Positions 1 through 64,000 of a DNA stretch of 64,000 nucleotides are shown piece after piece. The notes under the pieces were generated by a model. That model was not told the DNA's origin. It did no database searches and saw nothing but the letters and a program-made list of their open reading frames with translations. Source of the stretch: Candidatus Dojkabacteria bacterium (GTDB lineage Bacteria > Patescibacteriota > Dojkabacteria > SC72 > JAFGCJ01); the NCBI GenBank assembly GCA_016932785.1, contig JAFGCJ010000002.1:81777-145776 (forward strand), given 5' to 3'. The translations under genes were made by a program, and so were the position numbers. Numbering within the stretch: position 1 is the first letter of the stretch; each line of letters starts with the position of its first letter.

Positions 1-1
1 T

Positions 2-472
2 GGTAACACTGGTACAAACAACTACATCTGGTTTGACTTAGATACGAATGCTGATGGTGGTGCGGTTGTTACCGTCATCGGTGCAAATACAGATGATCAA
101 GATGGTTCAGGAACTGTCTCAGCGTTAGACGGATCCGGAGCTAACGAGATCCCATCTGTAACCTCAGAGACTTTGCTTAGTGCAACAGTCCCTGGTTATG
201 GAATCTGTGGTGCACCTGGTACCCCAACATCAGGTACTATAAATATAGAAGCTGCCTATGATGGTGGTGGATCTGGTCTCGGAAACGATACCTATGGTCC
301 AGTCCCAGAGTCAGCAGCTAATGGTGGTTCACCAGCATCAATCTTCAACTCCAACTCGGATCCTGTTGAGGGAGCAAGAGTTCAGTTCGAAGTGGGTGCT
401 GCACCAGACGAAACTGATGGTACTGGTACATACACCGATCAGCTAACCTTTATCGCAACTTCAACCTTTTAA
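2..472 (+). CDS. Secreted/surface protein, C-terminal fragment (5' end lies outside the window)
   Basis: Frame 2 is open from the window edge to the TAA at 470-472. Composition is Gly/Thr/Asp-rich. The C-terminus ...GTGTYTDQLTFIATSTF loosely resembles the C-terminal Y..LTW.L motif of WxL-type surface proteins, with W replaced by F. A hairpin follows. Confidence 0.45.
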   Translation, partial: GNTGTNNYIWFDLDTNADGGAVVTVIGANTDDQDGSGTVSALDGSGANEIPSVTSETLLSATVPGYGICGAPGTPTSGTINIEAAYDGGGSGLGNDTYGPVPESAANGGSPASIFNSNSDPVEGARVQFEVGAAPDETDGTGTYTDQLTFIATSTF

Positions 473-500
473 AGTTGAATTAATAAGGAACTGATTAAAA

Positions 501-522
501 GAAGGGGGTTTCGGCCCCCTTC
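501..522 (+). terminator. Stem-loop after the surface-protein gene
   Basis: GAAGGGGG (501-508), loop TTTCGG, CCCCCTTC (515-522): a perfect 8-bp GC-rich stem. The downstream T-tract is weak (TTGAATTA). Confidence 0.5.
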
Positions 523-657
523 TTGAATTATGGAAACCTTTTTAATAAGTGTTTTTTTATGTTTGTTGGAGCTTATTCTCCGTCTGGGTCTTGAACTACT
601 TTTACTATATGTGGTTAAATGGTCTGGTATTGGAATTTAATTTTTTCTCAGTTTTAA

Positions 658-1773
658 ATGAAGCGTTATAGGAAATCGGTTCTTTTTCTTGTTCTTTGTG
701 TTATTTCTGTTGTCTCTCCCCTATTAGGTACGGCATTTGCTCAGGAGTCCTCTGATAGAGGTATTACTGTTTCTCCAGTAAAATATGAGTTTTCAGGAGA
801 GCCTGGTGAGGTCCTTGAAGGAACAGTTAAGTACTACAACAGTACAGGTTCAGAGAAGGATCTTTATCTGAAAGCTTTTAATTTTGAACCGTTGGGCGAA
901 ACAGGTTTTCCTGGCTTTTCAAACGACTTGTATCCTGATAATGCGTCACTCAAGGACTGGATAGTACTTGAGACAAGTCATATTGTCGTTGAGCATATTA
1001 CAGAGGAGAGGGCTCATCCAACAATTGTTAACTTTACAGTTCATATTCCCGAAGATGCAGCCCCTGGCGGTCACTATGCCGGAATAATACAGAGGCTAAA
1101 GCCGTTTGATCAGGTAGATGAGCTTGAGGGATCGGGTTTAGTTATTTCTCCGGAAAGTGCTTGTCTTATTATTTTGAATGTTGAGGGTGCAGTTACAAGA
1201 GAGGGTTACAGTGAACAGTTTTTTGTTGCTGATCCGTATGCTGCGGAGAAAAAACCTGTTAAGTTATTCGAGTATCCACCTGTTGAGTTTATAGCAAGGG
1301 TAAGAAATAGTGGTAATACCCATTTCAAGCCCCAGGGTAATGTTTTCCTGTATCGAGGTGATAAGAAAATCGCTGACTTTAAGGTTAATGAGGACGAAGG
1401 GAATGTACTTCGGGAGAGTATTCGTCGTTTTGAAGTAGATACTTGGGGCACTGACGAGGCCTTTATTACACGAGTAGCTGTCAAGGACGACGACGGCGAG
1501 CCGGTTCTGGACGATGAGGGTAATGTTAAGACGAAGATAAAGATAAATTGGGATAAGCTTTCTCATATCCCTATCGGAAAATATGAGGCAAAATTGGCTC
1601 TTGTTTACGATGGAGAAGAAGGTAAGGAGTTGATTCAGGATTCTGTTACATTCTGGATAATCCCTTGGAAAATTATTCTTATTATTCTTCTAATAATCAT
1701 AATCTATATCTCTATCGTTATAGATAGAAATAGGAGAAAGAAGAATAAGGGAAAGAAGAAAGATAAGAAGTAG
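658..1773 (+). CDS. Cell-surface protein, DUF916/DUF3324 (CscA)-like, C-terminally membrane anchored
   Basis: Signal peptide MKRYRKSVLFLVLCVISVVSPLLGTAFA. N-terminal pattern GITVSPVKYEFSGEPGEVLEGTVKYYNSTG...LYLKAFNF resembles DUF916. C-terminal TM helix IILIILLIIIIYISIVI is followed by a Lys/Arg-rich tail (RNRRKKNKGKKKDKK). Confidence 0.5.
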   Translation: MKRYRKSVLFLVLCVISVVSPLLGTAFAQESSDRGITVSPVKYEFSGEPGEVLEGTVKYYNSTGSEKDLYLKAFNFEPLGETGFPGFSNDLYPDNASLKDWIVLETSHIVVEHITEERAHPTIVNFTVHIPEDAAPGGHYAGIIQRLKPFDQVDELEGSGLVISPESACLIILNVEGAVTREGYSEQFFVADPYAAEKKPVKLFEYPPVEFIARVRNSGNTHFKPQGNVFLYRGDKKIADFKVNEDEGNVLRESIRRFEVDTWGTDEAFITRVAVKDDDGEPVLDDEGNVKTKIKINWDKLSHIPIGKYEAKLALVYDGEEGKELIQDSVTFWIIPWKIILIILLIIIIYISIVIDRNRRKKNKGKKKDKK

Positions 1774-1796
1774 CGTTGGAGTTAACCGTCGAAATA

Positions 1797-1829
1797 AAAG
1801 GGGTGCACATTGCTGCACCTCTTTTTTGT
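1797..1829. terminator. Bidirectional intrinsic terminator between convergent genes
   Basis: AAAAGGGGTGCA cattgc TGCACCTCTTTTTT. Stem is GGTGCA/TGCACC, extendable with a G-U pair. It is flanked by an A-run upstream and a T-run downstream, between the stops at 1773 (+) and 1831 (-). Confidence 0.65.
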
Positions 1830-1830
1830 T

Positions 1831-2643
1831 TTAAAGTTTGAGTAGATTGTCGAAAATAAAAGCGACTGTTAATGGACCTATTCCTCCTGGTACCGGTGTA
1901 AACAATGACGCTTTTTCACTGATTTCTTGACTCATATCGCCTCTTCGTTTTCCTTCCGAGTCGACTTCGTAGCCGGTGTCTATCGCGATTACTCCTTCTT
2001 TGACCATTTCTGGTTGAATGAGGTCTATTTGCCCGGTTCCTGAAATAACTATGTCTGCGTTCTTTGTATAAGCTCCTAGATCCTCTGTATATATGTCACA
2101 GACAGATACAGATGCTCCCAGATGTCCAAGGACTTGAGTAAGTGGTCTCCCGAGAAGGTAACTGTTTCCTACTATAGTGGCTGTTTTTCCCTCCAGGCTT
2201 TTGCCGTCTAAGCCTATCTTGATAGCGTGAAATGCGGCTTTTGCTACAGGTGAGTAGATCTCTGTAACCTTCTGTTCCAGTTCCCCCATTCTACAACGAC
2301 CTAGACCTTCTACGTCTTTTTCATATGGTACAGTATTAAGAACTTTGTATCTGTCTATACCTTCAGGAAATGGCATCTGAACCAGAATACCGTTATATTC
2401 TTTTGAAATCTTAGTAATGAGTTCCATTAGCTGCTCAGTTGAATAGTTATTCCCCGCGTCGATAATTGAGCATTCTAATCCTAGTTCTTCTGCTGTTTTT
2501 TTCTTCGAATTCGTGAAGGTGATTTGAGGAGGAGTTTGCTGGGTTCTTGTTATTGCGAGATTCGGTTTAACCCTGTCCTTCTCTATTTTAATTTTAATAT
2601 CTGATAGAATTTTTTGAGCTTCTTTGTTACCGTCTAAAAGCAT
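1831..2643 (-). CDS. folD: Bifunctional methylenetetrahydrofolate dehydrogenase/cyclohydrolase
   Basis: 270 aa with GNSYLLGRPL (NADP-binding G.S..vG.P) and C-terminal TPVPGGIGPLTVAFIFDNLL, both typical of FolD. Confidence 0.9.
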   Translation of the reverse strand: MLLDGNKEAQKILSDIKIKIEKDRVKPNLAITRTQQTPPQITFTNSKKKTAEELGLECSIIDAGNNYSTEQLMELITKISKEYNGILVQMPFPEGIDRYKVLNTVPYEKDVEGLGRCRMGELEQKVTEIYSPVAKAAFHAIKIGLDGKSLEGKTATIVGNSYLLGRPLTQVLGHLGASVSVCDIYTEDLGAYTKNADIVISGTGQIDLIQPEMVKEGVIAIDTGYEVDSEGKRRGDMSQEISEKASLFTPVPGGIGPLTVAFIFDNLLKL

Positions 2644-2702
2644 TTCTCTGCTATGATAAAATATTCTTATCTTATTTTATCACATAGGTTTGGGCATTAT
2701 TA

Positions 2703-3356
2703 ATGACAAAGAAGGACAGAGCTGCAAAAATATATGGTGTATTGAGGCGTGAATATAAGGATGCATGTTGTACTCTATTATTTGACAGTCCTCAGCAATT
2801 TCTTTTTGCTAACATTCTTTCCGCTCAGTGTACGGACGATGTGGCCAGTAGGGTTTCTATTGCTTTAATGAAGAAATTTGGTGGTGCTGAAGGTATCGCC
2901 AAGGCTAGTCTTTCAAGTATTTCTGAGGTGATAAGACCAGCAGGTTTCTATAATGTCAAATCAAGATATATTAAAAAAACCGCAAAACTTCTGGTTGATG
3001 AGTTTAACGGTGAACTGCCAAATAATCTTGATGATCTCAAAAAATTTTCCGGTATCGCAAGAAAAACCGGTCTGGTAATTCTGGGTGAGGTATTTAATAA
3101 GGTTGAAGGTATTGTTATTGATACTCATAATATTCGTCTTGCCAAAAGGTTGGGTTTGACTAAGCACGAATCGGCAGAAAAAATAGAAAAAGACTTAATG
3201 AAACTACTACCCAGAACTAAGTGGCGGATGTGGTCGCATTTGATGGTTTTTCATGGTAGGAAAATTTGTATTGCCAGATCTCCAAAATGTCAGGAATGCT
3301 TGATTTGTGAGTATTGTGACTTTGGCTGTATTAACAATAAATGTTTAACTTCTTGA
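2703..3356 (+). CDS. nth: Endonuclease III (HhH-GPD DNA glycosylase with 4Fe-4S cluster)
   Basis: 217 aa with a helix-hairpin-helix region (LKKFSGIARKTGLVILG) and a C-terminal C-x6-C-x2-C-x5-C cluster (CIARSPKCQECLICEYC). Confidence 0.9.
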   Translation: MTKKDRAAKIYGVLRREYKDACCTLLFDSPQQFLFANILSAQCTDDVASRVSIALMKKFGGAEGIAKASLSSISEVIRPAGFYNVKSRYIKKTAKLLVDEFNGELPNNLDDLKKFSGIARKTGLVILGEVFNKVEGIVIDTHNIRLAKRLGLTKHESAEKIEKDLMKLLPRTKWRMWSHLMVFHGRKICIARSPKCQECLICEYCDFGCINNKCLTS

Positions 3357-3388
3357 CATCCTCTTCCTATAATAATAAAATGAAAGAG

Positions 3389-3404
3389 TTCGGTTAATAT
3401 TCGG
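3389..3404 (+). promoter_or_regulatory. Candidate LexA operator (direct repeat TTCGG-N6-TTCGG) in the lexA promoter
   Basis: TTCGGTTAATATTCGG lies between a TATAAT (3368-3373) and the lexA ATG (3429). It is 14/16 identical to TTCGGTTTTTATTCGG upstream of umuD (16261-16276, minus strand). Confidence 0.45.
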
Positions 3405-3428
3405 GTGGTAATTTTAGCTTATATACTT

Positions 3429-4079
3429 ATGTCCTTCGAGCCGATTACGCATACTATTTATAATGATACTCCGGTTCTATATCCGAAACAGCGCAAGGTG
3501 CTTAACTATATTGAGAAATATATTTCTGATCATGGTTTTGCCCCTACTCTTACCGAGATTAAGGATTATTTGGGAGTTAAAGCTCTATCAACTGTACATG
3601 AGCACCTGATAAAACTTGAGGAGAAAGGCTATCTTGAGAGAGATGATGATAAGAGAAGCATCCGGTTAAAAATAAAGAAAGGGATGTTTGCGGGCTCGTT
3701 AATAGATGTTCCTCTTGTAGGCATGATTGCTGCTGGTGAGCCAATAGACGCTATAGAGGAGCCTGAACAGATAGGAGTTCCCCTTCCAGCAAATCTTGTT
3801 GGCAATAAGAAAGTTTTTTGTCTAAAGGTTAGAGGTGATAGTATGCTTGAGAGTTTAATAGCCGATGGAGATATTGTTGTTTGTGAGAAAGTAGATTTCG
3901 TACAAGATGGTGACACGGTGGTAGCTCTTCTTGAAGATAATACTGCCACCTTAAAGAAGTTCTACCGTGAGAGGAACTGTATCCGTTTGCAACCGGCGAA
4001 TCCCAGCTACAAGCCACTTATGGTTAAGAATGTAACCATTCAAGGGCGTGTAATTGCTATTTACAGGAAATATGGGTGA
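3429..4079 (+). CDS. lexA: LexA repressor (S24 self-cleaving)
   Basis: N-terminal wHTH (LTEIKDYLGVKALSTVHEHLIKLEEKGYLER), Ala-Gly cleavage site (MIAAGEP), catalytic RGDSM and ATLKKF (Ser/Lys dyad). The ORF is open from GTG 3405; ATG 3429 is preferred because the candidate operator occupies 3389-3404. Confidence 0.9.
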   Translation: MSFEPITHTIYNDTPVLYPKQRKVLNYIEKYISDHGFAPTLTEIKDYLGVKALSTVHEHLIKLEEKGYLERDDDKRSIRLKIKKGMFAGSLIDVPLVGMIAAGEPIDAIEEPEQIGVPLPANLVGNKKVFCLKVRGDSMLESLIADGDIVVCEKVDFVQDGDTVVALLEDNTATLKKFYRERNCIRLQPANPSYKPLMVKNVTIQGRVIAIYRKYG

Positions 4080-4107
4080 GGTTTCCAGGTCATTTCTCTA
4101 TACTCTC

Positions 4108-4734
4108 CTAGAGACCCTGTGTTATGTCGTAGTTGACTATTAACCAGAATATATATAGCCAAGCTACAAGAAGGATTCCACCTATTACCTGGGCGACTGT
4201 GTGTTTTTTCAGCACTATTCGTGACCATCCGGTTAGTATGGGGAGTATTATAAGTATGATTGTCCAGGGTGACCTATTAATATCCATAAGTATTATCGTA
4301 AAGATTGCCGCTGAATATGCATGAATACTTATTTTCCAAAATAAAGTTACAATGATCGAAATGCCGAATCCAATCGTAAATGCTGTCATGTAGGTAGATG
4401 CCATATCATATCCCCAGTATCTTGAAAGAACACAGATGAGAATCATCGGTATTAAAAGGAACGAAAAGATTAGTGGGCGTTTTTCTCTTGTCGTTATATC
4501 CCAGTTGTTTGCATATTTGATTTTGATTGCAAAGAATAGAATAGCTATAGATACGGCATAGCCACCAAATGAAACACCAAACCATCTTATGGCATCTTCA
4601 AATGAATGAGGTATGAGTAACTCGTAAAGAAGAATTATTGCTAAGAAGGCAATAACGTAGGGACTGATAATTGTTGTGAGAATTTTGGCAATAGTGTTTT
4701 CGGAAAAATCAATTCGCAGTTTTTTTGGTGCCAT
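4108..4734 (-). CDS. Multi-pass membrane protein, PAP2-superfamily-like
   Basis: About 6 TM helices. SIHAYSA resembles PSGH, and SRIVLKKHTVAQVIGG resembles SRxxxxxHxxxD with D replaced by Q. The first PAP2 motif is unclear. The 5' end overlaps the lgt stop by 26 nt, so the start is uncertain. Confidence 0.45.
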   Translation of the reverse strand: MAPKKLRIDFSENTIAKILTTIISPYVIAFLAIILLYELLIPHSFEDAIRWFGVSFGGYAVSIAILFFAIKIKYANNWDITTREKRPLIFSFLLIPMILICVLSRYWGYDMASTYMTAFTIGFGISIIVTLFWKISIHAYSAAIFTIILMDINRSPWTIILIILPILTGWSRIVLKKHTVAQVIGGILLVAWLYIFWLIVNYDITQGL

Positions 4735-5536
4735 TCGGGATTATTTTTTTGATTTTATTTCCAAAGATTAACGAAAAACCAGCTATTATTAATAGCAAAC
4801 CTGCTATATCGGCGGCTTTTAATATTGAGAAAATTGGCTGAGAGTCAATCCGGAATCGTTCCATAGTGATCCTGATAATACCATAATTGATAAGAAACAA
4901 GCCAGTAATAAAGCCTTCTGATCTATTTTTTGAGATTTTATAAAGTGTCAGGAAGTTAAGAATGTCTAGAATTGATTCGTAGAAAAATACAGGATGAAAG
5001 CCCGTATAATCGAGATATGGGGCCGTAAGTTTTTCTTTTGGGATGCAGATTCCCCATGGTAAGTTTGTAGGCTTCCCATAGATTTCATTATTTATATAGT
5101 TACCCCATCTTCCTATGCTTTGCCCCAACGGGAAATAAAGGAATATTTTATCAAGCAGATTGAAGAAGTTGATTTGTATGTCCGATGTTTTACGAAGAAT
5201 AGTTAACGTTAATGAATATCCTGCTAGAGCTCCAATAATGACTCCGAAAATAGTTGAACCCCCTTCCCAAAAATACAATGAAGAGATTAAATCTGAATGA
5301 AAATCTTCGAAATGCATAAAAACGTAAAGAATCCTTCCCCCGATTAGTGCAGCAAAGCCTGTTGTTAGAAGTAATAAATAAAGTTGTTTATCGTTAATTA
5401 TCTTTGAGTCGTACGATCTAAATACCGGAATGAGGACTGTTATGACGGCAATGCCGATAATTAGTCCGTATGTATGGAGCTGAATAGGACCAATGTGTAT
5501 TGTCTGAATTTGTGATAAAATTTCGACGCAAATCAT
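4709..5536 (-). CDS. lgt: Prolipoprotein diacylglyceryl transferase
   Basis: 275 aa membrane protein with LHTYGLIIGIAV, GGRILYV, WEGGSTIFG and the signature GQSIGRWGNYINNEIYGKPTNLPWGI. Confidence 0.85.
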   Translation of the reverse strand: MICVEILSQIQTIHIGPIQLHTYGLIIGIAVITVLIPVFRSYDSKIINDKQLYLLLLTTGFAALIGGRILYVFMHFEDFHSDLISSLYFWEGGSTIFGVIIGALAGYSLTLTILRKTSDIQINFFNLLDKIFLYFPLGQSIGRWGNYINNEIYGKPTNLPWGICIPKEKLTAPYLDYTGFHPVFFYESILDILNFLTLYKISKNRSEGFITGLFLINYGIIRITMERFRIDSQPIFSILKAADIAGLLLIIAGFSLIFGNKIKKIIPNGTKKTAN

Positions 5537-5552
5537 CTATTAATAGAATTTA

Positions 5553-6500
5553 TTGAATAAAAAGAAAATTGTAAAGCTTGGTCTTCAGATTGTTATCTAT
5601 CTTGTAGTTGGGCTTTTCATGTATTTTGCTGTGAGAGATAAGGTCTCTGATCTCAAGGACTATTCAATTTCGAACTTTTGGCTTTTGCTGCTTTCAGTTC
5701 CTCTGTTTTCTCTCAATGTAGCTATTAATTCATGGACGTGGCATACAATGATGGATTTTTCCGGCGAGAAGATTCCTTTTATGGAATCTATGAATGTCTA
5801 TGTTTCATCATTTATTGTCAGGTATATACCAGGTAACGTATGGGCAATTATTGCCCGTGCGGTTATGAACAAGAAATTCGGTGTGAATATGATGAAGACT
5901 GCCTGGGGGTGGCTGATTGAAAATATCACGTTTCTTATGGTTGGTATGCTTTTCTCCCTATTTGTTTTGGCTTCTGTTTATAAAGAGAGACCTGAGGTAC
6001 TCATTGTGGTATTAATAGCATTGCCGGTTTGTATTGTTTTTCTCCTTCGATATGAATTGATTGGAAAGCTTTTTAATTTTCTTGTTAAGAAGAAATTTAA
6101 AAAGTACTACGATAAAAATGTCGAAATGCTTGAGTTGTCTTTTCGACATAAGCTTACCCTTGTAGGTATGTATGGTCTATCCTGGCTTGCTTATTCTCTC
6201 CATTATTTCGTGGTAGTGAATGCTGTTACCGGTGTCGGTATAGATAAATTCTTTTTGATTACTGGAATTAATGCCTTAGCTTGGTCTGTCGGGTACATGT
6301 CTATAATTACACCGAGCGGAGGTGGAGTCAGGGAGGGAATTATGATTCTAGCCCTGACAACCTTAGGAATCATGGGTGAAGTAGACGCTGTAGTGGTAAC
6401 TTTAATTGCTCGTCTGGCTTTCATTGCAGGTGAGCTTTTGTATTTTGCCTTTACGAAGCTAGTTTATTTTTTATGGAATAGGAATGGAAAGTCAAAATAA
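5553..6500 (+). CDS. Flippase-like membrane protein (lysyl-PG synthase TM-region / UPF0104 family)
   Basis: TTG start, about 8 TM helices. The family-typical motifs YIPGNVWAIIARA and SPSGGGVREG are present. Confidence 0.6.
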   Translation: MNKKKIVKLGLQIVIYLVVGLFMYFAVRDKVSDLKDYSISNFWLLLLSVPLFSLNVAINSWTWHTMMDFSGEKIPFMESMNVYVSSFIVRYIPGNVWAIIARAVMNKKFGVNMMKTAWGWLIENITFLMVGMLFSLFVLASVYKERPEVLIVVLIALPVCIVFLLRYELIGKLFNFLVKKKFKKYYDKNVEMLELSFRHKLTLVGMYGLSWLAYSLHYFVVVNAVTGVGIDKFFLITGINALAWSVGYMSIITPSGGGVREGIMILALTTLGIMGEVDAVVVTLIARLAFIAGELLYFAFTKLVYFLWNRNGKSK

Positions 6501-7485
6501 TAGCAAAGTCGACCTTAGTGTCATCTACACCGTTAGAAATGAGGAAGATCTCATAGAAAAAGTTGTTGGGGAGATGATGGATGAATTGAATAAACTGAGA
6601 GTCTCGTTTGAAGTAATTGCCCCAAATGTTCCGTCAATTGATAATTCATTTAGTGCTCTCGAGAAAGTAGGAAAAAAGTATGACAACTTCTTCCCTGTGA
6701 ATATGGTACAGACAAGAGCTGATAATCTTCAGAAAGGTTATCAGATGCTATTGGGTATTAGACTTGCTAGAGGCAAGAAGATTATCTTGACTGATTCGGA
6801 TGGGCAGGCAGACCCAAAGGATTACAGGAAGCTGCTCGAAGCCATCGACTCGGGAGCAGATGCCGTTTTTGGTTGGAGGCAGGATAGGTCTGCTGCACAC
6901 GGATTTTTCTATAATTTGACGTCATTCTTTCAGAACACTCTTTGGAGAATTCTAACTGGAATGAAAATTCATGATAAAAATACTGGGCTTAAAGCAATGA
7001 CAGATGTGGCGGCAAAGTCTCTGACGCTTTATGGGAGGAATTTTCGTGACATTGCATATCAGCTTACAGCTAAGAGCTTTAAGGTTACGGAGGTTCCGAT
7101 TAATTGGAGGGAGAGAAAGGGAGGAATTCAAAACTTTAAGTTTTTGGACAGACTTCTAGGCGGGACTTTGGATCTTCTCGTTGTGGTTTATTTGACTAAA
7201 ATGCTGGATAAACCTTTCAGGTATTGGGGTCTACAAATGGTGACTTCTGGCGCTCTGGGAGTGTTTATTTGGTTTGTCGCGGTGGTTTTTCTGATGATTG
7301 CTGACTCAGACCTCATGTTTACAACGGCAATTCTTGTCGCGTTCATAGGTTCGCTTGCGGAGTTCAGAGCTCTTATATCACTTGCAATAGGAGTGATAAC
7401 GGAATTTGTTGAAAGTGGAAGAAGATTTGATGTCAGTGATTACTACATAATAGATGATCCCAAAGGGATAACTCAAAGATTGTAG
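6484..7485 (+). CDS. Family-2 glycosyltransferase (polyprenyl-phosphate sugar synthase-like) with C-terminal TM helices
   Basis: N-terminal GT-A fold (LSVIYTVRNEED, LTDSDGQADP containing DxD) followed by 2 C-terminal TM helices, as in DPM1/ArnC/GtrB-like enzymes. Confidence 0.75.
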   Translation: MESQNNSKVDLSVIYTVRNEEDLIEKVVGEMMDELNKLRVSFEVIAPNVPSIDNSFSALEKVGKKYDNFFPVNMVQTRADNLQKGYQMLLGIRLARGKKIILTDSDGQADPKDYRKLLEAIDSGADAVFGWRQDRSAAHGFFYNLTSFFQNTLWRILTGMKIHDKNTGLKAMTDVAAKSLTLYGRNFRDIAYQLTAKSFKVTEVPINWRERKGGIQNFKFLDRLLGGTLDLLVVVYLTKMLDKPFRYWGLQMVTSGALGVFIWFVAVVFLMIADSDLMFTTAILVAFIGSLAEFRALISLAIGVITEFVESGRRFDVSDYYIIDDPKGITQRL

Positions 7486-7495
7486 ATACTGTTGC

Positions 7496-9271
7496 TTAGT
7501 CTTCTTTTTCGTCTAGGTCAAAGACCATATAGGTGTAACAGATTCTATCTATTGGTTTCAGTGTTCCGTCGAAGAAAGGTTCCCTGATCCATTCTGTCCT
7601 TGTTCTTTTGTTCCTATCTCTTCCCATCAGTCTGTCGACGTCCATTATTACAAGTCCGCTGTCTACCTCATCGATAGGATTGATGTGTACAACCGTCCCT
7701 TCAGGCAGGTCGTTTACATAATCTTCAACGTAGAGGTCGTCCTGAGCCCAGCTGAGATTACTATCGAGTAGGTATTTATAGCCGTTCTTGGGGCCTCCTA
7801 CAAGTTCGTTAAAGTATTCTAGGTAGTGAGGATAGATGAATGTTGCTGACAGAACATACCATAGTCCCAGTAGCACTATAGGAATGGCGTAGTATTTACT
7901 CTTTTTAACAGCCCAATTGACAAGAAGAGCAATTCCAAGGTAAATGAAAGGAAATACAACGAGGACATGCCGGATACCAAGATTGATACTGCTTTTCATT
8001 GACAGAAGAAAAAAGAATACTGGAACACAGATCAATATCCAGTAAGGTTCTATTTTGAAGGTTCTTTTTGTCTTCTTCTTGGACTTCAATTGTTTTATTC
8101 GCATTGCAATGTACTTGTAGGTGCTGTAGCCTGCAGTTGCGAAAAGGGCCAGGATCCCAATCAGAGCGGGGACAGGCATTTTAACGAGCATTGCTGCGGG
8201 GAAATAATACCACCAGCCCTTATGTTCATATTGACCGAAGAGAAAACTGTCATGCCCAAATGCATCGTGGGATACAACATTTTCTATGAATCCAATAATA
8301 TATTCGGGAAACGGAAATTTTGTGTGAACGTACCCATTTTTGGCTTTCTCTGTTAGGAAGGGAAGATTCTGGGTATGGAATTCGATATCCCAAAGGTTTT
8401 GGTTTATTTTTTGCCAGTTCTCATGATTGGTTGATGCCAGGGTGTCGAATCTGAAGCCATACGCTGCAAAAAGCATCACAAACCATACGGCTACAACAAT
8501 TGCGGGTTTGCCTAGAGATCGGATAATGGCTTTAAAGGAGCTTTTCTGGTTCTTTTTTATTGTTGCAAACTCGTATACAAAAAGAACTAATACCCATAGA
8601 AAAGCTATGGGAACAGCACTATACTTGATGATAAGTGAGACAAAAGATGTGATTGTAAAAAGAATAAAATCTTTCCTGTCATGATTCTTAGCATATTTGT
8701 AAAGAAAGAATGTTGCAAAAAATACAGGTGGTACAATCATCGCGTCAGTTGTAACAAGCCGGGAGTTAGCAAGTAAATTTGGACTAAAGAAGTATAAAAT
8801 CGAGGTTACTATCGCAGGTATTATGCCCCATTCTTTTTTGACTAAGAAATATATGATGACTCCACAAATAGCCATCACTGCCAGAGTTGCCATTCTTGAC
8901 CAATTCAGAACATTGATGGTAAAGTCTCTCTTCTTGCCGTTGAGATCTACGATTATCCCTGCAAGTTTGTCCTTGTCTGCTCGCTTCCACTCATCTAGAT
9001 CTGTACTTGGAATTTTAATTTCTGAATTGAATAATTGCGGAATGGCAGTAATGACATTCCCAAGTATTGGGTGATGCTTGTTTAGTCTGTAGTCTCCTGT
9101 TTTCAGGAGCATAACTCCACGTACTAGGTGCCTGTTTTCGTCTCTTGTGTATGATTTGTAGTCAATACTTGTGTATCCCACAACAAAAAAAGTTAGGCCT
9201 AGTAAAATAGGGAGGGCTGTAAAGATAACTTTTCTAAAAATGTCACTTCTTTTTTGTTGATCTTTTTTCAT
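7496..9271 (-). CDS. GT-C type membrane glycosyltransferase (GT39/ArnT/PMT-like)
   Basis: 591 aa with more than 10 TM helices. The N-terminal loop (RDENRHLVRGV...HHPILGN) is typical of dolichyl/undecaprenyl-phosphate-sugar-dependent transferases. There is a soluble C-terminal domain. Confidence 0.65.
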   Translation of the reverse strand: MKKDQQKRSDIFRKVIFTALPILLGLTFFVVGYTSIDYKSYTRDENRHLVRGVMLLKTGDYRLNKHHPILGNVITAIPQLFNSEIKIPSTDLDEWKRADKDKLAGIIVDLNGKKRDFTINVLNWSRMATLAVMAICGVIIYFLVKKEWGIIPAIVTSILYFFSPNLLANSRLVTTDAMIVPPVFFATFFLYKYAKNHDRKDFILFTITSFVSLIIKYSAVPIAFLWVLVLFVYEFATIKKNQKSSFKAIIRSLGKPAIVVAVWFVMLFAAYGFRFDTLASTNHENWQKINQNLWDIEFHTQNLPFLTEKAKNGYVHTKFPFPEYIIGFIENVVSHDAFGHDSFLFGQYEHKGWWYYFPAAMLVKMPVPALIGILALFATAGYSTYKYIAMRIKQLKSKKKTKRTFKIEPYWILICVPVFFFLLSMKSSINLGIRHVLVVFPFIYLGIALLVNWAVKKSKYYAIPIVLLGLWYVLSATFIYPHYLEYFNELVGGPKNGYKYLLDSNLSWAQDDLYVEDYVNDLPEGTVVHINPIDEVDSGLVIMDVDRLMGRDRNKRTRTEWIREPFFDGTLKPIDRICYTYMVFDLDEKED

Positions 9272-10682
9272 CTTTTATAAATATCTTAATTAATCTAGAG
9301 CGGAATATTTTAACTAGAAAGTATATCGCTACAGATAAAAATGCTGTTGCTAAAGAAAGAAGAGCCCACTTTCTGTGTTTGTATATACCTACCTTGTTTT
9401 TAGGCGCTTTATTGTTGTCGCGTTCATTAATAATATTTATTCTTTCTTTTAGAAATCTAGTGGTTTTAATGTCAGGAAGATGTGAAAAAATGCTGTTTAT
9501 TTGTTTGATAATAATTGAGTCTGGATTTCGTGGAGGGTTTTCCAGATATTTCTTATACATCTGTACGGTTTTTTGACGGACATTCGACCAATCGTATTCC
9601 GACATTTTCTGCCGAGCGTTTTGGCAGATTGTCTCATAATTTTTTTGATCTAGATTACAAATATTTTGGACTTCTCTTGCAAATTCTTCAGGACTGGAAT
9701 CTTTTGGCAAATTTTTTCCGACACTGTCATCGATAAATTCATCTACGGTTTGGTTAGAAATTCCAACAACAGGAGTTCCAGATGCCATCGCCTCCATTAT
9801 GACAAGGCTTTGTAGCTCAGCGGTTGATGCTGATACAAAGATGTGAGTCTGCCCAAGAACCTTGGGGATTTCTTCACTCGGAAGTGCTCCCGGAATATTG
9901 TAATTTGTTATTTCTCCTTTATCCAAAATACCATGTATTCTGTTTGAGTAGACAGGATCGACTTCGTCGCCTACTAGATTAAGGTGGTAATTTAAAGGAA
10001 GTTCAGTTATCACCTCGGCAAGAAAAGCTTGGTTTTTTCTCTTCTCAATTGATCCCACAAATGTAAGTATTTTCAGTTCTTGAGTTATATCAGTGAAAGG
10101 TTGGCTTGTGAATAACTCCAGCTTTCTTCCATTCGGAACTTTTTCGATTGGACCCTTATATCCCGCCTTCCGCAGATCTTGAGCGGCGTTCTCGTTGAGA
10201 GCTATGATAGCAGTACAGTCGTTATAAAAAGGTAGGATATATCTTTTTACTGCAATTTTTACTAACGGGACAGTAAATCCCCCTGTGGTTTCTAGTTGTC
10301 CCCATTCTTCCAGTTTTGAAGGTAGTGAATGGACCGTTAGAAAATACGGAGTTCTCGTCTTTATTGCCCAGACGAAAACTACGAGAGCAATGTCGATGTA
10401 ACTATGTGAGTGAACAACATCTGGGGAAAATTCCTCAACAAAATGCAGGATGCCGTCGACTCCATCTGTTGATAGTTTATTGAAATTCAGGTGACTTATG
10501 CCGACGCTCTTTACTGTATAGTGAGTAAGGCCGTCTTCATCTATCCATTTTCTGTTCTCTTTACCTGGGTGAAGAATTGCGGTTTCGTGCACCTTAGAGA
10601 ATTCCTGGGCGAGTTCGTAAGCAACAATGGCTGCTCCGTTTGGGATGTCTTCTCTATAGTTTGTGATAAATAGTACCTTCAT
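9243..10682 (-). CDS. GT4-family (GT-B) glycosyltransferase with C-terminal extension and TM helix
   Basis: MKVLFITNY start (ATG 10682; the ORF is open to 10718). C-terminal GT-B motif FVSASTAELQSLVIMEAMASGTPVV (E-x7-E). A predicted TM helix (ALLSLATAFLSVAIYFLV) lies near the C-terminus. Confidence 0.8.
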   Translation of the reverse strand: MKVLFITNYREDIPNGAAIVAYELAQEFSKVHETAILHPGKENRKWIDEDGLTHYTVKSVGISHLNFNKLSTDGVDGILHFVEEFSPDVVHSHSYIDIALVVFVWAIKTRTPYFLTVHSLPSKLEEWGQLETTGGFTVPLVKIAVKRYILPFYNDCTAIIALNENAAQDLRKAGYKGPIEKVPNGRKLELFTSQPFTDITQELKILTFVGSIEKRKNQAFLAEVITELPLNYHLNLVGDEVDPVYSNRIHGILDKGEITNYNIPGALPSEEIPKVLGQTHIFVSASTAELQSLVIMEAMASGTPVVGISNQTVDEFIDDSVGKNLPKDSSPEEFAREVQNICNLDQKNYETICQNARQKMSEYDWSNVRQKTVQMYKKYLENPPRNPDSIIIKQINSIFSHLPDIKTTRFLKERINIINERDNNKAPKNKVGIYKHRKWALLSLATAFLSVAIYFLVKIFRSRLIKIFIKDEKRSTKKK

Positions 10683-10704
10683 CAGGGAAAGGTTATCAGC
10701 AAAT

Positions 10705-11472
10705 CTAATTACGGTCAATTATATAATCGCGGTCTTTTATTCTTCTCTTATATATTTTGCGATGAAGAGAAGTAACATTTAGTGTTTCGAAAAGAAACGT
10801 GAGACCTGCAATAAAAATGTATCGATAAAATCCTACTGCCTTGATTCGCCTGTTAGAGCTCCAAACGAGTATCGGAAGGCGTCCATATTTTCCATATTTC
10901 CCTGCTCTTTTACCAAAATCGAAATCTTCAGCGATCTCTACTTTTTCATTGAAGCCTTTGATTTTCTTGAAAAGGTCTGCCCTAACAAATAGACAGTTAC
11001 CATTGGTGATTCGGTAGAACATACTGGCGGTGGTTATTATGACTGTAAATATTGCATTGAAAATAAAGAATCTTAACGTCTCATACATTCTTGCAAGTAG
11101 ATTAAGCCCTTCAAGATTATAGCTGTAGCGATAAGCAAATACGCCGTAATCCAAGCTTCTTTTGTCTATAAGTTTCAATGCCCTTTCAATAGCATCAGGG
11201 CCAAAAGTGTCATCTGCGTCAAAAAAGAATAAAATTTTCCCCCTTGCTATTCTAGCTCCGTTGTTTCTTGCCTGAGCATATAATCCTCCCTTGCATATTT
11301 TGGCGTTATATTTCTGAGCGATCTGGGTTGTCTTGTCATTTGTTTCAGGGGAGATAGCAACTATGACCTCATAGTTTTGGTAGGTCTGATTTTTAATACA
11401 TTCAAGTATTTTGGGTAGGTATTTCTCTTCGTTGAGAGCCGGTATTATTATTGAGACAAGTTTGTCCTTCAT
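10705..11472 (-). CDS. Family-2 glycosyltransferase
   Basis: VSIIIPALNEEKYLPKILECIKNQTY and FFFDADD (DxD). ATG 11472 is preferred over the upstream TTG at 11511. Confidence 0.8.
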   Translation of the reverse strand: MKDKLVSIIIPALNEEKYLPKILECIKNQTYQNYEVIVAISPETNDKTTQIAQKYNAKICKGGLYAQARNNGARIARGKILFFFDADDTFGPDAIERALKLIDKRSLDYGVFAYRYSYNLEGLNLLARMYETLRFFIFNAIFTVIITTASMFYRITNGNCLFVRADLFKKIKGFNEKVEIAEDFDFGKRAGKYGKYGRLPILVWSSNRRIKAVGFYRYIFIAGLTFLFETLNVTSLHRKIYKRRIKDRDYIIDRN

Positions 11473-11631
11473 GCTTTTTTTAGTAAAGTGGAAACTGGAT
11501 AATTGTATCAAAGACAGAGTTTAAGTTGTAGTGTCGGTCGGCTCTAACGGCAAAATCAGTTTAAAGGTTGATAACAAACCCAAAATTATGTATTCTGTAA
11601 TAGTAGAATATTTGATGAATAATTACTGCCG

Positions 11632-12267
11632 ATGAAAAACTACCTGAAAGCGGTAATGGTTTTCTTGTTTGCCGTTGTCGCTGTATCTGGAATAGTCTAC
11701 CTGTTTCAGGTCGCAAAGCCCACTACAAAGGATGATGAAGAAGAAGTACTTCAGGCCGATGTAGAGATAAGAGCCTTCATAAGGATGCAGGAAATTGTGT
11801 TTAGGGTTCATCCTGAGAAAAGGCATCCTGATCTTCATCACTGGAGTACCTATGCTGATTTCACAATAGAAAACCCTTCCGATGGTAGCACGGTATATCA
11901 TTGGGATGCCGTTCTTACTGACCATACGAATGGCGATGGTCGGATTGAACTTGATCCCACTGAGGTAGTTAACTCCGGTGTATATAACATTCTAATTAAA
12001 GGACGATCTCACCTGAGTAAAAGATATGAAGGAATTGTTCTTGAAGATATTTCCGAAACTCTCGACTTTACTCCGTACGGAGATATTCTTGCTGGCGATA
12101 CCCATAATTCCCGCGATGACTTCATTAATTCTCTGGATATCTCTACTCTGATTATTCAGCTTGGAACCGGTAATTATGTGTGTGATCTAAATCAGGACTC
12201 GCAGGTTAATTCGCTTGACCTTTCTAACCAAGTATATAATATTGGAAAAGCAGGTGATACTCTCTAA
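11632..12267 (+). CDS. Secreted protein with C-terminal dockerin-like duplicated Ca-binding repeats
   Basis: N-terminal signal/anchor (VMVFLFAVVAVSGIVYLF). The C-terminus carries two EF-hand-like dockerin repeats: GDTHNSRDDFINSLDISTLIIQL and CDLNQDSQVNSLDLSNQVYNI (D.N.D..vN..D). Confidence 0.55.
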   Translation: MKNYLKAVMVFLFAVVAVSGIVYLFQVAKPTTKDDEEEVLQADVEIRAFIRMQEIVFRVHPEKRHPDLHHWSTYADFTIENPSDGSTVYHWDAVLTDHTNGDGRIELDPTEVVNSGVYNILIKGRSHLSKRYEGIVLEDISETLDFTPYGDILAGDTHNSRDDFINSLDISTLIIQLGTGNYVCDLNQDSQVNSLDLSNQVYNIGKAGDTL

Positions 12268-14518
12268 TTACAAAACAAAACTTAAGAATATTGCGATTTC
12301 TTCTTTGGTCATAGTTTTTTCTGTACTCTTTTTGGTCCCTGCCAATGTAAAAGCCCAGACGACTAATGCTAGATTTTCCTTTTCTCCTTCTTCTGATACT
12401 TTTAGGATGGGTTGTGAATACACTGTTAGCATAATGGTTGATCCTGGTTCGAATTCATCAAATGCTGCAAATATTATCATCTATTATGACCCTTCTGATA
12501 TTGAGATTTTAGACGAAAATACTTCTGTGACTGGGGTTCAGATCGGTACAGGAGATGCTTATGAAGCTTATGCTGAAAACATTGTTAGTACAAGTGCTGG
12601 AACGATAAAGCTTACTGGTTTCTCGATCATGTCTCAGCTAACGGAATCCAGGGTATTTGGAACTATCAGATTTCGTTCTCTAACGGGAGTTACAAACACT
12701 TCCATGTCGATTCAGTTTACAGGGGTAGGTAACACTTTGGACAGCAATATTGCGGAAACATACACGAGTGACGATATTCTTGGTTCTGTAGGTTCCGCTT
12801 CATATTCTTTTGAATCAGGGCCTTGCTTTGATGACAATAGAGCTCCGTCTATAACTCCTGTTGATCCAGTTCACTACCAGCCGGACGTTCCTCTTGATTC
12901 AAATATTGAAGTAACCATTTGTGATAATCAGCCTTATGACACCGGAGTTGATATTGAGACGGTAGAAATCGTTGTAAATGGTGTTACTTATACTTATGAG
13001 GATACCGCTTTCTTCACGTATACCGGGGATCCGTCGTGTTATAACATCACGATAGATCCCGAAAGTGATTTTCCAGAGGATGAGGCTGTTTCGGTTGTAT
13101 ATATAGCAAGCGATTTTGCTGGAAATACTGCCTCAAGGACAATTATTTTTAACGTTCCCGAAGGAGATGAAGAGACTGCTGAGTATATAAGGGAAATAAT
13201 TAGAGAACTTGAGGAGTGTCAGGATCAGGAATGTAATTGTGCCGTAGAACTTCCAGATACAGCCATATTGGAAGAAAACCCCGCGCTTACAAGTGCTTTA
13301 GTTAGCATACCTACTGTTGCGAGTTTCCTTTCGCTTCTTCCAGCAATAGGTTTCTCTTTTCTTGAGCTGCCATACTATATAATGCAACTGATTTCATGGA
13401 TTTTGAATCTTCTTGGACTTGCAAAGAAAGGTAGGCCTTGGGGAATTGTTTATGACTCTATTACTAAATCACCTGTATCAAGAGCTGTTGTACGTCTCTT
13501 TTCTGAAGGTCAGTTAATCGAGTCAAAGGTTACAGATGTTAATGGTGTCTTTTCTCTTTCTCCTATCAAGGGCGTTTACACGCTGATGGTAAGCAAACGA
13601 GGATATGTTTTCCCAAGTACCGTTGTTGTTGGTGATAATGACGGGCCAAGATTGAATGTTTATCGTGGGGGGCCTTACACTGTCGAATCTGATAAAGAGG
13701 CCGTTAAGCTTAGTATACCAATGGATCCGAAGAAGGTATCAATGTCTACACTGAGGTTTAGGAGAATGTGGTCGAAGTTTACGTCATTTATGGCTGCTAT
13801 AAATCCGATACTAATGGTCCTCGGTTTGATTCTATCTCTTGTGGTTTACATTTTAATAGGAGGTACATTTAATCTCGTACTTGCCATTTTGAACACGATA
13901 ATGCTTGTCATAGAGGTTATTAGGAGATATGTTTCAAAGGAAAAATGGGGAATTGTTGTTGATTCCACAGGAAGACCTTTATCAAATGTGAAAATAGGTC
14001 TGTATGACAGAATTTATAATAAACTTGTTGATGTTAGAGTTACTGATGATAAAGGAATGTATAGATTCGTTGTTCCTGGTGATTTGTATTTTATTAAACC
14101 TGCAACATCAAATTATGTAATAGATGAGCCGGGTCTTGACAGAGGATATCCTGTCGGAAAGAAAGCTGTAGGAAGTATTGTGATTACCCATAAACTTGTT
14201 CTGCGTGAGAATAAGGAGCCTATTAGCGATGTAGAAAAAGATACTGGACCTGATCAGAGGCCTCCTGAACCTTCCGGTACTCTGCCTGAACAGACACCTC
14301 TTGATTCTGCAAAGAAAAAGGGAATTATCAGACCTGAGGATGTTAAACAGCCGTCTCAAAAATCACATGCTGTACCAGCTCAATCTGTGGCTTCAGATAA
14401 AAAAGCGAACTTAGAAAAGAAGGCTGAAGGAGGTGTTGAGAGACCTGGTTCTATTCAAGAAAAACCCCGAACTTCAGATTCTTCAAATCCTCTTGCATCT
14501 GAGGATCTTATGGGTTAG
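12254..14518 (+). CDS. Membrane-embedded surface protein: cohesin-like N-terminal domain, Ig-like region, TM helices, two carboxypeptidase-regulatory-like domains, disordered tail
   Basis: GTG 12254 after GGAAAAG gives a clean signal peptide (NIAISSLVIVFSVLFLVPANVKA). Cohesin-like segment: FSFSPSSDTF..CEYTVSIMVDPGSNSSNAANIIIYYDPSDIEILD...GTIKLTGFS...FGTIRFRSL. CarboxypepD_reg-like segments: GIVYDSITKSPVSRAVVRLF..VTDVNGVFSL and GIVVDSTGRPLSNVKIGLY..VTDDKGMYRF. The ORF is also open from ATG 12215. Confidence 0.55.
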   Translation: MILSNYKTKLKNIAISSLVIVFSVLFLVPANVKAQTTNARFSFSPSSDTFRMGCEYTVSIMVDPGSNSSNAANIIIYYDPSDIEILDENTSVTGVQIGTGDAYEAYAENIVSTSAGTIKLTGFSIMSQLTESRVFGTIRFRSLTGVTNTSMSIQFTGVGNTLDSNIAETYTSDDILGSVGSASYSFESGPCFDDNRAPSITPVDPVHYQPDVPLDSNIEVTICDNQPYDTGVDIETVEIVVNGVTYTYEDTAFFTYTGDPSCYNITIDPESDFPEDEAVSVVYIASDFAGNTASRTIIFNVPEGDEETAEYIREIIRELEECQDQECNCAVELPDTAILEENPALTSALVSIPTVASFLSLLPAIGFSFLELPYYIMQLISWILNLLGLAKKGRPWGIVYDSITKSPVSRAVVRLFSEGQLIESKVTDVNGVFSLSPIKGVYTLMVSKRGYVFPSTVVVGDNDGPRLNVYRGGPYTVESDKEAVKLSIPMDPKKVSMSTLRFRRMWSKFTSFMAAINPILMVLGLILSLVVYILIGGTFNLVLAILNTIMLVIEVIRRYVSKEKWGIVVDSTGRPLSNVKIGLYDRIYNKLVDVRVTDDKGMYRFVVPGDLYFIKPATSNYVIDEPGLDRGYPVGKKAVGSIVITHKLVLRENKEPISDVEKDTGPDQRPPEPSGTLPEQTPLDSAKKKGIIRPEDVKQPSQKSHAVPAQSVASDKKANLEKKAEGGVERPGSIQEKPRTSDSSNPLASEDLMG

Positions 14519-14533
14519 TTATATCTTTGTTGT

Positions 14534-15829
14534 CTAGCATTTGGCTATTGGGATCTCATCCCATCTTGTGGTATATCTGGGGGTTCTTTTTTCCATTTTC
14601 GTTTTCCATTCCTGTTTGATTCCTTCTGCCGCTGTTTTAATTGTGGCTCTACCCCATCTGAGATTAAGTCGATCTATTGTTTCCATAATTTTTTTGTTGG
14701 TATGGTAGGTGTTTTCTGAACAGGGAGTAAGCAGATTCTTTTGGGTGGAGTCTGAGGGTATAGTTTGAGGTATCATGACCCCGGCTTTTTTGTATAGATA
14801 TCCTGGTTTGAATATTTTTTCTAGTGCTTTGTGTGAGTATTCAATTAACTTTGGGGTGTAATCTGTAGCCTCAGAGAGTGATACAGTCGCCGAGTTCGAA
14901 TATTGAGGGGAATTATTGAATCTGTTTGTCGTTATAAATACGGATATCTGTGCTGCAGAAGAATTTTGTGACCGGAGTTTCTCTGCTGCAATGGTGGTAT
15001 GTTTTGCGACGGATTCTTTTAACTCGTTAAGCGTTTCTACTGGATGACTAAATGATCTAGAACTGAGTATGCCCTTGCGTGGTTGGGTATCATCCTCTAA
15101 ATTAATGCAGGAGATCCCTCTTAGCTCCCATATTGTCCTGAGTCCTGAGATGGTCATGTGTTTTTGAATCCATTTATCTGAGGCATTTTTGAGTTGCATT
15201 GCGGTATGAATATTGTGGGATTGAAGAAACTTAGCATATTTCCTCCCTATTCCCCATATATCCGAAACACTAAGCTGATTAAGTAACTCATTGATTTTTG
15301 GGTGATCGGTAAGATCGAGTATGCCATTTAGTTCTGGAATTTTCTTGGCAAGTTTGTTGGCGGCCTTGGCGAGGGTTTTGGTGGGTGCAATTCCTATAGA
15401 AATTGGGATCCCAGTCCATTGACGAACTGTCTCTCTTATATGAGTGCAGTACCTGGTTGAGGTGTCGAGCTTCAGATTTATTAATGATAGAAATGCTTCA
15501 TCTATAGAATAAATTTCTACTTCTGGGGAAAATCTGTGTAGAATTCTCATTACTCTATTCGACATATCTCCGTACAGAGTAAAATTGGACGAGAAAACAT
15601 AAACATTGTGCTTGTCTATATGGGCCTGAGTTTTAAATAAAGGAGCACCCATCTGTATTCCAAGCTCTTTAGCTTCCTGGGAACGGGCTATTATTATTCC
15701 ATCATTATTTGAAAGAACGACAATAGGTTTATTTCTCAAATTTGGGTTAAAAACTCTTTCACATGAGGCATAAAAGTTGTTACAGTCGACGAGTGCGAAT
15801 AGCCTTGTTTTAAGCTTACTGTTATCCAT
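14534..15829 (-). CDS. umuC: Y-family translesion DNA polymerase (Pol V catalytic subunit-like)
   Basis: FALVDCNNFYASCERVFNPNLRNKPIVVLSNNDG, YSIDEAFLSL and a C-terminal little-finger region. It lies directly downstream of umuD. Confidence 0.85.
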   Translation of the reverse strand: MDNSKLKTRLFALVDCNNFYASCERVFNPNLRNKPIVVLSNNDGIIIARSQEAKELGIQMGAPLFKTQAHIDKHNVYVFSSNFTLYGDMSNRVMRILHRFSPEVEIYSIDEAFLSLINLKLDTSTRYCTHIRETVRQWTGIPISIGIAPTKTLAKAANKLAKKIPELNGILDLTDHPKINELLNQLSVSDIWGIGRKYAKFLQSHNIHTAMQLKNASDKWIQKHMTISGLRTIWELRGISCINLEDDTQPRKGILSSRSFSHPVETLNELKESVAKHTTIAAEKLRSQNSSAAQISVFITTNRFNNSPQYSNSATVSLSEATDYTPKLIEYSHKALEKIFKPGYLYKKAGVMIPQTIPSDSTQKNLLTPCSENTYHTNKKIMETIDRLNLRWGRATIKTAAEGIKQEWKTKMEKRTPRYTTRWDEIPIAKC

Positions 15830-15835
15830 TCTGCT

Positions 15836-16252
15836 CTAGTCAGTTTTATCAGTAAATGTGTGTATTACATGTACCACTACACCCCAGATTTCGACTTCTG
15901 TACTGTCGGTTATTTGGGTGGGCTTGTATTTTGGATTTTGTGGTTCAAGGAATAGTGCATTATCTTTTTTATGCAATCTCTTAACAGTAAATTCTCCGTC
16001 TACGCATGCTATTACAATAGAATTATTTTGGGGCTGAAGTGACCGATCGACTACGAGTAAATCTCCTGGATGAATACCTGCATTTATCATTGAATAACCC
16101 TCTGCTCTAACAAAGAACGTTGCGTCGGGGTGTTTTATTAATAGTTCGCTTATGTCCAGCGACTTGTCGATGAAGTCGTCTGCGGGACTGGGGAAGCCTG
16201 CGGATACCGGAGACGAATATAAATATTGTTTTAATACTATATTAGAGGTCAA
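15836..16252 (-). CDS. umuD: UmuD-like S24 self-cleaving accessory protein
   Basis: TTG start. VSA|GFPSPADDF matches the E. coli UmuD cleavage region (QCGFPSPA). GYSM provides the Ser and FTVKRL the Lys of the dyad. Confidence 0.85.
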   Translation of the reverse strand: MTSNIVLKQYLYSSPVSAGFPSPADDFIDKSLDISELLIKHPDATFFVRAEGYSMINAGIHPGDLLVVDRSLQPQNNSIVIACVDGEFTVKRLHKKDNALFLEPQNPKYKPTQITDSTEVEIWGVVVHVIHTFTDKTD

Positions 16253-16260
16253 ATCAAGAG

Positions 16261-16276
16261 CCGAATAAAAACCGAA
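16261..16276 (-). promoter_or_regulatory. Candidate LexA operator upstream of umuDC
   Basis: Minus strand reads TTCGGTTTTTATTCGG, 9 nt upstream of the umuD TTG and just downstream of an AT-rich -10-like stretch (CATTATTAAAAT). It is 14/16 identical to the lexA-promoter copy. Confidence 0.45.
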
Positions 16277-16303
16277 TATTTTAATAATGTATCATAAAAG
16301 AAT

Positions 16304-16342
16304 GCGCCTGGCAATGTGGCTCGTAAAAAGCCTGCCAGGCGC
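16304..16342 (-). terminator. Stem-loop terminator after the GNAT gene
   Basis: GCGCCTGGCA (16304-16313) and TGCCAGGCGC (16333-16342) form a perfect 10-bp GC-rich stem with a 19-nt loop. On the minus strand it is followed by ATTCTTTTAT. Confidence 0.55.
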
Positions 16343-16363
16343 TAATCTTGGTAAATTGTTCTG

Positions 16364-17029
16364 CTATATCTTTCTTTCAAGAGGTAGAAGATCAGGGATT
16401 ATCTTTGCTATCTCCTGTAGACGCTGATGTGATAATTGGACTGCTTCTGTAAACAACTCTGGTATGGGGTTCGGGTGAAAGATCATCTCTGCGTGGTAGG
16501 GATTTATCCATTGGAATATCCTGACATCCGCGAGATGACCGTCTCTGAACTCTGACTGGTGAAGTCTGCCGACTTCTACGTATCCGTTCTTAAGGAGCGC
16601 TCTTGCTGAAGGTAGATTTGGTTCGTACACAGTTGCTGATAAAGTCCACAAGTTCCAAACAGTGGACGCATAATAAAGCAAAGCAGTGTGAGTAGTTGTT
16701 GCAACTCCTTGTCCCCACCACGCTGGATCGAATATTGCTATTCCTACTGTTCCCGAGCGGGCGGAATCGTCTATCGAGTTTATACTGATGCAGCCCTTTG
16801 CGTTCTCTTCCTGTCCGGGGACAATTGCCCATACTATTTCGTTTGTGCTTTTCTCTATTTTTTGGATCCAGTCCCTTTCGAATTCCTCAGATACACCACT
16901 TATGCTTCTTAGGTAGTGACGCACCTTGTATGAGGAAAAACCCTGTGCGAGTCCCAAAACATCTGAATCTCTGAATGGCCTCATTGTTATCTTAAGGTCG
17001 TTTTCAATTGTGAATTGTGCTCCAAACAT
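16364..17029 (-). CDS. GNAT N-acetyltransferase (RimJ/RimL-like, Acetyltransf_3)
   Basis: 221 aa. LKITMRPFRDSDV...VWAIV...IGIAIFDPAWWGQGVATTTHTALLYYA...ATVYEPNLPSARALLKNGY fits the RimJ/L-type acetyl-CoA-binding core. Confidence 0.8.
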   Translation of the reverse strand: MFGAQFTIENDLKITMRPFRDSDVLGLAQGFSSYKVRHYLRSISGVSEEFERDWIQKIEKSTNEIVWAIVPGQEENAKGCISINSIDDSARSGTVGIAIFDPAWWGQGVATTTHTALLYYASTVWNLWTLSATVYEPNLPSARALLKNGYVEVGRLHQSEFRDGHLADVRIFQWINPYHAEMIFHPNPIPELFTEAVQLSHQRLQEIAKIIPDLLPLERKI

Positions 17030-17077
17030 TTCTCATCGTCCTTTCTTTTTTCTAGATATAGTTTTTTAATGAACAAT

Positions 17078-17182
17078 CTGCCCGCCCGAGGATTTTTATG
17101 TACACAAAACCTCGTTTTATCTTATTAGGAGGCGCGATATGCGCATTTATCACCTCCTTCCTCCCTCAGACTTGGCGGGCAG
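17078..17182 (-). ncRNA. GC-rich three-way-junction structured element (unknown class) in the GNAT 5' region, containing a 9-codon mini-ORF
   Basis: Plus-strand coordinates. P1: CTGCCCGCC (17078-17086) / GGCGGGCAG (17174-17182). P3: CGAGG (17087-17091) / CCTCG (17110-17114). P2: AGGAGG (17127-17132) / CCTCCT (17153-17158), with an inner GCGC..GCGC hairpin. On the minus strand AAGGAGGTGATAAATG starts MRISRLLIR* (17117-17146). The strand assignment is inferred from the downstream gene. Confidence 0.3.
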
Positions 17183-17228
17183 GAAAAACCTCCAGAGATC
17201 ACGTCACTTGTTGATGGTTTGGGAAATT

Positions 17229-17250
17229 AAAAAACCTCCGTTCTGGAGGC
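17229..17250 (-). terminator. Intrinsic terminator of the orphan small transcription unit
   Basis: Minus strand: GCCTCC agaac GGAGG followed by TTTTTT (A-run 17229-17234 on the plus strand). Confidence 0.65.
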
Positions 17251-17280
17251 TTATCTTGACTAACAAATTCTGAAAAATGA

Positions 17281-17397
17281 CTATGCGTTAGCGTAATAAG
17301 CCACAAAATCTGGACCGGCCATACAATCCTCAAGGATCGAAGAAACCGTCCTAATAAATGAATCTTTAACTTTGTGGTTTATCGTTTTATACGTCAT
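17281..17397 (-). CDS. Hypothetical 38-aa protein (or the body of an sRNA)
   Basis: ATG 17397 to TAG 17281 encodes MTYKTINHKVKDSFIRTVSSILEDCMAGPDFVAYYANA. There is no SD. The ATG lies 9 nt after a consensus -10, so the mRNA would be near-leaderless. The same stretch can also fold (CCACAAA / TTTGTGG stem). Confidence 0.3.
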   Translation of the reverse strand: MTYKTINHKVKDSFIRTVSSILEDCMAGPDFVAYYANA

Positions 17398-17406
17398 AGC
17401 AGGCTG

Positions 17407-17436
17407 ATTATAGCAGAAATGCTGTTAAAAAGTCAA
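17407..17436 (-). promoter_or_regulatory. Near-consensus sigma-70-type promoter
   Basis: Minus strand: TTGACT (17436-17431), 18-nt spacer, TATAAT (17412-17407). Confidence 0.45.
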
Positions 17437-17489
17437 AATATGAATATTGAGAAGTATTGAGAGGTTGTGAAAATAAAGAAAAGCTTCTT

Positions 17490-18026
17490 TTAAAGCTCTT
17501 CTTCAAGGAGTTTTGCAATTAGCAAGGTTGACGAGTTGGCATTATATTCACGAGAAAGTCTTTTAAATAGGCCTCTTATCGGAAGCTCTATCATCTCTTG
17601 AATTTCGTTAATGTCGCGATTTGTCTTTCTCAGTTTAAAATCTGTGACCTTAAAATAGACTCTGTAGCCTGTAATATAAGAACCTTGTATAAATCTTACT
17701 ATTTCGTCATACTTACCTCCTGTAAGACCCATTTCTTCTTTTAACTCACGTTTAAGTTCCTCAAGGTTCTTGTGAAGGCTTCTGTGTGTTGCTCGTGCGG
17801 TTGTAAATTGGGTTATAACTTTCTGTGGGCCTATACGCCACTCTTTTGTCATAATGACATTGCCGTTTCTTACCGGAACACCATAGTAGGAAATTGGGGC
17901 AACACTTGCGTCCCATTCAACAATATTTCCGTTAGGTACCTTTATCTTGTACCTATCGACACGCATTTTTAGGGACTGGAAAACCGTTTTATTACCGAGT
18001 ATTTTGAAATCGAATCTTTTCTTCAT
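17490..18026 (-). CDS. Nudix hydrolase
   Basis: 178 aa. The Nudix-box remnant E-x7-RELKEEMGL matches REUxEExGU. Confidence 0.65.
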   Translation of the reverse strand: MKKRFDFKILGNKTVFQSLKMRVDRYKIKVPNGNIVEWDASVAPISYYGVPVRNGNVIMTKEWRIGPQKVITQFTTARATHRSLHKNLEELKRELKEEMGLTGGKYDEIVRFIQGSYITGYRVYFKVTDFKLRKTNRDINEIQEMIELPIRGLFKRLSREYNANSSTLLIAKLLEEEL

Positions 18027-18112
18027 ATAGCTTGATGTTGTGTGGATTGTAACATAATTATGTTGTTATGTCGATGTTTTTATTGAAATCGGTTAATAAA
18101 AGTGCAATTTCC

Positions 18113-18139
18113 TGTCACAGTTTGTCACTTAATTGTCAT
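18113..18139 (+). promoter_or_regulatory. Three phased direct repeats TGTCAC / TGTCAC / TGTCAT
   Basis: TGTCAC at 18113 and 18123, TGTCAT at 18134 (spacing 10 and 11 bp), in the divergent region between the Nudix gene and the small membrane ORF. Confidence 0.25.
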
Positions 18140-18200
18140 GCAAAGGTGATTCTTACGTGGTAATCAATATCTGTCGAAGAAAGGTAAATAAGGAGGCCTC

Positions 18201-18353
18201 ATGTACCATCAAAGAGATGGTGGTGGTAAGGGCAGGAGAATCCTTATAGGAGGAGCCCAAAATTTACTTGCATTAATATTGGCTATAGTCGGTACTGTAG
18301 CCTTTTTTGCAATAATTATTGGGATACCTTTGCTTCTGATCTTTCTTTTCTGA
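18201..18353 (+). CDS. Small (50 aa) single-pass membrane protein
   Basis: A strong SD (AAGGAGG) lies 5 nt upstream of the ATG. The product is MYHQRDGGGKGRRILIGGAQNLLALILAIVGTVAFFAIIIGIPLLLIFLF, with a basic N-terminus and a long hydrophobic helix. It is below the ORF-track length cutoff. Confidence 0.55.
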   Translation: MYHQRDGGGKGRRILIGGAQNLLALILAIVGTVAFFAIIIGIPLLLIFLF

Positions 18354-18381
18354 TTCTCGTCTGATTCTCGCTGCCCCGAAT

Positions 18382-18421
18382 GTCTGGGCCTGGCCCGATT
18401 TAATTCATGCCAGGCTCAGAC
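18382..18421. terminator. GC-rich long-loop hairpin between convergent genes
   Basis: GTCTGGGCCTGGC (18382-18394) / GCCAGGCTCAGAC (18409-18421): a 13-bp stem with one G-U pair and a 14-nt loop. No clear U-tract. Confidence 0.4.
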
Positions 18422-18428
18422 GCACCCT

Positions 18429-20081
18429 CTATTGACTTGTCTTTTTCGACATATAAAGGCCGTTTTCTCTAAAGCCCAATTTTTTGTAGTATTCCGTTGT
18501 CCCGACTGCCTGAATAACGGAAATTTTCTTGTACTTAGAGGAGTATTTTTCTGCAATATTTATTAAGTTCTTGCCTATTCCTGAGTGCTGACTAGCTTTA
18601 TCTCCTGAAGAACCTATTTGTAGTGACTTACCGTAGACGTGAATTTCACGGATTATTGAGGAGTTTTGAAGCTCGGGAAGAAAGTTATCCGAAAATTCTT
18701 TTTTGGCAGGAAGCAGAAGTCTTAAAAAACCAACAATCTTGTTACTGGTTGATGTTATATAGGAAATGAAGATTTCTTTACCAATCGGGGTCTCATATTT
18801 GATTATTTCTTCCTTAATCTTCTTCGGAATTTCTGATTTTATTTCTCGGCATCTTATGCATGTGCAGGGTGTGTTCGCTTCTATTAATTGCTGTTCTGCG
18901 ATTTGGCGTAGATTAGTTTTGGTATTACCTGCAATTATTTCGGGGGAAGGAATATCGCGGATAACTCGTGTAAGTCGGCAGTATTTAGGTGTGTGAAGCA
19001 TTAGTTGCTTAATGACGCTGGTTAATTGTTTCGTGCTATACGGCTTATATCTTTTATTCTGGTATAAATCGTATAATTTAGTACCTTTTATTATCGATGT
19101 TGGATAAATTTTTACTTCATCTGGTCTAAAGTCGTTGTTCCAAAGCCTTTTGTAATCTTCGACATCTTTTTTGTGATTTGATCCGTAGAGGTTCACCATC
19201 CAGTGGGCATGTATTTTGAATCCTGCCGACCGTAGTATTTTAAAGGCGTTTTTAGAGTGTTCAATGGTGTGTTGTCTGTTGTTCATTTTAAGTATCTTGT
19301 CATCTAGACTTTGGATTCCGATTTGGACTTTGGTTGCTCCGAGTTTTCTCATTCTGACAGCTTCTTCTTGTGTAATTTGATCGGGGCGAGTCTCAAAAGA
19401 AAGGCCCACGCATCTGTGCCTGGCCTTTTGATTTATGCCATGTTGCCGGTATAAATCATCCCAGGACGCGTTTTCATCAGCGGTTAATGAATTTTTAATG
19501 AAATCTAAGTCTGACCTTCGCTCTATGGGCTTATTTAGTGCTCTGAAGCATTCTTTTACAAACCAGATTTGATAGGATTCTGGGTAATATGACCATGTTC
19601 CGCCTATTACAATAAGCTCGACCTTATCCGTGTTATGACCTGTGTTTTGTAGTGCCTTTAGACGGTTATACACCTGCAGATATGGGTCAAAGTTGTACGT
19701 CACGGCTCTCTGAGCACCCGGCTCCGATGGTAAATAGCTTTTGGGCATGTCGGGTATATTTGGGCAAAATATGCAGTTGCCGGGGCATGGGTAGGGTTTG
19801 GTAAGAACTGTGACAGCAGACACTCCTGAAAGGGTTCTTGTGGGCTTCATAATAAGCCTATTTCGAAGTTGCGGGTTGGGCTTGAGTTGCTTGTTTTTGA
19901 CGAGATATTCGTAGCCGCTTAATAGTTGGTCCTTGCTAAAGAGGTATTTACCGTCTTTGGGGTATTTCCTGAGGATTTTCCTTAAGATATTGTTATCCCA
20001 GTCGTCTATTTTTATTATTTCTTTAAGGATATTTGTTAACTCTTTGCTGTATTTAGCCGGAGAAAAGTCTAGTTTTTTCAT
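18429..20081 (-). CDS. elp3: Elp3-like radical-SAM / GNAT fusion (tRNA U34 carboxymethyl-modification enzyme homologue)
   Basis: 550 aa. Radical-SAM cluster motif CPGNCIFCPN, a TIM-barrel region (VELIVIGGTWS, VGLSFETRPD, KVQIGIQS), and a C-terminal GNAT domain with QHSGIGKNLI. Confidence 0.8.
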   Translation of the reverse strand: MKKLDFSPAKYSKELTNILKEIIKIDDWDNNILRKILRKYPKDGKYLFSKDQLLSGYEYLVKNKQLKPNPQLRNRLIMKPTRTLSGVSAVTVLTKPYPCPGNCIFCPNIPDMPKSYLPSEPGAQRAVTYNFDPYLQVYNRLKALQNTGHNTDKVELIVIGGTWSYYPESYQIWFVKECFRALNKPIERRSDLDFIKNSLTADENASWDDLYRQHGINQKARHRCVGLSFETRPDQITQEEAVRMRKLGATKVQIGIQSLDDKILKMNNRQHTIEHSKNAFKILRSAGFKIHAHWMVNLYGSNHKKDVEDYKRLWNNDFRPDEVKIYPTSIIKGTKLYDLYQNKRYKPYSTKQLTSVIKQLMLHTPKYCRLTRVIRDIPSPEIIAGNTKTNLRQIAEQQLIEANTPCTCIRCREIKSEIPKKIKEEIIKYETPIGKEIFISYITSTSNKIVGFLRLLLPAKKEFSDNFLPELQNSSIIREIHVYGKSLQIGSSGDKASQHSGIGKNLINIAEKYSSKYKKISVIQAVGTTEYYKKLGFRENGLYMSKKTSQ

Positions 20082-20190
20082 TATTGGTTGATTATAACTG
20101 GTTATCGGTTGTAAGTTGAGGTATGTTGAAGTTGAGTATTGGTTGAGTAAAGGAAAATTTTGGGAGATTTTGTGCTTGGGGTTGAGCTGA

Positions 20191-20224
20191 CCGGGAAGGC
20201 GAAGTATTTCATTCGCCTTCCCGG
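20191..20224 (-). terminator. Perfect 12-bp GC-rich hairpin downstream of the lipoprotein gene
   Basis: CCGGGAAGGCGA agtatttcat TCGCCTTCCCGG. No adjacent U-tract on the minus strand. Confidence 0.4.
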
Positions 20225-20257
20225 CACCACGTGAGACCCAGGGCAGTGGGTCGCGTG

Positions 20258-20836
20258 CTAGCTCTCGAGATCAGTACTTTGGAGGTGAACTGCTGGGTCG
20301 GTTTTTTCGACATCATCCTTGTATATGGTAACCGGGGCCGCCATTGTTTGGCCTTCGTCTACAAATACTAGAAGGTGTATATAGCACCAGACTCCATCTG
20401 TTCCTTGAAGCGCGGTCTTGCTGTAGATGAACGCGTAAGGAAAGGGCATTTCTTCAGGAAGGGTGTATTCGAAGGTCTCTCCACCCATGTGAAGAAGAAC
20501 TTGTCTGGAATCCAATGGGTACTCTACCCCGGTTTTGATATTGTAGCCGGATTTTTGTACGACGAGCTCCAGTGACGTAGCGTCGACAATGTATGTCCTG
20601 GACAATACTGGCGTATCCAGCAGGATTATCTGCTCGTCCAGGACGCCTGATGTTACAGCTGTCGATGCCGGAAGTGATGTCGCGACAACAACTGCCATAG
20701 TCGAAGTGGTTGTGTTTGTCGCTTCAAACGTGCCTGGTTCTTGCGTGCTAGGGATTCCTATACTGCACCCCAGGAGGGTGAGAAGAAGGAATCCAATTGC
20801 GAGTCCGATGGATACTACTTTTCTGCTTTTCATCAT
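20258..20836 (-). CDS. Putative lipoprotein, function unknown
   Basis: The ATGATG at 20836 is preceded by AAAGGGGGAC. Signal peptide MMKSRKVVSIGLAIGFLLLTLLG|C has a lipobox (LLGC). The ORF is open upstream to 20914. Confidence 0.6.
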   Translation of the reverse strand: MMKSRKVVSIGLAIGFLLLTLLGCSIGIPSTQEPGTFEATNTTTSTMAVVVATSLPASTAVTSGVLDEQIILLDTPVLSRTYIVDATSLELVVQKSGYNIKTGVEYPLDSRQVLLHMGGETFEYTLPEEMPFPYAFIYSKTALQGTDGVWCYIHLLVFVDEGQTMAAPVTIYKDDVEKTDPAVHLQSTDLES

Positions 20837-21453
20837 TATCTGTTTTTGTCCCCCTTTATTTTTTGATCTAGGTAAAACCTCTCTTTTATGTCCTCTATCT
20901 GCAAGAGAACACAAATGAGAGGTCTACCTTCTCGAGAGCTTTTTAATGAGCAAGAACCTGTCCCAAATATGTCAATAATTGGTCCAGGATTCATTGAGAA
21001 GGAATTTTATCAGCCATAATTCAGAATTTCAAATTTTGTTGTTGCGTGTTAGCGACAGAATGTCTGGGTAAAACTATACATGAAATTTAGGCAATAGATG
21101 CCGCCTATTTCTTAATCACTAGTCTTACTAAATGGAGTCTTAAGAATTACTTCCAGGACAGTAAATACTAGATATTTTGATTTATGTGTTTGAAATACAC
21201 AAAAAGCTCTGTTTTTTTAGAAGGCATGATAGTGTTTTTTAGAAACTGTCATAATATTACAACTTACAAAATAATAATTTTATAAAAATTTTCATAATAT
21301 ATGTTTTTCCCTGAAAAATACTTGTTTCGTAACTAACAAATCTGACTCGGATAGCATAACCATATAAACGGTAAAACTTCTTAGACAGTATAGATTTGCA
21401 CTATCGGATTCTTTGGTTTAGAATTACAGACAAATTAATTAGGCTCAACACCA

Positions 21454-21879
21454 ATGGCTATACTCAAAAATCTAGTCCTATACTATATTACTAGTGTCTC
21501 GTCAGTATACTTGATGACACGTTTTCTTACTGGAGTGAAGGCTGAGAGTACTTTTGATATTTTGGTTATAGCTTTTTTTATTACGTTTGGTGTGTGGCTG
21601 TCTTCTTATTTTGCCAGGCAAATAACAAAGCATAAGTTTCTTTTGTTTTTCATATTTGGGACCGTGATAAATTTTTTTCTTTTGTATCTAGTTTCGCTTA
21701 TTATTCCGTCCACTACTGTTACAAGCGGTTATCTGAAGTTTATTGATATTCCATCGATTGATCTTCTGCTTGAAGTCAAGATCGATAATATAATGACGCT
21801 TCTTCTGGCTTCTGCAATTTCTATGGGGATTGCCGCTGCAACTCTTTGGTGTGTTACTGGGCCGCGAAAGACTGCCTAG
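21454..21879 (+). CDS. Four-TM membrane protein (possibly DUF360 / holin-IV-like)
   Basis: 141 aa with four hydrophobic segments. The family assignment is only a weak by-eye impression. Confidence 0.4.
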   Translation: MAILKNLVLYYITSVSSVYLMTRFLTGVKAESTFDILVIAFFITFGVWLSSYFARQITKHKFLLFFIFGTVINFFLLYLVSLIIPSTTVTSGYLKFIDIPSIDLLLEVKIDNIMTLLLASAISMGIAAATLWCVTGPRKTA

Positions 21880-21916
21880 TCGGTATTCATTATAAATCTG
21901 GGTAAAATTGTCAATG

Positions 21917-22504
21917 CTACTCTACCTCTATATCTAAGGCTTTGAATAGATTCAGGCCTTCCGGGAGAGAAAACCTTGCATCTTTGCAGTTGTTTTCACG
22001 AATATCAAGAAAGTAGTTTTTGGCTTGTGTAAAGTCTGTCTTTCTAAGATCGGTATTAATAAATCGTGATTTAAGAAGATCGGAACCCTTGAATATTGCC
22101 TTTGGAAGTTTCGCATCTGAGAAGTCTGCTTCGTGTATCTTGCAGTTTTCGAATTCTGATTCAGAAAGATCTGTTTCGAAAAATGAGCTAAAACTTAAGT
22201 CACATTCGTTGCACTTTAACTGTATGCCTATTTCTTTACGAAGGAGTGACCAGTCGATTCCAACAAGTTTGCAGTTTTCAAACGAACAGTCGGAAAGTTT
22301 TGAGTTTGTAAGTTTTATAAGGCTCAAGTTTGTTGAAGTAATGAGGCATTCCTCAAAGAGGCATTTCTTAAATTCGGACTCTGAAAAGTCACAGGACTCA
22401 AATTTGCAGTTAATAAACTCGGATTCAATAAGCTCCATCTTTGAAAACTTAAGGTCTTTGAAAGAAGTTTTCTCGTAGATTTTTTGCGATGAGAGTTTTG
22501 TCAT
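21917..22504 (-). CDS. Pentapeptide-repeat protein
   Basis: 195 aa made almost entirely of A(D/N)LxX-type pentapeptides (CKFESCDFSESEFKKCLFEECLITSTNLSLIKLTNSKLSDCSFENCKL...). The repeat also creates a long antisense shadow ORF (22020-22478). Confidence 0.85.
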   Translation of the reverse strand: MTKLSSQKIYEKTSFKDLKFSKMELIESEFINCKFESCDFSESEFKKCLFEECLITSTNLSLIKLTNSKLSDCSFENCKLVGIDWSLLRKEIGIQLKCNECDLSFSSFFETDLSESEFENCKIHEADFSDAKLPKAIFKGSDLLKSRFINTDLRKTDFTQAKNYFLDIRENNCKDARFSLPEGLNLFKALDIEVE

Positions 22505-22523
22505 TTGTTGATTTTGATATAAG

Positions 22524-23312
22524 TTATTCAGAATTAATATTTTTTACTGTACCGATAACAAGGGCTGTTCCTTCGTATCCAGCTCTTGGTCTTGTAGTGA
22601 TGTCTGTATTTTCGAATGATTTAATTTTGAAATCACCAACTCGAAGCGAGGATCGAAATATTTTTTCCAGATCAGATTTCTTCAGAGGCACGGAAGGAAA
22701 GAATGTTCCTAAGCCTGCAGGATAACCTTCCGATTCCAGCATATGCGCGGTTATAAATATACCACCTGGCTTGACTGATCTTAGTAATGACTCTATTGAA
22801 TTAACAAACGTTTTGGTGTTGTCCGAAATAGATTCTGTTGCAAAAAATGAACTAACTAAATCATATGCGTTCTCTTCTAGTTTAAAAATATCACCCTCAA
22901 CAACTTGAGCTTTTTTAGAGACAATGCTAAGCAAGTCTTTATCTAGGCTCATGATTTCGCACAATTTTTGTCCATATTTCTTCCATAGTTCTCTCTGATG
23001 AATGCTGCGTTTATCTTTGAAATTATTAAGGACCTCTTGAAGATACTTTACCCCATTTTGAGTGTACTCGATAAGGTGAATCTTCTTTGCTATTTGTGAG
23101 AATATCATTGCTGGAAATAGATTCGGGCCTGTACCAACGTCTGCTACTAGATCTAATGATTCGTATCCGAATTTGAATCCCCTGGATTTTAGCTCGTTTA
23201 CAAGAAAGACTATCATTTCTCGATCCTCAGGGATCATAGAGGAGTACCATTGATTAGCATAGTGATGAAAGTCAAAGGCATTCCAGTCCGAAGAATTTTG
23301 GGTATTGTTCAT
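22524..23312 (-). CDS. SAM-dependent methyltransferase of the NNMT/PNMT/TEMT family
   Basis: By-eye alignment to human NNMT: [11 protein letters not shown] vs [51 protein letters not shown] vs [62 protein letters not shown] vs LLKPGGFLVIMDALKSSYY. Confidence 0.65.
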   Translation of the reverse strand: [262 protein letters not shown]

Positions 23313-23349
23313 GGACGGCTTTATTATACTATTTCAAAATATCAGTTCT

Positions 23350-24036
23350 CTATTCATCAAGTTCCCACATAATAACATCCATCAACCCTTTTCTATATTC
23401 AGATGATAGATCATGGTCTCCTTCAACATTAATAATCCTAGTATTCAAGATTTTCCTAAGGTCGGTGAAATCCATGACTTGATCATCGACAGCATAGATT
23501 AGTGTCAATTTTGTCTTAAATGCAATATCGTTGTATAGTGAAACAACATCTGTATTAAAACGTTCCTGCCAATATTCCGGAGGAATAATCGTTGTTGAAC
23601 CGTCTGATCTCTTTCTTTTTGAAACTCCGTTGAAGTTCAAAATATTCCCGGGTTTTGAAGTGTATCGTCTTCTGATGTCGTTTATGTTGGTGTGAAAGAA
23701 TGGTGATATCCCGATGACCTTGCTTACTTTCGAGATGTTATTGCATAACGCTGGAATCAGGCTTCCCTGTGAATGTCCAATGAGTACAATGTCTTCATAG
23801 TTGGAATTTCTCTTGAGTTCGTCAATTTGGTCCTGAAGTATTTTAGCCTGAGCTGAGAAAGGGAGTCCAAAAAGCTCCTTTGTCTTTTCGTCAAACTTAT
23901 TGTAATCAAATAATTTTGTTTTGTATCCTAGGGTGCTTAACTTTTTTGATAAATGTGTGAATAATCCTCTTGCATCCTGCCTTACTCCAAAGCCATGTGA
24001 AAATAGTATTACGGTTTTTGTTGGGTCGAAGATCAT
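23350..24036 (-). CDS. Alpha/beta-fold hydrolase
   Basis: Start MIFDPTKTVILFSHGFG (ATG 24036). Nucleophile elbow GHSQGS and a late GDHD motif. The ORF-track N-terminal extension (to 24096) runs into tRNA-Asp and is rejected. Confidence 0.75.
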   Translation of the reverse strand: MIFDPTKTVILFSHGFGVRQDARGLFTHLSKKLSTLGYKTKLFDYNKFDEKTKELFGLPFSAQAKILQDQIDELKRNSNYEDIVLIGHSQGSLIPALCNNISKVSKVIGISPFFHTNINDIRRRYTSKPGNILNFNGVSKRKRSDGSTTIIPPEYWQERFNTDVVSLYNDIAFKTKLTLIYAVDDQVMDFTDLRKILNTRIINVEGDHDLSSEYRKGLMDVIMWELDE

Positions 24037-24062
24037 AGAAAGTATTCTATCACAATGGGGAA

Positions 24063-24139
24063 TGGCGGGGCGGACGGGATTCGAACCCGCGACCACTGCA
24101 GTGACAGTGCAGTATTCTATCCAGCTGAACTACCGCCCC
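24063..24139 (-). tRNA. tRNA-Asp (GTC), 3' CCA encoded
   Basis: GGGGCGG..CCGCCCC acceptor, anticodon stem CTGCA/TGCAG with loop CTGTCAC, TTCGAAT T-loop, and a GCCA end. Confidence 0.9.
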
Positions 24140-24259
24140 AATTACTTTTTTTGCTTTCTCTAGGGAACTTTAAAAGTACGAAAAGTTGAACTTGCCTAAT
24201 ATATCTAATAAAATCTATTTCGTCAATTATAGGCAGATAATAAACTTTTAATTATTGAT

Positions 24260-25090
24260 ATGGGAGTTGTTGGTAGGTCAATAGAGTCAGTCAATAAGGT
24301 GTTTTCCGATAGGAGACTTATTTGGAAAGCTGGATTTCTTTTTGGCATAAATTTGATTTTAAATCTAATTTCTTTTGCTGTCAGGGCGAGTTCCTCGGTT
24401 GTAACATTTATTCCTGATAGCTACGGACAGGGATATAAAGATTTTTTTTCAATTTTCTTATCGTGGATATTGCCTATGTTAATAAGTTTCCTTACTCTTC
24501 CTGTTTGGCTGTATCAAAAAGGCTATGCCTACTCTATTTCTAATAATATTAGAAAAGGACTTGATGAATCTGTAGTTCCTGAGCACCAAAACATAAGAGA
24601 AAAAATTAAACTCGGAGGAGTTTATTTAACAATAGAATATACTCTGGTTATGCCGTTTGCTATTGCGAGTTTGGTTCCTGTAATTGTTTTTAGTGTTTAT
24701 CCTTCTATTCTAGATTCTCTCAATATTTCTACATCATTGATAATTGTTGCGGCAACAATTTTTGTGGCTATTGCTTTCGCCATAATATTTCTCCTTATCG
24801 ATAGTATTGTGGTACCAATCATGATGTATCTTTATCTAAAAACAGGATCACTTGTTCAGGCATTTTCTTTTAAATCTTTTATCAAGATTCTTGGCAGTGA
24901 ATGGTCGGCGTGGATCTATATGGTAATTCTTTCAATTACTATTGCTGTTATAACGATGGTAGTAAGAGTGGTTCTTTGTTTTCTGTCAGTCGCGGCGGGG
25001 CCGTTTATTCAGACGATATCGTATCTTATTACCAGTGCGGTACTAGGTGGCATATACTATAATATTGATGCTCGTTATAGGAAGAAATAG
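24260..25090 (+). CDS. Multi-pass membrane protein, function unknown
   Basis: 276 aa with about 6 hydrophobic helices. No motif recognised. Confidence 0.55.
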   Translation: MGVVGRSIESVNKVFSDRRLIWKAGFLFGINLILNLISFAVRASSSVVTFIPDSYGQGYKDFFSIFLSWILPMLISFLTLPVWLYQKGYAYSISNNIRKGLDESVVPEHQNIREKIKLGGVYLTIEYTLVMPFAIASLVPVIVFSVYPSILDSLNISTSLIIVAATIFVAIAFAIIFLLIDSIVVPIMMYLYLKTGSLVQAFSFKSFIKILGSEWSAWIYMVILSITIAVITMVVRVVLCFLSVAAGPFIQTISYLITSAVLGGIYYNIDARYRKK

Positions 25091-25103
25091 AACCTACAAT
25101 TTT

Positions 25104-25177
25104 GCGGGAGTAATTCAGTTGGCTAGAATGTCTGCTTCCCAAGCAGAATGCCGCGGGTTCGAATCCCGTCTCCCGCT
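25104..25177 (+). tRNA. tRNA-Gly (CCC)
   Basis: Acceptor GCGGGAG/CTCCCGC, anticodon stem TCTGC/GCAGA with loop TTCCCAA, T-loop TTCGAAT. Confidence 0.9.
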
Positions 25178-25233
25178 CTTTTTTGAGATCTGTTAAGATA
25201 TAAGAAGTAACTTCCGGAATATAAATTCTATGA

Positions 25234-25980
25234 ATGACAACTATGCCCACAAAATCAAAGTCTTCCTCAACTCCTAAGAAGCAAGATATTAAAAAGAGTA
25301 AGCCAAATGTAGATACTCAAAAACAAGATATCACAAGCCAGACTGATGTTTCTTCAGGTCAAAAGTCAAAATCTGGGTTTAGTATATCTAGGAAAGGAAC
25401 GGTAGCTATTCTCGTTGCGTTATTTATTGTTCTTATTCTTTCCGTGGGTGCAGCTGTTGTCGGATATATGTATTTTACTGACAACGATAATAATGATGAT
25501 ACAGATAGAGAAGCAGAAAAGTCTGAAGATGAAAATAAGGATGATGAGGGTGAGGACGAGGAAGAAACGGAGGAAGATGAAACACCTCAGGCAGATAATA
25601 GCTGTGTAGCAACTGGATTTGACGGCCATAGATATGATTCGGGTGAGTCATATACAACAGCTGATGGATGTCAGACTTGTACGTGTGATAATGGTGCGTG
25701 GGACTGCGAGGAGGATCCATCATGTGCTACTGAAGTTGCCGGTCCCTATGATTGTGTTCATGATGGAGTTATTTATCATGATGGTGAGTCGTATACTATT
25801 GATGCCTGTAGAGAAAGAACGTGTATGAGTGGTATGTGGGGGTATGTAATCGATACCGCATGTTGTTACTATGATGGTGAATACCATGAGAGCGGAAGCT
25901 CTTTCCCATCAATTGACGGTTGTAATACGTGCAATTGTACTAATGGCTCAATCGGGTGTACATTGATGCTTTGTCCTTAG
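25234..25980 (+). CDS. Membrane-anchored protein with acidic linker and three VWC/chordin-like cysteine-rich repeats
   Basis: Lys/Ser-rich N-terminus, one TM helix (VAILVALFIVLILSVGAAVVGYMYF), and a D/E-rich linker. Three repeats: CVATGFDGHRYDSGESYTTADGCQTCTCDNGAWDCEEDPSC / CVHDGVIYHDGESYTIDACRERTCMSGMWGYVIDTAC / CYYDGEYHESGSSFPSIDGCNTCNCTNGSIGCTLMLC. Confidence 0.6.
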   Translation: MTTMPTKSKSSSTPKKQDIKKSKPNVDTQKQDITSQTDVSSGQKSKSGFSISRKGTVAILVALFIVLILSVGAAVVGYMYFTDNDNNDDTDREAEKSEDENKDDEGEDEEETEEDETPQADNSCVATGFDGHRYDSGESYTTADGCQTCTCDNGAWDCEEDPSCATEVAGPYDCVHDGVIYHDGESYTIDACRERTCMSGMWGYVIDTACCYYDGEYHESGSSFPSIDGCNTCNCTNGSIGCTLMLCP

Positions 25981-26088
25981 CCGATACATAGTATTATTTC
26001 TGGTTATATCTGACTGTTGTTTCTTTTCGCCGTATTTATCGTCTATAAATATGATATTATGAAATAAATAAACTCTAATGGACTTCAA

Positions 26089-27696
26089 ATGAAGAAGTTT
26101 CTAAGTTTTTTTCTGGTTTCGGTTTTTTTGCTTCTCACTTTTGCCCAACTTGGTCCAATTTATGCAGATGGAATGATTTCTCCTCCTTATTACTATCCAG
26201 TCTATGAAACAGGTCAAAAGGGTCTGATTATTTATTATGATGAAACTGAAACTCTTGTTTTAACAACAACGTTTGAGGGAAATGCCAGTGATTTTGGTTG
26301 GATAGTCCCCACTCCGAATAAGCCGCAAGTCGACAATGTTAGAGATGAGATTTTTGATGATCTTGAGGACATGACGAAACCCAAGAAGAATCTCTTGGAA
26401 GAAATTATGTATAAAGAAGATTATTATTACGGAGGCTTAGAAATGTCATTTGGGGAGCAGAATGCAGATGCCGGAGGGCCAAGATCCTCCGTTGTAGTCC
26501 ATGAGGAAAAAAGAGTTGGAATCCTTGATGTGGCGGTGCTTTCCGCCGATGAGGTTTCTGATCTTATAGATTGGATGGAGGAAAACGGCTATAACCTTCC
26601 AGCACTGGATTCGGTACCTCCAACGGTTCCTCTATATGATACAGAAGACTCGTCATATATTTTTAATGATGAGAATGGTGAGAGACTTACACCTGAAGAA
26701 GTTATATTTGACGATCCCCCTATTGAGGATGATGAGTTCGAATCGAAAAAAATTCTGCAGGATTATATCGACGAAGGATGGTTTTTTGTCGCCGCTAAGG
26801 TGAATCATGAGTTTGCCTTGTCAGAAGGAGCGTATAGCCTTTCTAGTGGTCAAGTAAATCCGCTGCGTCTTACTTTTGAGTCTTCAGAACCGATTTTTCC
26901 TATGAGAATATCGAGAATAGGCTCTTCAGGAATGCCTGTTGAACTATATACCTTGACCGAAGATAAGGTGTGGGTTTCGAATTACGGATCCGGGCTTTGT
27001 GACGACGAATATATCGAGGCAGATGAGTTTTCGTATATCAAGGAAGAGAACGCGTGCAGCAGTTTTAGTATGGTCTACGGGTCTATGTTAGACAATGAAG
27101 ATATAGAGAAAATAACCAAAGTTCCTGGTAAAGGTAGCTGGCTGGAGGATCATCCTGATGATATGTATCTTGCAAGGCATGTTCAGGACTATCTGTCGTC
27201 TAGTTATATGAGGTCAGATGTTATTTTTGAGAGCCAGGATAGTACACTAGGGCTGAACGATGGTACTATGAGCCCTGCTGAATGGGTAAAACTACCATTT
27301 GTTTTTGCTATATATGCACCAAGAAACTTTGTTTTGTATCTTGATGATATGGATAGTTCCGGTGCACTCATAGGTATTTTTGTTCTTGCTTTTTCAATCT
27401 TTTCTCTCGGACTTATTACCGTTTCGGTAACGCTTATCTCGTTGTTGCTTGTGAAAAATATAAAGAACAACTTGGTAAGAATAATTCTTTTTCCAGGAAT
27501 TTGGTCTATTCTGCTTGCAGTGGAGTTGCTGATGGGATTTATTGTTGGGTTCATAATAAACATGATGGTTTTCCATCCTGAGGTTGTGGTTATCGATTCG
27601 ATATTGTTTCTTAATGTTCTGTCTCTTTTAGTATGTGTGCTTCTTCTTCGCAGATATAGATTGAGTAAGAAGGAAGAGACGATAAAGAAAAAGTAG
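26089..27696 (+). CDS. DUF2330-like secreted protein with C-terminal TM helices
   Basis: Signal peptide, then the N-terminal pattern VYETGQKGLIIYYDETETLVLTTTFEGNASDFGWIVPTPNKPQV (DUF2330-like ..eq.aii..dg.e.lvl...y.g....faWvvPvP). There are 3-4 C-terminal TM helices. Confidence 0.6.
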   Translation: MKKFLSFFLVSVFLLLTFAQLGPIYADGMISPPYYYPVYETGQKGLIIYYDETETLVLTTTFEGNASDFGWIVPTPNKPQVDNVRDEIFDDLEDMTKPKKNLLEEIMYKEDYYYGGLEMSFGEQNADAGGPRSSVVVHEEKRVGILDVAVLSADEVSDLIDWMEENGYNLPALDSVPPTVPLYDTEDSSYIFNDENGERLTPEEVIFDDPPIEDDEFESKKILQDYIDEGWFFVAAKVNHEFALSEGAYSLSSGQVNPLRLTFESSEPIFPMRISRIGSSGMPVELYTLTEDKVWVSNYGSGLCDDEYIEADEFSYIKEENACSSFSMVYGSMLDNEDIEKITKVPGKGSWLEDHPDDMYLARHVQDYLSSSYMRSDVIFESQDSTLGLNDGTMSPAEWVKLPFVFAIYAPRNFVLYLDDMDSSGALIGIFVLAFSIFSLGLITVSVTLISLLLVKNIKNNLVRIILFPGIWSILLAVELLMGFIVGFIINMMVFHPEVVVIDSILFLNVLSLLVCVLLLRRYRLSKKEETIKKK

Positions 27697-27829
27697 AAAA
27701 CGAAAATTTTAATCGTTAAAGTTAAATACTGCGATTATATTTTTAATTCAGGTTTTCGAATTTCAACTTTACAGTTTCTGTAACTTCTCTTTTAGTAGGC
27801 TTATAAGTAATTGCTAATGAGTGACAAGT

Positions 27830-27857
27830 CTGGTATCACTTGTCACTTTGTTACAAA
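27830..27857. promoter_or_regulatory. Perfect 10-bp inverted repeat
   Basis: AGTGACAAGT ctggtatc ACTTGTCACT, located 50 bp upstream of tRNA-Thr and the Fic-HTH gene and 134 bp after the previous stop. It could be an operator or a weak terminator (followed by TTGTT). Confidence 0.3.
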
Positions 27858-27909
27858 AATGATACGATTGCATGAAGCTAAGCTGTATATTATGGGCAAT
27901 AATTCTCGA

Positions 27910-27983
27910 GCTGGCGTAGCTCAGTTGGTCAGAGCGGCACTTTCGTAAAGTGTAGGTCGTCGGTTCGACTCCGACCGCCAGCT
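27910..27983 (+). tRNA. tRNA-Thr (CGT)
   Basis: Acceptor GCTGGCG/CGCCAGC, anticodon stem GCACT/AGTGT with loop TTCGTAA, T-arm GTCGG TTCGACT CCGAC. Confidence 0.9.
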
Positions 27984-28016
27984 GTAAGGATTTAATTAAA
28001 CAGTTATAGAAAATAA

Positions 28017-29234
28017 ATGTACACGCCTACACTCTCGATAACTCACAAAATGGTTCATCACATTGTGAAGATCGAACTTGCAGTAAAAGAAATCAAAGAT
28101 ACCCCGCTCTCGTCTGTTGCAAGAAAAAAACTTCTTAATAGAATGACTTCTGAAAGCCTGTACAATGTTGGGAAACTTGTAGGAACCGAAGTTGCATACA
28201 AAGATGCCGAAAAGATCGCTTTAGGAAAAGCTATAGTCTCTCCCGGTTCACCAGAAACTGTTCTTTCAAATTATCGCAGTATGTGTGACTTCATTTACTC
28301 TGCCAGTAATGACAGATATGTCTCCCTCTCCCCTTCTCTTTTGTTACATCTTAATAAGCTTGTCATTAATGGACTTGTCGACAGTTGGGACGGAGGGCGT
28401 TTTCGTAATGTAAGTGATGATGTCGATCCAAAGTATGACAACTGGTATAGCTATCAGAGTCATGATTTGGAAGGTGTGGATCTTCAACAGCACTATTACG
28501 GTGTTTTAAACTGGTTTTCTGAGAACAAGTTTCTAATTCATCCAATGATCAAAATAGGATGTGTTATCTATGAGCTATTTAGATATTATCCTTTTGTTGC
28601 AGGTAACCAACTTACGATTCTTGCTGTGGCTGAACTCCTCTTTGAGAAGTCGAAATTGTCATTGGACGGACTGATGCCTGTTTCCAGAAATTTCGTCTTA
28701 TATGAGGATGAGTACCTAGAGGCATTGAGAATTTCCATAGAAAAAGATGGGGATCAAACTTTGTGGATTGAGAGATTCATTCGAGGTGTTTCTCTTGATT
28801 TATCTGCTCTAAAGAATGAGGTTGTTAGATTGGAAGAGGAGAAGCTGAAGAGAAAAAAGAAAAGATTGCTAGATCTTAATTCCCGTCAGCTACGTATTAT
28901 TAGATATCTTAAGCATAATGGGAAAATTTCAAGAATGGAATATGTCAAAATGATGGGCGTTTCTACTATGACGGCGTATAGGGACCTTAATGAGCTTGTG
29001 GACCGTAAAATTATCGATGTTAGAGGTGGTGGACGATCGACTTATTATATTCTTTCGAAAACTGAAGAAACCAAGGAAGATCAGGAAGAGGCAAGGAAGA
29101 AGAAGGTTGTCAAAGTAATCAGTGACTATGCTCAAAGTCCCTATTCTTCTGGTTCTCAGAATTCACAGGATGACAACAACGAGGATTTTTCTTCGATTTA
29201 TAAAAACAACCAAGGCGGAGGTATTACTCTGTGA
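28017..29234 (+). CDS. Fic-domain-like protein with degenerate active-site motif and C-terminal winged-HTH
   Basis: The position of the Fic motif HPFxxGNGRxxR reads YPFVAGNQLTIL (H to Y, G to Q, R to L). C-terminal DeoR-like wHTH: LNSRQLRIIRYLKHNGKISRMEYVKMMGVSTMTAYRDLNELVDRKII. An acidic/polar tail follows. Confidence 0.55.
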   Translation: MYTPTLSITHKMVHHIVKIELAVKEIKDTPLSSVARKKLLNRMTSESLYNVGKLVGTEVAYKDAEKIALGKAIVSPGSPETVLSNYRSMCDFIYSASNDRYVSLSPSLLLHLNKLVINGLVDSWDGGRFRNVSDDVDPKYDNWYSYQSHDLEGVDLQQHYYGVLNWFSENKFLIHPMIKIGCVIYELFRYYPFVAGNQLTILAVAELLFEKSKLSLDGLMPVSRNFVLYEDEYLEALRISIEKDGDQTLWIERFIRGVSLDLSALKNEVVRLEEEKLKRKKKRLLDLNSRQLRIIRYLKHNGKISRMEYVKMMGVSTMTAYRDLNELVDRKIIDVRGGGRSTYYILSKTEETKEDQEEARKKKVVKVISDYAQSPYSSGSQNSQDDNNEDFSSIYKNNQGGGITL

Positions 29235-29314
29235 TGGAGCTCCGTTACGTTCGTTATTTCATGTATGGTTTGTGTATATGGTAAAATGGCTTGAATAAAT
29301 TTGCCTAATTTGTT

Positions 29315-29614
29315 GTGTCTAAAAAGAAATTATCTAAAAAAGAAGTTCAAAAGATAGCCGATTTGGCAAATATCAAACTTACTGACGAAGAGCTTGATAA
29401 ATACAGTACGGAACTTTCCTCTATTATTGAATATGTGGATAAACTTTCTGAGATAGATACGGAAAAAATCGAGATGAAGGCTCATAATGTAACTACTCAA
29501 AATGTTTTTCGCAGGGACGAACCAGGAAAGTCTCTTACCCAAGATGAGGCAATTTCAAACAGAAAATCATCTTCAGAGGGTGGGAATTTTGTTATTAAAT
29601 CTACATTGAAGTAG
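29315..29614 (+). CDS. gatC: Asp/Glu-tRNA amidotransferase subunit C
   Basis: GTG start, 99 aa. KIADLANIKLTDEELDKYSTELSSIIEYVDKL is typical of GatC. It lies directly upstream of gatA. Confidence 0.85.
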   Translation: MSKKKLSKKEVQKIADLANIKLTDEELDKYSTELSSIIEYVDKLSEIDTEKIEMKAHNVTTQNVFRRDEPGKSLTQDEAISNRKSSSEGGNFVIKSTLK

Positions 29615-29620
29615 CGACTT

Positions 29621-31060
29621 ATGAAGGATCTGTATAAACTAACTGTCAAAGAAGCGTCTGAAAAAATTCAAGCAGGCGAGATATCTTCTGAGGAGTTAAC
29701 CAAATCCTGTCTCGAACGTGTAAAAGAAATGGAGCCGGAGATAAATGCGTTTATTACCGTTACTGAGAAGTATGCCTTAACCAGAGCAAAGGAGATAGAC
29801 AAAAAACTTTCTAAAAAAGAATTGAGGTCTCCGCTTGTCGGTATCCCATATTCATTAAAGGATGTATACGTAACAAAAGGTATTGAAACAACAGCTGGTT
29901 CCAGGATACTTAAAGGATATATTCCTCAATATGATGCAACAGTTCATAGAAGAATAGAAGAAGCTGGAGGTATTTTGATAGGCAAAACAAATTGTGACCC
30001 TTTTGGATTTGGCTCATCTACAGAACACTCTGGTTATGGTGTAACAAAAAATCCAAATAATACAGATTATGTTCCTGGCGGATCAAGTGGTGGATCTGGT
30101 GCAGCTGTTGCGTATGGAGGAGGTCTGTATTCAATTGCAGAAGATACTGGTGGCTCTATTCGATGTCCGGCCTCTTTCTGTGGTGTTGACGGTTTAAAAG
30201 TAACCTACGGAAGAGTCTCTAGATACGGTGCTTTAGCATATGCGTCTTCTTATGATACTGTTGGCCCGATTGCCCAGAATGCGGAGGATATTGCATTGAT
30301 TATGTCTGTTATTGCTGGAAAGGATCCGTTTGATGCAACGAGCTTTGAAGGAGGGAAAGATGATCCTCCTGATTATTCAAGAAATCTTGGGAAGAGTTTG
30401 AAGGGTAGAAAGATTGGTCTACCAAAAGAGTATTATGGTAAAGGTCTTGATGATGAGGTAAGAAATGTTATTGAAAAAGCTATTGATAAATATAAATCAT
30501 TAGGCTGTGAAACAGTAGAGATCTCTCTCCCTTACACTGAATTCGCAATCGCAGCGTACTATGTAGTAGGAATAAGCGAGGCAAGTTCGAATCTTGCACG
30601 GTACGATGGCATTAGATATGGAATTGACGTTGAGGCTGAGGGGTGGAAAGAAAAGATGCAAGAGGTTCGATCTAGGGGTTTTTCAGATGAGGCCAAGAGA
30701 CGAATCATGGTCGGAACATATGCTTTATCAAAAGGATATGCAGACAAATATTACAAAAAAGCTCAAAAAGTTAGACAGCTTCTTAGAAATGATTTTGAAA
30801 GAGCGCTCAATGAGGTTGATATAATTTTGACACCGACTATGCCTGTATTACCATTTAAGATTGGAGAGAATATTGATGATCCACTTAAGATGTGGCTTGT
30901 AGATGCATTTACTGCGGCAATCAATCCTGTAGGTGTACCAGCACTATCTGTTAATGCTGGTACATCAAAAGATGGATTGCCTGTAGGAATGCAGTTAATA
31001 GGACCGCACTTTCTAGAAGATAGATTATTAAATTTTGCTCATATATTTGAAGCGTCATGA
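29621..31060 (+). CDS. gatA: Asp/Glu-tRNA amidotransferase subunit A
   Basis: Amidase signature GGSSGGSGAAVA..., 479 aa. The stop overlaps the gatB start (ATGA at 31057). Confidence 0.95.
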   Translation: MKDLYKLTVKEASEKIQAGEISSEELTKSCLERVKEMEPEINAFITVTEKYALTRAKEIDKKLSKKELRSPLVGIPYSLKDVYVTKGIETTAGSRILKGYIPQYDATVHRRIEEAGGILIGKTNCDPFGFGSSTEHSGYGVTKNPNNTDYVPGGSSGGSGAAVAYGGGLYSIAEDTGGSIRCPASFCGVDGLKVTYGRVSRYGALAYASSYDTVGPIAQNAEDIALIMSVIAGKDPFDATSFEGGKDDPPDYSRNLGKSLKGRKIGLPKEYYGKGLDDEVRNVIEKAIDKYKSLGCETVEISLPYTEFAIAAYYVVGISEASSNLARYDGIRYGIDVEAEGWKEKMQEVRSRGFSDEAKRRIMVGTYALSKGYADKYYKKAQKVRQLLRNDFERALNEVDIILTPTMPVLPFKIGENIDDPLKMWLVDAFTAAINPVGVPALSVNAGTSKDGLPVGMQLIGPHFLEDRLLNFAHIFEAS

Positions 31061-32493
31061 GTTACGAACTCGTATTAGGTCTGGAAATTCACATACAGAG
31101 CAAAACAAAGTCCAAGATGTTTTGTGCCTGTTCCACCGACTACTTTGGTAAGGAACCAAATACTTATACCTGTCCTGTATGCCTTGGTCTTCCAGGTGCA
31201 CTTCCGGTTCCTAACAAAAAGGCAATAGATTTGTGTATGAAACTAGGCCTTGCGTTAAATTGCAGTATAAATCAGGAGACCAAGTTTGATAGGAAAAATT
31301 ATTTTTATACAGATCTCCCAAAAGGATATCAGATTAGCCAGTATGATCAGCCTCTTTGTTACGAAGGGCATATAGACTTGGAAATCGATGGAGAAAATCA
31401 TAGGATAGGTATTACAAGAGTTCATCAAGAGGAGGATACAGGAAAATCATCATATGCCGGTGGGAGAACATTTCTCGATTATAATAAGTCTGGAGTTCCC
31501 TTGATTGAGGTTGTTACTGAAGCTGATTTTAGATCGATCGATGAAGTTCTGGAGTTTGCTAATCAGCTCAGGCTACTTGTGAGATATCTTGGAGTATCTG
31601 ATGCAGATATGGAAAAAGGACAAATGAGGTTTGAGCCAAATATCTCTCTTAGAAGAAAAGGATATGCAAAATTACCTCCTTATAAAGTTGAAGTTAAGAA
31701 TATTGGTTCAATATCTGTTTTGGAAAATGTTATAAGGGGTGAAATCGAGCGCCAATCTGAAATCCTTGATAAAGGGGAAACACCTGTTCAGGAAACACGT
31801 GGCTTGGTCGATATGACTGGCGAGACAGTTTCTCAGCGCGCGAAAGAGACTGAGGCTGATTACAGATACTTTCCGGAACCTGATATACCACCAATTGTAT
31901 TTACTAAGGAAGACATTGAAAATGTTAGAAAAGAATTGCCTAAAAGAAGTCCTTATGAGCTAAGAAGTTATTACCTAGATGAAATTGGTTTATCACCAAA
32001 AGATGCCGATTTCTTTGTTAATGACCTGGAAGTTTCCTCATTATTTAACAAATTAGTTGATGGTAAGGAAAGTGATAAGAAGTATATTGATTCTATTGTA
32101 AGTTTAATTAAAACGCTGCATTCGGTAATTATCGAAAACAGCATTGATAGAAATTTCTCCGACTTGGATCCTGGTTTCATTAAGATGGTTATAGAAGAAC
32201 CTCCTCCAGGACACCTATTAAAAGAACTTTTAAAGGTTAAAATAGAAACCTACTGGGAAAAGGACCTTTCCCCTAATGAAATTCTGCAAAAAGAAGGTTT
32301 AGAGTCAGTATCAGATGCAAATGAACTTTCTGAGTTCGCAGACAAAGTTATTTCTGCTAATCCCAAAGCCGTTTCAGACTATAAGAATAACCCCAACGCT
32401 ATAATGTTCCTTGTAGGACAGGTTATGAGTCAAATGAATGGCAAGGCTGATCCTAATATTGTTAAGAAGATACTCGAAGGGAAGCTAAAATAG
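31057..32493 (+). CDS. gatB: Asp/Glu-tRNA amidotransferase subunit B
   Basis: YELVLGLEIHIQ..KSKMFC, VCLGLPGALPV, RVHQEEDTGKS, and a C-terminal YqeY-like tail (NPNAIMFLVGQVMSQMNGKADP). Confidence 0.95.
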   Translation: MSYELVLGLEIHIQSKTKSKMFCACSTDYFGKEPNTYTCPVCLGLPGALPVPNKKAIDLCMKLGLALNCSINQETKFDRKNYFYTDLPKGYQISQYDQPLCYEGHIDLEIDGENHRIGITRVHQEEDTGKSSYAGGRTFLDYNKSGVPLIEVVTEADFRSIDEVLEFANQLRLLVRYLGVSDADMEKGQMRFEPNISLRRKGYAKLPPYKVEVKNIGSISVLENVIRGEIERQSEILDKGETPVQETRGLVDMTGETVSQRAKETEADYRYFPEPDIPPIVFTKEDIENVRKELPKRSPYELRSYYLDEIGLSPKDADFFVNDLEVSSLFNKLVDGKESDKKYIDSIVSLIKTLHSVIIENSIDRNFSDLDPGFIKMVIEEPPPGHLLKELLKVKIETYWEKDLSPNEILQKEGLESVSDANELSEFADKVISANPKAVSDYKNNPNAIMFLVGQVMSQMNGKADPNIVKKILEGKLK

Positions 32494-32554
32494 TGTTTTA
32501 TTTACTAGAATTTCATTAAATTGTAATGTATACTTTTCTGTCAGGATTAATAAT

Positions 32555-32638
32555 GCCGAGGTGGCGGAACTGGCAGACGCGCATGGCTTAGGACCATGTG
32601 GGACTTTGTCCTATGCAGGTTCAACTCCTGTCCTCGGC
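32555..32638 (+). tRNA. tRNA-Leu (TAG), long variable arm
   Basis: Acceptor GCCGAGG/CCTCGGC, anticodon stem CATGG/CCATG with loop CTTAGGA, variable arm TGGGACTTTGTCCTAT. Confidence 0.9.
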
Positions 32639-32648
32639 ATTTTGATGG

Positions 32649-32942
32649 ATGCAACTTAAATTATTACTAAGTACCGGAATTTCTGTTACCAACGTGGAAA
32701 ATAGAGATTCGTTGCCAATCATGATTAAGAGATTTATAGCACCTTTTCAAAAGGTATTACTTACGAAAAGACTTTGTCCTGGCTGTACAATGCCTTTGGA
32801 CAAAGCTGATCACTACCCTTTTGAAGGAAATGAGGAAATGGTTGTATGTAAGTGTAAACGTATGTTTATTTTTGACAAGATGACGAATACATATAGACGA
32901 GCTACGATTCGTGAGGCTGATTTGTTTTCAAAAAAGGGGTGA
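32649..32942 (+). CDS. Small zinc-ribbon protein, function unknown
   Basis: CPGC...(19 aa)...CKC arrangement. Alternative start at ATG 32721 (MIKRFIAPF...). The ORF sits between tRNA-Leu and tRNA-Glu and has no SD. Confidence 0.4.
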   Translation: MQLKLLLSTGISVTNVENRDSLPIMIKRFIAPFQKVLLTKRLCPGCTMPLDKADHYPFEGNEEMVVCKCKRMFIFDKMTNTYRRATIREADLFSKKG

Positions 32943-32968
32943 AAGTGTACAATAAAATCTGTAATGAA

Positions 32969-33041
32969 GCCGCTATCGTCTAGTGGACCAGGACGACGGG
33001 TTTTCATCCCGTAAACCGGGGTTCAATTCCCCGTAGCGGCA
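32969..33041 (+). tRNA. tRNA-Glu (TTC)
   Basis: Acceptor GCCGCTA/TAGCGGC, anticodon stem ACGGG/CCCGT with loop TTTTCAT, T-arm CGGGG TTCAATT CCCCG. Confidence 0.9.
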
Positions 33042-33091
33042 GTTTTCTAGGGTTCAGCTTGACTCATGAGCTGTAACTTGAGATTATTTAA

Positions 33092-33739
33092 GTGAGAATA
33101 ATATTATCTGCCCGTTCAATGTACGAAGAAGAAAAACAAGAAGCTGAGACTGATTCCGAGAAATCAAAACTTTCATTTAAGAAAAAGTTAGGTGGTGTGA
33201 CAAGAAACATTTACGATGTTGTTGAGACTCTGGTAATTGCTTTTGCTATAGTCGTTTTTATTTACCTTTTTATTGCTTCCCCTCATGAAGTTATCGGTAA
33301 ATCTATGGAAGATAACTTTTACAACGGGGAGTACCTTCTTGCGGATAAAATAAGCTACAGGTTCAAGGAACCAAGGCCGGGTGATGTTGTTATTTTTAAG
33401 CAGACTGATACCGCAGATTACATAAAACGCATAATTGGAACTCCCGGAGATACAGTAGAAATTCGCGATGGTTACATCTTTGTAAACGGTCATCAGCTTG
33501 ACGAGAGTGAGTATCTTGACGATAACATTTACACCGATGGAGGCTCGTTTCTTCCTGAGGGTAAAGTCTTTACAGTCCCTGATGGGAAGCTTTTTGTGTG
33601 TGGAGATAATAGAGGTGCAAGCTCAGATTCACGAAGTTTCGGCGCAGTTAATATGGATAAGATTAAGGGGAGAGCTGTGCTTATATACTGGCCTTTATCA
33701 CATTTGAAAGTGGTAAAGAGGCCGTCATATAATAACTAG
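33092..33739 (+). CDS. lepB: Signal peptidase I
   Basis: GKSM (Ser), YIKRIIGTPGDTVEI (Lys box) and GDNRGASSDSRSFG. One N-terminal TM helix. GTG 33092 or ATG 33119 as start. Confidence 0.85.
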   Translation: MRIILSARSMYEEEKQEAETDSEKSKLSFKKKLGGVTRNIYDVVETLVIAFAIVVFIYLFIASPHEVIGKSMEDNFYNGEYLLADKISYRFKEPRPGDVVIFKQTDTADYIKRIIGTPGDTVEIRDGYIFVNGHQLDESEYLDDNIYTDGGSFLPEGKVFTVPDGKLFVCGDNRGASSDSRSFGAVNMDKIKGRAVLIYWPLSHLKVVKRPSYNN

Positions 33740-33740
33740 T

Positions 33741-34529
33741 ATGAAACGTTTTGTCATTGCAAATCAGAAAGGTGGCGTTGGAAAGACGACTACAGCTGTG
33801 AATCTTGGGGCGTATCTTTCACAGATGGGTAAGAAGGTTCTTTTGGTAGATATTGATCCTCAATCAAATCTTACATCTGCTGTAGGATTCAAGTCGGATA
33901 ACAATGATGTGTTGAGAGATTCAAATAAGGCCCCCTACCCCAACATCTACGATGTTCTAGCAGGAGAAAAAAAAGCCAGTGAGGTTTTTGTAACAACTGA
34001 CACTGAGAACCTGTTTTTGTTGCCGGCTCATCTTTCTCTTGCTGGTGCCGAGATAGAGCTGGTTAGTCAACTTGCGAGAGAAAGCATTCTTAAAAAGGCA
34101 TTAGATAGCTTCAGTGAGGAGTTTGACTATGTGCTAATAGACTCCCCACCATCGTTGGGAATTTTGACAATAAATGCTCTTGTTGCTGCGGATAAGATTA
34201 TCGTCCCGATACAGTGTGAATATTTTGCCCTTGAGGGTTTAGGACAGTTGATTGAAACCGTAAAGCTTGTAGGGAATTTGAATCCTGAGTTAAGTATTGG
34301 TGGGGTTGTTCTAACCATGCATGACTCAAGGACAAGATTATCATCTCAGGTAGTACGTGAGGTTAAGGAATTTTTCAAAGATCTTGTTTTCAGAACAGTT
34401 ATACCTAGAAATGTCAGACTTTCCGAGGCTCCGTCATATGGTAAGCCTATTGGTGATTATGATGAGGCATCTTCGGGTGCAGAAGCTTACAAACGACTGG
34501 CAAAGGAGTTTGTGAAAAGATTCGATTAA
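33741..34529 (+). CDS. parA: Chromosome partitioning ATPase ParA/Soj
   Basis: Deviant Walker A NQKGGVGKTTT and DSPPSLG. Followed by parB. Confidence 0.9.
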   Translation: MKRFVIANQKGGVGKTTTAVNLGAYLSQMGKKVLLVDIDPQSNLTSAVGFKSDNNDVLRDSNKAPYPNIYDVLAGEKKASEVFVTTDTENLFLLPAHLSLAGAEIELVSQLARESILKKALDSFSEEFDYVLIDSPPSLGILTINALVAADKIIVPIQCEYFALEGLGQLIETVKLVGNLNPELSIGGVVLTMHDSRTRLSSQVVREVKEFFKDLVFRTVIPRNVRLSEAPSYGKPIGDYDEASSGAEAYKRLAKEFVKRFD

Positions 34530-34567
34530 ACTTGCAAACTAGTTATTTTTAAAATATATTAAAAATA

Positions 34568-35476
34568 GTGGCAACATCTAAAAAGAAATCAAAAAAAACA
34601 CGGAAGACTGAATCAGGGAAAACACAAAATGTTCTTGGAAAAGGTTTATCTGCTCTTATTTCTTCACAAGATGTAGACCTATCTTCTAAGGGGTTTCTTC
34701 CAAATTTACCTGTAGATCAGGTTTCTCCAAACCCACACCAGCCGAGAATGGCAATTAAAACAGAAGATTTAGTTGAAATTGCTGATTCAGTAAGGGAAAA
34801 TGGCGTAATTCAACCTCTGATAGTTTCCAAACGAGGAGATAAGGATTATGTGTTAATTGCTGGAGAGAGAAGATTACGTGCAGCACAACTTGCAGGCCTG
34901 GAGACCGTACCGGTAGTTGTCAAAGACGTTTCGCCTCGTCAGATGCTTGAACTTGCGGTTATTGAAAACGTTCAGCGTAAAGATCTTAACCCGATTGAAG
35001 AAGCTCTTGCTTTTAGCCAGCTTAAATCAAAGTTTGGTCTTGCTCACGGAGAGATTGCCAAAAAAGTTGGACTTAGTCGAGTAGCAGTAGTAAACAAAAT
35101 AAGACTCCTAAAGCTCCCAGAGAAGGTTAAACAGCTAGTTCTTGATAATGCCATCTCTGAAGGGCATGCAAGAGCACTTTTAGGAATTAAGGATAATGAT
35201 TCGCTTATGGCTGCGGCGGACGTTGTACTCAAAAAGGGACTTTCCGTTCATGATACCGAAGAACTTGTAAGAAAGATTGTACTTGGTATAGAAAAAAGAA
35301 CAGGCCGTCCAAGAAGACTTGATCCTCGCGGTCTTGAAATAGAAAAAAGACTAACTCAGCGTATAGGAGTCCCTCTTAAGATAACAAAATTAAAGGGTGG
35401 AGGAAAAATAGTTATAAGATATCGAAGTGATAATGAGCTGGAAAAAATTTACAGTAACATAGTGAACGCAGTATAA
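34568..35476 (+). CDS. parB: Chromosome partitioning protein ParB/Spo0J
   Basis: GTG start. ParB box IQPLIV...LIAGERRLRAA and an HTH segment (HGEIAKKVGLSRVAVVNKIRLLKL). Confidence 0.9.
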   Translation: MATSKKKSKKTRKTESGKTQNVLGKGLSALISSQDVDLSSKGFLPNLPVDQVSPNPHQPRMAIKTEDLVEIADSVRENGVIQPLIVSKRGDKDYVLIAGERRLRAAQLAGLETVPVVVKDVSPRQMLELAVIENVQRKDLNPIEEALAFSQLKSKFGLAHGEIAKKVGLSRVAVVNKIRLLKLPEKVKQLVLDNAISEGHARALLGIKDNDSLMAAADVVLKKGLSVHDTEELVRKIVLGIEKRTGRPRRLDPRGLEIEKRLTQRIGVPLKITKLKGGGKIVIRYRSDNELEKIYSNIVNAV

Positions 35477-35481
35477 AGTTC

Positions 35482-36228
35482 CTATCTACTATCTTGCCTC
35501 TTTTTCTCATACATTAGAATTGCAGCCGAAGAGCTTACATTTAAAGAACCTAGCCCTTCTTCCATTGGAATCTTGACAAGAGCATCGCATTTATCAAGAA
35601 TTCTTTTCGAAATTCCTGTATCCTCGGCACCGAGAACTAATGCTGTATTGCCTGAAATGTCCACTTTGTAGTACTCATTTCCTCTCATGTGAACGCCGAC
35701 TATTTTTACGCCGTAATCCTTTAGTTTCTTTATGGCATCGAAAATATTAGTCTGAACAATAGGAATACGCTCGCTAGCTCCCATAGAAATTCTTGTGACC
35801 TCTTCTGTCTGTACCCGGTTTTTTCTTTTGGGCAAAATTACAGCCGTTACTCCAGCTCCGAATGCTGATCTAAGTATAGCTCCGAGGTTTTGGGAATATC
35901 TTACTCCACTGAGAATAATTAGAAATAAAGGTTTTTTCGGGTCATGTTGTTCAAGCACTTCGCTCAGTTTTATAACATTCTGAACTGGTTTTAGACCTAT
36001 AATACTTTCACAGCTTGGTGATCGAGAAAGCCTGTTTATTCTTTTACGGGTAATCTTTTCTATCGGGATGCCCCTCTCTCGCGCCTCAGCCATTATCTGT
36101 TTTGTTTTGGGGTCTCTAAAGGCATTGTTAGCTACGTAGACTTTTTCGAATGGAATATCTGCCTGTAAGAGCTCCAGGAGTGCATTCTTGTTTTCTACTT
36201 GGACAAAACGGCCTTTATTTGATTTCAT
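35482..36228 (-). CDS. SpoU/TrmH-family RNA 2'-O-methyltransferase (RlmB-like)
   Basis: N-terminal substrate-binding domain plus a SPOUT core (GAILRSAFGAG, LVLGAEDTGIS, IPMEEGLGSLNVSSSAAILMYE). Confidence 0.8.
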   Translation of the reverse strand: MKSNKGRFVQVENKNALLELLQADIPFEKVYVANNAFRDPKTKQIMAEARERGIPIEKITRKRINRLSRSPSCESIIGLKPVQNVIKLSEVLEQHDPKKPLFLIILSGVRYSQNLGAILRSAFGAGVTAVILPKRKNRVQTEEVTRISMGASERIPIVQTNIFDAIKKLKDYGVKIVGVHMRGNEYYKVDISGNTALVLGAEDTGISKRILDKCDALVKIPMEEGLGSLNVSSSAAILMYEKKRQDSR

Positions 36229-36234
36229 GGGGTT

Positions 36235-36555
36235 CTATTTAGAAGATTCTTTCTTTGCCTTAGTTGTTTTTTCCGCTTTTTGGGGTGATTTTTCTAATAA
36301 TACATCGATATATTTTTTCCCTCTTTTATAACCAGTCATCGTTCTAAACTCTACTGTTCCATCCGCTATTGAATAAATACTGAAATCACGCCCCATTTTT
36401 ACGTTTTTACCTGGGTGATATACTGTACCTCTCTGTCTGACCAAAATATTACCGTTTCTGACTTTTTGTCCGGCAGAGGCCTTGAGCCCAAGGCGTTTTC
36501 CTGCGATATTTACTCCTTGTGCTGCTTTGCTTCCGCCACTTTTAACGTGTGCCAT
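36235..36555 (-). CDS. rpmA: Ribosomal protein L27 (with Lys-rich C-terminal extension)
   Basis: [25 protein letters not shown]...[16 protein letters not shown]. No N-terminal propeptide. Confidence 0.95.
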
Positions 36556-36561
36556 TTACCT

Positions 36562-37746
36562 TTAATACTCAAATATTTTAATATTTCGCCTGATAATACT
36601 ATGCGGGCGATCCCATTGCAAGGGCTGGACTGATAATTCCTGTGTTACATCGCGTAAATTTGATTTTGCTACAAAAGGCATCTCCATGTCAATCCAGTCT
36701 TGATCAGTTTTGAACCCGGGGACTACAAGAACAAGCTTTTTGGATTGTTTTTTTTCTGTATCAAGTTGGGAAATTCTTGTAATTGCGTTGTAAATTGGCT
36801 CTAACTCAGCGGTTATATCGGATATTTCTTTCAATGTCACTTTATTTCTCAGAATTGGCCCAAGATATGGTTCGGTAACTATGGACTGATAATCAATATC
36901 TTCTGGAATACCATCTTTTATGTCATGACGCATAACCTTGTAATTATTGTGTGAAATTTTGTATTCCTCACATGTCCATGAAAGATTTTCTTGTGTTTCC
37001 TCTATAGAAACGCTATCAATATCGGTTCCAATAACTTTGTATCCTAAAACTAAAGCCTCCTGAAGAACTGTTCCACTTCCACAGAAAGGATCCCAAATCG
37101 TCAGTCCTGGCTTTAGACCTGAAAGATTAACCATTATTCTAGCTAGTTTAGGCGGCAACATGCCTTTTTTCTTGTTAGTACGCGGTCTTTTGTAATCCCT
37201 TTTCGCAAAGTCTTCATAGTCTTGAACGGCAAGAGTAAAACCCCATAAATTTGTCACTCTTTTGGAGTCAAATAGTAGATATAGTTCAAATCCCTCATCC
37301 AGTATCTTGTTTTTTTCTATAAGAACTGATGATGTCTGTGCTATTCTAGGCTTTGCAACATATCTTGAGGATATTTTCTTGGTTTTTAGCCATTTTTTTA
37401 TTTCCATTCCGAGCTTCTGCTTACTGTTTATCTTCTCACGTACCATTTGCGGTTCTCCTGCCATACTTACTGCAAAGTTCAGCTTTTTATTAATTTTCTG
37501 TACTTTATCAAGAACATTTCCTTCTAGAAACTCATAGGGGTCCTCAACAACAAAGCCAAATTTAATAAAGCCGCCGAGCTTTTTAAATAAATCCAGCATG
37601 TCATCTATTGAGAGCATTATGTCGAAAGTAATGTATTCCGGAGAAGACGAAAGTTCGACGTGTTTTGTTTGAGAGGAGTTTAGAACAGATTTGAGTTCAG
37701 CAAGTGAAAGTACCCATTTTCTTCCTGGAATGAAGAAATATTTCAT
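36562..37746 (-). CDS. Class I SAM-dependent RNA methyltransferase (UPF0020 / Trm11-RlmL-like)
   Basis: Motif I DPFCGSGTVLQEA and a motif IV-like VTEPYLGP. An N-terminal domain of about 190 aa could be THUMP-like. The gene sits between rplU and rpmA. Confidence 0.55.
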   Translation of the reverse strand: MKYFFIPGRKWVLSLAELKSVLNSSQTKHVELSSSPEYITFDIMLSIDDMLDLFKKLGGFIKFGFVVEDPYEFLEGNVLDKVQKINKKLNFAVSMAGEPQMVREKINSKQKLGMEIKKWLKTKKISSRYVAKPRIAQTSSVLIEKNKILDEGFELYLLFDSKRVTNLWGFTLAVQDYEDFAKRDYKRPRTNKKKGMLPPKLARIMVNLSGLKPGLTIWDPFCGSGTVLQEALVLGYKVIGTDIDSVSIEETQENLSWTCEEYKISHNNYKVMRHDIKDGIPEDIDYQSIVTEPYLGPILRNKVTLKEISDITAELEPIYNAITRISQLDTEKKQSKKLVLVVPGFKTDQDWIDMEMPFVAKSNLRDVTQELSVQPLQWDRPHSIIRRNIKIFEY

Positions 37747-37757
37747 TAAATTATTCC

Positions 37758-38135
37758 CTATTTTTTTACTTTAGAGACTTTTTTTGATGTGGATTTCTTT
37801 GCCGTGGTAGAAGCCTTGGATGGGGATATTTTTGCTATTCTGAGTTTTGTCATTTCTTGCCTGTGACCATATGATCTTCTGTATCGTGCCTTAGCTTTAT
37901 ATTTACGAACTTGTATCTTCTTGCCCCTATACTGTTCTAGAATCTCTCCTGTAACAGTATATTTAGAAAGCGGGGAACCTATATCTAAGGATTTGTTGTC
38001 CTGACAAAGATAAACGTCTTCGATCTTAATCTTGTCACCGACTTTTCCATTAATATGGTTAATATCAATCTCGTCTCCTTCGGAGACAATATGCTGAACA
38101 CCACCTAATTCAATTACTACAAAAGCATCCTTCAT
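37758..38135 (-). CDS. rplU: Ribosomal protein L21 (with Lys-rich C-terminal extension)
   Basis: AFVVIELGGVQHIVSEGDEIDIN...GKKIQVRKYKAKARYRRSYGHRQ. Confidence 0.9.
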   Translation of the reverse strand: MKDAFVVIELGGVQHIVSEGDEIDINHINGKVGDKIKIEDVYLCQDNKSLDIGSPLSKYTVTGEILEQYRGKKIQVRKYKAKARYRRSYGHRQEMTKLRIAKISPSKASTTAKKSTSKKVSKVKK

Positions 38136-38147
38136 AGTTCAGCAATT

Positions 38148-39416
38148 CTAACTTACAATACCATCACTGTCAATAATTTCTCGGTTATTTAGGACACTTT
38201 GTACAAGCCCCAGTCCGATCATTGTCGCTAGAAGCATGCTCCCTCCGGCACTCATAAGAGGAAGCGGAACACCCGTTGCAGGCATTATTGAGAGATTCAT
38301 GCCGACATTAATCAAAAATTCAAAAAGGATCTTCAAAGCCATACCTATAGATATAGCTGATCCGTAGAGATCCCTGGTTTTGGTTGATATCATAATAATT
38401 CTGAGTATTGCAAAGCCATATAGGATAAATATTAAGATTGAACCTACAAATCCAAACTCTTCAGTAAAAGCAGCAAAAATAAAGTCTGTTTGGTGCTCTG
38501 GTAGGAACCGTAGCTTACTTTGAGTCCCATGACCAAACCCGAGACCATCGAGAAGACCGGAGCCGATAGCTATCTTTGATTGGCTTACCTGAAAACACGC
38601 CCCGGAAGGATCTGCCTCTGGATCTATAAAACAAGTAATTCTGGCTTTTTGATAGTCTCCTAGTACATGGGTCCAGGCAAATTTCGAGAGTCCTCCAATA
38701 AACAATCCCGCCAGTATTATCAAACCAATCATCAGGATGTTTTTTGGGCTTTTTATCAAGAGTGCAATTGATCCTACAAGAAGAATTGCCCCCAAAACTA
38801 TAGTTGCTGCGGAAAAGTTTGCTCCGAGAGACATATAAAATATTACTCCAGCGATAAGACTAAGCGCTACAAAAATCAGGTTTCGAAGCTGATTAGGTAG
38901 GTATGTGAGACATATTACAATTGGAATTCCAACCATTATTACTGCTGTACCGGCATCAGGTTCGAGAAAAACAAGAATTGCCGGAATTATTGAAAGAATA
39001 ATAGAAATCGAAGCAAGTAACCAGATGTTGTATTTTTTCCTTAAAGAAAGCAGAAATGCCGTAATCATAATAAGAATTATCTTGGTAAACTCTGAGATCT
39101 GAAGCTGAAAGCCTCCGATAATAATCCATCTTTTGGCCTGATTTATCTCAACACCAAAGAAAAGAAGGAGAACCAAACCAATTACGAGAATTAGATAGAT
39201 GGGAATAATAACCTGCCAGTGACCTGTATACTTGTAATTAAAGTATGTAATGACGAAATACAGAGTCAATCCGACGAGAATAAACAATAACTGACGGTTA
39301 ATTACACCCCCACCTCTTAATATTGTTTCTTCGCCAATAACTGTAGAGTAAAGCGTTGTAAGGCCAAGGGCCAGTATGAGCAAAATGTCTACAAATAACA
39401 GCCAGTCTTTTTTCAT
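38148..39416 (-). CDS. SEDS-family peptidoglycan polymerase (FtsW/RodA)
   Basis: 422 aa with about 10 TM helices. FQLQISEFTKI, TDFIFAAFTEEFGFVG and GVPLPLMSAGGS. Confidence 0.85.
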   Translation of the reverse strand: MKKDWLLFVDILLILALGLTTLYSTVIGEETILRGGGVINRQLLFILVGLTLYFVITYFNYKYTGHWQVIIPIYLILVIGLVLLLFFGVEINQAKRWIIIGGFQLQISEFTKIILIMITAFLLSLRKKYNIWLLASISIILSIIPAILVFLEPDAGTAVIMVGIPIVICLTYLPNQLRNLIFVALSLIAGVIFYMSLGANFSAATIVLGAILLVGSIALLIKSPKNILMIGLIILAGLFIGGLSKFAWTHVLGDYQKARITCFIDPEADPSGACFQVSQSKIAIGSGLLDGLGFGHGTQSKLRFLPEHQTDFIFAAFTEEFGFVGSILIFILYGFAILRIIMISTKTRDLYGSAISIGMALKILFEFLINVGMNLSIMPATGVPLPLMSAGGSMLLATMIGLGLVQSVLNNREIIDSDGIVS

Positions 39417-42310
39417 TCTTTGATTGTAGCAAATATCTTGCTCTTTGTGCTTTTCTGTTTGTTTTCTGAAGACGCAACTGATAGACCCTTCGCAAAAAGT
39501 TGGTTCAAGAAGTCTTTATTGCGCTTTTGTATTAGTTTCTTAACCTTATCTGAGTCTGTGCAAACCACAATGTCGACAAGCTCTCCCATCTTGAGACCCG
39601 CTTCCTTTCGGGCTTGCTGAATCTGTCTTACAACCTCTCTATATAAACCTTCCTGTTGAAGTTCATCGGTTAGTTTGGTGTTTATGACAACAGAGATATC
39701 TTGATCTTCTGCACCAGTATAGTTGTCGCCTTTAGGAAGTTCTTTCACAAAGACAGCTTTTTGAACATTAACCTCGTCGACCAAAATCTTCGCGAACTCT
39801 TCAGGAAGATCTTTTATCCCCTTTACCTGAATCTCCAATAGAGGCTGTCGAAGCTTAACACCCGCACTGAACCTCGCTGCAAGGCCTAGACTCGCAATGT
39901 TTTGAACTTTTGCCATATTATCCTCTAGAGTCCTGTCTTCATAGGTTTTCGAATATTCCGGGAAGTCAGTGAGATGAACAGATTCGGCCTCCTTTTCTGA
40001 TTTTAGATTTTGGTACATTTCCTCAGCAAGAAACGGAGTAAATGGCATCATCAGTCTTGTTAGATCATGCATTATGTAATAGAGAACCTCCAAAACGACC
40101 TTGTCTCCATCAGCAAACCTTTGACGGCTGCGTCTTATATACCAGGTAGAAAGATCGTTAACAAAGCTTTCTACGGATAAGGCTGAGGACATTGCATCAT
40201 AATCTTCTAGTTTCTTATCTACAGTTCGCAGCAAGGTATTAAACTTTGATAAAACCCATCTATCAAGTGTCTCTAGCTTTAACTTGTATACGTTTTTACC
40301 CGATGGCTTCCAATTATGCCTATTTGCATATGAAATAAGGTACTTGTAAACATTCCAAAGCATTAAAATAAAGTTCTTCCGGACATCATCGGTCATGTTG
40401 TATCCGAACCAAAGATCGTTTTCTGGATTGTGGCGACAAAAGGTCCATCTCATGACATCAGCGCCAATTTTCTCCACTCCATCATCAAACCAAATAGCGT
40501 TTCCAGCTGATTTGTGCATCTCATCTCCTTTTTCGTCTTTCACAAGACCGTGACCCAGAAGAGTTTTGTAAGGCTCTTTGTTTTCAAGCACTGTACTCAT
40601 TGCGATAAGAGCATAAAACCAGTTTTTAAACTGGCCTGGAAAGCATTCGGTTACAAAATCTGTAGGAAACCATTTCTTCCAGTATTCTTTATTTGTCCTA
40701 TATCCAATAGTTGAATATGGAACTATACCTGCATCAAGCCAGGGATTGCCTACGTCTCTAATTCTAGAAGCCAATTTCCCGCATTTTGGACATTTTATTT
40801 TGATTTCATCAATATATGGTCTGTGTGGAGTATGACCCTCAAATTTATCCCAACCTTCTACAGCTCTCTTTTTTAGTTCAACTTCGTCTTTTATTACCTC
40901 AAAGTGACCACATTCACATTCCCAAATAGGAAGAGCCAGTCCCCAATATCTTTTTTTGGATATACACCAGTCGTGCATATTTGTGAGCCAATCCAGTTCC
41001 CTGTCTAGACCGAATTCCGGTATCCATCTTATCTTCTTGGCAACTTCCATCATTTTGTATCTTAGCTCGTCCATCGATATGTACCATTCATCAACACATC
41101 TGAAGACAAGCTTTGATTTACATCGCCAACACATCGGATATCTGTGAGTATATTTAGCAATTTTGTACAGGGCGTCATTTTGCTTCATGAAATCGAATAA
41201 TTCCTGTGATACATCATGTGCAAATTTCCCAGTCAAAAATTCGAATCCATCAACAAAGTTACCCGCATCATCTATTGGTATTATTACAGAAAGATTTTCT
41301 TCTTTACCAAGTTGATGATCCTCGGGGCCACATCCGGGAGCTATATGAACCATTCCTGATCCTTCTTCCTCTCCTATCATGCCTTCCCATGGCACTACTT
41401 TGTACTGAGGTTTTGCTGCTTTTACAGCAGGCCAGTTCTTGAATGGATAGTCATATTCCAGGCCAACGAGGTCTTTTCCTTGAAGTGTATCAAGGACTTC
41501 ATATTCACCATCAAGAAAATTGAGAGTAGATTCAGAAAGATAAAATATCTTGTCCTTGTTTTGGACCTTTACGTAGTTGAGCTTGGGGTCAACCGCTACT
41601 GCTACATTGGCTGGAAGTGTCCAGGGAGCAGTAGTCCAGCCCATTAAGTATTCATTTTTGCGACCTTTTATTGGCACATAAAAGTAGATGGTTTCATCTT
41701 CAAGATCTATATAGTCGCCTGTCAGTATCTCGTGCTGAGATATTGCTGTTCCGCATCTGGGACACCAGGGCAATGCGTCTTTTCCCTTGTATATCCAGCC
41801 ATTTTCGTGACATTTGTTAAGAAATGTCCAGATCATATAATTATTTTCTTCAGACATGGTGTAATAACTGTTTTCCCAATCCATGAAATAACCAAGCCTC
41901 TTTGATTGCTCAGTTTGAACATTTGCCCATTTTTTTGTCCAGTCCTTACAGTCCTGAACAAATTTTGCTATTCCGTATTTCTCAATATCCTTCTTGGATT
42001 TAAATCCTTTGTCTTTTTCGACCTCGACTTCGACCCATAATCCTTGATTGTCAAATCCATTCTGAAATCTCTGCTTATATCCTTTCATATTTTTGTATCT
42101 CTGCCAGAGGTCTTTGTAGGTTCGCCCCCAAGCATGGTGTATACCCATGGGGTTGTTAGCCGTTATCGGACCGTCCATAAAAGAGAATCTCTTCTCGGAT
42201 TTGTCATTTTTTTGGAGATATTTCTTAACTGTTCCGTCTTTGTACCATTTCTTTAACCAACCCTTTTCCATTTCTGGAAAATTTGTTCTTGATTCAACAT
42301 CTTTAAACAT
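39413..42310 (-). CDS. ileS: Isoleucyl-tRNA synthetase (type 2-like)
   Basis: 965 aa. GPITANNPMGIHHAWGRT (HIGH region), KMHKSAGN (KMSKS) and Zn-binding CPRCGT / CWRC motifs. It overlaps the SEDS gene by 4 nt. Confidence 0.95.
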   Translation of the reverse strand: MFKDVESRTNFPEMEKGWLKKWYKDGTVKKYLQKNDKSEKRFSFMDGPITANNPMGIHHAWGRTYKDLWQRYKNMKGYKQRFQNGFDNQGLWVEVEVEKDKGFKSKKDIEKYGIAKFVQDCKDWTKKWANVQTEQSKRLGYFMDWENSYYTMSEENNYMIWTFLNKCHENGWIYKGKDALPWCPRCGTAISQHEILTGDYIDLEDETIYFYVPIKGRKNEYLMGWTTAPWTLPANVAVAVDPKLNYVKVQNKDKIFYLSESTLNFLDGEYEVLDTLQGKDLVGLEYDYPFKNWPAVKAAKPQYKVVPWEGMIGEEEGSGMVHIAPGCGPEDHQLGKEENLSVIIPIDDAGNFVDGFEFLTGKFAHDVSQELFDFMKQNDALYKIAKYTHRYPMCWRCKSKLVFRCVDEWYISMDELRYKMMEVAKKIRWIPEFGLDRELDWLTNMHDWCISKKRYWGLALPIWECECGHFEVIKDEVELKKRAVEGWDKFEGHTPHRPYIDEIKIKCPKCGKLASRIRDVGNPWLDAGIVPYSTIGYRTNKEYWKKWFPTDFVTECFPGQFKNWFYALIAMSTVLENKEPYKTLLGHGLVKDEKGDEMHKSAGNAIWFDDGVEKIGADVMRWTFCRHNPENDLWFGYNMTDDVRKNFILMLWNVYKYLISYANRHNWKPSGKNVYKLKLETLDRWVLSKFNTLLRTVDKKLEDYDAMSSALSVESFVNDLSTWYIRRSRQRFADGDKVVLEVLYYIMHDLTRLMMPFTPFLAEEMYQNLKSEKEAESVHLTDFPEYSKTYEDRTLEDNMAKVQNIASLGLAARFSAGVKLRQPLLEIQVKGIKDLPEEFAKILVDEVNVQKAVFVKELPKGDNYTGAEDQDISVVINTKLTDELQQEGLYREVVRQIQQARKEAGLKMGELVDIVVCTDSDKVKKLIQKRNKDFLNQLFAKGLSVASSENKQKSTKSKIFATIKE

Positions 42311-42328
42311 TATTTCTGTTGTTTTAAT

Positions 42329-42553
42329 TTATTTATGTGATTTATTATGTAGATACCACCGTCTAGCTATTTCTAAAATGAGAACAACCGCGTCGTCAGC
42401 TGAGCCCACAATTGGAGCAAATGCCTCAGGTATAAAGTCGATTGGCGAAATTATGTATATAAGCGCTAATATCGATGGCCAGTTTTCTTTCATGAAACTA
42501 CCAAACTTGGATTTCCTGTTTTTTGCATGTTGTATTTGTTGTGTTTCTTCCAT
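42329..42553 (-). CDS. DUF1232 (YkvA-like) small membrane protein
   Basis: ILALIYIISPIDFIPEAFAPIVGSADDAVVL matches the DUF1232 core (sPiDliPDfiPvlGylDD). It is the first ORF after the T-box leader, upstream of ileS. Confidence 0.7.
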   Translation of the reverse strand: MEETQQIQHAKNRKSKFGSFMKENWPSILALIYIISPIDFIPEAFAPIVGSADDAVVLILEIARRWYLHNKSHK

Positions 42554-42572
42554 TTCTAATTATTAATTAAAT

Positions 42573-42787
42573 AAAAAAACTCGTCATTACCTGCGATTTC
42601 TCACATGTAAGGACGAGTCTCCTCGCGTTACCACCTTACTTCCCCGCTAACTTATAGCGAGACTCTCAGTATTCTGCCGGAGATGGTTTTCCTACAGAAC
42701 TGGGCTTTATCGGGCCACCCGTCAGGTTCTAGAGCTTTGAGGCCTTCTTCCTGATGCTCAGGAGTGATTACTCCGTCATAGCTTTGA
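42573..42787 (-). promoter_or_regulatory. T-box riboswitch leader (tRNA-sensing transcription attenuator) of the DUF1232-ileS operon
   Basis: Minus strand carries the T-box sequence AAGGUGGUAACGCG (plus 42624-42635 plus flanks). A terminator follows: GACUCGUCCUUAC..GUAAUGACGAGU plus U7 (42573-42619). A candidate Ile specifier AUC lies at 42682-42684. Stem I was not confidently folded by eye. Confidence 0.75.
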
Positions 42788-42793
42788 AGAGAT

Positions 42794-42822
42794 ATTGTAT
42801 CAGATAAGAAAATGGCTTTCAA
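42794..42822 (-). promoter_or_regulatory. Promoter of the T-box leader
   Basis: Minus strand: TTGAAA (42822-42817), 17 nt, TACAAT (42799-42794). The -35 overlaps the stop codon of the upstream 376-aa ORF. Confidence 0.45.
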
Positions 42823-43949
42823 TTCCAAGGCGAGGAAAATAACTCGCTCCTCTTATTATCCCTTAGTAACTTAAAGTTTGCTTCCTTTCTATACATTGCA
42901 TCCGTTTGAATTGCTTTATTAACGGCAGCTATTATTTGAGCTGAATCATCTGAGCCATCAAGCTCAACAGCACTGTACTCTACTAACTGTGACAGAGATG
43001 ATGACATACGTAACTCATCGTTTAGTCGAATAATTTGACTACTCGCTACTGTCCCAAGCAGCTCTTCGACGGTAGATAGACCCCCAGAAGGAAGTACCAG
43101 AAGAACGTGATATCTTACGAATCCATCGACTGAGAAATAGTCGAGAGGATCTCCCCCAGCAGTTATTGCTGGAATACAAGAGAGTCTCCACAGAAGATAG
43201 TGGTGGTTAAACATTTTGGGAAATGTGTCCATAGATCTTAGGGCATTTTGAATCAAGTACTCATTTCTAGCTCCCGACATAAGATAAATTCTTCGTAGTA
43301 ATGTTCTACCAATGTCTCCTCTGCATGTAAGAATTGGCCTTGGTTCTTTCGGTTCTTTATCTCTCACAAGAAAATCTTTATCAGGATAAAACCTGGAGAG
43401 GTCATCTCCTCGAATCCATGCCGTTTCGAACACAGGTATATCGATTTCGCTAAAACTAAACATGCCATACTTAGTAAGACTATTCCAAAGCCTATTGGTT
43501 TGTAGCCATTCCCTCCAGAGAAAAGGTGTTCCAGAGGAATGGTCACTTTCAAATACTCCATCAAAAAGAGCAGATGTATTAACAAGTACCTCTGATAACA
43601 GTGCTACTTCTTCAACCCCCGGTGCCGCAACAATCTCTACCATGGTCCTATAATACGGGCACTGCATCTCTGGGCCAACAATGTTTTCCTCCGGAAATGG
43701 AATGTTTCGAGATACTGCCTTCTCTGTTATCCACTGTTGTTCTTGGACGAGATGCTTCAGTACATCCATTTGAGTCCAGCCTGTTGGTTGAAAATCGCTG
43801 TCAAGAAATGGAGAAGTTGCTTCATATCTTTGTTTTTCGTCCATTTGAAGCCATATGCTGCTTGCAATTCCTCTAGCTTCATAAAAACCTTCTTGAGATA
43901 ATCCTGGATTGGCCATTTGTCTAATAGAAGAATCAAAATTTACTTCCAA
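42819..43949 (-). CDS. Hypothetical cytoplasmic protein (376 aa), no recognisable domain
   Basis: Long uninterrupted ORF (TTG start; internal MANPGLS.. is an alternative). No TM helix or signal peptide. It sits between yggU/ftsZ and the ileS leader. Confidence 0.6.
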   Translation of the reverse strand: MEVNFDSSIRQMANPGLSQEGFYEARGIASSIWLQMDEKQRYEATSPFLDSDFQPTGWTQMDVLKHLVQEQQWITEKAVSRNIPFPEENIVGPEMQCPYYRTMVEIVAAPGVEEVALLSEVLVNTSALFDGVFESDHSSGTPFLWREWLQTNRLWNSLTKYGMFSFSEIDIPVFETAWIRGDDLSRFYPDKDFLVRDKEPKEPRPILTCRGDIGRTLLRRIYLMSGARNEYLIQNALRSMDTFPKMFNHHYLLWRLSCIPAITAGGDPLDYFSVDGFVRYHVLLVLPSGGLSTVEELLGTVASSQIIRLNDELRMSSSLSQLVEYSAVELDGSDDSAQIIAAVNKAIQTDAMYRKEANFKLLRDNKRSELFSSPWN

Positions 43950-43996
43950 ATTGATTATAGACTACCGGGAAACCTATAGGCAAATACTAGATCTGA

Positions 43997-44218
43997 TTAT
44001 GTGAGAGTTTCCACAAGTTTAATTCGTTTACTTTGTCCGTGCTTTATACTTATAGAAGATTTCTTTGTACTATAATAGTCGGCAAGTAATGCTATTAGTT
44101 CGTCATTAGCTTTGCCTTTCTCTGGCGCGCTTACAACACGAACTACAAGAGAATCATTATCTCTTGTTTCTACAGAAGACTTCTTGGATCTTGGAATAAC
44201 TTTGACTTTTACAATCAT
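43997..44218 (-). CDS. DUF167 (YggU-family) protein
   Basis: 73 aa. [12 protein letters not shown]...[26 protein letters not shown] fits YggU/DUF167. It overlaps the ftsZ stop by 4 nt. Confidence 0.75.
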
Positions 44219-45378
44219 TGACCTGGTGCTCTTCTCAGAAATGCAGGCACCTCAAGATCATCTTCATTCCCATCGATCTCTGGGGTATCTGGCATTACAG
44301 CTTTGGGCTTTTTCTCAGACTGAGAAGACACAGTTGTAACTTCTTCATCTATAGCCTTAGAAACCTGATCGTCACTTGCTTGTTTCTGTTGTTGAGGTCT
44401 TCTAGCAGTAGGAATAACTTGCTCATTGGCACCAAATCCTGTCGCGAGTACAGTAATCTGGATCTCGTCCGTCATTTCTTCATCGATTGTAGCACCGAAA
44501 ATAATATTTGCAGCCGGATCTACAACATCATGAATCATATTTGAAGCCTCATCAACCTCACGCATTGTTAGATCCATCCCTCCGATTACATTCAATAAGA
44601 CTCCAGTAGCACCATCGATGGACATTTCAAGAAGCGGGCTGTTAATTGCCTCCTTGGCTGCTTCCTCAGATCTGTTCTCGCCACTTGCTCTACCAATTCC
44701 CATTAATGCTGATCCTGAATCTGACATCACAGCCTTTACGTCAGCAAAGTCGACATTTATCAAACCGGATTGAGTGACAAGACTTGAAATACTTTTAACA
44801 CCCTGCGAAAGAACTTCGTCCACCTGTCTCATTGCCTCAAGGAAGGAAATGTTTTTATCAATAATTTCCAGTAATCTCTGGTTTGGAACAACAATTAGAG
44901 TATCTACTTTGTCTTTAAGATCATCTATTCCTTTTAAAGCAATATCCATTCTTCTCTTACCCTCGAAATGGAATGGTTTTGTTACCACGGCGACAGTAAG
45001 AGCTCCAAGATTCTTAGCAATTGAGGCTATTACTGGCGTGGCTCCAGTACCGGTTCCTCCACCCATACCACACGTTAAAAACACCATATCTGCACCTTGC
45101 AGGTGCTCGTGGATTGCATCTACACTTTCTTCTGCAGCCTGACCTCCTAAAACTGGATCTCCGCCAACTCCAAGACCTCTGGTGAGCTCCTGACCTATCT
45201 GTAGCTGTACCGGTGCCAATGAATTCTTTAAAGCCTGGGCATCTGTGTTTATTGAGATGAACTCAACTCCTTCAATATTGTAGTGCGAAATCATAGTATT
45301 GACTGCATTTCCGCCGCCGCCACCGACACCTACAACTTTAATCTTGGCAATAATATCTGTTGTTGGCTTTACAAGCAT
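44215..45378 (-). CDS. ftsZ: Cell division GTPase FtsZ
   Basis: [15 protein letters not shown], the tubulin signature [20 protein letters not shown], and a C-terminal conserved peptide [11 protein letters not shown]. Confidence 0.95.
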
Positions 45379-45395
45379 TAAATAAACCTAAAATA

Positions 45396-46715
45396 TTATG
45401 GTAATAGGGATTTTACCCAGTTTACAATGTTATTCAACAAACCTGAACCAGGAAATCCACCTTCCTTTCCGCCTCCTCCACCTTGCATAATGTCAACATC
45501 TTCAACCATTGCGTGGCGAATCAGACCTTGAGCCGAAGCATATGCTGGGCTTGATATCTCTTCAACCATTCCAGCCAATCCTGTCGGATTTCCAACTCTT
45601 GAAGGAACACCAAAAGATTTTTGAGCAACTTTGGTAAGTTCGTACAGATCCGCACTTCCTCCAGTTACAACGACTCCTGCCGGCATTGATACGTCGAAAC
45701 CTGCCTGACTAACTTGATTGGAAATCATTTCGAAAATTTCTTCTAGCCTTGCTTCAACGATTTGTTTATATGTTGTTTTGGATAATGTCTCTTGGTCTTT
45801 TATTCCTAGTGACGCGATATTCATCTCATCTTTATTATCAGGCTTTTCTTCTTCCTTATTTTCTTCTTTTCTTCTCTCTAGTGCTGGTTTATCAAGATCT
45901 TCATGCTTTTCTCGACTCTCGGAAGACTGAAGTAGTTTCTGGAAATTAACTTTTATCTTTTCTGCGTCTTCTAATGAAATCTGAAGTCCGATAGCAAGAT
46001 CACTCGTAACATTTAAACCTCCAAGTGGGACACATCCGCTATAGGTAATTGCACCTTCCTGAAATATTGAAATACTTGTTGTTCCGCCACCGATATCGAG
46101 GAGGGTAACTCCTAATTCCTTCTCGGTATCTGTTAGAACCGACTGTGAGGATGCCCACCCATTAAATACGATGTCGTCTACGGCAAGGCCGCAATTCTGT
46201 ATACATTTTACAAGATTTTGAAGCGCGGTAGTCGTCGCAGAAATGATATGAGTATCAACTTCAAGTCTTGAACCTGACATACCGATTGGGTCCTTAATCC
46301 CACCTTCCGAATCAACTAAAAATTCACGGGGAATTATGTGCAGTATTTCACGTGATGGAGGAATTGAAATCGTTCGGGCGTTTTCTATTGCCCTAAAAGT
46401 ATCATCTTCTGAAATCTCTTCCTGGGATACTGCAACAACTCCACGACTGTTAATACTGGTAATGTGTTTGCCTCCAATCGATGCGTATACACTTGAAACA
46501 GTAATGCCAGCCATTCTTTCTGCAGCAGCTAAACTCTCTGCTATTGCATTTGTCGCCTCGTCGATATTGACGATGACACCTTTTTTGACTCCAGCGCTTG
46601 GATGACTGTAAACACCAATAACTTGCGGTTTTTCATTTCCCTCTGAGACAGCCGCAATAATGGTACATACTTTACTAGATCCAACGTCTAACGCGGTAAT
46701 TATTCTTTTAGCCAT
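45396..46715 (-). CDS. ftsA: Cell division protein FtsA (actin-like ATPase)
   Basis: ALDVGSSKV, LLDIGGGTTSISIF, VVVTGGSA. Carries an acidic insertion (KHEDLDKPALERRKEENKEEEKPDNKDE). Confidence 0.9.
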   Translation of the reverse strand: MAKRIITALDVGSSKVCTIIAAVSEGNEKPQVIGVYSHPSAGVKKGVIVNIDEATNAIAESLAAAERMAGITVSSVYASIGGKHITSINSRGVVAVSQEEISEDDTFRAIENARTISIPPSREILHIIPREFLVDSEGGIKDPIGMSGSRLEVDTHIISATTTALQNLVKCIQNCGLAVDDIVFNGWASSQSVLTDTEKELGVTLLDIGGGTTSISIFQEGAITYSGCVPLGGLNVTSDLAIGLQISLEDAEKIKVNFQKLLQSSESREKHEDLDKPALERRKEENKEEEKPDNKDEMNIASLGIKDQETLSKTTYKQIVEARLEEIFEMISNQVSQAGFDVSMPAGVVVTGGSADLYELTKVAQKSFGVPSRVGNPTGLAGMVEEISSPAYASAQGLIRHAMVEDVDIMQGGGGGKEGGFPGSGLLNNIVNWVKSLLP

Positions 46716-46805
46716 ATATCTATCATATTCAAATTGAGCAGTTTTTTCAACCTCTATTTTTGTATAGCAGTCACCACGTAAAGGTCACCGTCAAGGTTGG
46801 TGTTT

Positions 46806-47663
46806 CTATTCTGTCACCCAATCGGTGTATTTGTCAACTCTTATAACTGGTCTTTCATAGCGAAGATCAATTTCTTTATAGGATTTATTCTTTAAAACAA
46901 GGTTTTCTCTTGTCGTGATGAAGTCTGAAATCTGATCGTTAACTGCTTTATCGGTGGTGAAAACTGCACGAGTATTGTCTTCGAATACCAGAACCACAAC
47001 GTGTGACTGCGGAATAAAAGATTTCAAAACATTGAGATCGATATTCTGTTCTTTTATTTCTTCAAGTATTTTTATTAACGACTCTACCTCAATCGATCTG
47101 TAGGTTGACGCTATCTCTTTCGAATTCAATAAAGTCACCTCGCATGTAGGTAAACCGGCTGCAACATTTGGAAGTTCATTGCAATCTGTAAGGATCTTAT
47201 TCTGGTCATCAATTAGGATACAGTTCTGTTCATCATCTGATGTTTGTTCTTCATTGTTTGCAACTATTTTAATTAGTGGGGTTCTCTCTATAATTTTTAC
47301 ACTTAGGGTACTTGGAAACCTCTTTGAAACATATACTTCCTTAATAAATGAAAACCTTGAACTAAGATCATCTTGAATTTGCTGATTATCAACAAGAAAG
47401 ATTCTCTGGCCTATATGTTCTTCAACGATATCTCTAATATCCTGTTCATCTATATATGTTAATGCTGAAGCGTTATCTTTGCCGGAATCTTTTACATTTG
47501 GCGATCTAATTTCGACTGTGTCAATAAAGAAAATATTCAGATTTGAAATCAAGTAGAGAACCAAAGCAGCAAACAATATTAAAAGGATAACCTTGAGGAT
47601 CTTAAAAATAAGAGTGGTTTTAATTTTTCGATAAATTTTGATCAAATTCTCGGGAATTTTCAT
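46806..47663 (-). CDS. ftsQ: FtsQ/DivIB-like cell division protein
   Basis: One N-terminal TM helix (ILKVILLILFAALVLYLI), a POTRA-like segment (FFIDTVEIRS...), and its position upstream of ftsA. Confidence 0.6.
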   Translation of the reverse strand: MKIPENLIKIYRKIKTTLIFKILKVILLILFAALVLYLISNLNIFFIDTVEIRSPNVKDSGKDNASALTYIDEQDIRDIVEEHIGQRIFLVDNQQIQDDLSSRFSFIKEVYVSKRFPSTLSVKIIERTPLIKIVANNEEQTSDDEQNCILIDDQNKILTDCNELPNVAAGLPTCEVTLLNSKEIASTYRSIEVESLIKILEEIKEQNIDLNVLKSFIPQSHVVVLVFEDNTRAVFTTDKAVNDQISDFITTRENLVLKNKSYKEIDLRYERPVIRVDKYTDWVTE

Positions 47664-47926
47664 ATTCTCATCTTATATTAAATACTTCATAAGCACAAAA
47701 CAATGAGAGACCCGTAGAGTTTATCTGTAACTTTGTTAAAAGGTAAATGTACGGTTAATTGCCACCAATAAGTGTCGATAAATACAGACAACAATTTAAT
47801 ATGAATAGATCTTCTATAATAGTGATTTTTTAGTAAAAATATTATATAATGACGACGTCCTTTAACAGAATCCCTACGACTTGACTATGACAACTATAAG
47901 ATGTCGTAAAATAATGGAGGTGCGTC

Positions 47927-48517
47927 ATGAAACGAATCGCTCTGACTGTTTTTCCTGCACTGCTTCTAGCAATCGCGTTAACCATCGTATTTCAGCCCGG
48001 CGTGAAGGCCGACCAGGATCTGGTCACAACTCCCTTGGAAATTCTCGAACAGAAAGCTTATGACGACATAACAATAACAATCTCTTACAATGATCAAAGC
48101 AATGACATGTTTCTTACGTTCGAGTCAACAAATGAAGAGCTGGAACTCCTCGGCTTTTCTATAGCCGGAGTCTACTACACCAATGGAACGAAGGCAGGAG
48201 AGATCCCCTGCGGAACAAGGCTGATTGAGACCGAGGGAAACGTGGGTAATCCATATGTTGGATTTTCATCTTATCTGTCTGAGACTATTTCGGAGACCGT
48301 CTTTGCTCCTGTTACAATTACGGTCGAGGCACCCGCTGCAATTACATACCAGTTGTCTTACCTGCAATACTACGAGCACCTGGTTGTCTCGCACGTCGAA
48401 ACAGATGGGTACGTATGGATACCGATACAAGAGGCGGAATGGAGGTATACAGACGACCACTTCGTAGGGTTGGTCGATCGATCGATCTTCTTACCCCTCG
48501 TCCTTCGAGAGGACTGA
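47927..48517 (+). CDS. Secreted protein, function unknown
   Basis: SD GGAGGTG lies 5 nt upstream of the ATG. Signal peptide MKRIALTVFPALLLAIALTIVFQPGVKA. No recognisable domain. Confidence 0.6.
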   Translation: MKRIALTVFPALLLAIALTIVFQPGVKADQDLVTTPLEILEQKAYDDITITISYNDQSNDMFLTFESTNEELELLGFSIAGVYYTNGTKAGEIPCGTRLIETEGNVGNPYVGFSSYLSETISETVFAPVTITVEAPAAITYQLSYLQYYEHLVVSHVETDGYVWIPIQEAEWRYTDDHFVGLVDRSIFLPLVLRED

Positions 48518-48539
48518 AGTTAAAGGACACTGCCCAGGT

Positions 48540-48588
48540 ACCGGACGGACAGGCACTACGCCTTTCTACATCAACGTCCGTCCGGTAT
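48540..48588 (+). terminator. Perfect 12-bp GC-rich long-loop hairpin
   Basis: TACCGGACGGAC (48540-48551) / GTCCGTCCGGTA (48577-48588), 25-nt loop, no U-tract. Confidence 0.4.
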
Positions 48589-48790
48589 CGAGCAAAATAA
48601 TTATTTATATCCCTTGTTTAAAACACGGTATTTTTCCACTTTTATTGACCAACTTAGGAAACCTTTTACTACAATAAGGTAACAGCACGTGAACGTTTGT
48701 GGAAATGCCATGCTAGCCGGAGCGAGGGAACACCACTACCCCTTGAGTAACGTGATTGCTGCTCGTAGTTGCTCTTTTCACTCGCAAACG

Positions 48791-48864
48791 AGCGAGAGAC
48801 GGGAGTCGAACCCGCGACCTTCACTTTGGCAAAGTGACGTTCTAGCCAACTGAACTACTCTCGC
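48791..48864 (-). tRNA. tRNA-Gly (GCC)
   Basis: Acceptor GCGAGAG/CTCTCGC, D-arm GTTC AGTTGGCTA GAAC, anticodon stem TCACT/AGTGA with loop TTGCCAA. Confidence 0.9.
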
Positions 48865-48916
48865 AGAACATCAAAGTCAAAAAAGAGCTTATCAGATAAT
48901 CATTTCAAAAACAAAA

Positions 48917-48989
48917 TGCCGAGGACCAGAATCGAACTGGTGACCCTACGATTTTCAGTCGTATGCTCTACCAACTGAGCTACCTCGGC
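48917..48989 (-). tRNA. tRNA-Phe (GAA)
   Basis: Acceptor GCCGAGG/CCTCGGC, D-arm GCTC AGTTGGTA GAGC, anticodon stem TACGA/TCGTA with loop CTGAAAA. Confidence 0.9.
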
Positions 48990-49084
48990 TTCCTGGTAAA
49001 TATGCCAGCAAAATTGTTACATGTCAATATTTTCAAGGAGTTATAGTTTGTACATCTATTAATGTTTGATTATAATCGCAATTA

Positions 49085-50170
49085 ATGGAAATCATCTCTC
49101 ACAAAGACCCTGACGTTATTAATAGGTCTGTTCAAGTACTCAAGGATGGAGGTGTTCTAGTTTATCCAACAGAAACATGCTACGGACTTGGAGTTGATTC
49201 AACGAATAAGTCTGCTGTTGACAAACTTCTCAAGTATAAGGCACGCAGAGAAGGAAAACCATTGTCGATTGCGGTATCAGGTAAAGAGATGGCATCTGAA
49301 TATGTTGAAATTAATGAAATCGCAGATAATCTTTATGATAATTATCTTCCTGGGCCGATAACAGTTGTTTCTAGAGGTAAATGTCATGTAGCAGAGGGAG
49401 TTGAATCCGAATATGGAACCCTTGGCATTAGAGTCCCTGACTATCCTCTTATTCTTGAAATTGTTAAAAGACTGGGTAAACCAATCACGGCAACCTCGGC
49501 TAATGTTTCTTACCAGAAAAGGCCATACAGTATTAATGATTTGCTTGAAGATCTTCCTAAAAAGCAGGCTCAATTGATCGACCTGATTATCAATGCCGGT
49601 ACATTGCCCAAAAATGATGTCTCGACTGTCGTAGATACAACCCTCAATACACTGAACATTATGCGCCAAGGAAAACAGAAGTTCAAAGAGGTTGGTCTTA
49701 GAGTTCTTCACGCAAAAACAAAATCAGCTGAAGACACAATAAACCTTGGCTCTATGATAATTCTTAAATACCTAAATGATCTCAAATTTAAAGCCCTTCT
49801 GATTGCTCTTGGCGGCGAGCTCGGTTCAGGAAAAACCCAACTTACAAAGGGAATAGCAAGGCAGCTCCAAATCGACCGGGTTATCAAATCGCCGACCTAC
49901 ACATTAATCAGCGAATACCAATATTCACTTGATAGTCTAAGAGGAGACCTAATACACATCGATACTTGGCGTCTTGGTGACGAAAAGGAATTCAATGCAC
50001 TAAACTTGGAAAATTTCATTAAACCTCAAAACGTTATCGTAGTCGAGTGGGCTGACAAGTTTTACAATTTGCTGTCGACTTTCACAAATAAAGAACAACT
50101 GATAATACTAAAAGTGCGATTTAAACATTTGTCTATGACAGAACGTGAAATCATTGTTGAATTAGTATAA
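49085..50170 (+). CDS. Fusion of TsaC/YrdC (threonylcarbamoyl-AMP synthase) and TsaE (t6A ATPase)
   Basis: N-terminal half: VLVYPTETCYGLGVDSTNKSAVDKLLKYKARREGKPLSIAV...PITATSANVS (YrdC). C-terminal half: LIALGGELGSGKTQLTKGIARQL...SPTYTLISEY...IHIDTWRL...VVEWADK (TsaE P-loop and signature). Confidence 0.8.
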   Translation: MEIISHKDPDVINRSVQVLKDGGVLVYPTETCYGLGVDSTNKSAVDKLLKYKARREGKPLSIAVSGKEMASEYVEINEIADNLYDNYLPGPITVVSRGKCHVAEGVESEYGTLGIRVPDYPLILEIVKRLGKPITATSANVSYQKRPYSINDLLEDLPKKQAQLIDLIINAGTLPKNDVSTVVDTTLNTLNIMRQGKQKFKEVGLRVLHAKTKSAEDTINLGSMIILKYLNDLKFKALLIALGGELGSGKTQLTKGIARQLQIDRVIKSPTYTLISEYQYSLDSLRGDLIHIDTWRLGDEKEFNALNLENFIKPQNVIVVEWADKFYNLLSTFTNKEQLIILKVRFKHLSMTEREIIVELV

Positions 50171-50216
50171 TTTAACTGATATATTTATTAATACATAAAA
50201 TTATTTACAACAAAGA

Positions 50217-51020
50217 ATGTTTTTCCTCAAAAGTTTAGTCTTCACGATTTTCTCTCCCAAATTTTACAAAGAGGCTCTGGACAAGGGACCGAAAAAGGCT
50301 TGGGGAGTCTATGCACTTTTTTCTGTTCTGATTACGCTCGTAATATTCTTATACTTTGCAATAGATATGGGTATCTCTCTCTACAAGATGCCTGATGAAA
50401 TAGAAGATTTCCCCGAAATATCCTATGAAAACAACGAGCTTACGGTAGAATCAGACAAACCGTTAGAGTTCATTGAGGGTGGACAATATATTGGCGTAGA
50501 TACTACCGGACAGCTTCAGGAAATTCCTGTGGGATATAATGAAGGATTTCTCATAACAAAAGATTCTATGATCATTAGATCTGAAGATGCACGTGGTGAT
50601 CAGGTTATTGAATATAGTCAACTGGAGATAGATTCTTTCTCACTCGATGAAGAAAAAGTAGAGAGTCTTATCAGTACTTTAGGAATTGCAGTTATTCTTG
50701 TTTCACCATTTGTCATATTTTTGGCAGAATTTGTAGGACGACTTATTTCGGTGTTTTTGATCTCTCTACTTGGCTTGATAGTCCTTAGCATAATGAAGCA
50801 AAAGGACTCGTTCAAAAAGAGCTTCTTTATAGCGATGTACGCTTCAATACCTGTTTTCTATCTGAACTTGTTATCAAAATTATTCAACTGGGCTACCCAG
50901 GAGCTTTTTGACTTTACTGTAGGATCAATATGTTGCCTGGTGCCAATAATAATTTGGGTCGTTAAATGGGGAATATTCTGGGGCATAGGTGCATACGGTG
51001 TAAAAGAGTCTTCGGAGTAG
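50217..51020 (+). CDS. Membrane protein (possibly DUF1189-like)
   Basis: 267 aa. One N-terminal TM helix, an extracytoplasmic segment of about 90 aa, then 4 TM helices. The family guess is weak. Confidence 0.45.
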   Translation: MFFLKSLVFTIFSPKFYKEALDKGPKKAWGVYALFSVLITLVIFLYFAIDMGISLYKMPDEIEDFPEISYENNELTVESDKPLEFIEGGQYIGVDTTGQLQEIPVGYNEGFLITKDSMIIRSEDARGDQVIEYSQLEIDSFSLDEEKVESLISTLGIAVILVSPFVIFLAEFVGRLISVFLISLLGLIVLSIMKQKDSFKKSFFIAMYASIPVFYLNLLSKLFNWATQELFDFTVGSICCLVPIIIWVVKWGIFWGIGAYGVKESSE

Positions 51021-52160
51021 CTAAAAGATTTTTTGAAGACCATTCAACCAAAAGTTTATTGAAACCAAAATAAGAGTTACTGTAGAGATAATAGACATTA
51101 AACCAAATAGTACGAAAGCAAGACTCTTTGTTCTTCTTTTTCCTTCACCTTTAAGAAGCTGCATAATTGAAAGCATACCTTTTTCCTTGAGGTTGGTCTC
51201 CCCTATTAAATCCATAAGAATGTAGTAACCATCAAACTCGATAAAAGGTATTAGGTTTATCCCTATAGAAACAAGGTTTATAAAGATAAATAAGTTAGAA
51301 ATTTGTGCCAGTAAATCACTTTTTGTGAAAAACCTTAACCAACCAAATATTCCGGCAATAATTATATCCATAAGTACCCCCGAGATATCAATTACTAGAC
51401 GTTGCTTTTTAGGAAGTGACCATGCATTTGTTGTATTAACATAGAAGATTGGATAACCTAAAAAAAGGCTAAAGCCTACACTGCTCGGTTTTAGCCCATA
51501 TTTCATTGATGCTAGTGCATGACCTAGTTCATGAAAAAAGATCGAGAAAAAACATAATACAATTGTTGTTAAGGCATTCCCAATCGATCCAACGTCATTA
51601 TTTATCCAATAGGCTTTATTTCCTGCAAAAAGAAATGCGACAACAAGACCAGCAATCGAAATAAGAACTAAAAAAACAGTGGTATATTGCGAAATTATGA
51701 AAGAAACAACCCTGTAAATCCAGAAGACCAAGCGACGTGCAATTCCTATATCTATCCTATAATTTATTATTCTTGATATCTTCTGGAAAATGTTTTGCGG
51801 TTTGACAATATTTCTATTAATCTTTCTGTACATAGACATATCAACATCAAGAAGACCCAATTCACACCATTCATTAATTAGGTAACGAATGTACTCTGTT
51901 CCTACACTATCATACTCTTGAAAATACCAAACGTTTATTTCTTTGAGACTCAGTCCTGCCTCTATCTGTCTCCAGATAAACGCCTCCTTTTCTTCAAGAA
52001 GTAAACATTTTTGATCATCCTTTATAATGATTAGTGGATATTTCTTACGACCCTTCTTTTTACTTTCAGATTCGTTTTGAACCGATTTAACATTAGAGTC
52101 GACCTTGATTTTGATCTCTTGAGATCGTGTTTTTTCAGAAATTTTTTTGTAAATATCCAT
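51021..52160 (-). CDS. PqqD/RRE-like domain fused to an M50-type (site-2-protease-like) membrane metalloprotease
   Basis: Residues ~40-105 (YPLIIIKDDQKCLLLEEKEAFIWRQIEAGLSLKEINVWYFQEYDSVGTEYIRYLINEWCELGLL) align by eye with PqqD (LNETAAAILELVDGRRDVAAII..VVEFLQ). This is followed by about 6 TM helices with HELGHAL (HExxH) and a late FDGYYIL motif. Confidence 0.55.
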   Translation of the reverse strand: MDIYKKISEKTRSQEIKIKVDSNVKSVQNESESKKKGRKKYPLIIIKDDQKCLLLEEKEAFIWRQIEAGLSLKEINVWYFQEYDSVGTEYIRYLINEWCELGLLDVDMSMYRKINRNIVKPQNIFQKISRIINYRIDIGIARRLVFWIYRVVSFIISQYTTVFLVLISIAGLVVAFLFAGNKAYWINNDVGSIGNALTTIVLCFFSIFFHELGHALASMKYGLKPSSVGFSLFLGYPIFYVNTTNAWSLPKKQRLVIDISGVLMDIIIAGIFGWLRFFTKSDLLAQISNLFIFINLVSIGINLIPFIEFDGYYILMDLIGETNLKEKGMLSIMQLLKGEGKRRTKSLAFVLFGLMSIISTVTLILVSINFWLNGLQKIF

Positions 52161-52372
52161 TACTCTGCTTCTGGCATTTCGATGGGTTTCATAACCGGAT
52201 TACACTTTCCACACCACATTGCATCTTCTACAACGATGAATTTTGGATCATCACGGTTTTCATCATATGCGGCAGATACGTAAGGTTTACACTTCTTGTG
52301 ATCATCACACAAACCTCGTCCACAGAACCTACATATAGCAACCGCAGTTTTTTTACAAAATGAGCACCTCAT
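52160..52372 (-). CDS. B-box / DUF2180-like zinc-finger protein (70 aa)
   Basis: MRCSFCKKTAVAICRFCGRGLCDDHKKC has C-x2-C-x7-C-x2-C-x4-C-x2-H-x2-C spacing. A second CGKC lies near the C-terminus. Its stop overlaps the next start (TAATG), suggesting translational coupling. Confidence 0.55.
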   Translation of the reverse strand: MRCSFCKKTAVAICRFCGRGLCDDHKKCKPYVSAAYDENRDDPKFIVVEDAMWCGKCNPVMKPIEMPEAE

Positions 52373-52402
52373 AGATTTATTTATAGGTCAAACGAAATTA
52401 TG

Positions 52403-52466
52403 TATAATTCAAAGCTGAACGTTTGCCGTCAAGTTCATAATAAATAATTGGACAGTGTCCGTCAAG
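52403..52466 (+). promoter_or_regulatory. Promoter -10 (TATAAT 52403-52408) and two CCGTCAAG direct repeats in the 5' region of the 1053-aa ORF
   Basis: ATGTATAAT at 52400-52408. CCGTCAAG at 52426-52433 and 52459-52466 (33-bp spacing), upstream of AGGAAG and ATG 52480. Confidence 0.3.
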
Positions 52467-52479
52467 CACAGGAAGACTT

Positions 52480-55400
52480 ATGAGCCAAAACGATACATTA
52501 GGACAAGAAATATATTGTGAAGAATGCCGAACAGCTTTCGAAAGACTTGAGGAAGTAGGAGTTGACCCTAATTCTTTTGACAGACATAATCCGGAATCTC
52601 TTATTTTCTTTAGTGAGGTACTTGGCAGAGTTAGGGCTGAACCGGCAGGAGAAGACCTATTTCAATGTATATCACAGCTTGACGCTGAAGACTGTATCAT
52701 TGAGTGCAAATACGGAGCAGCCATATCTATCGATAGAAGAAACAGTACCGACCAACTTGAGGGATCCCCCGCAAAAGCCACAGAAGAAATATGTACAGAC
52801 TTTGCTGAGGTGATTAACTTTGTTTACTGGTGGAATTGTGTTTACAAACAAGGTTGTCAGGACTTTAACCAGCAATTGCACATTACAGGTTATGGAGGTG
52901 ATTCTGTAACTATTGCCGGATGCCAAGAAGGAGTATTTTCCCTTGGGTTTCTGCTTTCGCAGACGCACAGTCTTAGAAAGATTATAGCTTTGAATCCTAA
53001 TTCATTTGATGCTGTTTTAGCAGATGAAAAGTGGATAAGCAGTTTCTGCGCCGTTCCTGTGAGATCCAATGGGCATCAGTCAATGATATTCTCTACAGAC
53101 TTCTATGCTCCTGATCTTTATGAGGCAATGAATCGCCACAAGAATAATGGTCCCGAAGAGATCTTGGGGACAGGGATCATTTTAGACGGGGATGTTAGAG
53201 AATTTGAAGAGCAACATGAAGACACAGGAATAATAGATCAGTATTTATCGGCAAAATACAGACCATGTAAACTAGTGTCGAAACCAACAACGGATGTCAT
53301 AACCGCTACGGCAATTATCAAGGAAGAAGAGACAAATATCTGCCTTTCACAGGGAGATACTTTTTCTATTTCTGTAGAAAATAAAGCGTCGGTTTTGGAC
53401 TGGATCAGCGGTGCCATTAGCCAAGTATCCAAGCTGTTTGAATCTTCACAAAATGGTGGATCAAGAATCCCGTATGTAACAATTTGGGAAACGACAAGAA
53501 AAGTTAGCGCCGCCCTCGCACCATTTGCGGATAGATTTGATTTCACAATAAAATCTGAAGGCGCAAAAGTGATAGCGATTGCTTCACCATACCCAGATAT
53601 AGGATTCAACCCAATTAAAAATTTTGGAACCTCGCTACTAGCCTCAATGCCCTTTGCCAAAGTATCTGTACTCTCAGTGGTTGAACCCGGTAACATAAGA
53701 GCTACTGTTGGACCAGAGCTAACATTTATAGAAGGTCCAGAACAAATGTCATCCTCAAGAACAGGAATTCTGGGACATTCAATAGGATCATTTTCAACCA
53801 AAAAAGCTCTTATAGCTCTCTCTTCATCTGCCCGAACACTGTCTACTCTATGGGAACTAGACCCGGGAACCATGCTGGATCCTATTGCCAATATATTTCA
53901 TCGTGCAAAGGTTCAAGCAGCAATGAGTCCTTCTGATATGGTACCCCAAAAAGATATCGGTGAACCGGTAGCTACAATTAACCCCAGAAGAATATATCAA
54001 AGATTTCAACTATTAGGGCTGGCTCAGAGATATTCCTCCACATCAATAAGCCCGCTATCACTTCTTCAGGTGGCTGCTTTAGCCAGGCGCTCTTTAGTGA
54101 TAGACGAACAACTTGCCTTGGTATTGGGATATGGAACTGAAAACCAGTCTTTGATATTTGAACATGCACGCGAATTACAAATGAGGGGCTTGGTTTACGC
54201 CGATATATCTGCATCTGCTCATGAGCTTGTTGTACCGGGTGAAGTAAGGGCACTTTTGACATCTCAGCATAGCCCTGTAGGAAATGTGCCACTAGCCAAC
54301 TGGCTAGAAGTCCTCAGATGGCAAGGAATTGGGGCCTCAGAAAGTGCTTATGAGAAACTTAAGAACTCTCAACCAAATTTGATTGAAATTCTTTATCTTG
54401 CAAGAAGAGAGTCTCTACGGACATTGCTTCCGGACAGCCCGATGATTACTTTTGAAGATCCTGAATATGTTCTTGCTCTTATAAGAAGTCTCTCCAGAAA
54501 TGGAATTCGCCACAGGTTCAAGCCTGAGACACTTCTGGCACTGTCTGAATTTCCAGAGACTGAAGGAGATATACTTTGGAAAATTTTTCTCTATGCTTGT
54601 AGGGCAAATCTCGAAAGTGCTTTGACCCACTCCAAAATGATTGATACCTTAACCTTCATGCTATACGCAATAGATCAAATGGAAGTACTGGATCCAGAGG
54701 CTATTGAGACATTACTGGGTTGGGCGGCGGAAAAGTCCGGTCATTTTGAACCTCACAAACCAACAGAAGAGAGGACTCAACTTGAACTAGCCTGTTTACA
54801 GATAATTAGAAAAGTCCTTTCAATTATCGATGAATATGAAGGTGAAAACAAGAAAGAACTAGAGACCCTATATCTCGCACTATCAATGCAAGTTTATTTA
54901 TTACCACGAGACCCGCATGAACTTCTGGATCTAATTCATAAGGACATAGGAGAGTGTCTTGCCGAACTTAGAGGATGCCGTGCTCATCAATGGAGGATAG
55001 TTAGAATGGTCAACTATCTATCTACTCTTTCTAGTAAGTTTGAGACTCCTATTGAGATAGACGGTCATATATGCCGATCACCAGCTGAAGCAGCATTATT
55101 CCTTCTTGAAGGTCTTCAACCTTACCTTTCTGCAGATATTGTTGCGAGATACAGAGCAAATGCGGTTCCTGCTGTAGCATCAGTAGAGGATTATGAAAGT
55201 ACACCAGATACAAAGGACTGGAATGCCATTGATTACTCCGCTAGAGGAGTAATACTTGCTCTAGATACTGAGGACCCAGAAATAATACTAACAGCGATAA
55301 ACAATTTTCTGTTTGCGTGCGTAAATAGAACTGGAAATCACACGGCAGCACCTATACTAAGTCAAGTTCTTGATAGAAGAGAAGTCTTGATATTAACCAG

Positions 55401-55641
55401 GAGCCTACTCTCCGACAGTTCACAAAATCCTTACCTACAATGCACACCGGAAACCATCTTTCAGGCAATTCACACTCTTAGTATTCTTGTTTCAAAATAT
55501 GGAGACAAGGAACTCTTTATAGCTTGTTACGAAAGAGTCAGAGGAATGGCGCAAAGGGAACCGCTTTCATATCAAAAAAGACTCTGGGGCCAAGCCTTGG
55601 AAGAATACAAGTTTTTTGGGGTTGAATTACCAAATGAATAA
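52480..55641 (+). CDS. Large orphan cytoplasmic protein (1053 aa); possible alpha/beta-hydrolase-type nucleophile elbow, helical C-terminal half
   Basis: Uninterrupted 3.16-kb ORF with a plausible RBS. Contains GILGHSIGSFS (G-H-S-x-G) and ITGYGGDSVTIAG. The last ~500 aa look alpha-helical/repeat-like. No family recognised. Confidence 0.65.
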   Translation: MSQNDTLGQEIYCEECRTAFERLEEVGVDPNSFDRHNPESLIFFSEVLGRVRAEPAGEDLFQCISQLDAEDCIIECKYGAAISIDRRNSTDQLEGSPAKATEEICTDFAEVINFVYWWNCVYKQGCQDFNQQLHITGYGGDSVTIAGCQEGVFSLGFLLSQTHSLRKIIALNPNSFDAVLADEKWISSFCAVPVRSNGHQSMIFSTDFYAPDLYEAMNRHKNNGPEEILGTGIILDGDVREFEEQHEDTGIIDQYLSAKYRPCKLVSKPTTDVITATAIIKEEETNICLSQGDTFSISVENKASVLDWISGAISQVSKLFESSQNGGSRIPYVTIWETTRKVSAALAPFADRFDFTIKSEGAKVIAIASPYPDIGFNPIKNFGTSLLASMPFAKVSVLSVVEPGNIRATVGPELTFIEGPEQMSSSRTGILGHSIGSFSTKKALIALSSSARTLSTLWELDPGTMLDPIANIFHRAKVQAAMSPSDMVPQKDIGEPVATINPRRIYQRFQLLGLAQRYSSTSISPLSLLQVAALARRSLVIDEQLALVLGYGTENQSLIFEHARELQMRGLVYADISASAHELVVPGEVRALLTSQHSPVGNVPLANWLEVLRWQGIGASESAYEKLKNSQPNLIEILYLARRESLRTLLPDSPMITFEDPEYVLALIRSLSRNGIRHRFKPETLLALSEFPETEGDILWKIFLYACRANLESALTHSKMIDTLTFMLYAIDQMEVLDPEAIETLLGWAAEKSGHFEPHKPTEERTQLELACLQIIRKVLSIIDEYEGENKKELETLYLALSMQVYLLPRDPHELLDLIHKDIGECLAELRGCRAHQWRIVRMVNYLSTLSSKFETPIEIDGHICRSPAEAALFLLEGLQPYLSADIVARYRANAVPAVASVEDYESTPDTKDWNAIDYSARGVILALDTEDPEIILTAINNFLFACVNRTGNHTAAPILSQVLDRREVLILTRSLLSDSSQNPYLQCTPETIFQAIHTLSILVSKYGDKELFIACYERVRGMAQREPLSYQKRLWGQALEEYKFFGVELPNE

Positions 55642-55671
55642 ATTAGCCACCGATTTACCGATGGCTAATTA
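55642..55671. terminator. Bidirectional hairpin between convergent ORFs
   Basis: AATTAGCCA (55642-55650) ccgatttaccga TGGCTAATT (55663-55671): perfect 9-bp stem. Confidence 0.5.
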
Positions 55672-55689
55672 GGCTCAAGATAATATTTA

Positions 55690-55905
55690 CTAACCAATAT
55701 TTCTCCAACCTTTTGTAAGTCTCTCATCGAGACTTTCGGAGAATGATTCAAGCTTCTCAGAATCCATACTCCTAAGAGCCTCCATCTCCTGATCTGACAG
55801 GTCAAAACCCTGGAGTGCTCCCTCAGGATTCTCTCTTAACATTCGACGAAACTCTGCATCAGTGGCAGCTCGTCCTATCACTACCTGAACATCAGAATGT
55901 GACAT
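55690..55905 (-). CDS. 71-aa protein with NHLP/Nif11-type RiPP-leader-like N-terminus
   Basis: MSHSDVQVVIGRAATDAEFRRMLRENPEGALQGFDLSDQEMEALRSMDSEKLESFSESLDERLTKGWRNIG. The VIGRAATDAEFRRMLRENPEGAL segment resembles the NHLP leader core (iiaKAwtDpaFkqrLladPkaAL) as I recall it. A TTGACA-like -35 lies at 55964-55969 on the minus strand. Confidence 0.45.
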   Translation of the reverse strand: MSHSDVQVVIGRAATDAEFRRMLRENPEGALQGFDLSDQEMEALRSMDSEKLESFSESLDERLTKGWRNIG

Positions 55906-56025
55906 AGTTTGAGCAGTGCTTAAATTAGTTCATTATTATTGATAGCACGACTTGCAAAAATATGTCAAGAATCTGTCCCCTAACTATCACGTGGAAACTC
56001 TTTGTCTTTACTAGTTACTCTAATA

Positions 56026-58671
56026 CTACTTCTCAAGAGCCGCCTGAGCTGCTGCTAACCTTGCAATTGGTACACGATAAGGTGAACAGCTAACATAGTT
56101 TAATCCTATCCTATGACAGAATTTCACCGATTCAGGTTCTCCACCATGCTCACCGCAGATACCGATCTCCAGAGATTTTTTCGCGCTTCGTCCTTTCGTA
56201 ACAGCCATCTTCATCATCTCTCCGACACCACACTGATCAAGTACCTGAAATGGGTCATTCTCATAGACCCCTAGTTCAATATATTTCACTATGAACCTTC
56301 CAGCGTCGTCTCTTGAATAGCCGAAGGTTGTCTGAGTAAGATCGTTTGTACCAAACGAAAAGAAGTCCGCATGTTGAGCAAATTCGTCAGCCGTAACACA
56401 TGCACGCGGAAGTTCGATCATTGTACCAACAGTATAGCTCACTTTTTTACCTATCTCACCGGCGGCTTTGAGTATTTCATCAGCGGTCTTAACAGTAACA
56501 TCACGAAGAATTTCAAGCTCTCTGACATGACTGGTTACAGGTATCTCTATCTCTGGTATTGCCTTCACTCCTTTTTTAGTAACCTCAACCGCCGCATTAA
56601 TAATAGCCTTGACCTGCATTTCCGTTATCTCAGGATAAACCATTCCCAACCTGCATCCTCTAAAACCAAGCATTGGATTGAATTCTGCCAGAGCCTCCTT
56701 CCGTTTTTTCAGCTCTTCATACTCGACCCCCATCTCCTTGGCAATTGATCTGATATCCTCATCCTCGTGCGGAAGGAACTCATGAAGCGGAGGATCTAGA
56801 AGTCTTACTGTTACAGGAAGACCATCCATTTCCTCAAATATCCCTTCAAAATCATCCTGCTGCATCTTTTCAATCTTAGAAAGAGCTTTGACTCTTTGCT
56901 CCTTGGTATCCGAAAGGATCATTTCTCTTACAGCAAAAATTCGCTCTTCCTGGAAGAACATATGCTCAGTTCTAGTAAGCCCGATTCCCTCGGCACCAAA
57001 TTCCCTGGCTATTTTTGCATCTGCTGGGGTATCTGCGTTAGTCCTTACCTTAAGCGTACGAACATCATCGGCCCAAGCCATCAAAGTTTCAAAATCTTCA
57101 GAGAGTTCCGGGTCTACTGTCTGAACTTTCCCTTTAAATACATCCCCAGTAGAACCATCCAGTGTTATCCAGTCCCCCTCTTCTAAATCAACATCTTTAC
57201 CAACATGCATAGTTTTACTCTCCTCATTGATTGCAATTTCGGAACAGCCAGCAACGCAACACTTTCCCATGCCCCTTGCAACTACAGCGGCGTGACTCGT
57301 CATACCTCCGCGAGCAGTAAGTATTCCCTGAGCAGAATTCATACCTTCAATATCCTCCGGAGATGTTTCTGTTCTAACAAGAATTACATCTTTTCCCTGC
57401 TCCTTCCAAGAGACTGCGTCATCAGCGGTAAATACCACCTGACCACTGACCGCACCTGGAGATGCCGGAAGACCGGTAGCGATAATTTCTTTATCTGCTT
57501 TGGGATCAACCATCGGATGAAGCAGTTGATCAAGTGAATTGGGATCTACTCTCATAATTGCTTCGTTCTTATTTATCATTTTTTCTCCAACCATATCTAC
57601 TGCAATTTTTACAGCGGCCTTTCCCGTCCTTTTACCAACTCTATTCTGAAGCATATAAAGCTGGCCTTCTTCAATAGTAAATTCGAGATCAATCATATCT
57701 TTATAATGATTTTCCAAGACAGTAAAGATTTCCTTTATTTGCTGATAGATTTCCGGCATTTCTTTCTCAAGGTCATTTAGATGCTTTGGAGTTCTAATTC
57801 CAGCAACAACATCTTCACCTTGTGCATTCATGAGATACTCGCCATAGTATTCCTTCTCTCCTGTAGAGGGATTTCTAGTAAACGCTACCCCTGTACCGGA
57901 ATTATCACCCATATTTCCAAAGACCATAGTCTGCACGTTTACTGCTGTTCCACTAATTTCTGAAGATATCTTGTTAATTTTTCTATACGAAATAGCCCGC
58001 GGGTTGTTCCATGATCCAAAAACGGCATCTATCCCCTTCTTCAGTTGATCCATTGGATCAGTTGGAAACTTTTCACCAAGTTCTGTTTCATATAAATTGA
58101 GATATCTTTTAACAACCTCCTTCAAAGCATCTACGTCTAGATCAATATCTGCTTCTACCGCATTCTCCTGTTTCACTTCTTCTAGAGTCCCTTCAAATTT
58201 CTCATGTTCAATGCCCATTACGACGTTTCCAAACATCTGAATGAATCTCCTATAGCTGTCCCATGCAAATCTCGGATTACCACTTTTATCAATCAATCCA
58301 TTAAGCGTTTCTTCATTCAAACCCAAGTTCAAAACCGTGTCCATCATTCCAGGCATAGAAACTGCCGCTCCAGACCTTACGGATAAAAGCAAAGGATTCT
58401 TTGGGTCACCAAATTTTTTACCTGTCTCCCCTTCTAAAAGAGAAATATATTCTTTAAGCTCTTTTTCAAAAATTTCCGGATATTTTTTTCCATTATTATA
58501 AAAGTACTCACACATCCCGATTGAGATAACAAAGCCTGGAGGTACCGGAAGACCAAGTTCAACCATCCCAACAAGAGAGAATCCCTTTCCTCCAAGTATG
58601 TACTTAGGTTTATCTACATCAGGCATCTCTGACTTCGATTTCATGAAACCATATATGTATTTTTCTGCCAT
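56026..58671 (-). CDS. ppdK: Pyruvate, phosphate dikinase
   Basis: 881 aa. Phosphohistidine motif GGMTSHAAVVARGMGK, an N-terminal ATP-grasp domain, and a C-terminal PEP-utilising TIM barrel (FFSFGTNDLTQ, ICGEHGG). Confidence 0.95.
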   Translation of the reverse strand: MAEKYIYGFMKSKSEMPDVDKPKYILGGKGFSLVGMVELGLPVPPGFVISIGMCEYFYNNGKKYPEIFEKELKEYISLLEGETGKKFGDPKNPLLLSVRSGAAVSMPGMMDTVLNLGLNEETLNGLIDKSGNPRFAWDSYRRFIQMFGNVVMGIEHEKFEGTLEEVKQENAVEADIDLDVDALKEVVKRYLNLYETELGEKFPTDPMDQLKKGIDAVFGSWNNPRAISYRKINKISSEISGTAVNVQTMVFGNMGDNSGTGVAFTRNPSTGEKEYYGEYLMNAQGEDVVAGIRTPKHLNDLEKEMPEIYQQIKEIFTVLENHYKDMIDLEFTIEEGQLYMLQNRVGKRTGKAAVKIAVDMVGEKMINKNEAIMRVDPNSLDQLLHPMVDPKADKEIIATGLPASPGAVSGQVVFTADDAVSWKEQGKDVILVRTETSPEDIEGMNSAQGILTARGGMTSHAAVVARGMGKCCVAGCSEIAINEESKTMHVGKDVDLEEGDWITLDGSTGDVFKGKVQTVDPELSEDFETLMAWADDVRTLKVRTNADTPADAKIAREFGAEGIGLTRTEHMFFQEERIFAVREMILSDTKEQRVKALSKIEKMQQDDFEGIFEEMDGLPVTVRLLDPPLHEFLPHEDEDIRSIAKEMGVEYEELKKRKEALAEFNPMLGFRGCRLGMVYPEITEMQVKAIINAAVEVTKKGVKAIPEIEIPVTSHVRELEILRDVTVKTADEILKAAGEIGKKVSYTVGTMIELPRACVTADEFAQHADFFSFGTNDLTQTTFGYSRDDAGRFIVKYIELGVYENDPFQVLDQCGVGEMMKMAVTKGRSAKKSLEIGICGEHGGEPESVKFCHRIGLNYVSCSPYRVPIARLAAAQAALEK

Positions 58672-58832
58672 TTTAAAACAAATTCATGTTATTTATGAAA
58701 CTGCAGCTGATTCTCGCAGTCGGGGAAGCTCAGAACACGCCTGAGCTTGACTGAGAAGTTTAATAAACAGAAAATTATTTTGCAAGTTTTGCAGTTATAT
58801 TAGATCTTCATTCTTTATGAAGCTTAATCTAA

Positions 58833-58841
58833 TGATATAAT
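58833..58841 (+). promoter_or_regulatory. Extended -10 promoter (TGaTATAAT) abutting the patatin start codon
   Basis: TGATATAAT at 58833-58841. Only 7 nt separate the -10 from ATG 58849 and there is no SD, which predicts a leaderless mRNA. Confidence 0.45.
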
Positions 58842-58848
58842 ATGTTCC

Positions 58849-59685
58849 ATGGCAATATTTTCCAGAAACAAAATAGGTCTTGCATTAGGTAGTGGAGGTC
58901 CACGGGGCCTTGCACATATCGGTGTAATAAAAACACTAATTGAAAACAAGATACCAATAGACTACATCTCAGGAACAAGCGCAGGCGCTCTTGTCGGAGG
59001 GCTCTATTCATACTTTCGAGATATATCCAAGATACAGAAAATAGCAGAAGAAATGAACGCGACAAAATTATTACCCCTACTCTCAGATATCTCACTTAGA
59101 GATGGTCTTATAAAAGGTTCCAAAATTGAGGACATCTTAAAAGAACACGTTGGAAACACCAAGATCGAGGACTTGAAGATACCTTTTGTCGCGGTATCAG
59201 TAGATTTAATGACTGGAAAAGCTATTTACATTAAAAAAGGACCTCTATATCGCGCAATTCGTGCAAGTATTTCTGTTCCAATAGTATTTTCTCCTGTAAA
59301 AAGCAAAGGCAGAATGCTTGTCGACGGTGGAATCGCACATCCTGTACCTGTAGAGGCTGTACGGAGATTAGGTGCAGAAAAAGTAATTGCGGTAAATCTA
59401 AACTCAGAACTCTATCCTGAGGCAACCGGTAAGGAACCAACAAAACCTCAGGATATCCTTTATACTACCATGGATATTTTTGTTCACAACCTCGCGTTAA
59501 AGGAATCCGAAAAAGCAGATGTCGTTCTCAGCCCAATAGTAAAAACAAAGGCAGGAATGGATTTCATGAGTTTTACGAAGGCTGATGAAATTACAAAGAT
59601 AGGAGAAAAGACTACAAAAAAGAAAATCCGCCAAATTCGTAAACTTGTCTATAACCCTATGTTGAGGTTATTGGGAAAGAGTTAG
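58849..59685 (+). CDS. Patatin-like phospholipase
   Basis: Oxyanion motif GSGGPRG, nucleophile GTSAG (G-x-S-x-G), and the catalytic Asp in VDGG. Confidence 0.85.
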   Translation: MAIFSRNKIGLALGSGGPRGLAHIGVIKTLIENKIPIDYISGTSAGALVGGLYSYFRDISKIQKIAEEMNATKLLPLLSDISLRDGLIKGSKIEDILKEHVGNTKIEDLKIPFVAVSVDLMTGKAIYIKKGPLYRAIRASISVPIVFSPVKSKGRMLVDGGIAHPVPVEAVRRLGAEKVIAVNLNSELYPEATGKEPTKPQDILYTTMDIFVHNLALKESEKADVVLSPIVKTKAGMDFMSFTKADEITKIGEKTTKKKIRQIRKLVYNPMLRLLGKS

Positions 59686-59717
59686 TCCAAATTTCCTCTA
59701 TACTAATCTCTGTGATC

Positions 59718-59746
59718 TTGATATTGAACACTATAGGTCCTATAAT
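59718..59746 (+). promoter_or_regulatory. Promoter TTGATA-17-TATAAT abutting the start codon of the arginase-fold ORF
   Basis: TTGATA 59718-59723 and TATAAT 59741-59746. ATG 59753 is 6 nt downstream with no SD, which predicts a leaderless mRNA. Confidence 0.45.
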
Positions 59747-59752
59747 CATGCA

Positions 59753-61273
59753 ATGGCCGAACTTATTTGTGCACAAGAAAGAGTTGAGACACCCGGTGAA
59801 GTACTTCCTCTATACATACCAGAAGTACAAAGGGAAGGAGAAGAAACTGCAATTCCAAGAGAGGTTCTTCTTCACCTTGCTGATGAGGAATTACTTCTAC
59901 GAAACGCGCAATTCTTAAAGGATGCCGGTGAGCTAGCAGGACTTGTTATTCCAAACCGAAACGCTCTTAGTTTTGTATCAGCCTTTGCCTCTCCACTGTT
60001 AGAATTATCGCAAGTCGAAATCAAGCGGATGCTAAAATCTCTTGAAGCAGCACGGCCCTTTTCTGAATTATTTTTTCAAGCAGAGATGGGTATACCTATT
60101 GGCTCACCGGTAGATCAGAACCAACTGTATGCACTATTGTTTGATACTTTAGCATCCAGCAGTGGAACACTTCTACCTGTATCTGCTTCACATGCAAGTG
60201 AAATAGAACTGTTTGATGCAGCTGTCGATCTTGGACTTGATCCATCAACTGTTGCCGCTTTGGTATTGGACACCCACGATGATGTATTTGTTAGCGTAGA
60301 AAGTACAAAATCAAGTGTATGTCATAAGCTTCTTTGCAGAGGCATAGGCCATTTATCCATCATTGGAATTAGCGATGAAAGATATTCCGATCTTGTAAGA
60401 AACCCACCATCAGGGGAATACCTATCTCTCACAGATGAACAAATTGCTGATCTCACTCTTACCCGAATGGAAGAACGTGGAATCAATGTGCTTGATGTTA
60501 TAAGAGATCAAACATATGGTAGATTTGGAGACAGATTTAGTCTCATACCGAGAGGTGAGCTTAGAGGCGGCCCTAATTATAGTAAGAAAAAAATTGAAGA
60601 AAGAATAACGAATCTTTTGGACGATTTAGTTAACCGAGGCATTACACAGATATGGATTCAGATCGACTTAGATGTTCTCGATCTTTTGGGTGAAATGATA
60701 ACAGTAACACCCTACGGGTTTGTCGATACTATTCTAGCTGCTTCCATTCAGGACCTGACACTAGGACTAGAAGTAAAAGGAATAACTGATCCAGAAGCTG
60801 CACTTACAAGAGTTCTTAATTTGTTTAGAAAAACTCATAAAATGGCAAAGAGAGCGCATTCCAAAAATAATCACACTATGAATGGCAGACAAAAACTTGA
60901 GGATCAATACATTAACGCAAGCTCTACTCAAAGGGAAGCAAGGGCAATTCTCATCGGAATTCAGGATCAAATACAAAGATTCGTAAGATACGGCCTCATT
61001 ACTCCCGAAATACGATCCTCTCTTGGACCAAGTTATGGTATCTGTCCTTTCGTAATACATTCTGTAGAAAGAAAAGGGCTCAGGTTAGCAAATGTGCTTC
61101 AAATAATTAAAACTGCAAGAGCTTTCTGTTCCTCACACAACGGAATAGAATTTGGAATATGCGCCGGAAATGTCCATATCCCATTAACTATAGATGAAGT
61201 CGCCCTAACAGATGTTAACGGTAATGGAGTAAAAGCCGTCTCAAAGATGATAGCAGCTGCAACCTCACCCTAG
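59753..61273 (+). CDS. Divergent arginase/ureohydrolase-fold protein with N- and C-terminal extensions
   Basis: By-eye alignment to arginase metal-ligand motifs: SASHA (vs GGDHS), LDTHDD (D173-x-H175-x-D177 vs DAHTD), HLSIIGISD (vs vyIGlRD), IWIQIDLDVLD (D305-x-D307 vs SFDVDGLDP), GLEVKGITDP (vs lDimEvNP). Confidence 0.45.
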   Translation: MAELICAQERVETPGEVLPLYIPEVQREGEETAIPREVLLHLADEELLLRNAQFLKDAGELAGLVIPNRNALSFVSAFASPLLELSQVEIKRMLKSLEAARPFSELFFQAEMGIPIGSPVDQNQLYALLFDTLASSSGTLLPVSASHASEIELFDAAVDLGLDPSTVAALVLDTHDDVFVSVESTKSSVCHKLLCRGIGHLSIIGISDERYSDLVRNPPSGEYLSLTDEQIADLTLTRMEERGINVLDVIRDQTYGRFGDRFSLIPRGELRGGPNYSKKKIEERITNLLDDLVNRGITQIWIQIDLDVLDLLGEMITVTPYGFVDTILAASIQDLTLGLEVKGITDPEAALTRVLNLFRKTHKMAKRAHSKNNHTMNGRQKLEDQYINASSTQREARAILIGIQDQIQRFVRYGLITPEIRSSLGPSYGICPFVIHSVERKGLRLANVLQIIKTARAFCSSHNGIEFGICAGNVHIPLTIDEVALTDVNGNGVKAVSKMIAAATSP

Positions 61274-63108
61274 GAAACACTATACCCCTCTGCCTGCATT
61301 TTAAAATTCTTCTCGTACTTTCCTTCGTTTTTCATTAATTCTTCATGGCTGCCTTCCTCAATGATCTCTCCTTCTTCGAGTACATATATCTTCTTCGCAT
61401 TCCTCACAGTCGAAAATCTATGAGAGATAATTATTACAGTCTTATCCCTCATGAAGTCATATATCCGTTTAAAAATTCTATACTCGGCTTCCGCATCTAT
61501 TGAGGCTGTCGGTTCGTCCAAGATTAACACAGGACTATTTCTATAAAACATTCTAGCAAGAGCAATTTTTTGCCATTGTCCTGTGGACGGATAAATCCCT
61601 CCCTCAAACCTTTTATCTAGCATTTGGTCGTATTTATAATCAAATCTACTAATAAAATCATGGGCGTCTGCTCTTTTGGCGGCATCAATAACCTCATTGT
61701 CTGAACCATCAGGACGACCTATTTTTATATTTTCCTTAGCAGTAATCATCCCATACCTGTTATAGTCCTGAAACAGAGTACTTATCAACTTGTAGTAACT
61801 ATCCAGCGAGAGTTTTTTCAAAGGTATACCATTAACAAAAATCTCACCCTTATCCGGATCATAAAACCTCAAAATAAGCTTTATTAATGTCGTTTTTCCT
61901 GCACCGTTTTCACCTACAACAGCAATCTCCTCCTTGGGATTTATTGTCATGTTTATGTTTTTCAAGACATAATTTTTTGTTCCAGGATACTTAAAAGAAA
62001 GATTCTTAATCTCAATTTTGCATGGTTCATTTTCTTTAATTTCAACATCGCCATCCATGATCTCTGGTTTTAACTCGAAAACTTTCTTTAGCTGCATTAC
62101 ATAAAAGCCTCTGTCCTGCAAATCATAAACCAGATCCATTACAGAGTTAGTACTAGTAAGAAAGTCAAACAATACATTTCTGTAAAAAGTCAGTGTACCA
62201 ATCGTTATAACACCGCGAATAAGTCTCTCGAGAAGCAAGATATAAACAGAGATGTGGACCAAATTTCGTATTGTATCTACAATAATTCTCAACCTGAACC
62301 TCAATTTAACCCAATACTCAAGTCCTCCAAAAATCCTTTCTCTAAGTTTCCTCCCTTTAAAATAAAGATATTTTTCCGACTTGAGAACCTTATGCTCGGG
62401 AATGTGATTTTCGTTTTCTATGGATCCCGATATCTTCCTAGCTATCCGTCTGTCATTAGATGTATCGTAGTTCCATCGCCAGTTATATTTGTTTGATTTA
62501 ATATGAAAACTTGCACTTACTATTGCAACTAAAATAATTACCAATCCCAACACGGGTGATATACCAAAGACAATGACGCCCGAAACAATAGTCGTTACTA
62601 AAGAACCAATCCATCCAACAATCATCTCTATAAACCTTGATACATGGTAAATACTATCACTACCTCGTTTAACCGTGTCGGCAATCTCGGGATTTTCGAA
62701 CTGGACCACATCAAGCTCAGAGATTCTTTTCGACACATCATGCTCAAAGAAGCTGAGTAGTATATAGTTAAACCTCTGAGAAAAATAATCCGTTGAATAC
62801 TTGGCTAGACCACTGATACTAAATGCTGCCAACATAAGTACAAGCAAAACAGGAATCGACGTATCGGTTAATTCAGTTACACTCTTGAAATTACCTGAAG
62901 TGGCCACAGAGATTGTCTCATCAATTAGCATTCCAAAAGCAAAAGACTTTCCCAGAGGAATAATTGCATATATTGCCTCTGAGATTACATATCCCACAAG
63001 ATTAAGTCTATCCATATTCCAGACCATACGGAAAGCCCACACAGCCGTCCTTAACGTCTCTGAAATGGATATTGATGGCTTTTCGGCAGAGCTTTTGGAT
63101 GAAGACAT
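61270..63108 (-). CDS. ABC exporter, fused permease-ATPase (MsbA/type I exporter-like)
   Basis: 6-TM N-terminal domain. Walker A GENGAGKTT, signature STGQWQKIALAR, Walker B VLILDEPT. ATG 63108 is preferred over the upstream TTG 63117. It overlaps the upstream ORF's stop by 4 nt (convergent). Confidence 0.9.
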   Translation of the reverse strand: MSSSKSSAEKPSISISETLRTAVWAFRMVWNMDRLNLVGYVISEAIYAIIPLGKSFAFGMLIDETISVATSGNFKSVTELTDTSIPVLLVLMLAAFSISGLAKYSTDYFSQRFNYILLSFFEHDVSKRISELDVVQFENPEIADTVKRGSDSIYHVSRFIEMIVGWIGSLVTTIVSGVIVFGISPVLGLVIILVAIVSASFHIKSNKYNWRWNYDTSNDRRIARKISGSIENENHIPEHKVLKSEKYLYFKGRKLRERIFGGLEYWVKLRFRLRIIVDTIRNLVHISVYILLLERLIRGVITIGTLTFYRNVLFDFLTSTNSVMDLVYDLQDRGFYVMQLKKVFELKPEIMDGDVEIKENEPCKIEIKNLSFKYPGTKNYVLKNINMTINPKEEIAVVGENGAGKTTLIKLILRFYDPDKGEIFVNGIPLKKLSLDSYYKLISTLFQDYNRYGMITAKENIKIGRPDGSDNEVIDAAKRADAHDFISRFDYKYDQMLDKRFEGGIYPSTGQWQKIALARMFYRNSPVLILDEPTASIDAEAEYRIFKRIYDFMRDKTVIIISHRFSTVRNAKKIYVLEEGEIIEEGSHEELMKNEGKYEKNFKMQAEGYSVS

Positions 63109-63166
63109 AAAAAACAAATGATGATTTTATTTGAAATGTATTCAAAATTTTTATGAAATGACGATA

Positions 63167-63274
63167 ATGAATATCTTTCGCACTATAGGCCCGTAAGTGC
63201 AAAGGAAGTCTAGCACCACTATGAATATCTTTTGTACTATGGGTCCGAAAGTGCAAAGGAAGTGTAACACCACC
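63167..63274. repeat. Two tandem imperfect 54-bp repeats
   Basis: ATGAATATCTTTCGCACTATAGGCCCGTAAGTGCAAAGGAAGTCTAGCACCACT (63167-63220) and ATGAATATCTTTTGTACTATGGGTCCGAAAGTGCAAAGGAAGTGTAACACCACC (63221-63274). Each contains a GCACT/AGTGC-type stem. They lie 59 bp upstream of the ABC exporter ATG. Confidence 0.7.
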
Positions 63275-63360
63275 TTAAAAATCGCGCAATATTGACAAAA
63301 TTTGAATGTCTGCTATAATCTGAGTACACTCTTAATCATTCCCTAGGCTTTTTGGTTAGA

Positions 63361-63834
63361 TCAAATCTTTTTTTCCAGTAGCTTCTTTAGTTTCTCCCTT
63401 TTCTCAGTGTTATTAACACAAATCCAAAATGGAATGGATGCCTTCTTTGCAAAGAAATAGATGTACTGATTTACAATTTTTACCTTTTCAATATTAGAAT
63501 ACGGTATTTTTGTTTCAACACCAGTAACAGGTTTTGTTGAAATTAAGTAGGAATCACTGAATTCAACTGCAAACTTATCATCCCAGTTTTTACGAGTCAA
63601 AATAATCCTAACAACAACAAAAATCTGTACAAGTAAAAGTATACTTACAAATGCTACAGGAAAAACCAGAGGTATTGAATCGAAAATGAAAATAGCGGCC
63701 AAAGAAACGAGAAAACTATACGTGATTAAAAGAAATGTCCTGAATGGCCGTAACACATATGTAATATATGAGACAGTAACCATCTGCGAAAAAGTCGGAG
63801 TAAATTCTATTTTAACTTTGTTTTTAGTTGTCAT
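63361..63834 (-). CDS. Small two-TM membrane protein (possibly YcxB-like)
   Basis: 157 aa with two adjacent TM helices followed by a ~70-aa soluble domain. The family guess is weak. Confidence 0.5.
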   Translation of the reverse strand: MTTKNKVKIEFTPTFSQMVTVSYITYVLRPFRTFLLITYSFLVSLAAIFIFDSIPLVFPVAFVSILLLVQIFVVVRIILTRKNWDDKFAVEFSDSYLISTKPVTGVETKIPYSNIEKVKIVNQYIYFFAKKASIPFWICVNNTEKREKLKKLLEKKI

Positions 63835-63854
63835 TATATGTTCTTATAGGAAAC

Positions 63855-63928
63855 TGGACCAGGGGAGACTCGAACTCCCAACCTCACGGATGTAAGCCGT
63901 GTGCTCTAACCAGTTGAGCTACCGGTCC
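63855..63928 (-). tRNA. tRNA-Val (TAC)
   Basis: Acceptor GGACCGG/CTGGTCC (one G-U), D-arm GCTC AACTGGTTA GAGC, anticodon stem CACGG/CCGTG with loop CTTACAT, T-arm GGGAG TTCGAGT CTCCC. Confidence 0.9.
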
Positions 63929-64000
63929 TTAGGACTCAGTTTGTACTATTAATAATGGATATTCTATTTTTTTGCAATGATTTTGTAGACCTATAGCAAC

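What the first reader, a model, noticed from the sequence alone, without database searches (positions are those of the whole stretch)
3389..3404. Candidate non-palindromic SOS box (TTCGG-N6-TTCGG) shared by the lexA and umuDC promoters
TTCGGTTAATATTCGG (lexA, 3389-3404) and TTCGGTTTTTATTCGG (umuD, minus strand 16261-16276) are 14/16 identical. Both lie between a -10-like element and the start codon of the two canonical SOS genes in the window. The motif is a direct repeat ((G/A)TTCG-N6-ATTCG, 11-bp period), not the palindromic CGAAC-N4-GTTCG of Gram-positives or the CTGT-N8-ACAG of E. coli. It is most reminiscent of the alphaproteobacterial GTTC-N7-GTTC direct repeat. I am not aware of a described LexA box for this kind of lineage.
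Basis: partly seen in the sequence, partly recalled or inferred. Interest (0 to 1): 0.55.

Follow-up and report, generated by a model that had tools for sequence, protein, structure and literature searches.

The report
LexA operator of a Dojkabacteria genome
The repeated TTCGG…TTCGG sequence in front of lexA and umuDC is almost certainly the DNA site where the LexA repressor binds to switch off DNA-damage genes. The reading is correct, but this direct-repeat type of LexA site was already described and tested for the same bacterial radiation in 2017, so it is an ordinary new instance.

Summary
Both sites exist exactly as described: TTCGG-N6-TTCGG occurs twice in 64 kb against 0.08 expected. One sits just after the -10 element of lexA, the other just after that of umuDC. 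These are the only canonical SOS genes I found in the window.

The window comes from a Candidatus Dojkabacteria (WS6, candidate phyla radiation) genome. In six close relatives the lexA promoter has diverged except for this repeat. A relative's umuD promoter carries it too.

Among 36 low-GC lexA loci, 25 carry the strict motif upstream of lexA, always on the coding strand: 26 hits in 20.7 kb against 4 in 211 kb elsewhere. Two of those four precede dinB.

The fifth base of the repeat co-varies with one residue of LexA's recognition helix: TVH(E/Q)H goes with TTCGG and TVHKH with TTCGC.

A homologue 54% identical (KKW01361.1, Parcubacteria) is listed as an experimentally validated LexA from Sánchez-Osuna et al. 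2017. Its own promoter and its dinB promoter carry TTCGGTTTTTCTTCGG.

Verdict: a real LexA operator of the direct-repeat type already described for Patescibacteria, here in Dojkabacteria. Interest is low to moderate.

The parts
3389..3404 (+). LexA operator of the lexA promoter: TTCGGTTAATATTCGG, two TTCGG units 11 bp apart (extended form GTTCGGTTAATATTCGGGT, 3388-3406)
   Evidence: Exact match. It is the top hit in the window (22.8 bits) for a weight matrix built only from other genomes' lexA promoters. It is conserved at the same promoter position in L093, L095, L096, L001, L002 and L004 while the flanks have diverged.
3353..3381 (+). lexA promoter: -35 TTGACA (3353-3358), 17-nt spacer, -10 TAAAAT (3376-3381)
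   Evidence: Consensus scan gives 11/12 matches. The same -35/-10/operator order is seen in L093, L095 and L096. This is a sequence-consensus prediction only.
3429..4079 (+). lexA gene: 216-aa autoregulated repressor with a winged-helix DNA-binding domain and an S24 self-cleaving domain. Recognition helix is S54-T-V-H-E58-H-L60. Cleavage and catalytic residues are A102-G103, S138 and K176.
   Evidence: Pfam LexA_DNA_bind 1e-16 and Peptidase_S24 1.3e-30. It is 100% identical to an NCBI Candidatus Dojkabacteria LexA. The named residues are invariant in a 35-sequence alignment. The best match among solved structures is Thermotoga LexA 3k2z, E 3.5e-31.
16261..16276 (-). LexA operator of the umuDC promoter: TTCGGTTTTTATTCGG (preceded by A, followed by CTC)
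   Evidence: Exact match. The orthologous umuD promoter in L084 has TACAAT-agaat-ATTCGGTTAATCTTCGG-ctcccacaa-ATG with otherwise unrelated flanks. The identical 16-mer precedes the lexA operon in L005, L006 and L007.
16278..16314 (-). Candidate umuDC promoter elements: -35 TTGCCA (16314-16309), TG-extended -10 TACATT (16291-16286), and an alternative -10 TAAAAT (16283-16278)
   Evidence: Consensus scan gives 9/12 matches with TG. The TAAAAT was read directly. This prediction is weaker than the one for lexA.
15836..16252 (-). umuD: 138 aa, TTG start, S24 peptidase without a DNA-binding domain, with the SAG-FPSPADD cleavage region
   Evidence: Pfam Peptidase_S24 4.6e-31. NCBI names the identical protein 'translesion error-prone DNA polymerase V autoproteolytic subunit'.
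14534..15829 (-). umuC: 431-aa Y-family translesion polymerase, in an operon with umuD (6-nt gap)
   Evidence: Pfam IMS 3.6e-41, IMS_C, IMS_HHH and DUF4113.

Best explanation
The two TTCGG-N6-TTCGG elements are the operators of the LexA repressor encoded at 3429-4079.

Proposed mechanism:
- In undamaged cells a LexA dimer places its two winged-helix domains head-to-tail on the two TTCGG units. The units are 11 bp apart, about one helical turn, so both lie on the same face of the DNA.
- In this genome the operator lies immediately downstream of the -10 element, over the transcription start. Bound LexA therefore blocks RNA polymerase at the lexA promoter (autoregulation) and at the umuDC promoter (error-prone polymerase V).
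- After DNA damage, RecA filaments trigger LexA self-cleavage at A102-G103, catalysed by S138 and K176. The operators are vacated and both operons are expressed. UmuD is then itself cleaved to its active form.

What is shown here: the motif, its positions, its conservation, its restriction to SOS-type promoters, its co-variation with the LexA recognition helix, and the intact catalytic residues.

What is inferred: physical binding in this organism, the head-to-tail binding geometry, and induction by DNA damage.
For: 1. Specificity in the window. There are two exact hits against 0.08 expected. Both are in the promoters of lexA and umuDC, the only canonical SOS genes found.

2. Unbiased motif search. 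Enumerating all 4-mer dyads in lexA upstream regions puts CGAA-N7-CGAA (the reverse complement of TTCG-N7-TTCG) on top. It occurs in 12/22 low-GC and 23/38 high-GC regions, while shuffled sets reach at most 7 and 5.

3. Enrichment. Of 36 low-GC lexA loci, 25 have the strict motif within 600 bp upstream, all on the coding strand. That is 26 hits in 20.7 kb against 4 in 210.7 kb elsewhere. Two of the 4 precede dinB and one precedes an upstream gene of the lexA operon.

4. Phylogenetic footprint. In L093, L095, L096, L001, L002 and L004 only the repeat and the -35/-10 elements are conserved. In each 20-kb locus around lexA it is the only TTCG-N7-TTCG.

5. Other SOS genes. The umuD orthologue in L084 carries the motif, as does dinB in L088 and L092.

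6. It acts on DNA, not RNA. In most lineages the repeat fills the -35/-10 spacer, as in TTGACA-C-TTCGGTTTTTCTTCGG-C-TATACT, which is not transcribed.

7. Protein-DNA co-variation. Helix TVH(E/Q)H goes with TTCGG in all about 28 loci, including contigs of 54-71% GC. TVHKH goes with TTCGC in all about 45 loci. STAHFHV goes with TTCGATTTACTTTCG on the opposite strand. STV(S/N)HYM goes with TTCTAG-N5-TTCTAG.

8. Experimental link. P0104 is KKW01361.1, the LexA of Parcubacteria group bacterium GW2011_GWA2_48_9. It is listed as experimentally validated, source PMID 28618189. It is 54% identical to the window LexA, and its recognition helix differs at one position, ATVHEHL against STVHEHL. Its promoter and its dinB promoter carry TTCGGTTTTTCTTCGG. 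PMC7739468 cites that paper among cases of LexA recognising a direct repeat.

9. Host specificity. umuD homologues of similar identity in other lineages (L099, L101 Caldisericia, L086 WWE3, L085) lack the repeat, and L099, L101 and L085 carry palindromes instead (none was evident in L086). The operator therefore tracks the host LexA, not the umuDC cassette.
Against: - No binding or expression data exist for this organism.
- I could not read the 2017 paper, so I have not verified that its published consensus is literally TTCGG-N6-TTCGG.
- The umuD site scores only 12.9 bits with the matrix built from distant relatives, which is within the range of the top scores of shuffled windows (8-17.5). 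Its support comes from the exact core match and from the L084 orthologue.
- recA, uvrA and other classic SOS genes are not in the window, so the regulon cannot be delimited.
- The co-variation rests largely on two big clades, so it represents few independent events.
Confidence: 0.9

Rival explanations
1. The repeat is the operator of a different transcription factor, not LexA, that happens to co-regulate lexA and the translesion polymerases.
For: No direct binding data exist for this genome. Many related lexA promoters also carry a second conserved element, TTATCCACA, which shows that other factors probably act there.
Against: The motif follows the lexA gene itself across more than 60 loci from at least two deep clades. 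Its variants co-vary with the LexA recognition helix. The homologous LexA whose promoter carries the same motif is listed as experimentally validated. Autoregulation is a general property of LexA (established knowledge, PMC3323433).
Confidence: 0.05
2. Chance resemblance: two AT-rich promoter regions happen to share a short repeat that has no function.
For: The motif has only 10 specified bases. The umuD site scores within the range of shuffled windows with a distant-relative matrix.
Against: There are 2 hits against 0.08 expected, and 0 of 100 shuffles reach 2. The repeat is conserved in orthologous lexA and umuD promoters whose flanks are randomised. Upstream of lexA it is about 66-fold enriched.
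Confidence: 0.02
3. An RNA-level element in the 5' leader, for example a binding site for a translational regulator. In this window both copies lie downstream of the -10 element and would be transcribed.
For: Both copies sit between the -10 element and the start codon in the window and in its closest relatives.
Against: In most other lineages the same repeat lies in the non-transcribed -35/-10 spacer. The repeat has no self-complementarity.
Confidence: 0.02
4. An iteron-like repeat belonging to a replication or mobile-element function.
For: Some viral contigs carry arrays with an 11-bp period built from GTTCGGTTGNT units.
Against: The window has only two units per site. They lie in chromosomal promoters of syntenic housekeeping context. 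No array and no replication genes are nearby.
Confidence: 0.01

Closest known systems
Patescibacteria LexA-binding motif (Sánchez-Osuna, Barbé & Erill 2017, Environ Microbiol 19:3465, PMID 28618189)
   Same: Both belong to the candidate phyla radiation and to the same LexA family. The window LexA is 54% identical to the validated KKW01361.1, and the recognition helix differs at one position (S/A). That protein's own promoter and its dinB promoter carry TTCGGTTTTTCTTCGG. The motif is cited as a direct repeat. The genes controlled are lexA plus translesion polymerases.
   Different: The window is from Candidatus Dojkabacteria (WS6). NCBI taxonomy places this lineage outside its 'Patescibacteria group', so it may not have been covered in 2017. 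In the Dojkabacteria clade the operator lies downstream of the -10 element instead of inside the -35/-10 spacer, and the clade lacks the adjacent TTATCCACA element. I could not read the paper's consensus.
Alphaproteobacterial (and Acidobacterium capsulatum) LexA box GTTC-N7-GTTC
   Same: Both are direct repeats with the same 11-bp period and a shared TTC core (PMC3323433; PMC8565304). The window reads GTTC-N7-ATTC at lexA and ATTC-N7-ATTC at umuD.
   Different: The conserved unit here is TTCGG, where the two bases after TTC are conserved and the base before is not. Whether the window LexA belongs to the alphaproteobacterial LexA clade was not tested. An unlabelled high-GC soil clade uses TTCGCC-N5-TTCGCC with a K in the helix.
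Gram-positive LexA (DinR) box CGAAC-N4-GTTCG
   Same: The half-site GTTCG/TTCG is the same. From memory, the recognition helix STVHEHL resembles B. subtilis STVHGHL; I did not verify this here.
   Different: The Gram-positive box is an inverted repeat with 4-bp spacing. No GAAC-N4-GTTC occurs in the lexA promoter of the window (read directly) or in the promoters of its relatives. Here one half-site is flipped into a tandem arrangement.
E. coli SOS box CTGT-N8-ACAG
   Same: The function and logic are the same: autoregulated lexA and repression of umuDC.
   Different: The sequence is unrelated and palindromic. No CTGT-N8-ACAG occurs at either promoter (read directly).

Membership tests
LexA operator (SOS box), general | Present in the promoter of lexA itself (autoregulation), overlapping or abutting the RNA polymerase contact elements | tested here: met
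   The site at 3389-3404 starts 8 nt after the -10 element at 3376-3381.
LexA operator (SOS box), general | Also present upstream of other DNA-damage genes | tested here: met
   Present at umuDC in the window and in L084, and at dinB in L088 and L092. recA and uvrA are not in the window, so they were not tested.
LexA operator (SOS box), general | Conserved in orthologous promoters against diverged flanks | tested here: met
   Of 36 low-GC loci, 25 carry the strict motif.
LexA operator (SOS box), general | The cognate LexA has a DNA-binding domain plus an S24 domain with the Ala-Gly site and the Ser/Lys dyad | tested here: met
   Pfam domains. A102, G103, S138 and K176 are invariant.
LexA operator (SOS box), general | Specific physical binding by LexA, and derepression after DNA damage | not testable with these tools
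   There is only an indirect link. The homologue KKW01361.1 is listed as experimentally validated.
Patescibacteria direct-repeat LexA motif (PMID 28618189) | The same motif as in the promoter of the validated Patescibacteria LexA | tested here: met
   The L088 lexA promoter and dinB promoter carry TTCGGTTTTTCTTCGG; the window carries TTCGGTT(AA/TT)TATTCGG.
Patescibacteria direct-repeat LexA motif (PMID 28618189) | Matches the consensus published in the paper | not tested
   The paper is not held in the library. The only available statement is that it is a direct-repeat case.
Patescibacteria direct-repeat LexA motif (PMID 28618189) | The LexA protein belongs to the same family, with the same recognition helix | tested here: met
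   54% identity, E 6e-77. The helices are LSTVHEHL and LATVHEHL. The helix-motif co-variation is shown.
Alphaproteobacterial GTTC-N7-GTTC box | Direct repeat with an 11-bp period | tested here: met
Alphaproteobacterial GTTC-N7-GTTC box | GTTC tetranucleotide in both units | tested here: not met
   The lexA site reads GTTC/ATTC and the umuD site ATTC/ATTC. The conserved unit is TTCGG.
Gram-positive CGAAC-N4-GTTCG box | Inverted repeat with a 4-bp spacer | tested here: not met
   No GAAC-N4-GTTC occurs in lexA upstream regions of the relatives (only L057, an unrelated 66% GC contig, has one). None occurs in the window promoter.

The most novel reading that the evidence does not exclude
The Dojkabacteria (WS6) branch was not covered by the 2017 Patescibacteria study and shows a derived arrangement with three features.

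1. The operator has moved from the -35/-10 spacer to just downstream of the -10 element.
2. The accompanying DnaA-box-like element has been lost.
3. A horizontally acquired GNAT-umuDC cassette, which is absent from the syntenic relative L093, gained a host-type operator de novo. This could leave a minimal SOS regulon of two operons (lexA and polymerase V).

In addition, the E/Q versus K residue at helix position 58 would be a single-residue determinant of the fifth operator base (G versus C).
Probability: 0.35. Interest if true: 0.35.

Novelty: new member of a known kind. Interest (0 to 1): 0.22.

Why it matters
It confirms that these uncultivated, reduced-genome bacteria keep a conventional LexA-controlled damage response centred on error-prone polymerases. 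It also extends the known direct-repeat LexA operator to the Dojkabacteria.

The practical gain is annotation. The TTCGG-N6-TTCGG matrix can be used to map SOS regulons in candidate-phyla genomes.

The observed match between one helix residue and one operator base (E/Q with G, K with C) gives a simple, testable recognition rule.

As a discovery it is modest, because the motif class, its direct-repeat nature and its experimental validation are already published.

Tried and rejected
- Mismatch search. Searching the window with up to 3 mismatches gave 6 hits against 5.8 expected. The four extra hits are at chance level, and the best of them (21693, 2 mismatches) lies inside an ORF.

- Weight-matrix scan. 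The next-best hits after lexA and umuD (61046, 52524, 10129) lie inside coding regions of unrelated or unannotated ORFs, one of them a glycosyltransferase. I rejected them as operators.

- Metagenome scan with a LexA alignment. It returned mostly 41-49% identical LexA genes from mixed lineages rather than close relatives. This turned out to be useful as a broad comparison set. A few contigs of 26-28% GC proved to carry Gram-positive-type palindromes and are probably not from the radiation.

- Literature. The 2017 Patescibacteria paper and the 2016 Verrucomicrobia paper are not held. No held paper quotes the Patescibacteria consensus. I relied on Table S2 of PMC8565304 and one sentence in PMC7739468.

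- Viral-contig scan with GTTCGGTTNNTNTTCGG. Most contigs had a single match, as expected by chance in a collection of that size. The three multi-copy cases I read (L106, L154, L157) are iteron-like arrays, not promoters, so the scan is uninformative for LexA.

- recA. I could not retrieve recA from the source genome or its relatives with the remaining tools, so recA regulation is untested.

Full report
**1. Observation**

They are 14/16 identical. TTCGG-N6-TTCGG matches nowhere else in the 64 kb. Chance expectation is 0.08, and none of 100 shuffles reached two matches.

- 3429-4079 encodes LexA (LexA_DNA_bind + Peptidase_S24).
- 15836-16252 (-) encodes UmuD (S24 domain only).
- 14534-15829 (-) encodes UmuC (IMS, IMS_C, DUF4113).

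The lexA promoter is near-consensus: TTGACA at 3353-3358, a 17-nt spacer and TAAAAT at 3376-3381. The repeat starts 8 nt after the -10 element, so it lies over the expected transcription start.

At umuD the repeat follows a TAAAAT (16283-16278), or a TG-extended TACATT at 16291-16286. It ends 8 nt before the TTG start that NCBI also uses (P0121, 138 aa).

The other ORFs of the window that I scanned with Pfam, 20 in all including the largest, encode housekeeping or envelope functions or have no Pfam match: IleRS, PPDK, glycosyltransferases, Lgt, Sua5/TsaE and others. An endonuclease III-like gene lies just upstream of lexA. Apart from it, I saw no other DNA-repair gene.

**2. Lineage**

The LexA and UmuD proteins are 100% identical to NCBI proteins of a Candidatus Dojkabacteria bacterium, on a 598,548-bp contig. 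The nearest genome hits are a Dojkabacteria MAG and a MAG labelled Saccharibacteria. Dojkabacteria (WS6) belongs to the candidate phyla radiation (my own knowledge). NCBI taxonomy lists it beside, not inside, its 'Patescibacteria group'.

**3. Comparative evidence that the repeat is functional**

*Close relatives.* In L093, L095, L096, L001, L002 and L004 (LexA 68-84% identical) the lexA upstream region has diverged beyond recognition. The exceptions are the -35 and -10 elements and TTCGGTTAATATTCGG-like repeats at the same position after the -10. L002 and L004 carry a second copy over the -35 or in the spacer. In each 20-kb locus it is the only TTCG-N7-TTCG.

*Unbiased dyad search.* Enumerating all 4-mer/gap/4-mer dyads in 60 lexA upstream regions ranks CGAA-N7-CGAA (that is, TTCG-N7-TTCG) first. 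This holds in both the low-GC and the high-GC subsets and is far above shuffled controls.

*Enrichment.* In 36 low-GC lexA loci, 25 have the strict motif within 600 bp upstream of lexA, always on the coding strand. That is 26 hits in 20.7 kb against 4 in 210.7 kb elsewhere. Of those 4, two sit directly in front of dinB (L088, L092) and one sits in front of an upstream gene of the lexA operon.

*umuD.* The relative L084 has the same GNAT-umuD-umuC arrangement, and its contig carries the 84%-identical LexA. Its umuD promoter reads TACAAT-agaat-ATTCGGTTAATCTTCGG-ctcccacaa-ATG, with otherwise unrelated sequence.

*Controls in other lineages.* UmuD homologues of equal or higher identity from other lineages lack the repeat. 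These are L099, L101 (Caldisericia), L086 (WWE3), and L085, which has a different LexA only 34% identical. L099, L101 and L085 carry palindromes instead; I saw no clear motif in L086. The operator therefore matches the host's LexA rather than travelling with the cassette. The cassette is absent from the syntenic relative L093, which is consistent with horizontal acquisition.

**4. Evidence that LexA is the binding protein**

In most lineages the repeat fills the spacer between -35 and -10. Examples are TTGACA-C-TTCGGTTTTTCTTCGG-C-TATACT in L088 and TTGAC-TTCGCCTTATATTCGCC-TACAAT in the soil clade. That is a DNA-level operator position, not an RNA element.

The repeat unit co-varies with LexA's recognition helix:
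- Helix (S/A)T(V/I)H(E/Q)H pairs with TTCGG in every case. This includes contigs of 54-71% GC, so it is not a base-composition effect.
- Helix ATVHKH pairs with TTCGC(C) in every case.
- Helix STAHFHV pairs with TTCGATTTACTTTCG on the opposite strand.
- Helix STV(S/N)HYM pairs with TTCTAG-N5-TTCTAG.
- The LexA of L085, with an unrelated helix, has a palindrome.

The catalytic residues (A102-G103, S138, K176) are invariant, so the usual RecA-triggered inactivation is expected.

**5. Link to published work**

P0104 is 54% identical to the window LexA. The two recognition helices differ at one position, STVHEHL in the window and ATVHEHL in P0104. P0104 is KKW01361.1 of Parcubacteria group bacterium GW2011_GWA2_48_9.

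That accession, together with a Collierbacteria LexA, appears in Table S2 of PMC8565304, 'reference experimentally-validated LexA proteins', with source PMID 28618189. PMC7739468 cites that 2017 paper among the cases in which LexA evolved recognition of a direct repeat.

The validated protein's own promoter and its dinB promoter carry TTCGGTTTTTCTTCGG. I could not read the 2017 paper itself. The literal published consensus is therefore unverified, but the chain of evidence leaves little room for a different motif.

**6. Mechanism**

Shown here:
- the operator sequence, position and orientation
- conservation across orthologous promoters
- restriction to lexA, umuDC and dinB promoters
- helix-operator co-variation
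- an intact self-cleavage apparatus in LexA, and a UmuD with an Ala-Gly cleavage region

Inferred:
- A LexA dimer binds the two units head-to-tail on one face of the DNA, given the 11-bp period. This requires one DNA-binding domain to swivel on the flexible linker, as must also happen for the alphaproteobacterial GTTC-N7-GTTC box (PMC3323433).
- Bound LexA occludes the transcription start.
- RecA-stimulated cleavage relieves repression.

**7. Comparison and novelty**

The site works like every SOS box. By sequence it is the Patescibacteria direct-repeat type. It is a relative of the alphaproteobacterial GTTC-N7-GTTC box, with the same period and TTC core. Its half-site equals the Gram-positive GTTCG, but in tandem rather than inverted arrangement. 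It does not meet the strict GTTC/GTTC definition, the Gram-positive palindrome or the E. coli box.

What is possibly new is limited to three points: the Dojkabacteria instance, the operator's shift to downstream of the -10 element in this clade, and the recruitment of an acquired umuDC cassette. I rate it a new member of a known kind, with low to moderate interest.

**8. Side observations in related loci**

These are listed separately in the report:
- a perfect DnaA-box nonamer next to the LexA operator in about 18 Patescibacteria-type lexA promoters
- LexA fused to a DNA methyltransferase domain
- variant repeat units with variant helices
- a second LexA type with a palindromic candidate operator in another Dojkabacteria MAG

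Noticed in passing
L088 5893-5901 (TTATCCACA, 9 nt upstream of the -35 of lexA); also L005-L007, L016, L023, L026, L044, L047, L048, L050, L052, L061, L062, L064-L066, L072, L075, L078, L082: A perfect DnaA-box nonamer, TTATCCACA, in either orientation, lies within about 70 bp of the LexA operator in about 18 low-GC (Patescibacteria-type) lexA promoters. Only 7 copies occur in the remaining roughly 230 kb of those loci. It is absent from the lexA and umuD promoters of the window and of its Dojkabacteria relatives. The window has one copy, at 29434-29442, which is chance level. This suggests that DnaA or another factor co-regulates lexA in many of these bacteria.
   Followed up: partly
L023 2501-4027 (508 aa, P0274) and L074 2492-3925 (477 aa): LexA is fused in frame to a C-terminal N6/N4 DNA methyltransferase domain. 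Pfam finds LexA_DNA_bind + Peptidase_S24 + N6_N4_Mtase. The 508-aa protein is seen on 47 contigs, so it is not an assembly artefact. These genes keep the TTCGG-N6-TTCGG operator in their promoters.
   Followed up: partly
L085 2270-2330 (Dojkabacteria MAG WJKM01000012.1): A second type of LexA, only 34% identical to the window's and with a different recognition helix, sits in an operon with a umuD-like gene and no umuC. Its promoter has no TTCGG repeat. It has instead a palindrome, TAGTATAC-N3-GTATACTA, plus a further TAGTATACTA at the start codon. This is a candidate for a different LexA motif within the same candidate phylum.
   Followed up: partly
window 14534-17029 compared with L093 15848-20031: The GNAT-umuD-umuC block lies between the CarboxypepD_reg gene and the radical-SAM gene in the window and in L084. 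It is absent at that position from the syntenic relative L093. The UmuD of L084 is only 56% identical to the window's, although the LexA proteins are 84% identical. The nearest UmuD homologues (63-66%) come from many phyla. This suggests that the cassette was acquired or exchanged horizontally and then placed under the host's operator.
   Followed up: partly
L016 about 2425-2470; L052 and L078 lexA promoters; L008-L060 (high-GC soil contigs): The repeat unit varies while keeping the 11-bp period and the promoter position. Variants are ATCGG-N6-ATCGG (L016), TTCTAG-N5-TTCTAG (L052, L078, helix STV(S/N)HYM) and TTCGCC-N5-TTCGCC in about 45 contigs of 55-61% GC (helix ATVHKH). Helix E/Q pairs with G and K pairs with C at the fifth base without exception in this sample.
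   Followed up: partly
L006 1974-2500; L005 2160-2500; L007 about 2119: In these loci the operator, which is identical to the window's umuD site, lies 340-530 bp upstream of lexA, with an intervening ORF in the two loci I read (L005, L006). In L006 that ORF (114 aa) is followed by a GC-rich hairpin (ggccagaggccgatcggcctctggcc). In L005, L088 and L092 a dinB gene follows lexA.
   Followed up: no
L154 6330-6385; L157 6695-6785; L106 1435-1610 (IMG/VR viral contigs): These are arrays with an 11-bp period built from GTTCGGTTGNT-like units, with 3-5 tandem copies and some inverted copies nearby. They resemble replication iterons and share the GTTCGG core with the LexA operator. Their lineage and function are unknown.
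   Followed up: no
window 16304-16342 (-): A 10-bp inverted repeat, GCGCCTGGCA…TGCCAGGCGC, followed by ATTCTTTT lies between the GNAT gene and the umuDC promoter. It is probably the terminator of the GNAT gene. Its 3' arm overlaps the candidate -35 element of umuDC.
   Followed up: no
L099 3950-3985; L101 1933-1965: The umuD promoters of other lineages carry long palindromes: TATGGTGAGTATATACTCACCATA in L099 and AGTGTACAGG…CCTGTACACT in L101 (Caldisericia). These are candidate LexA or UmuD-regulator operators of those lineages.
   Followed up: no
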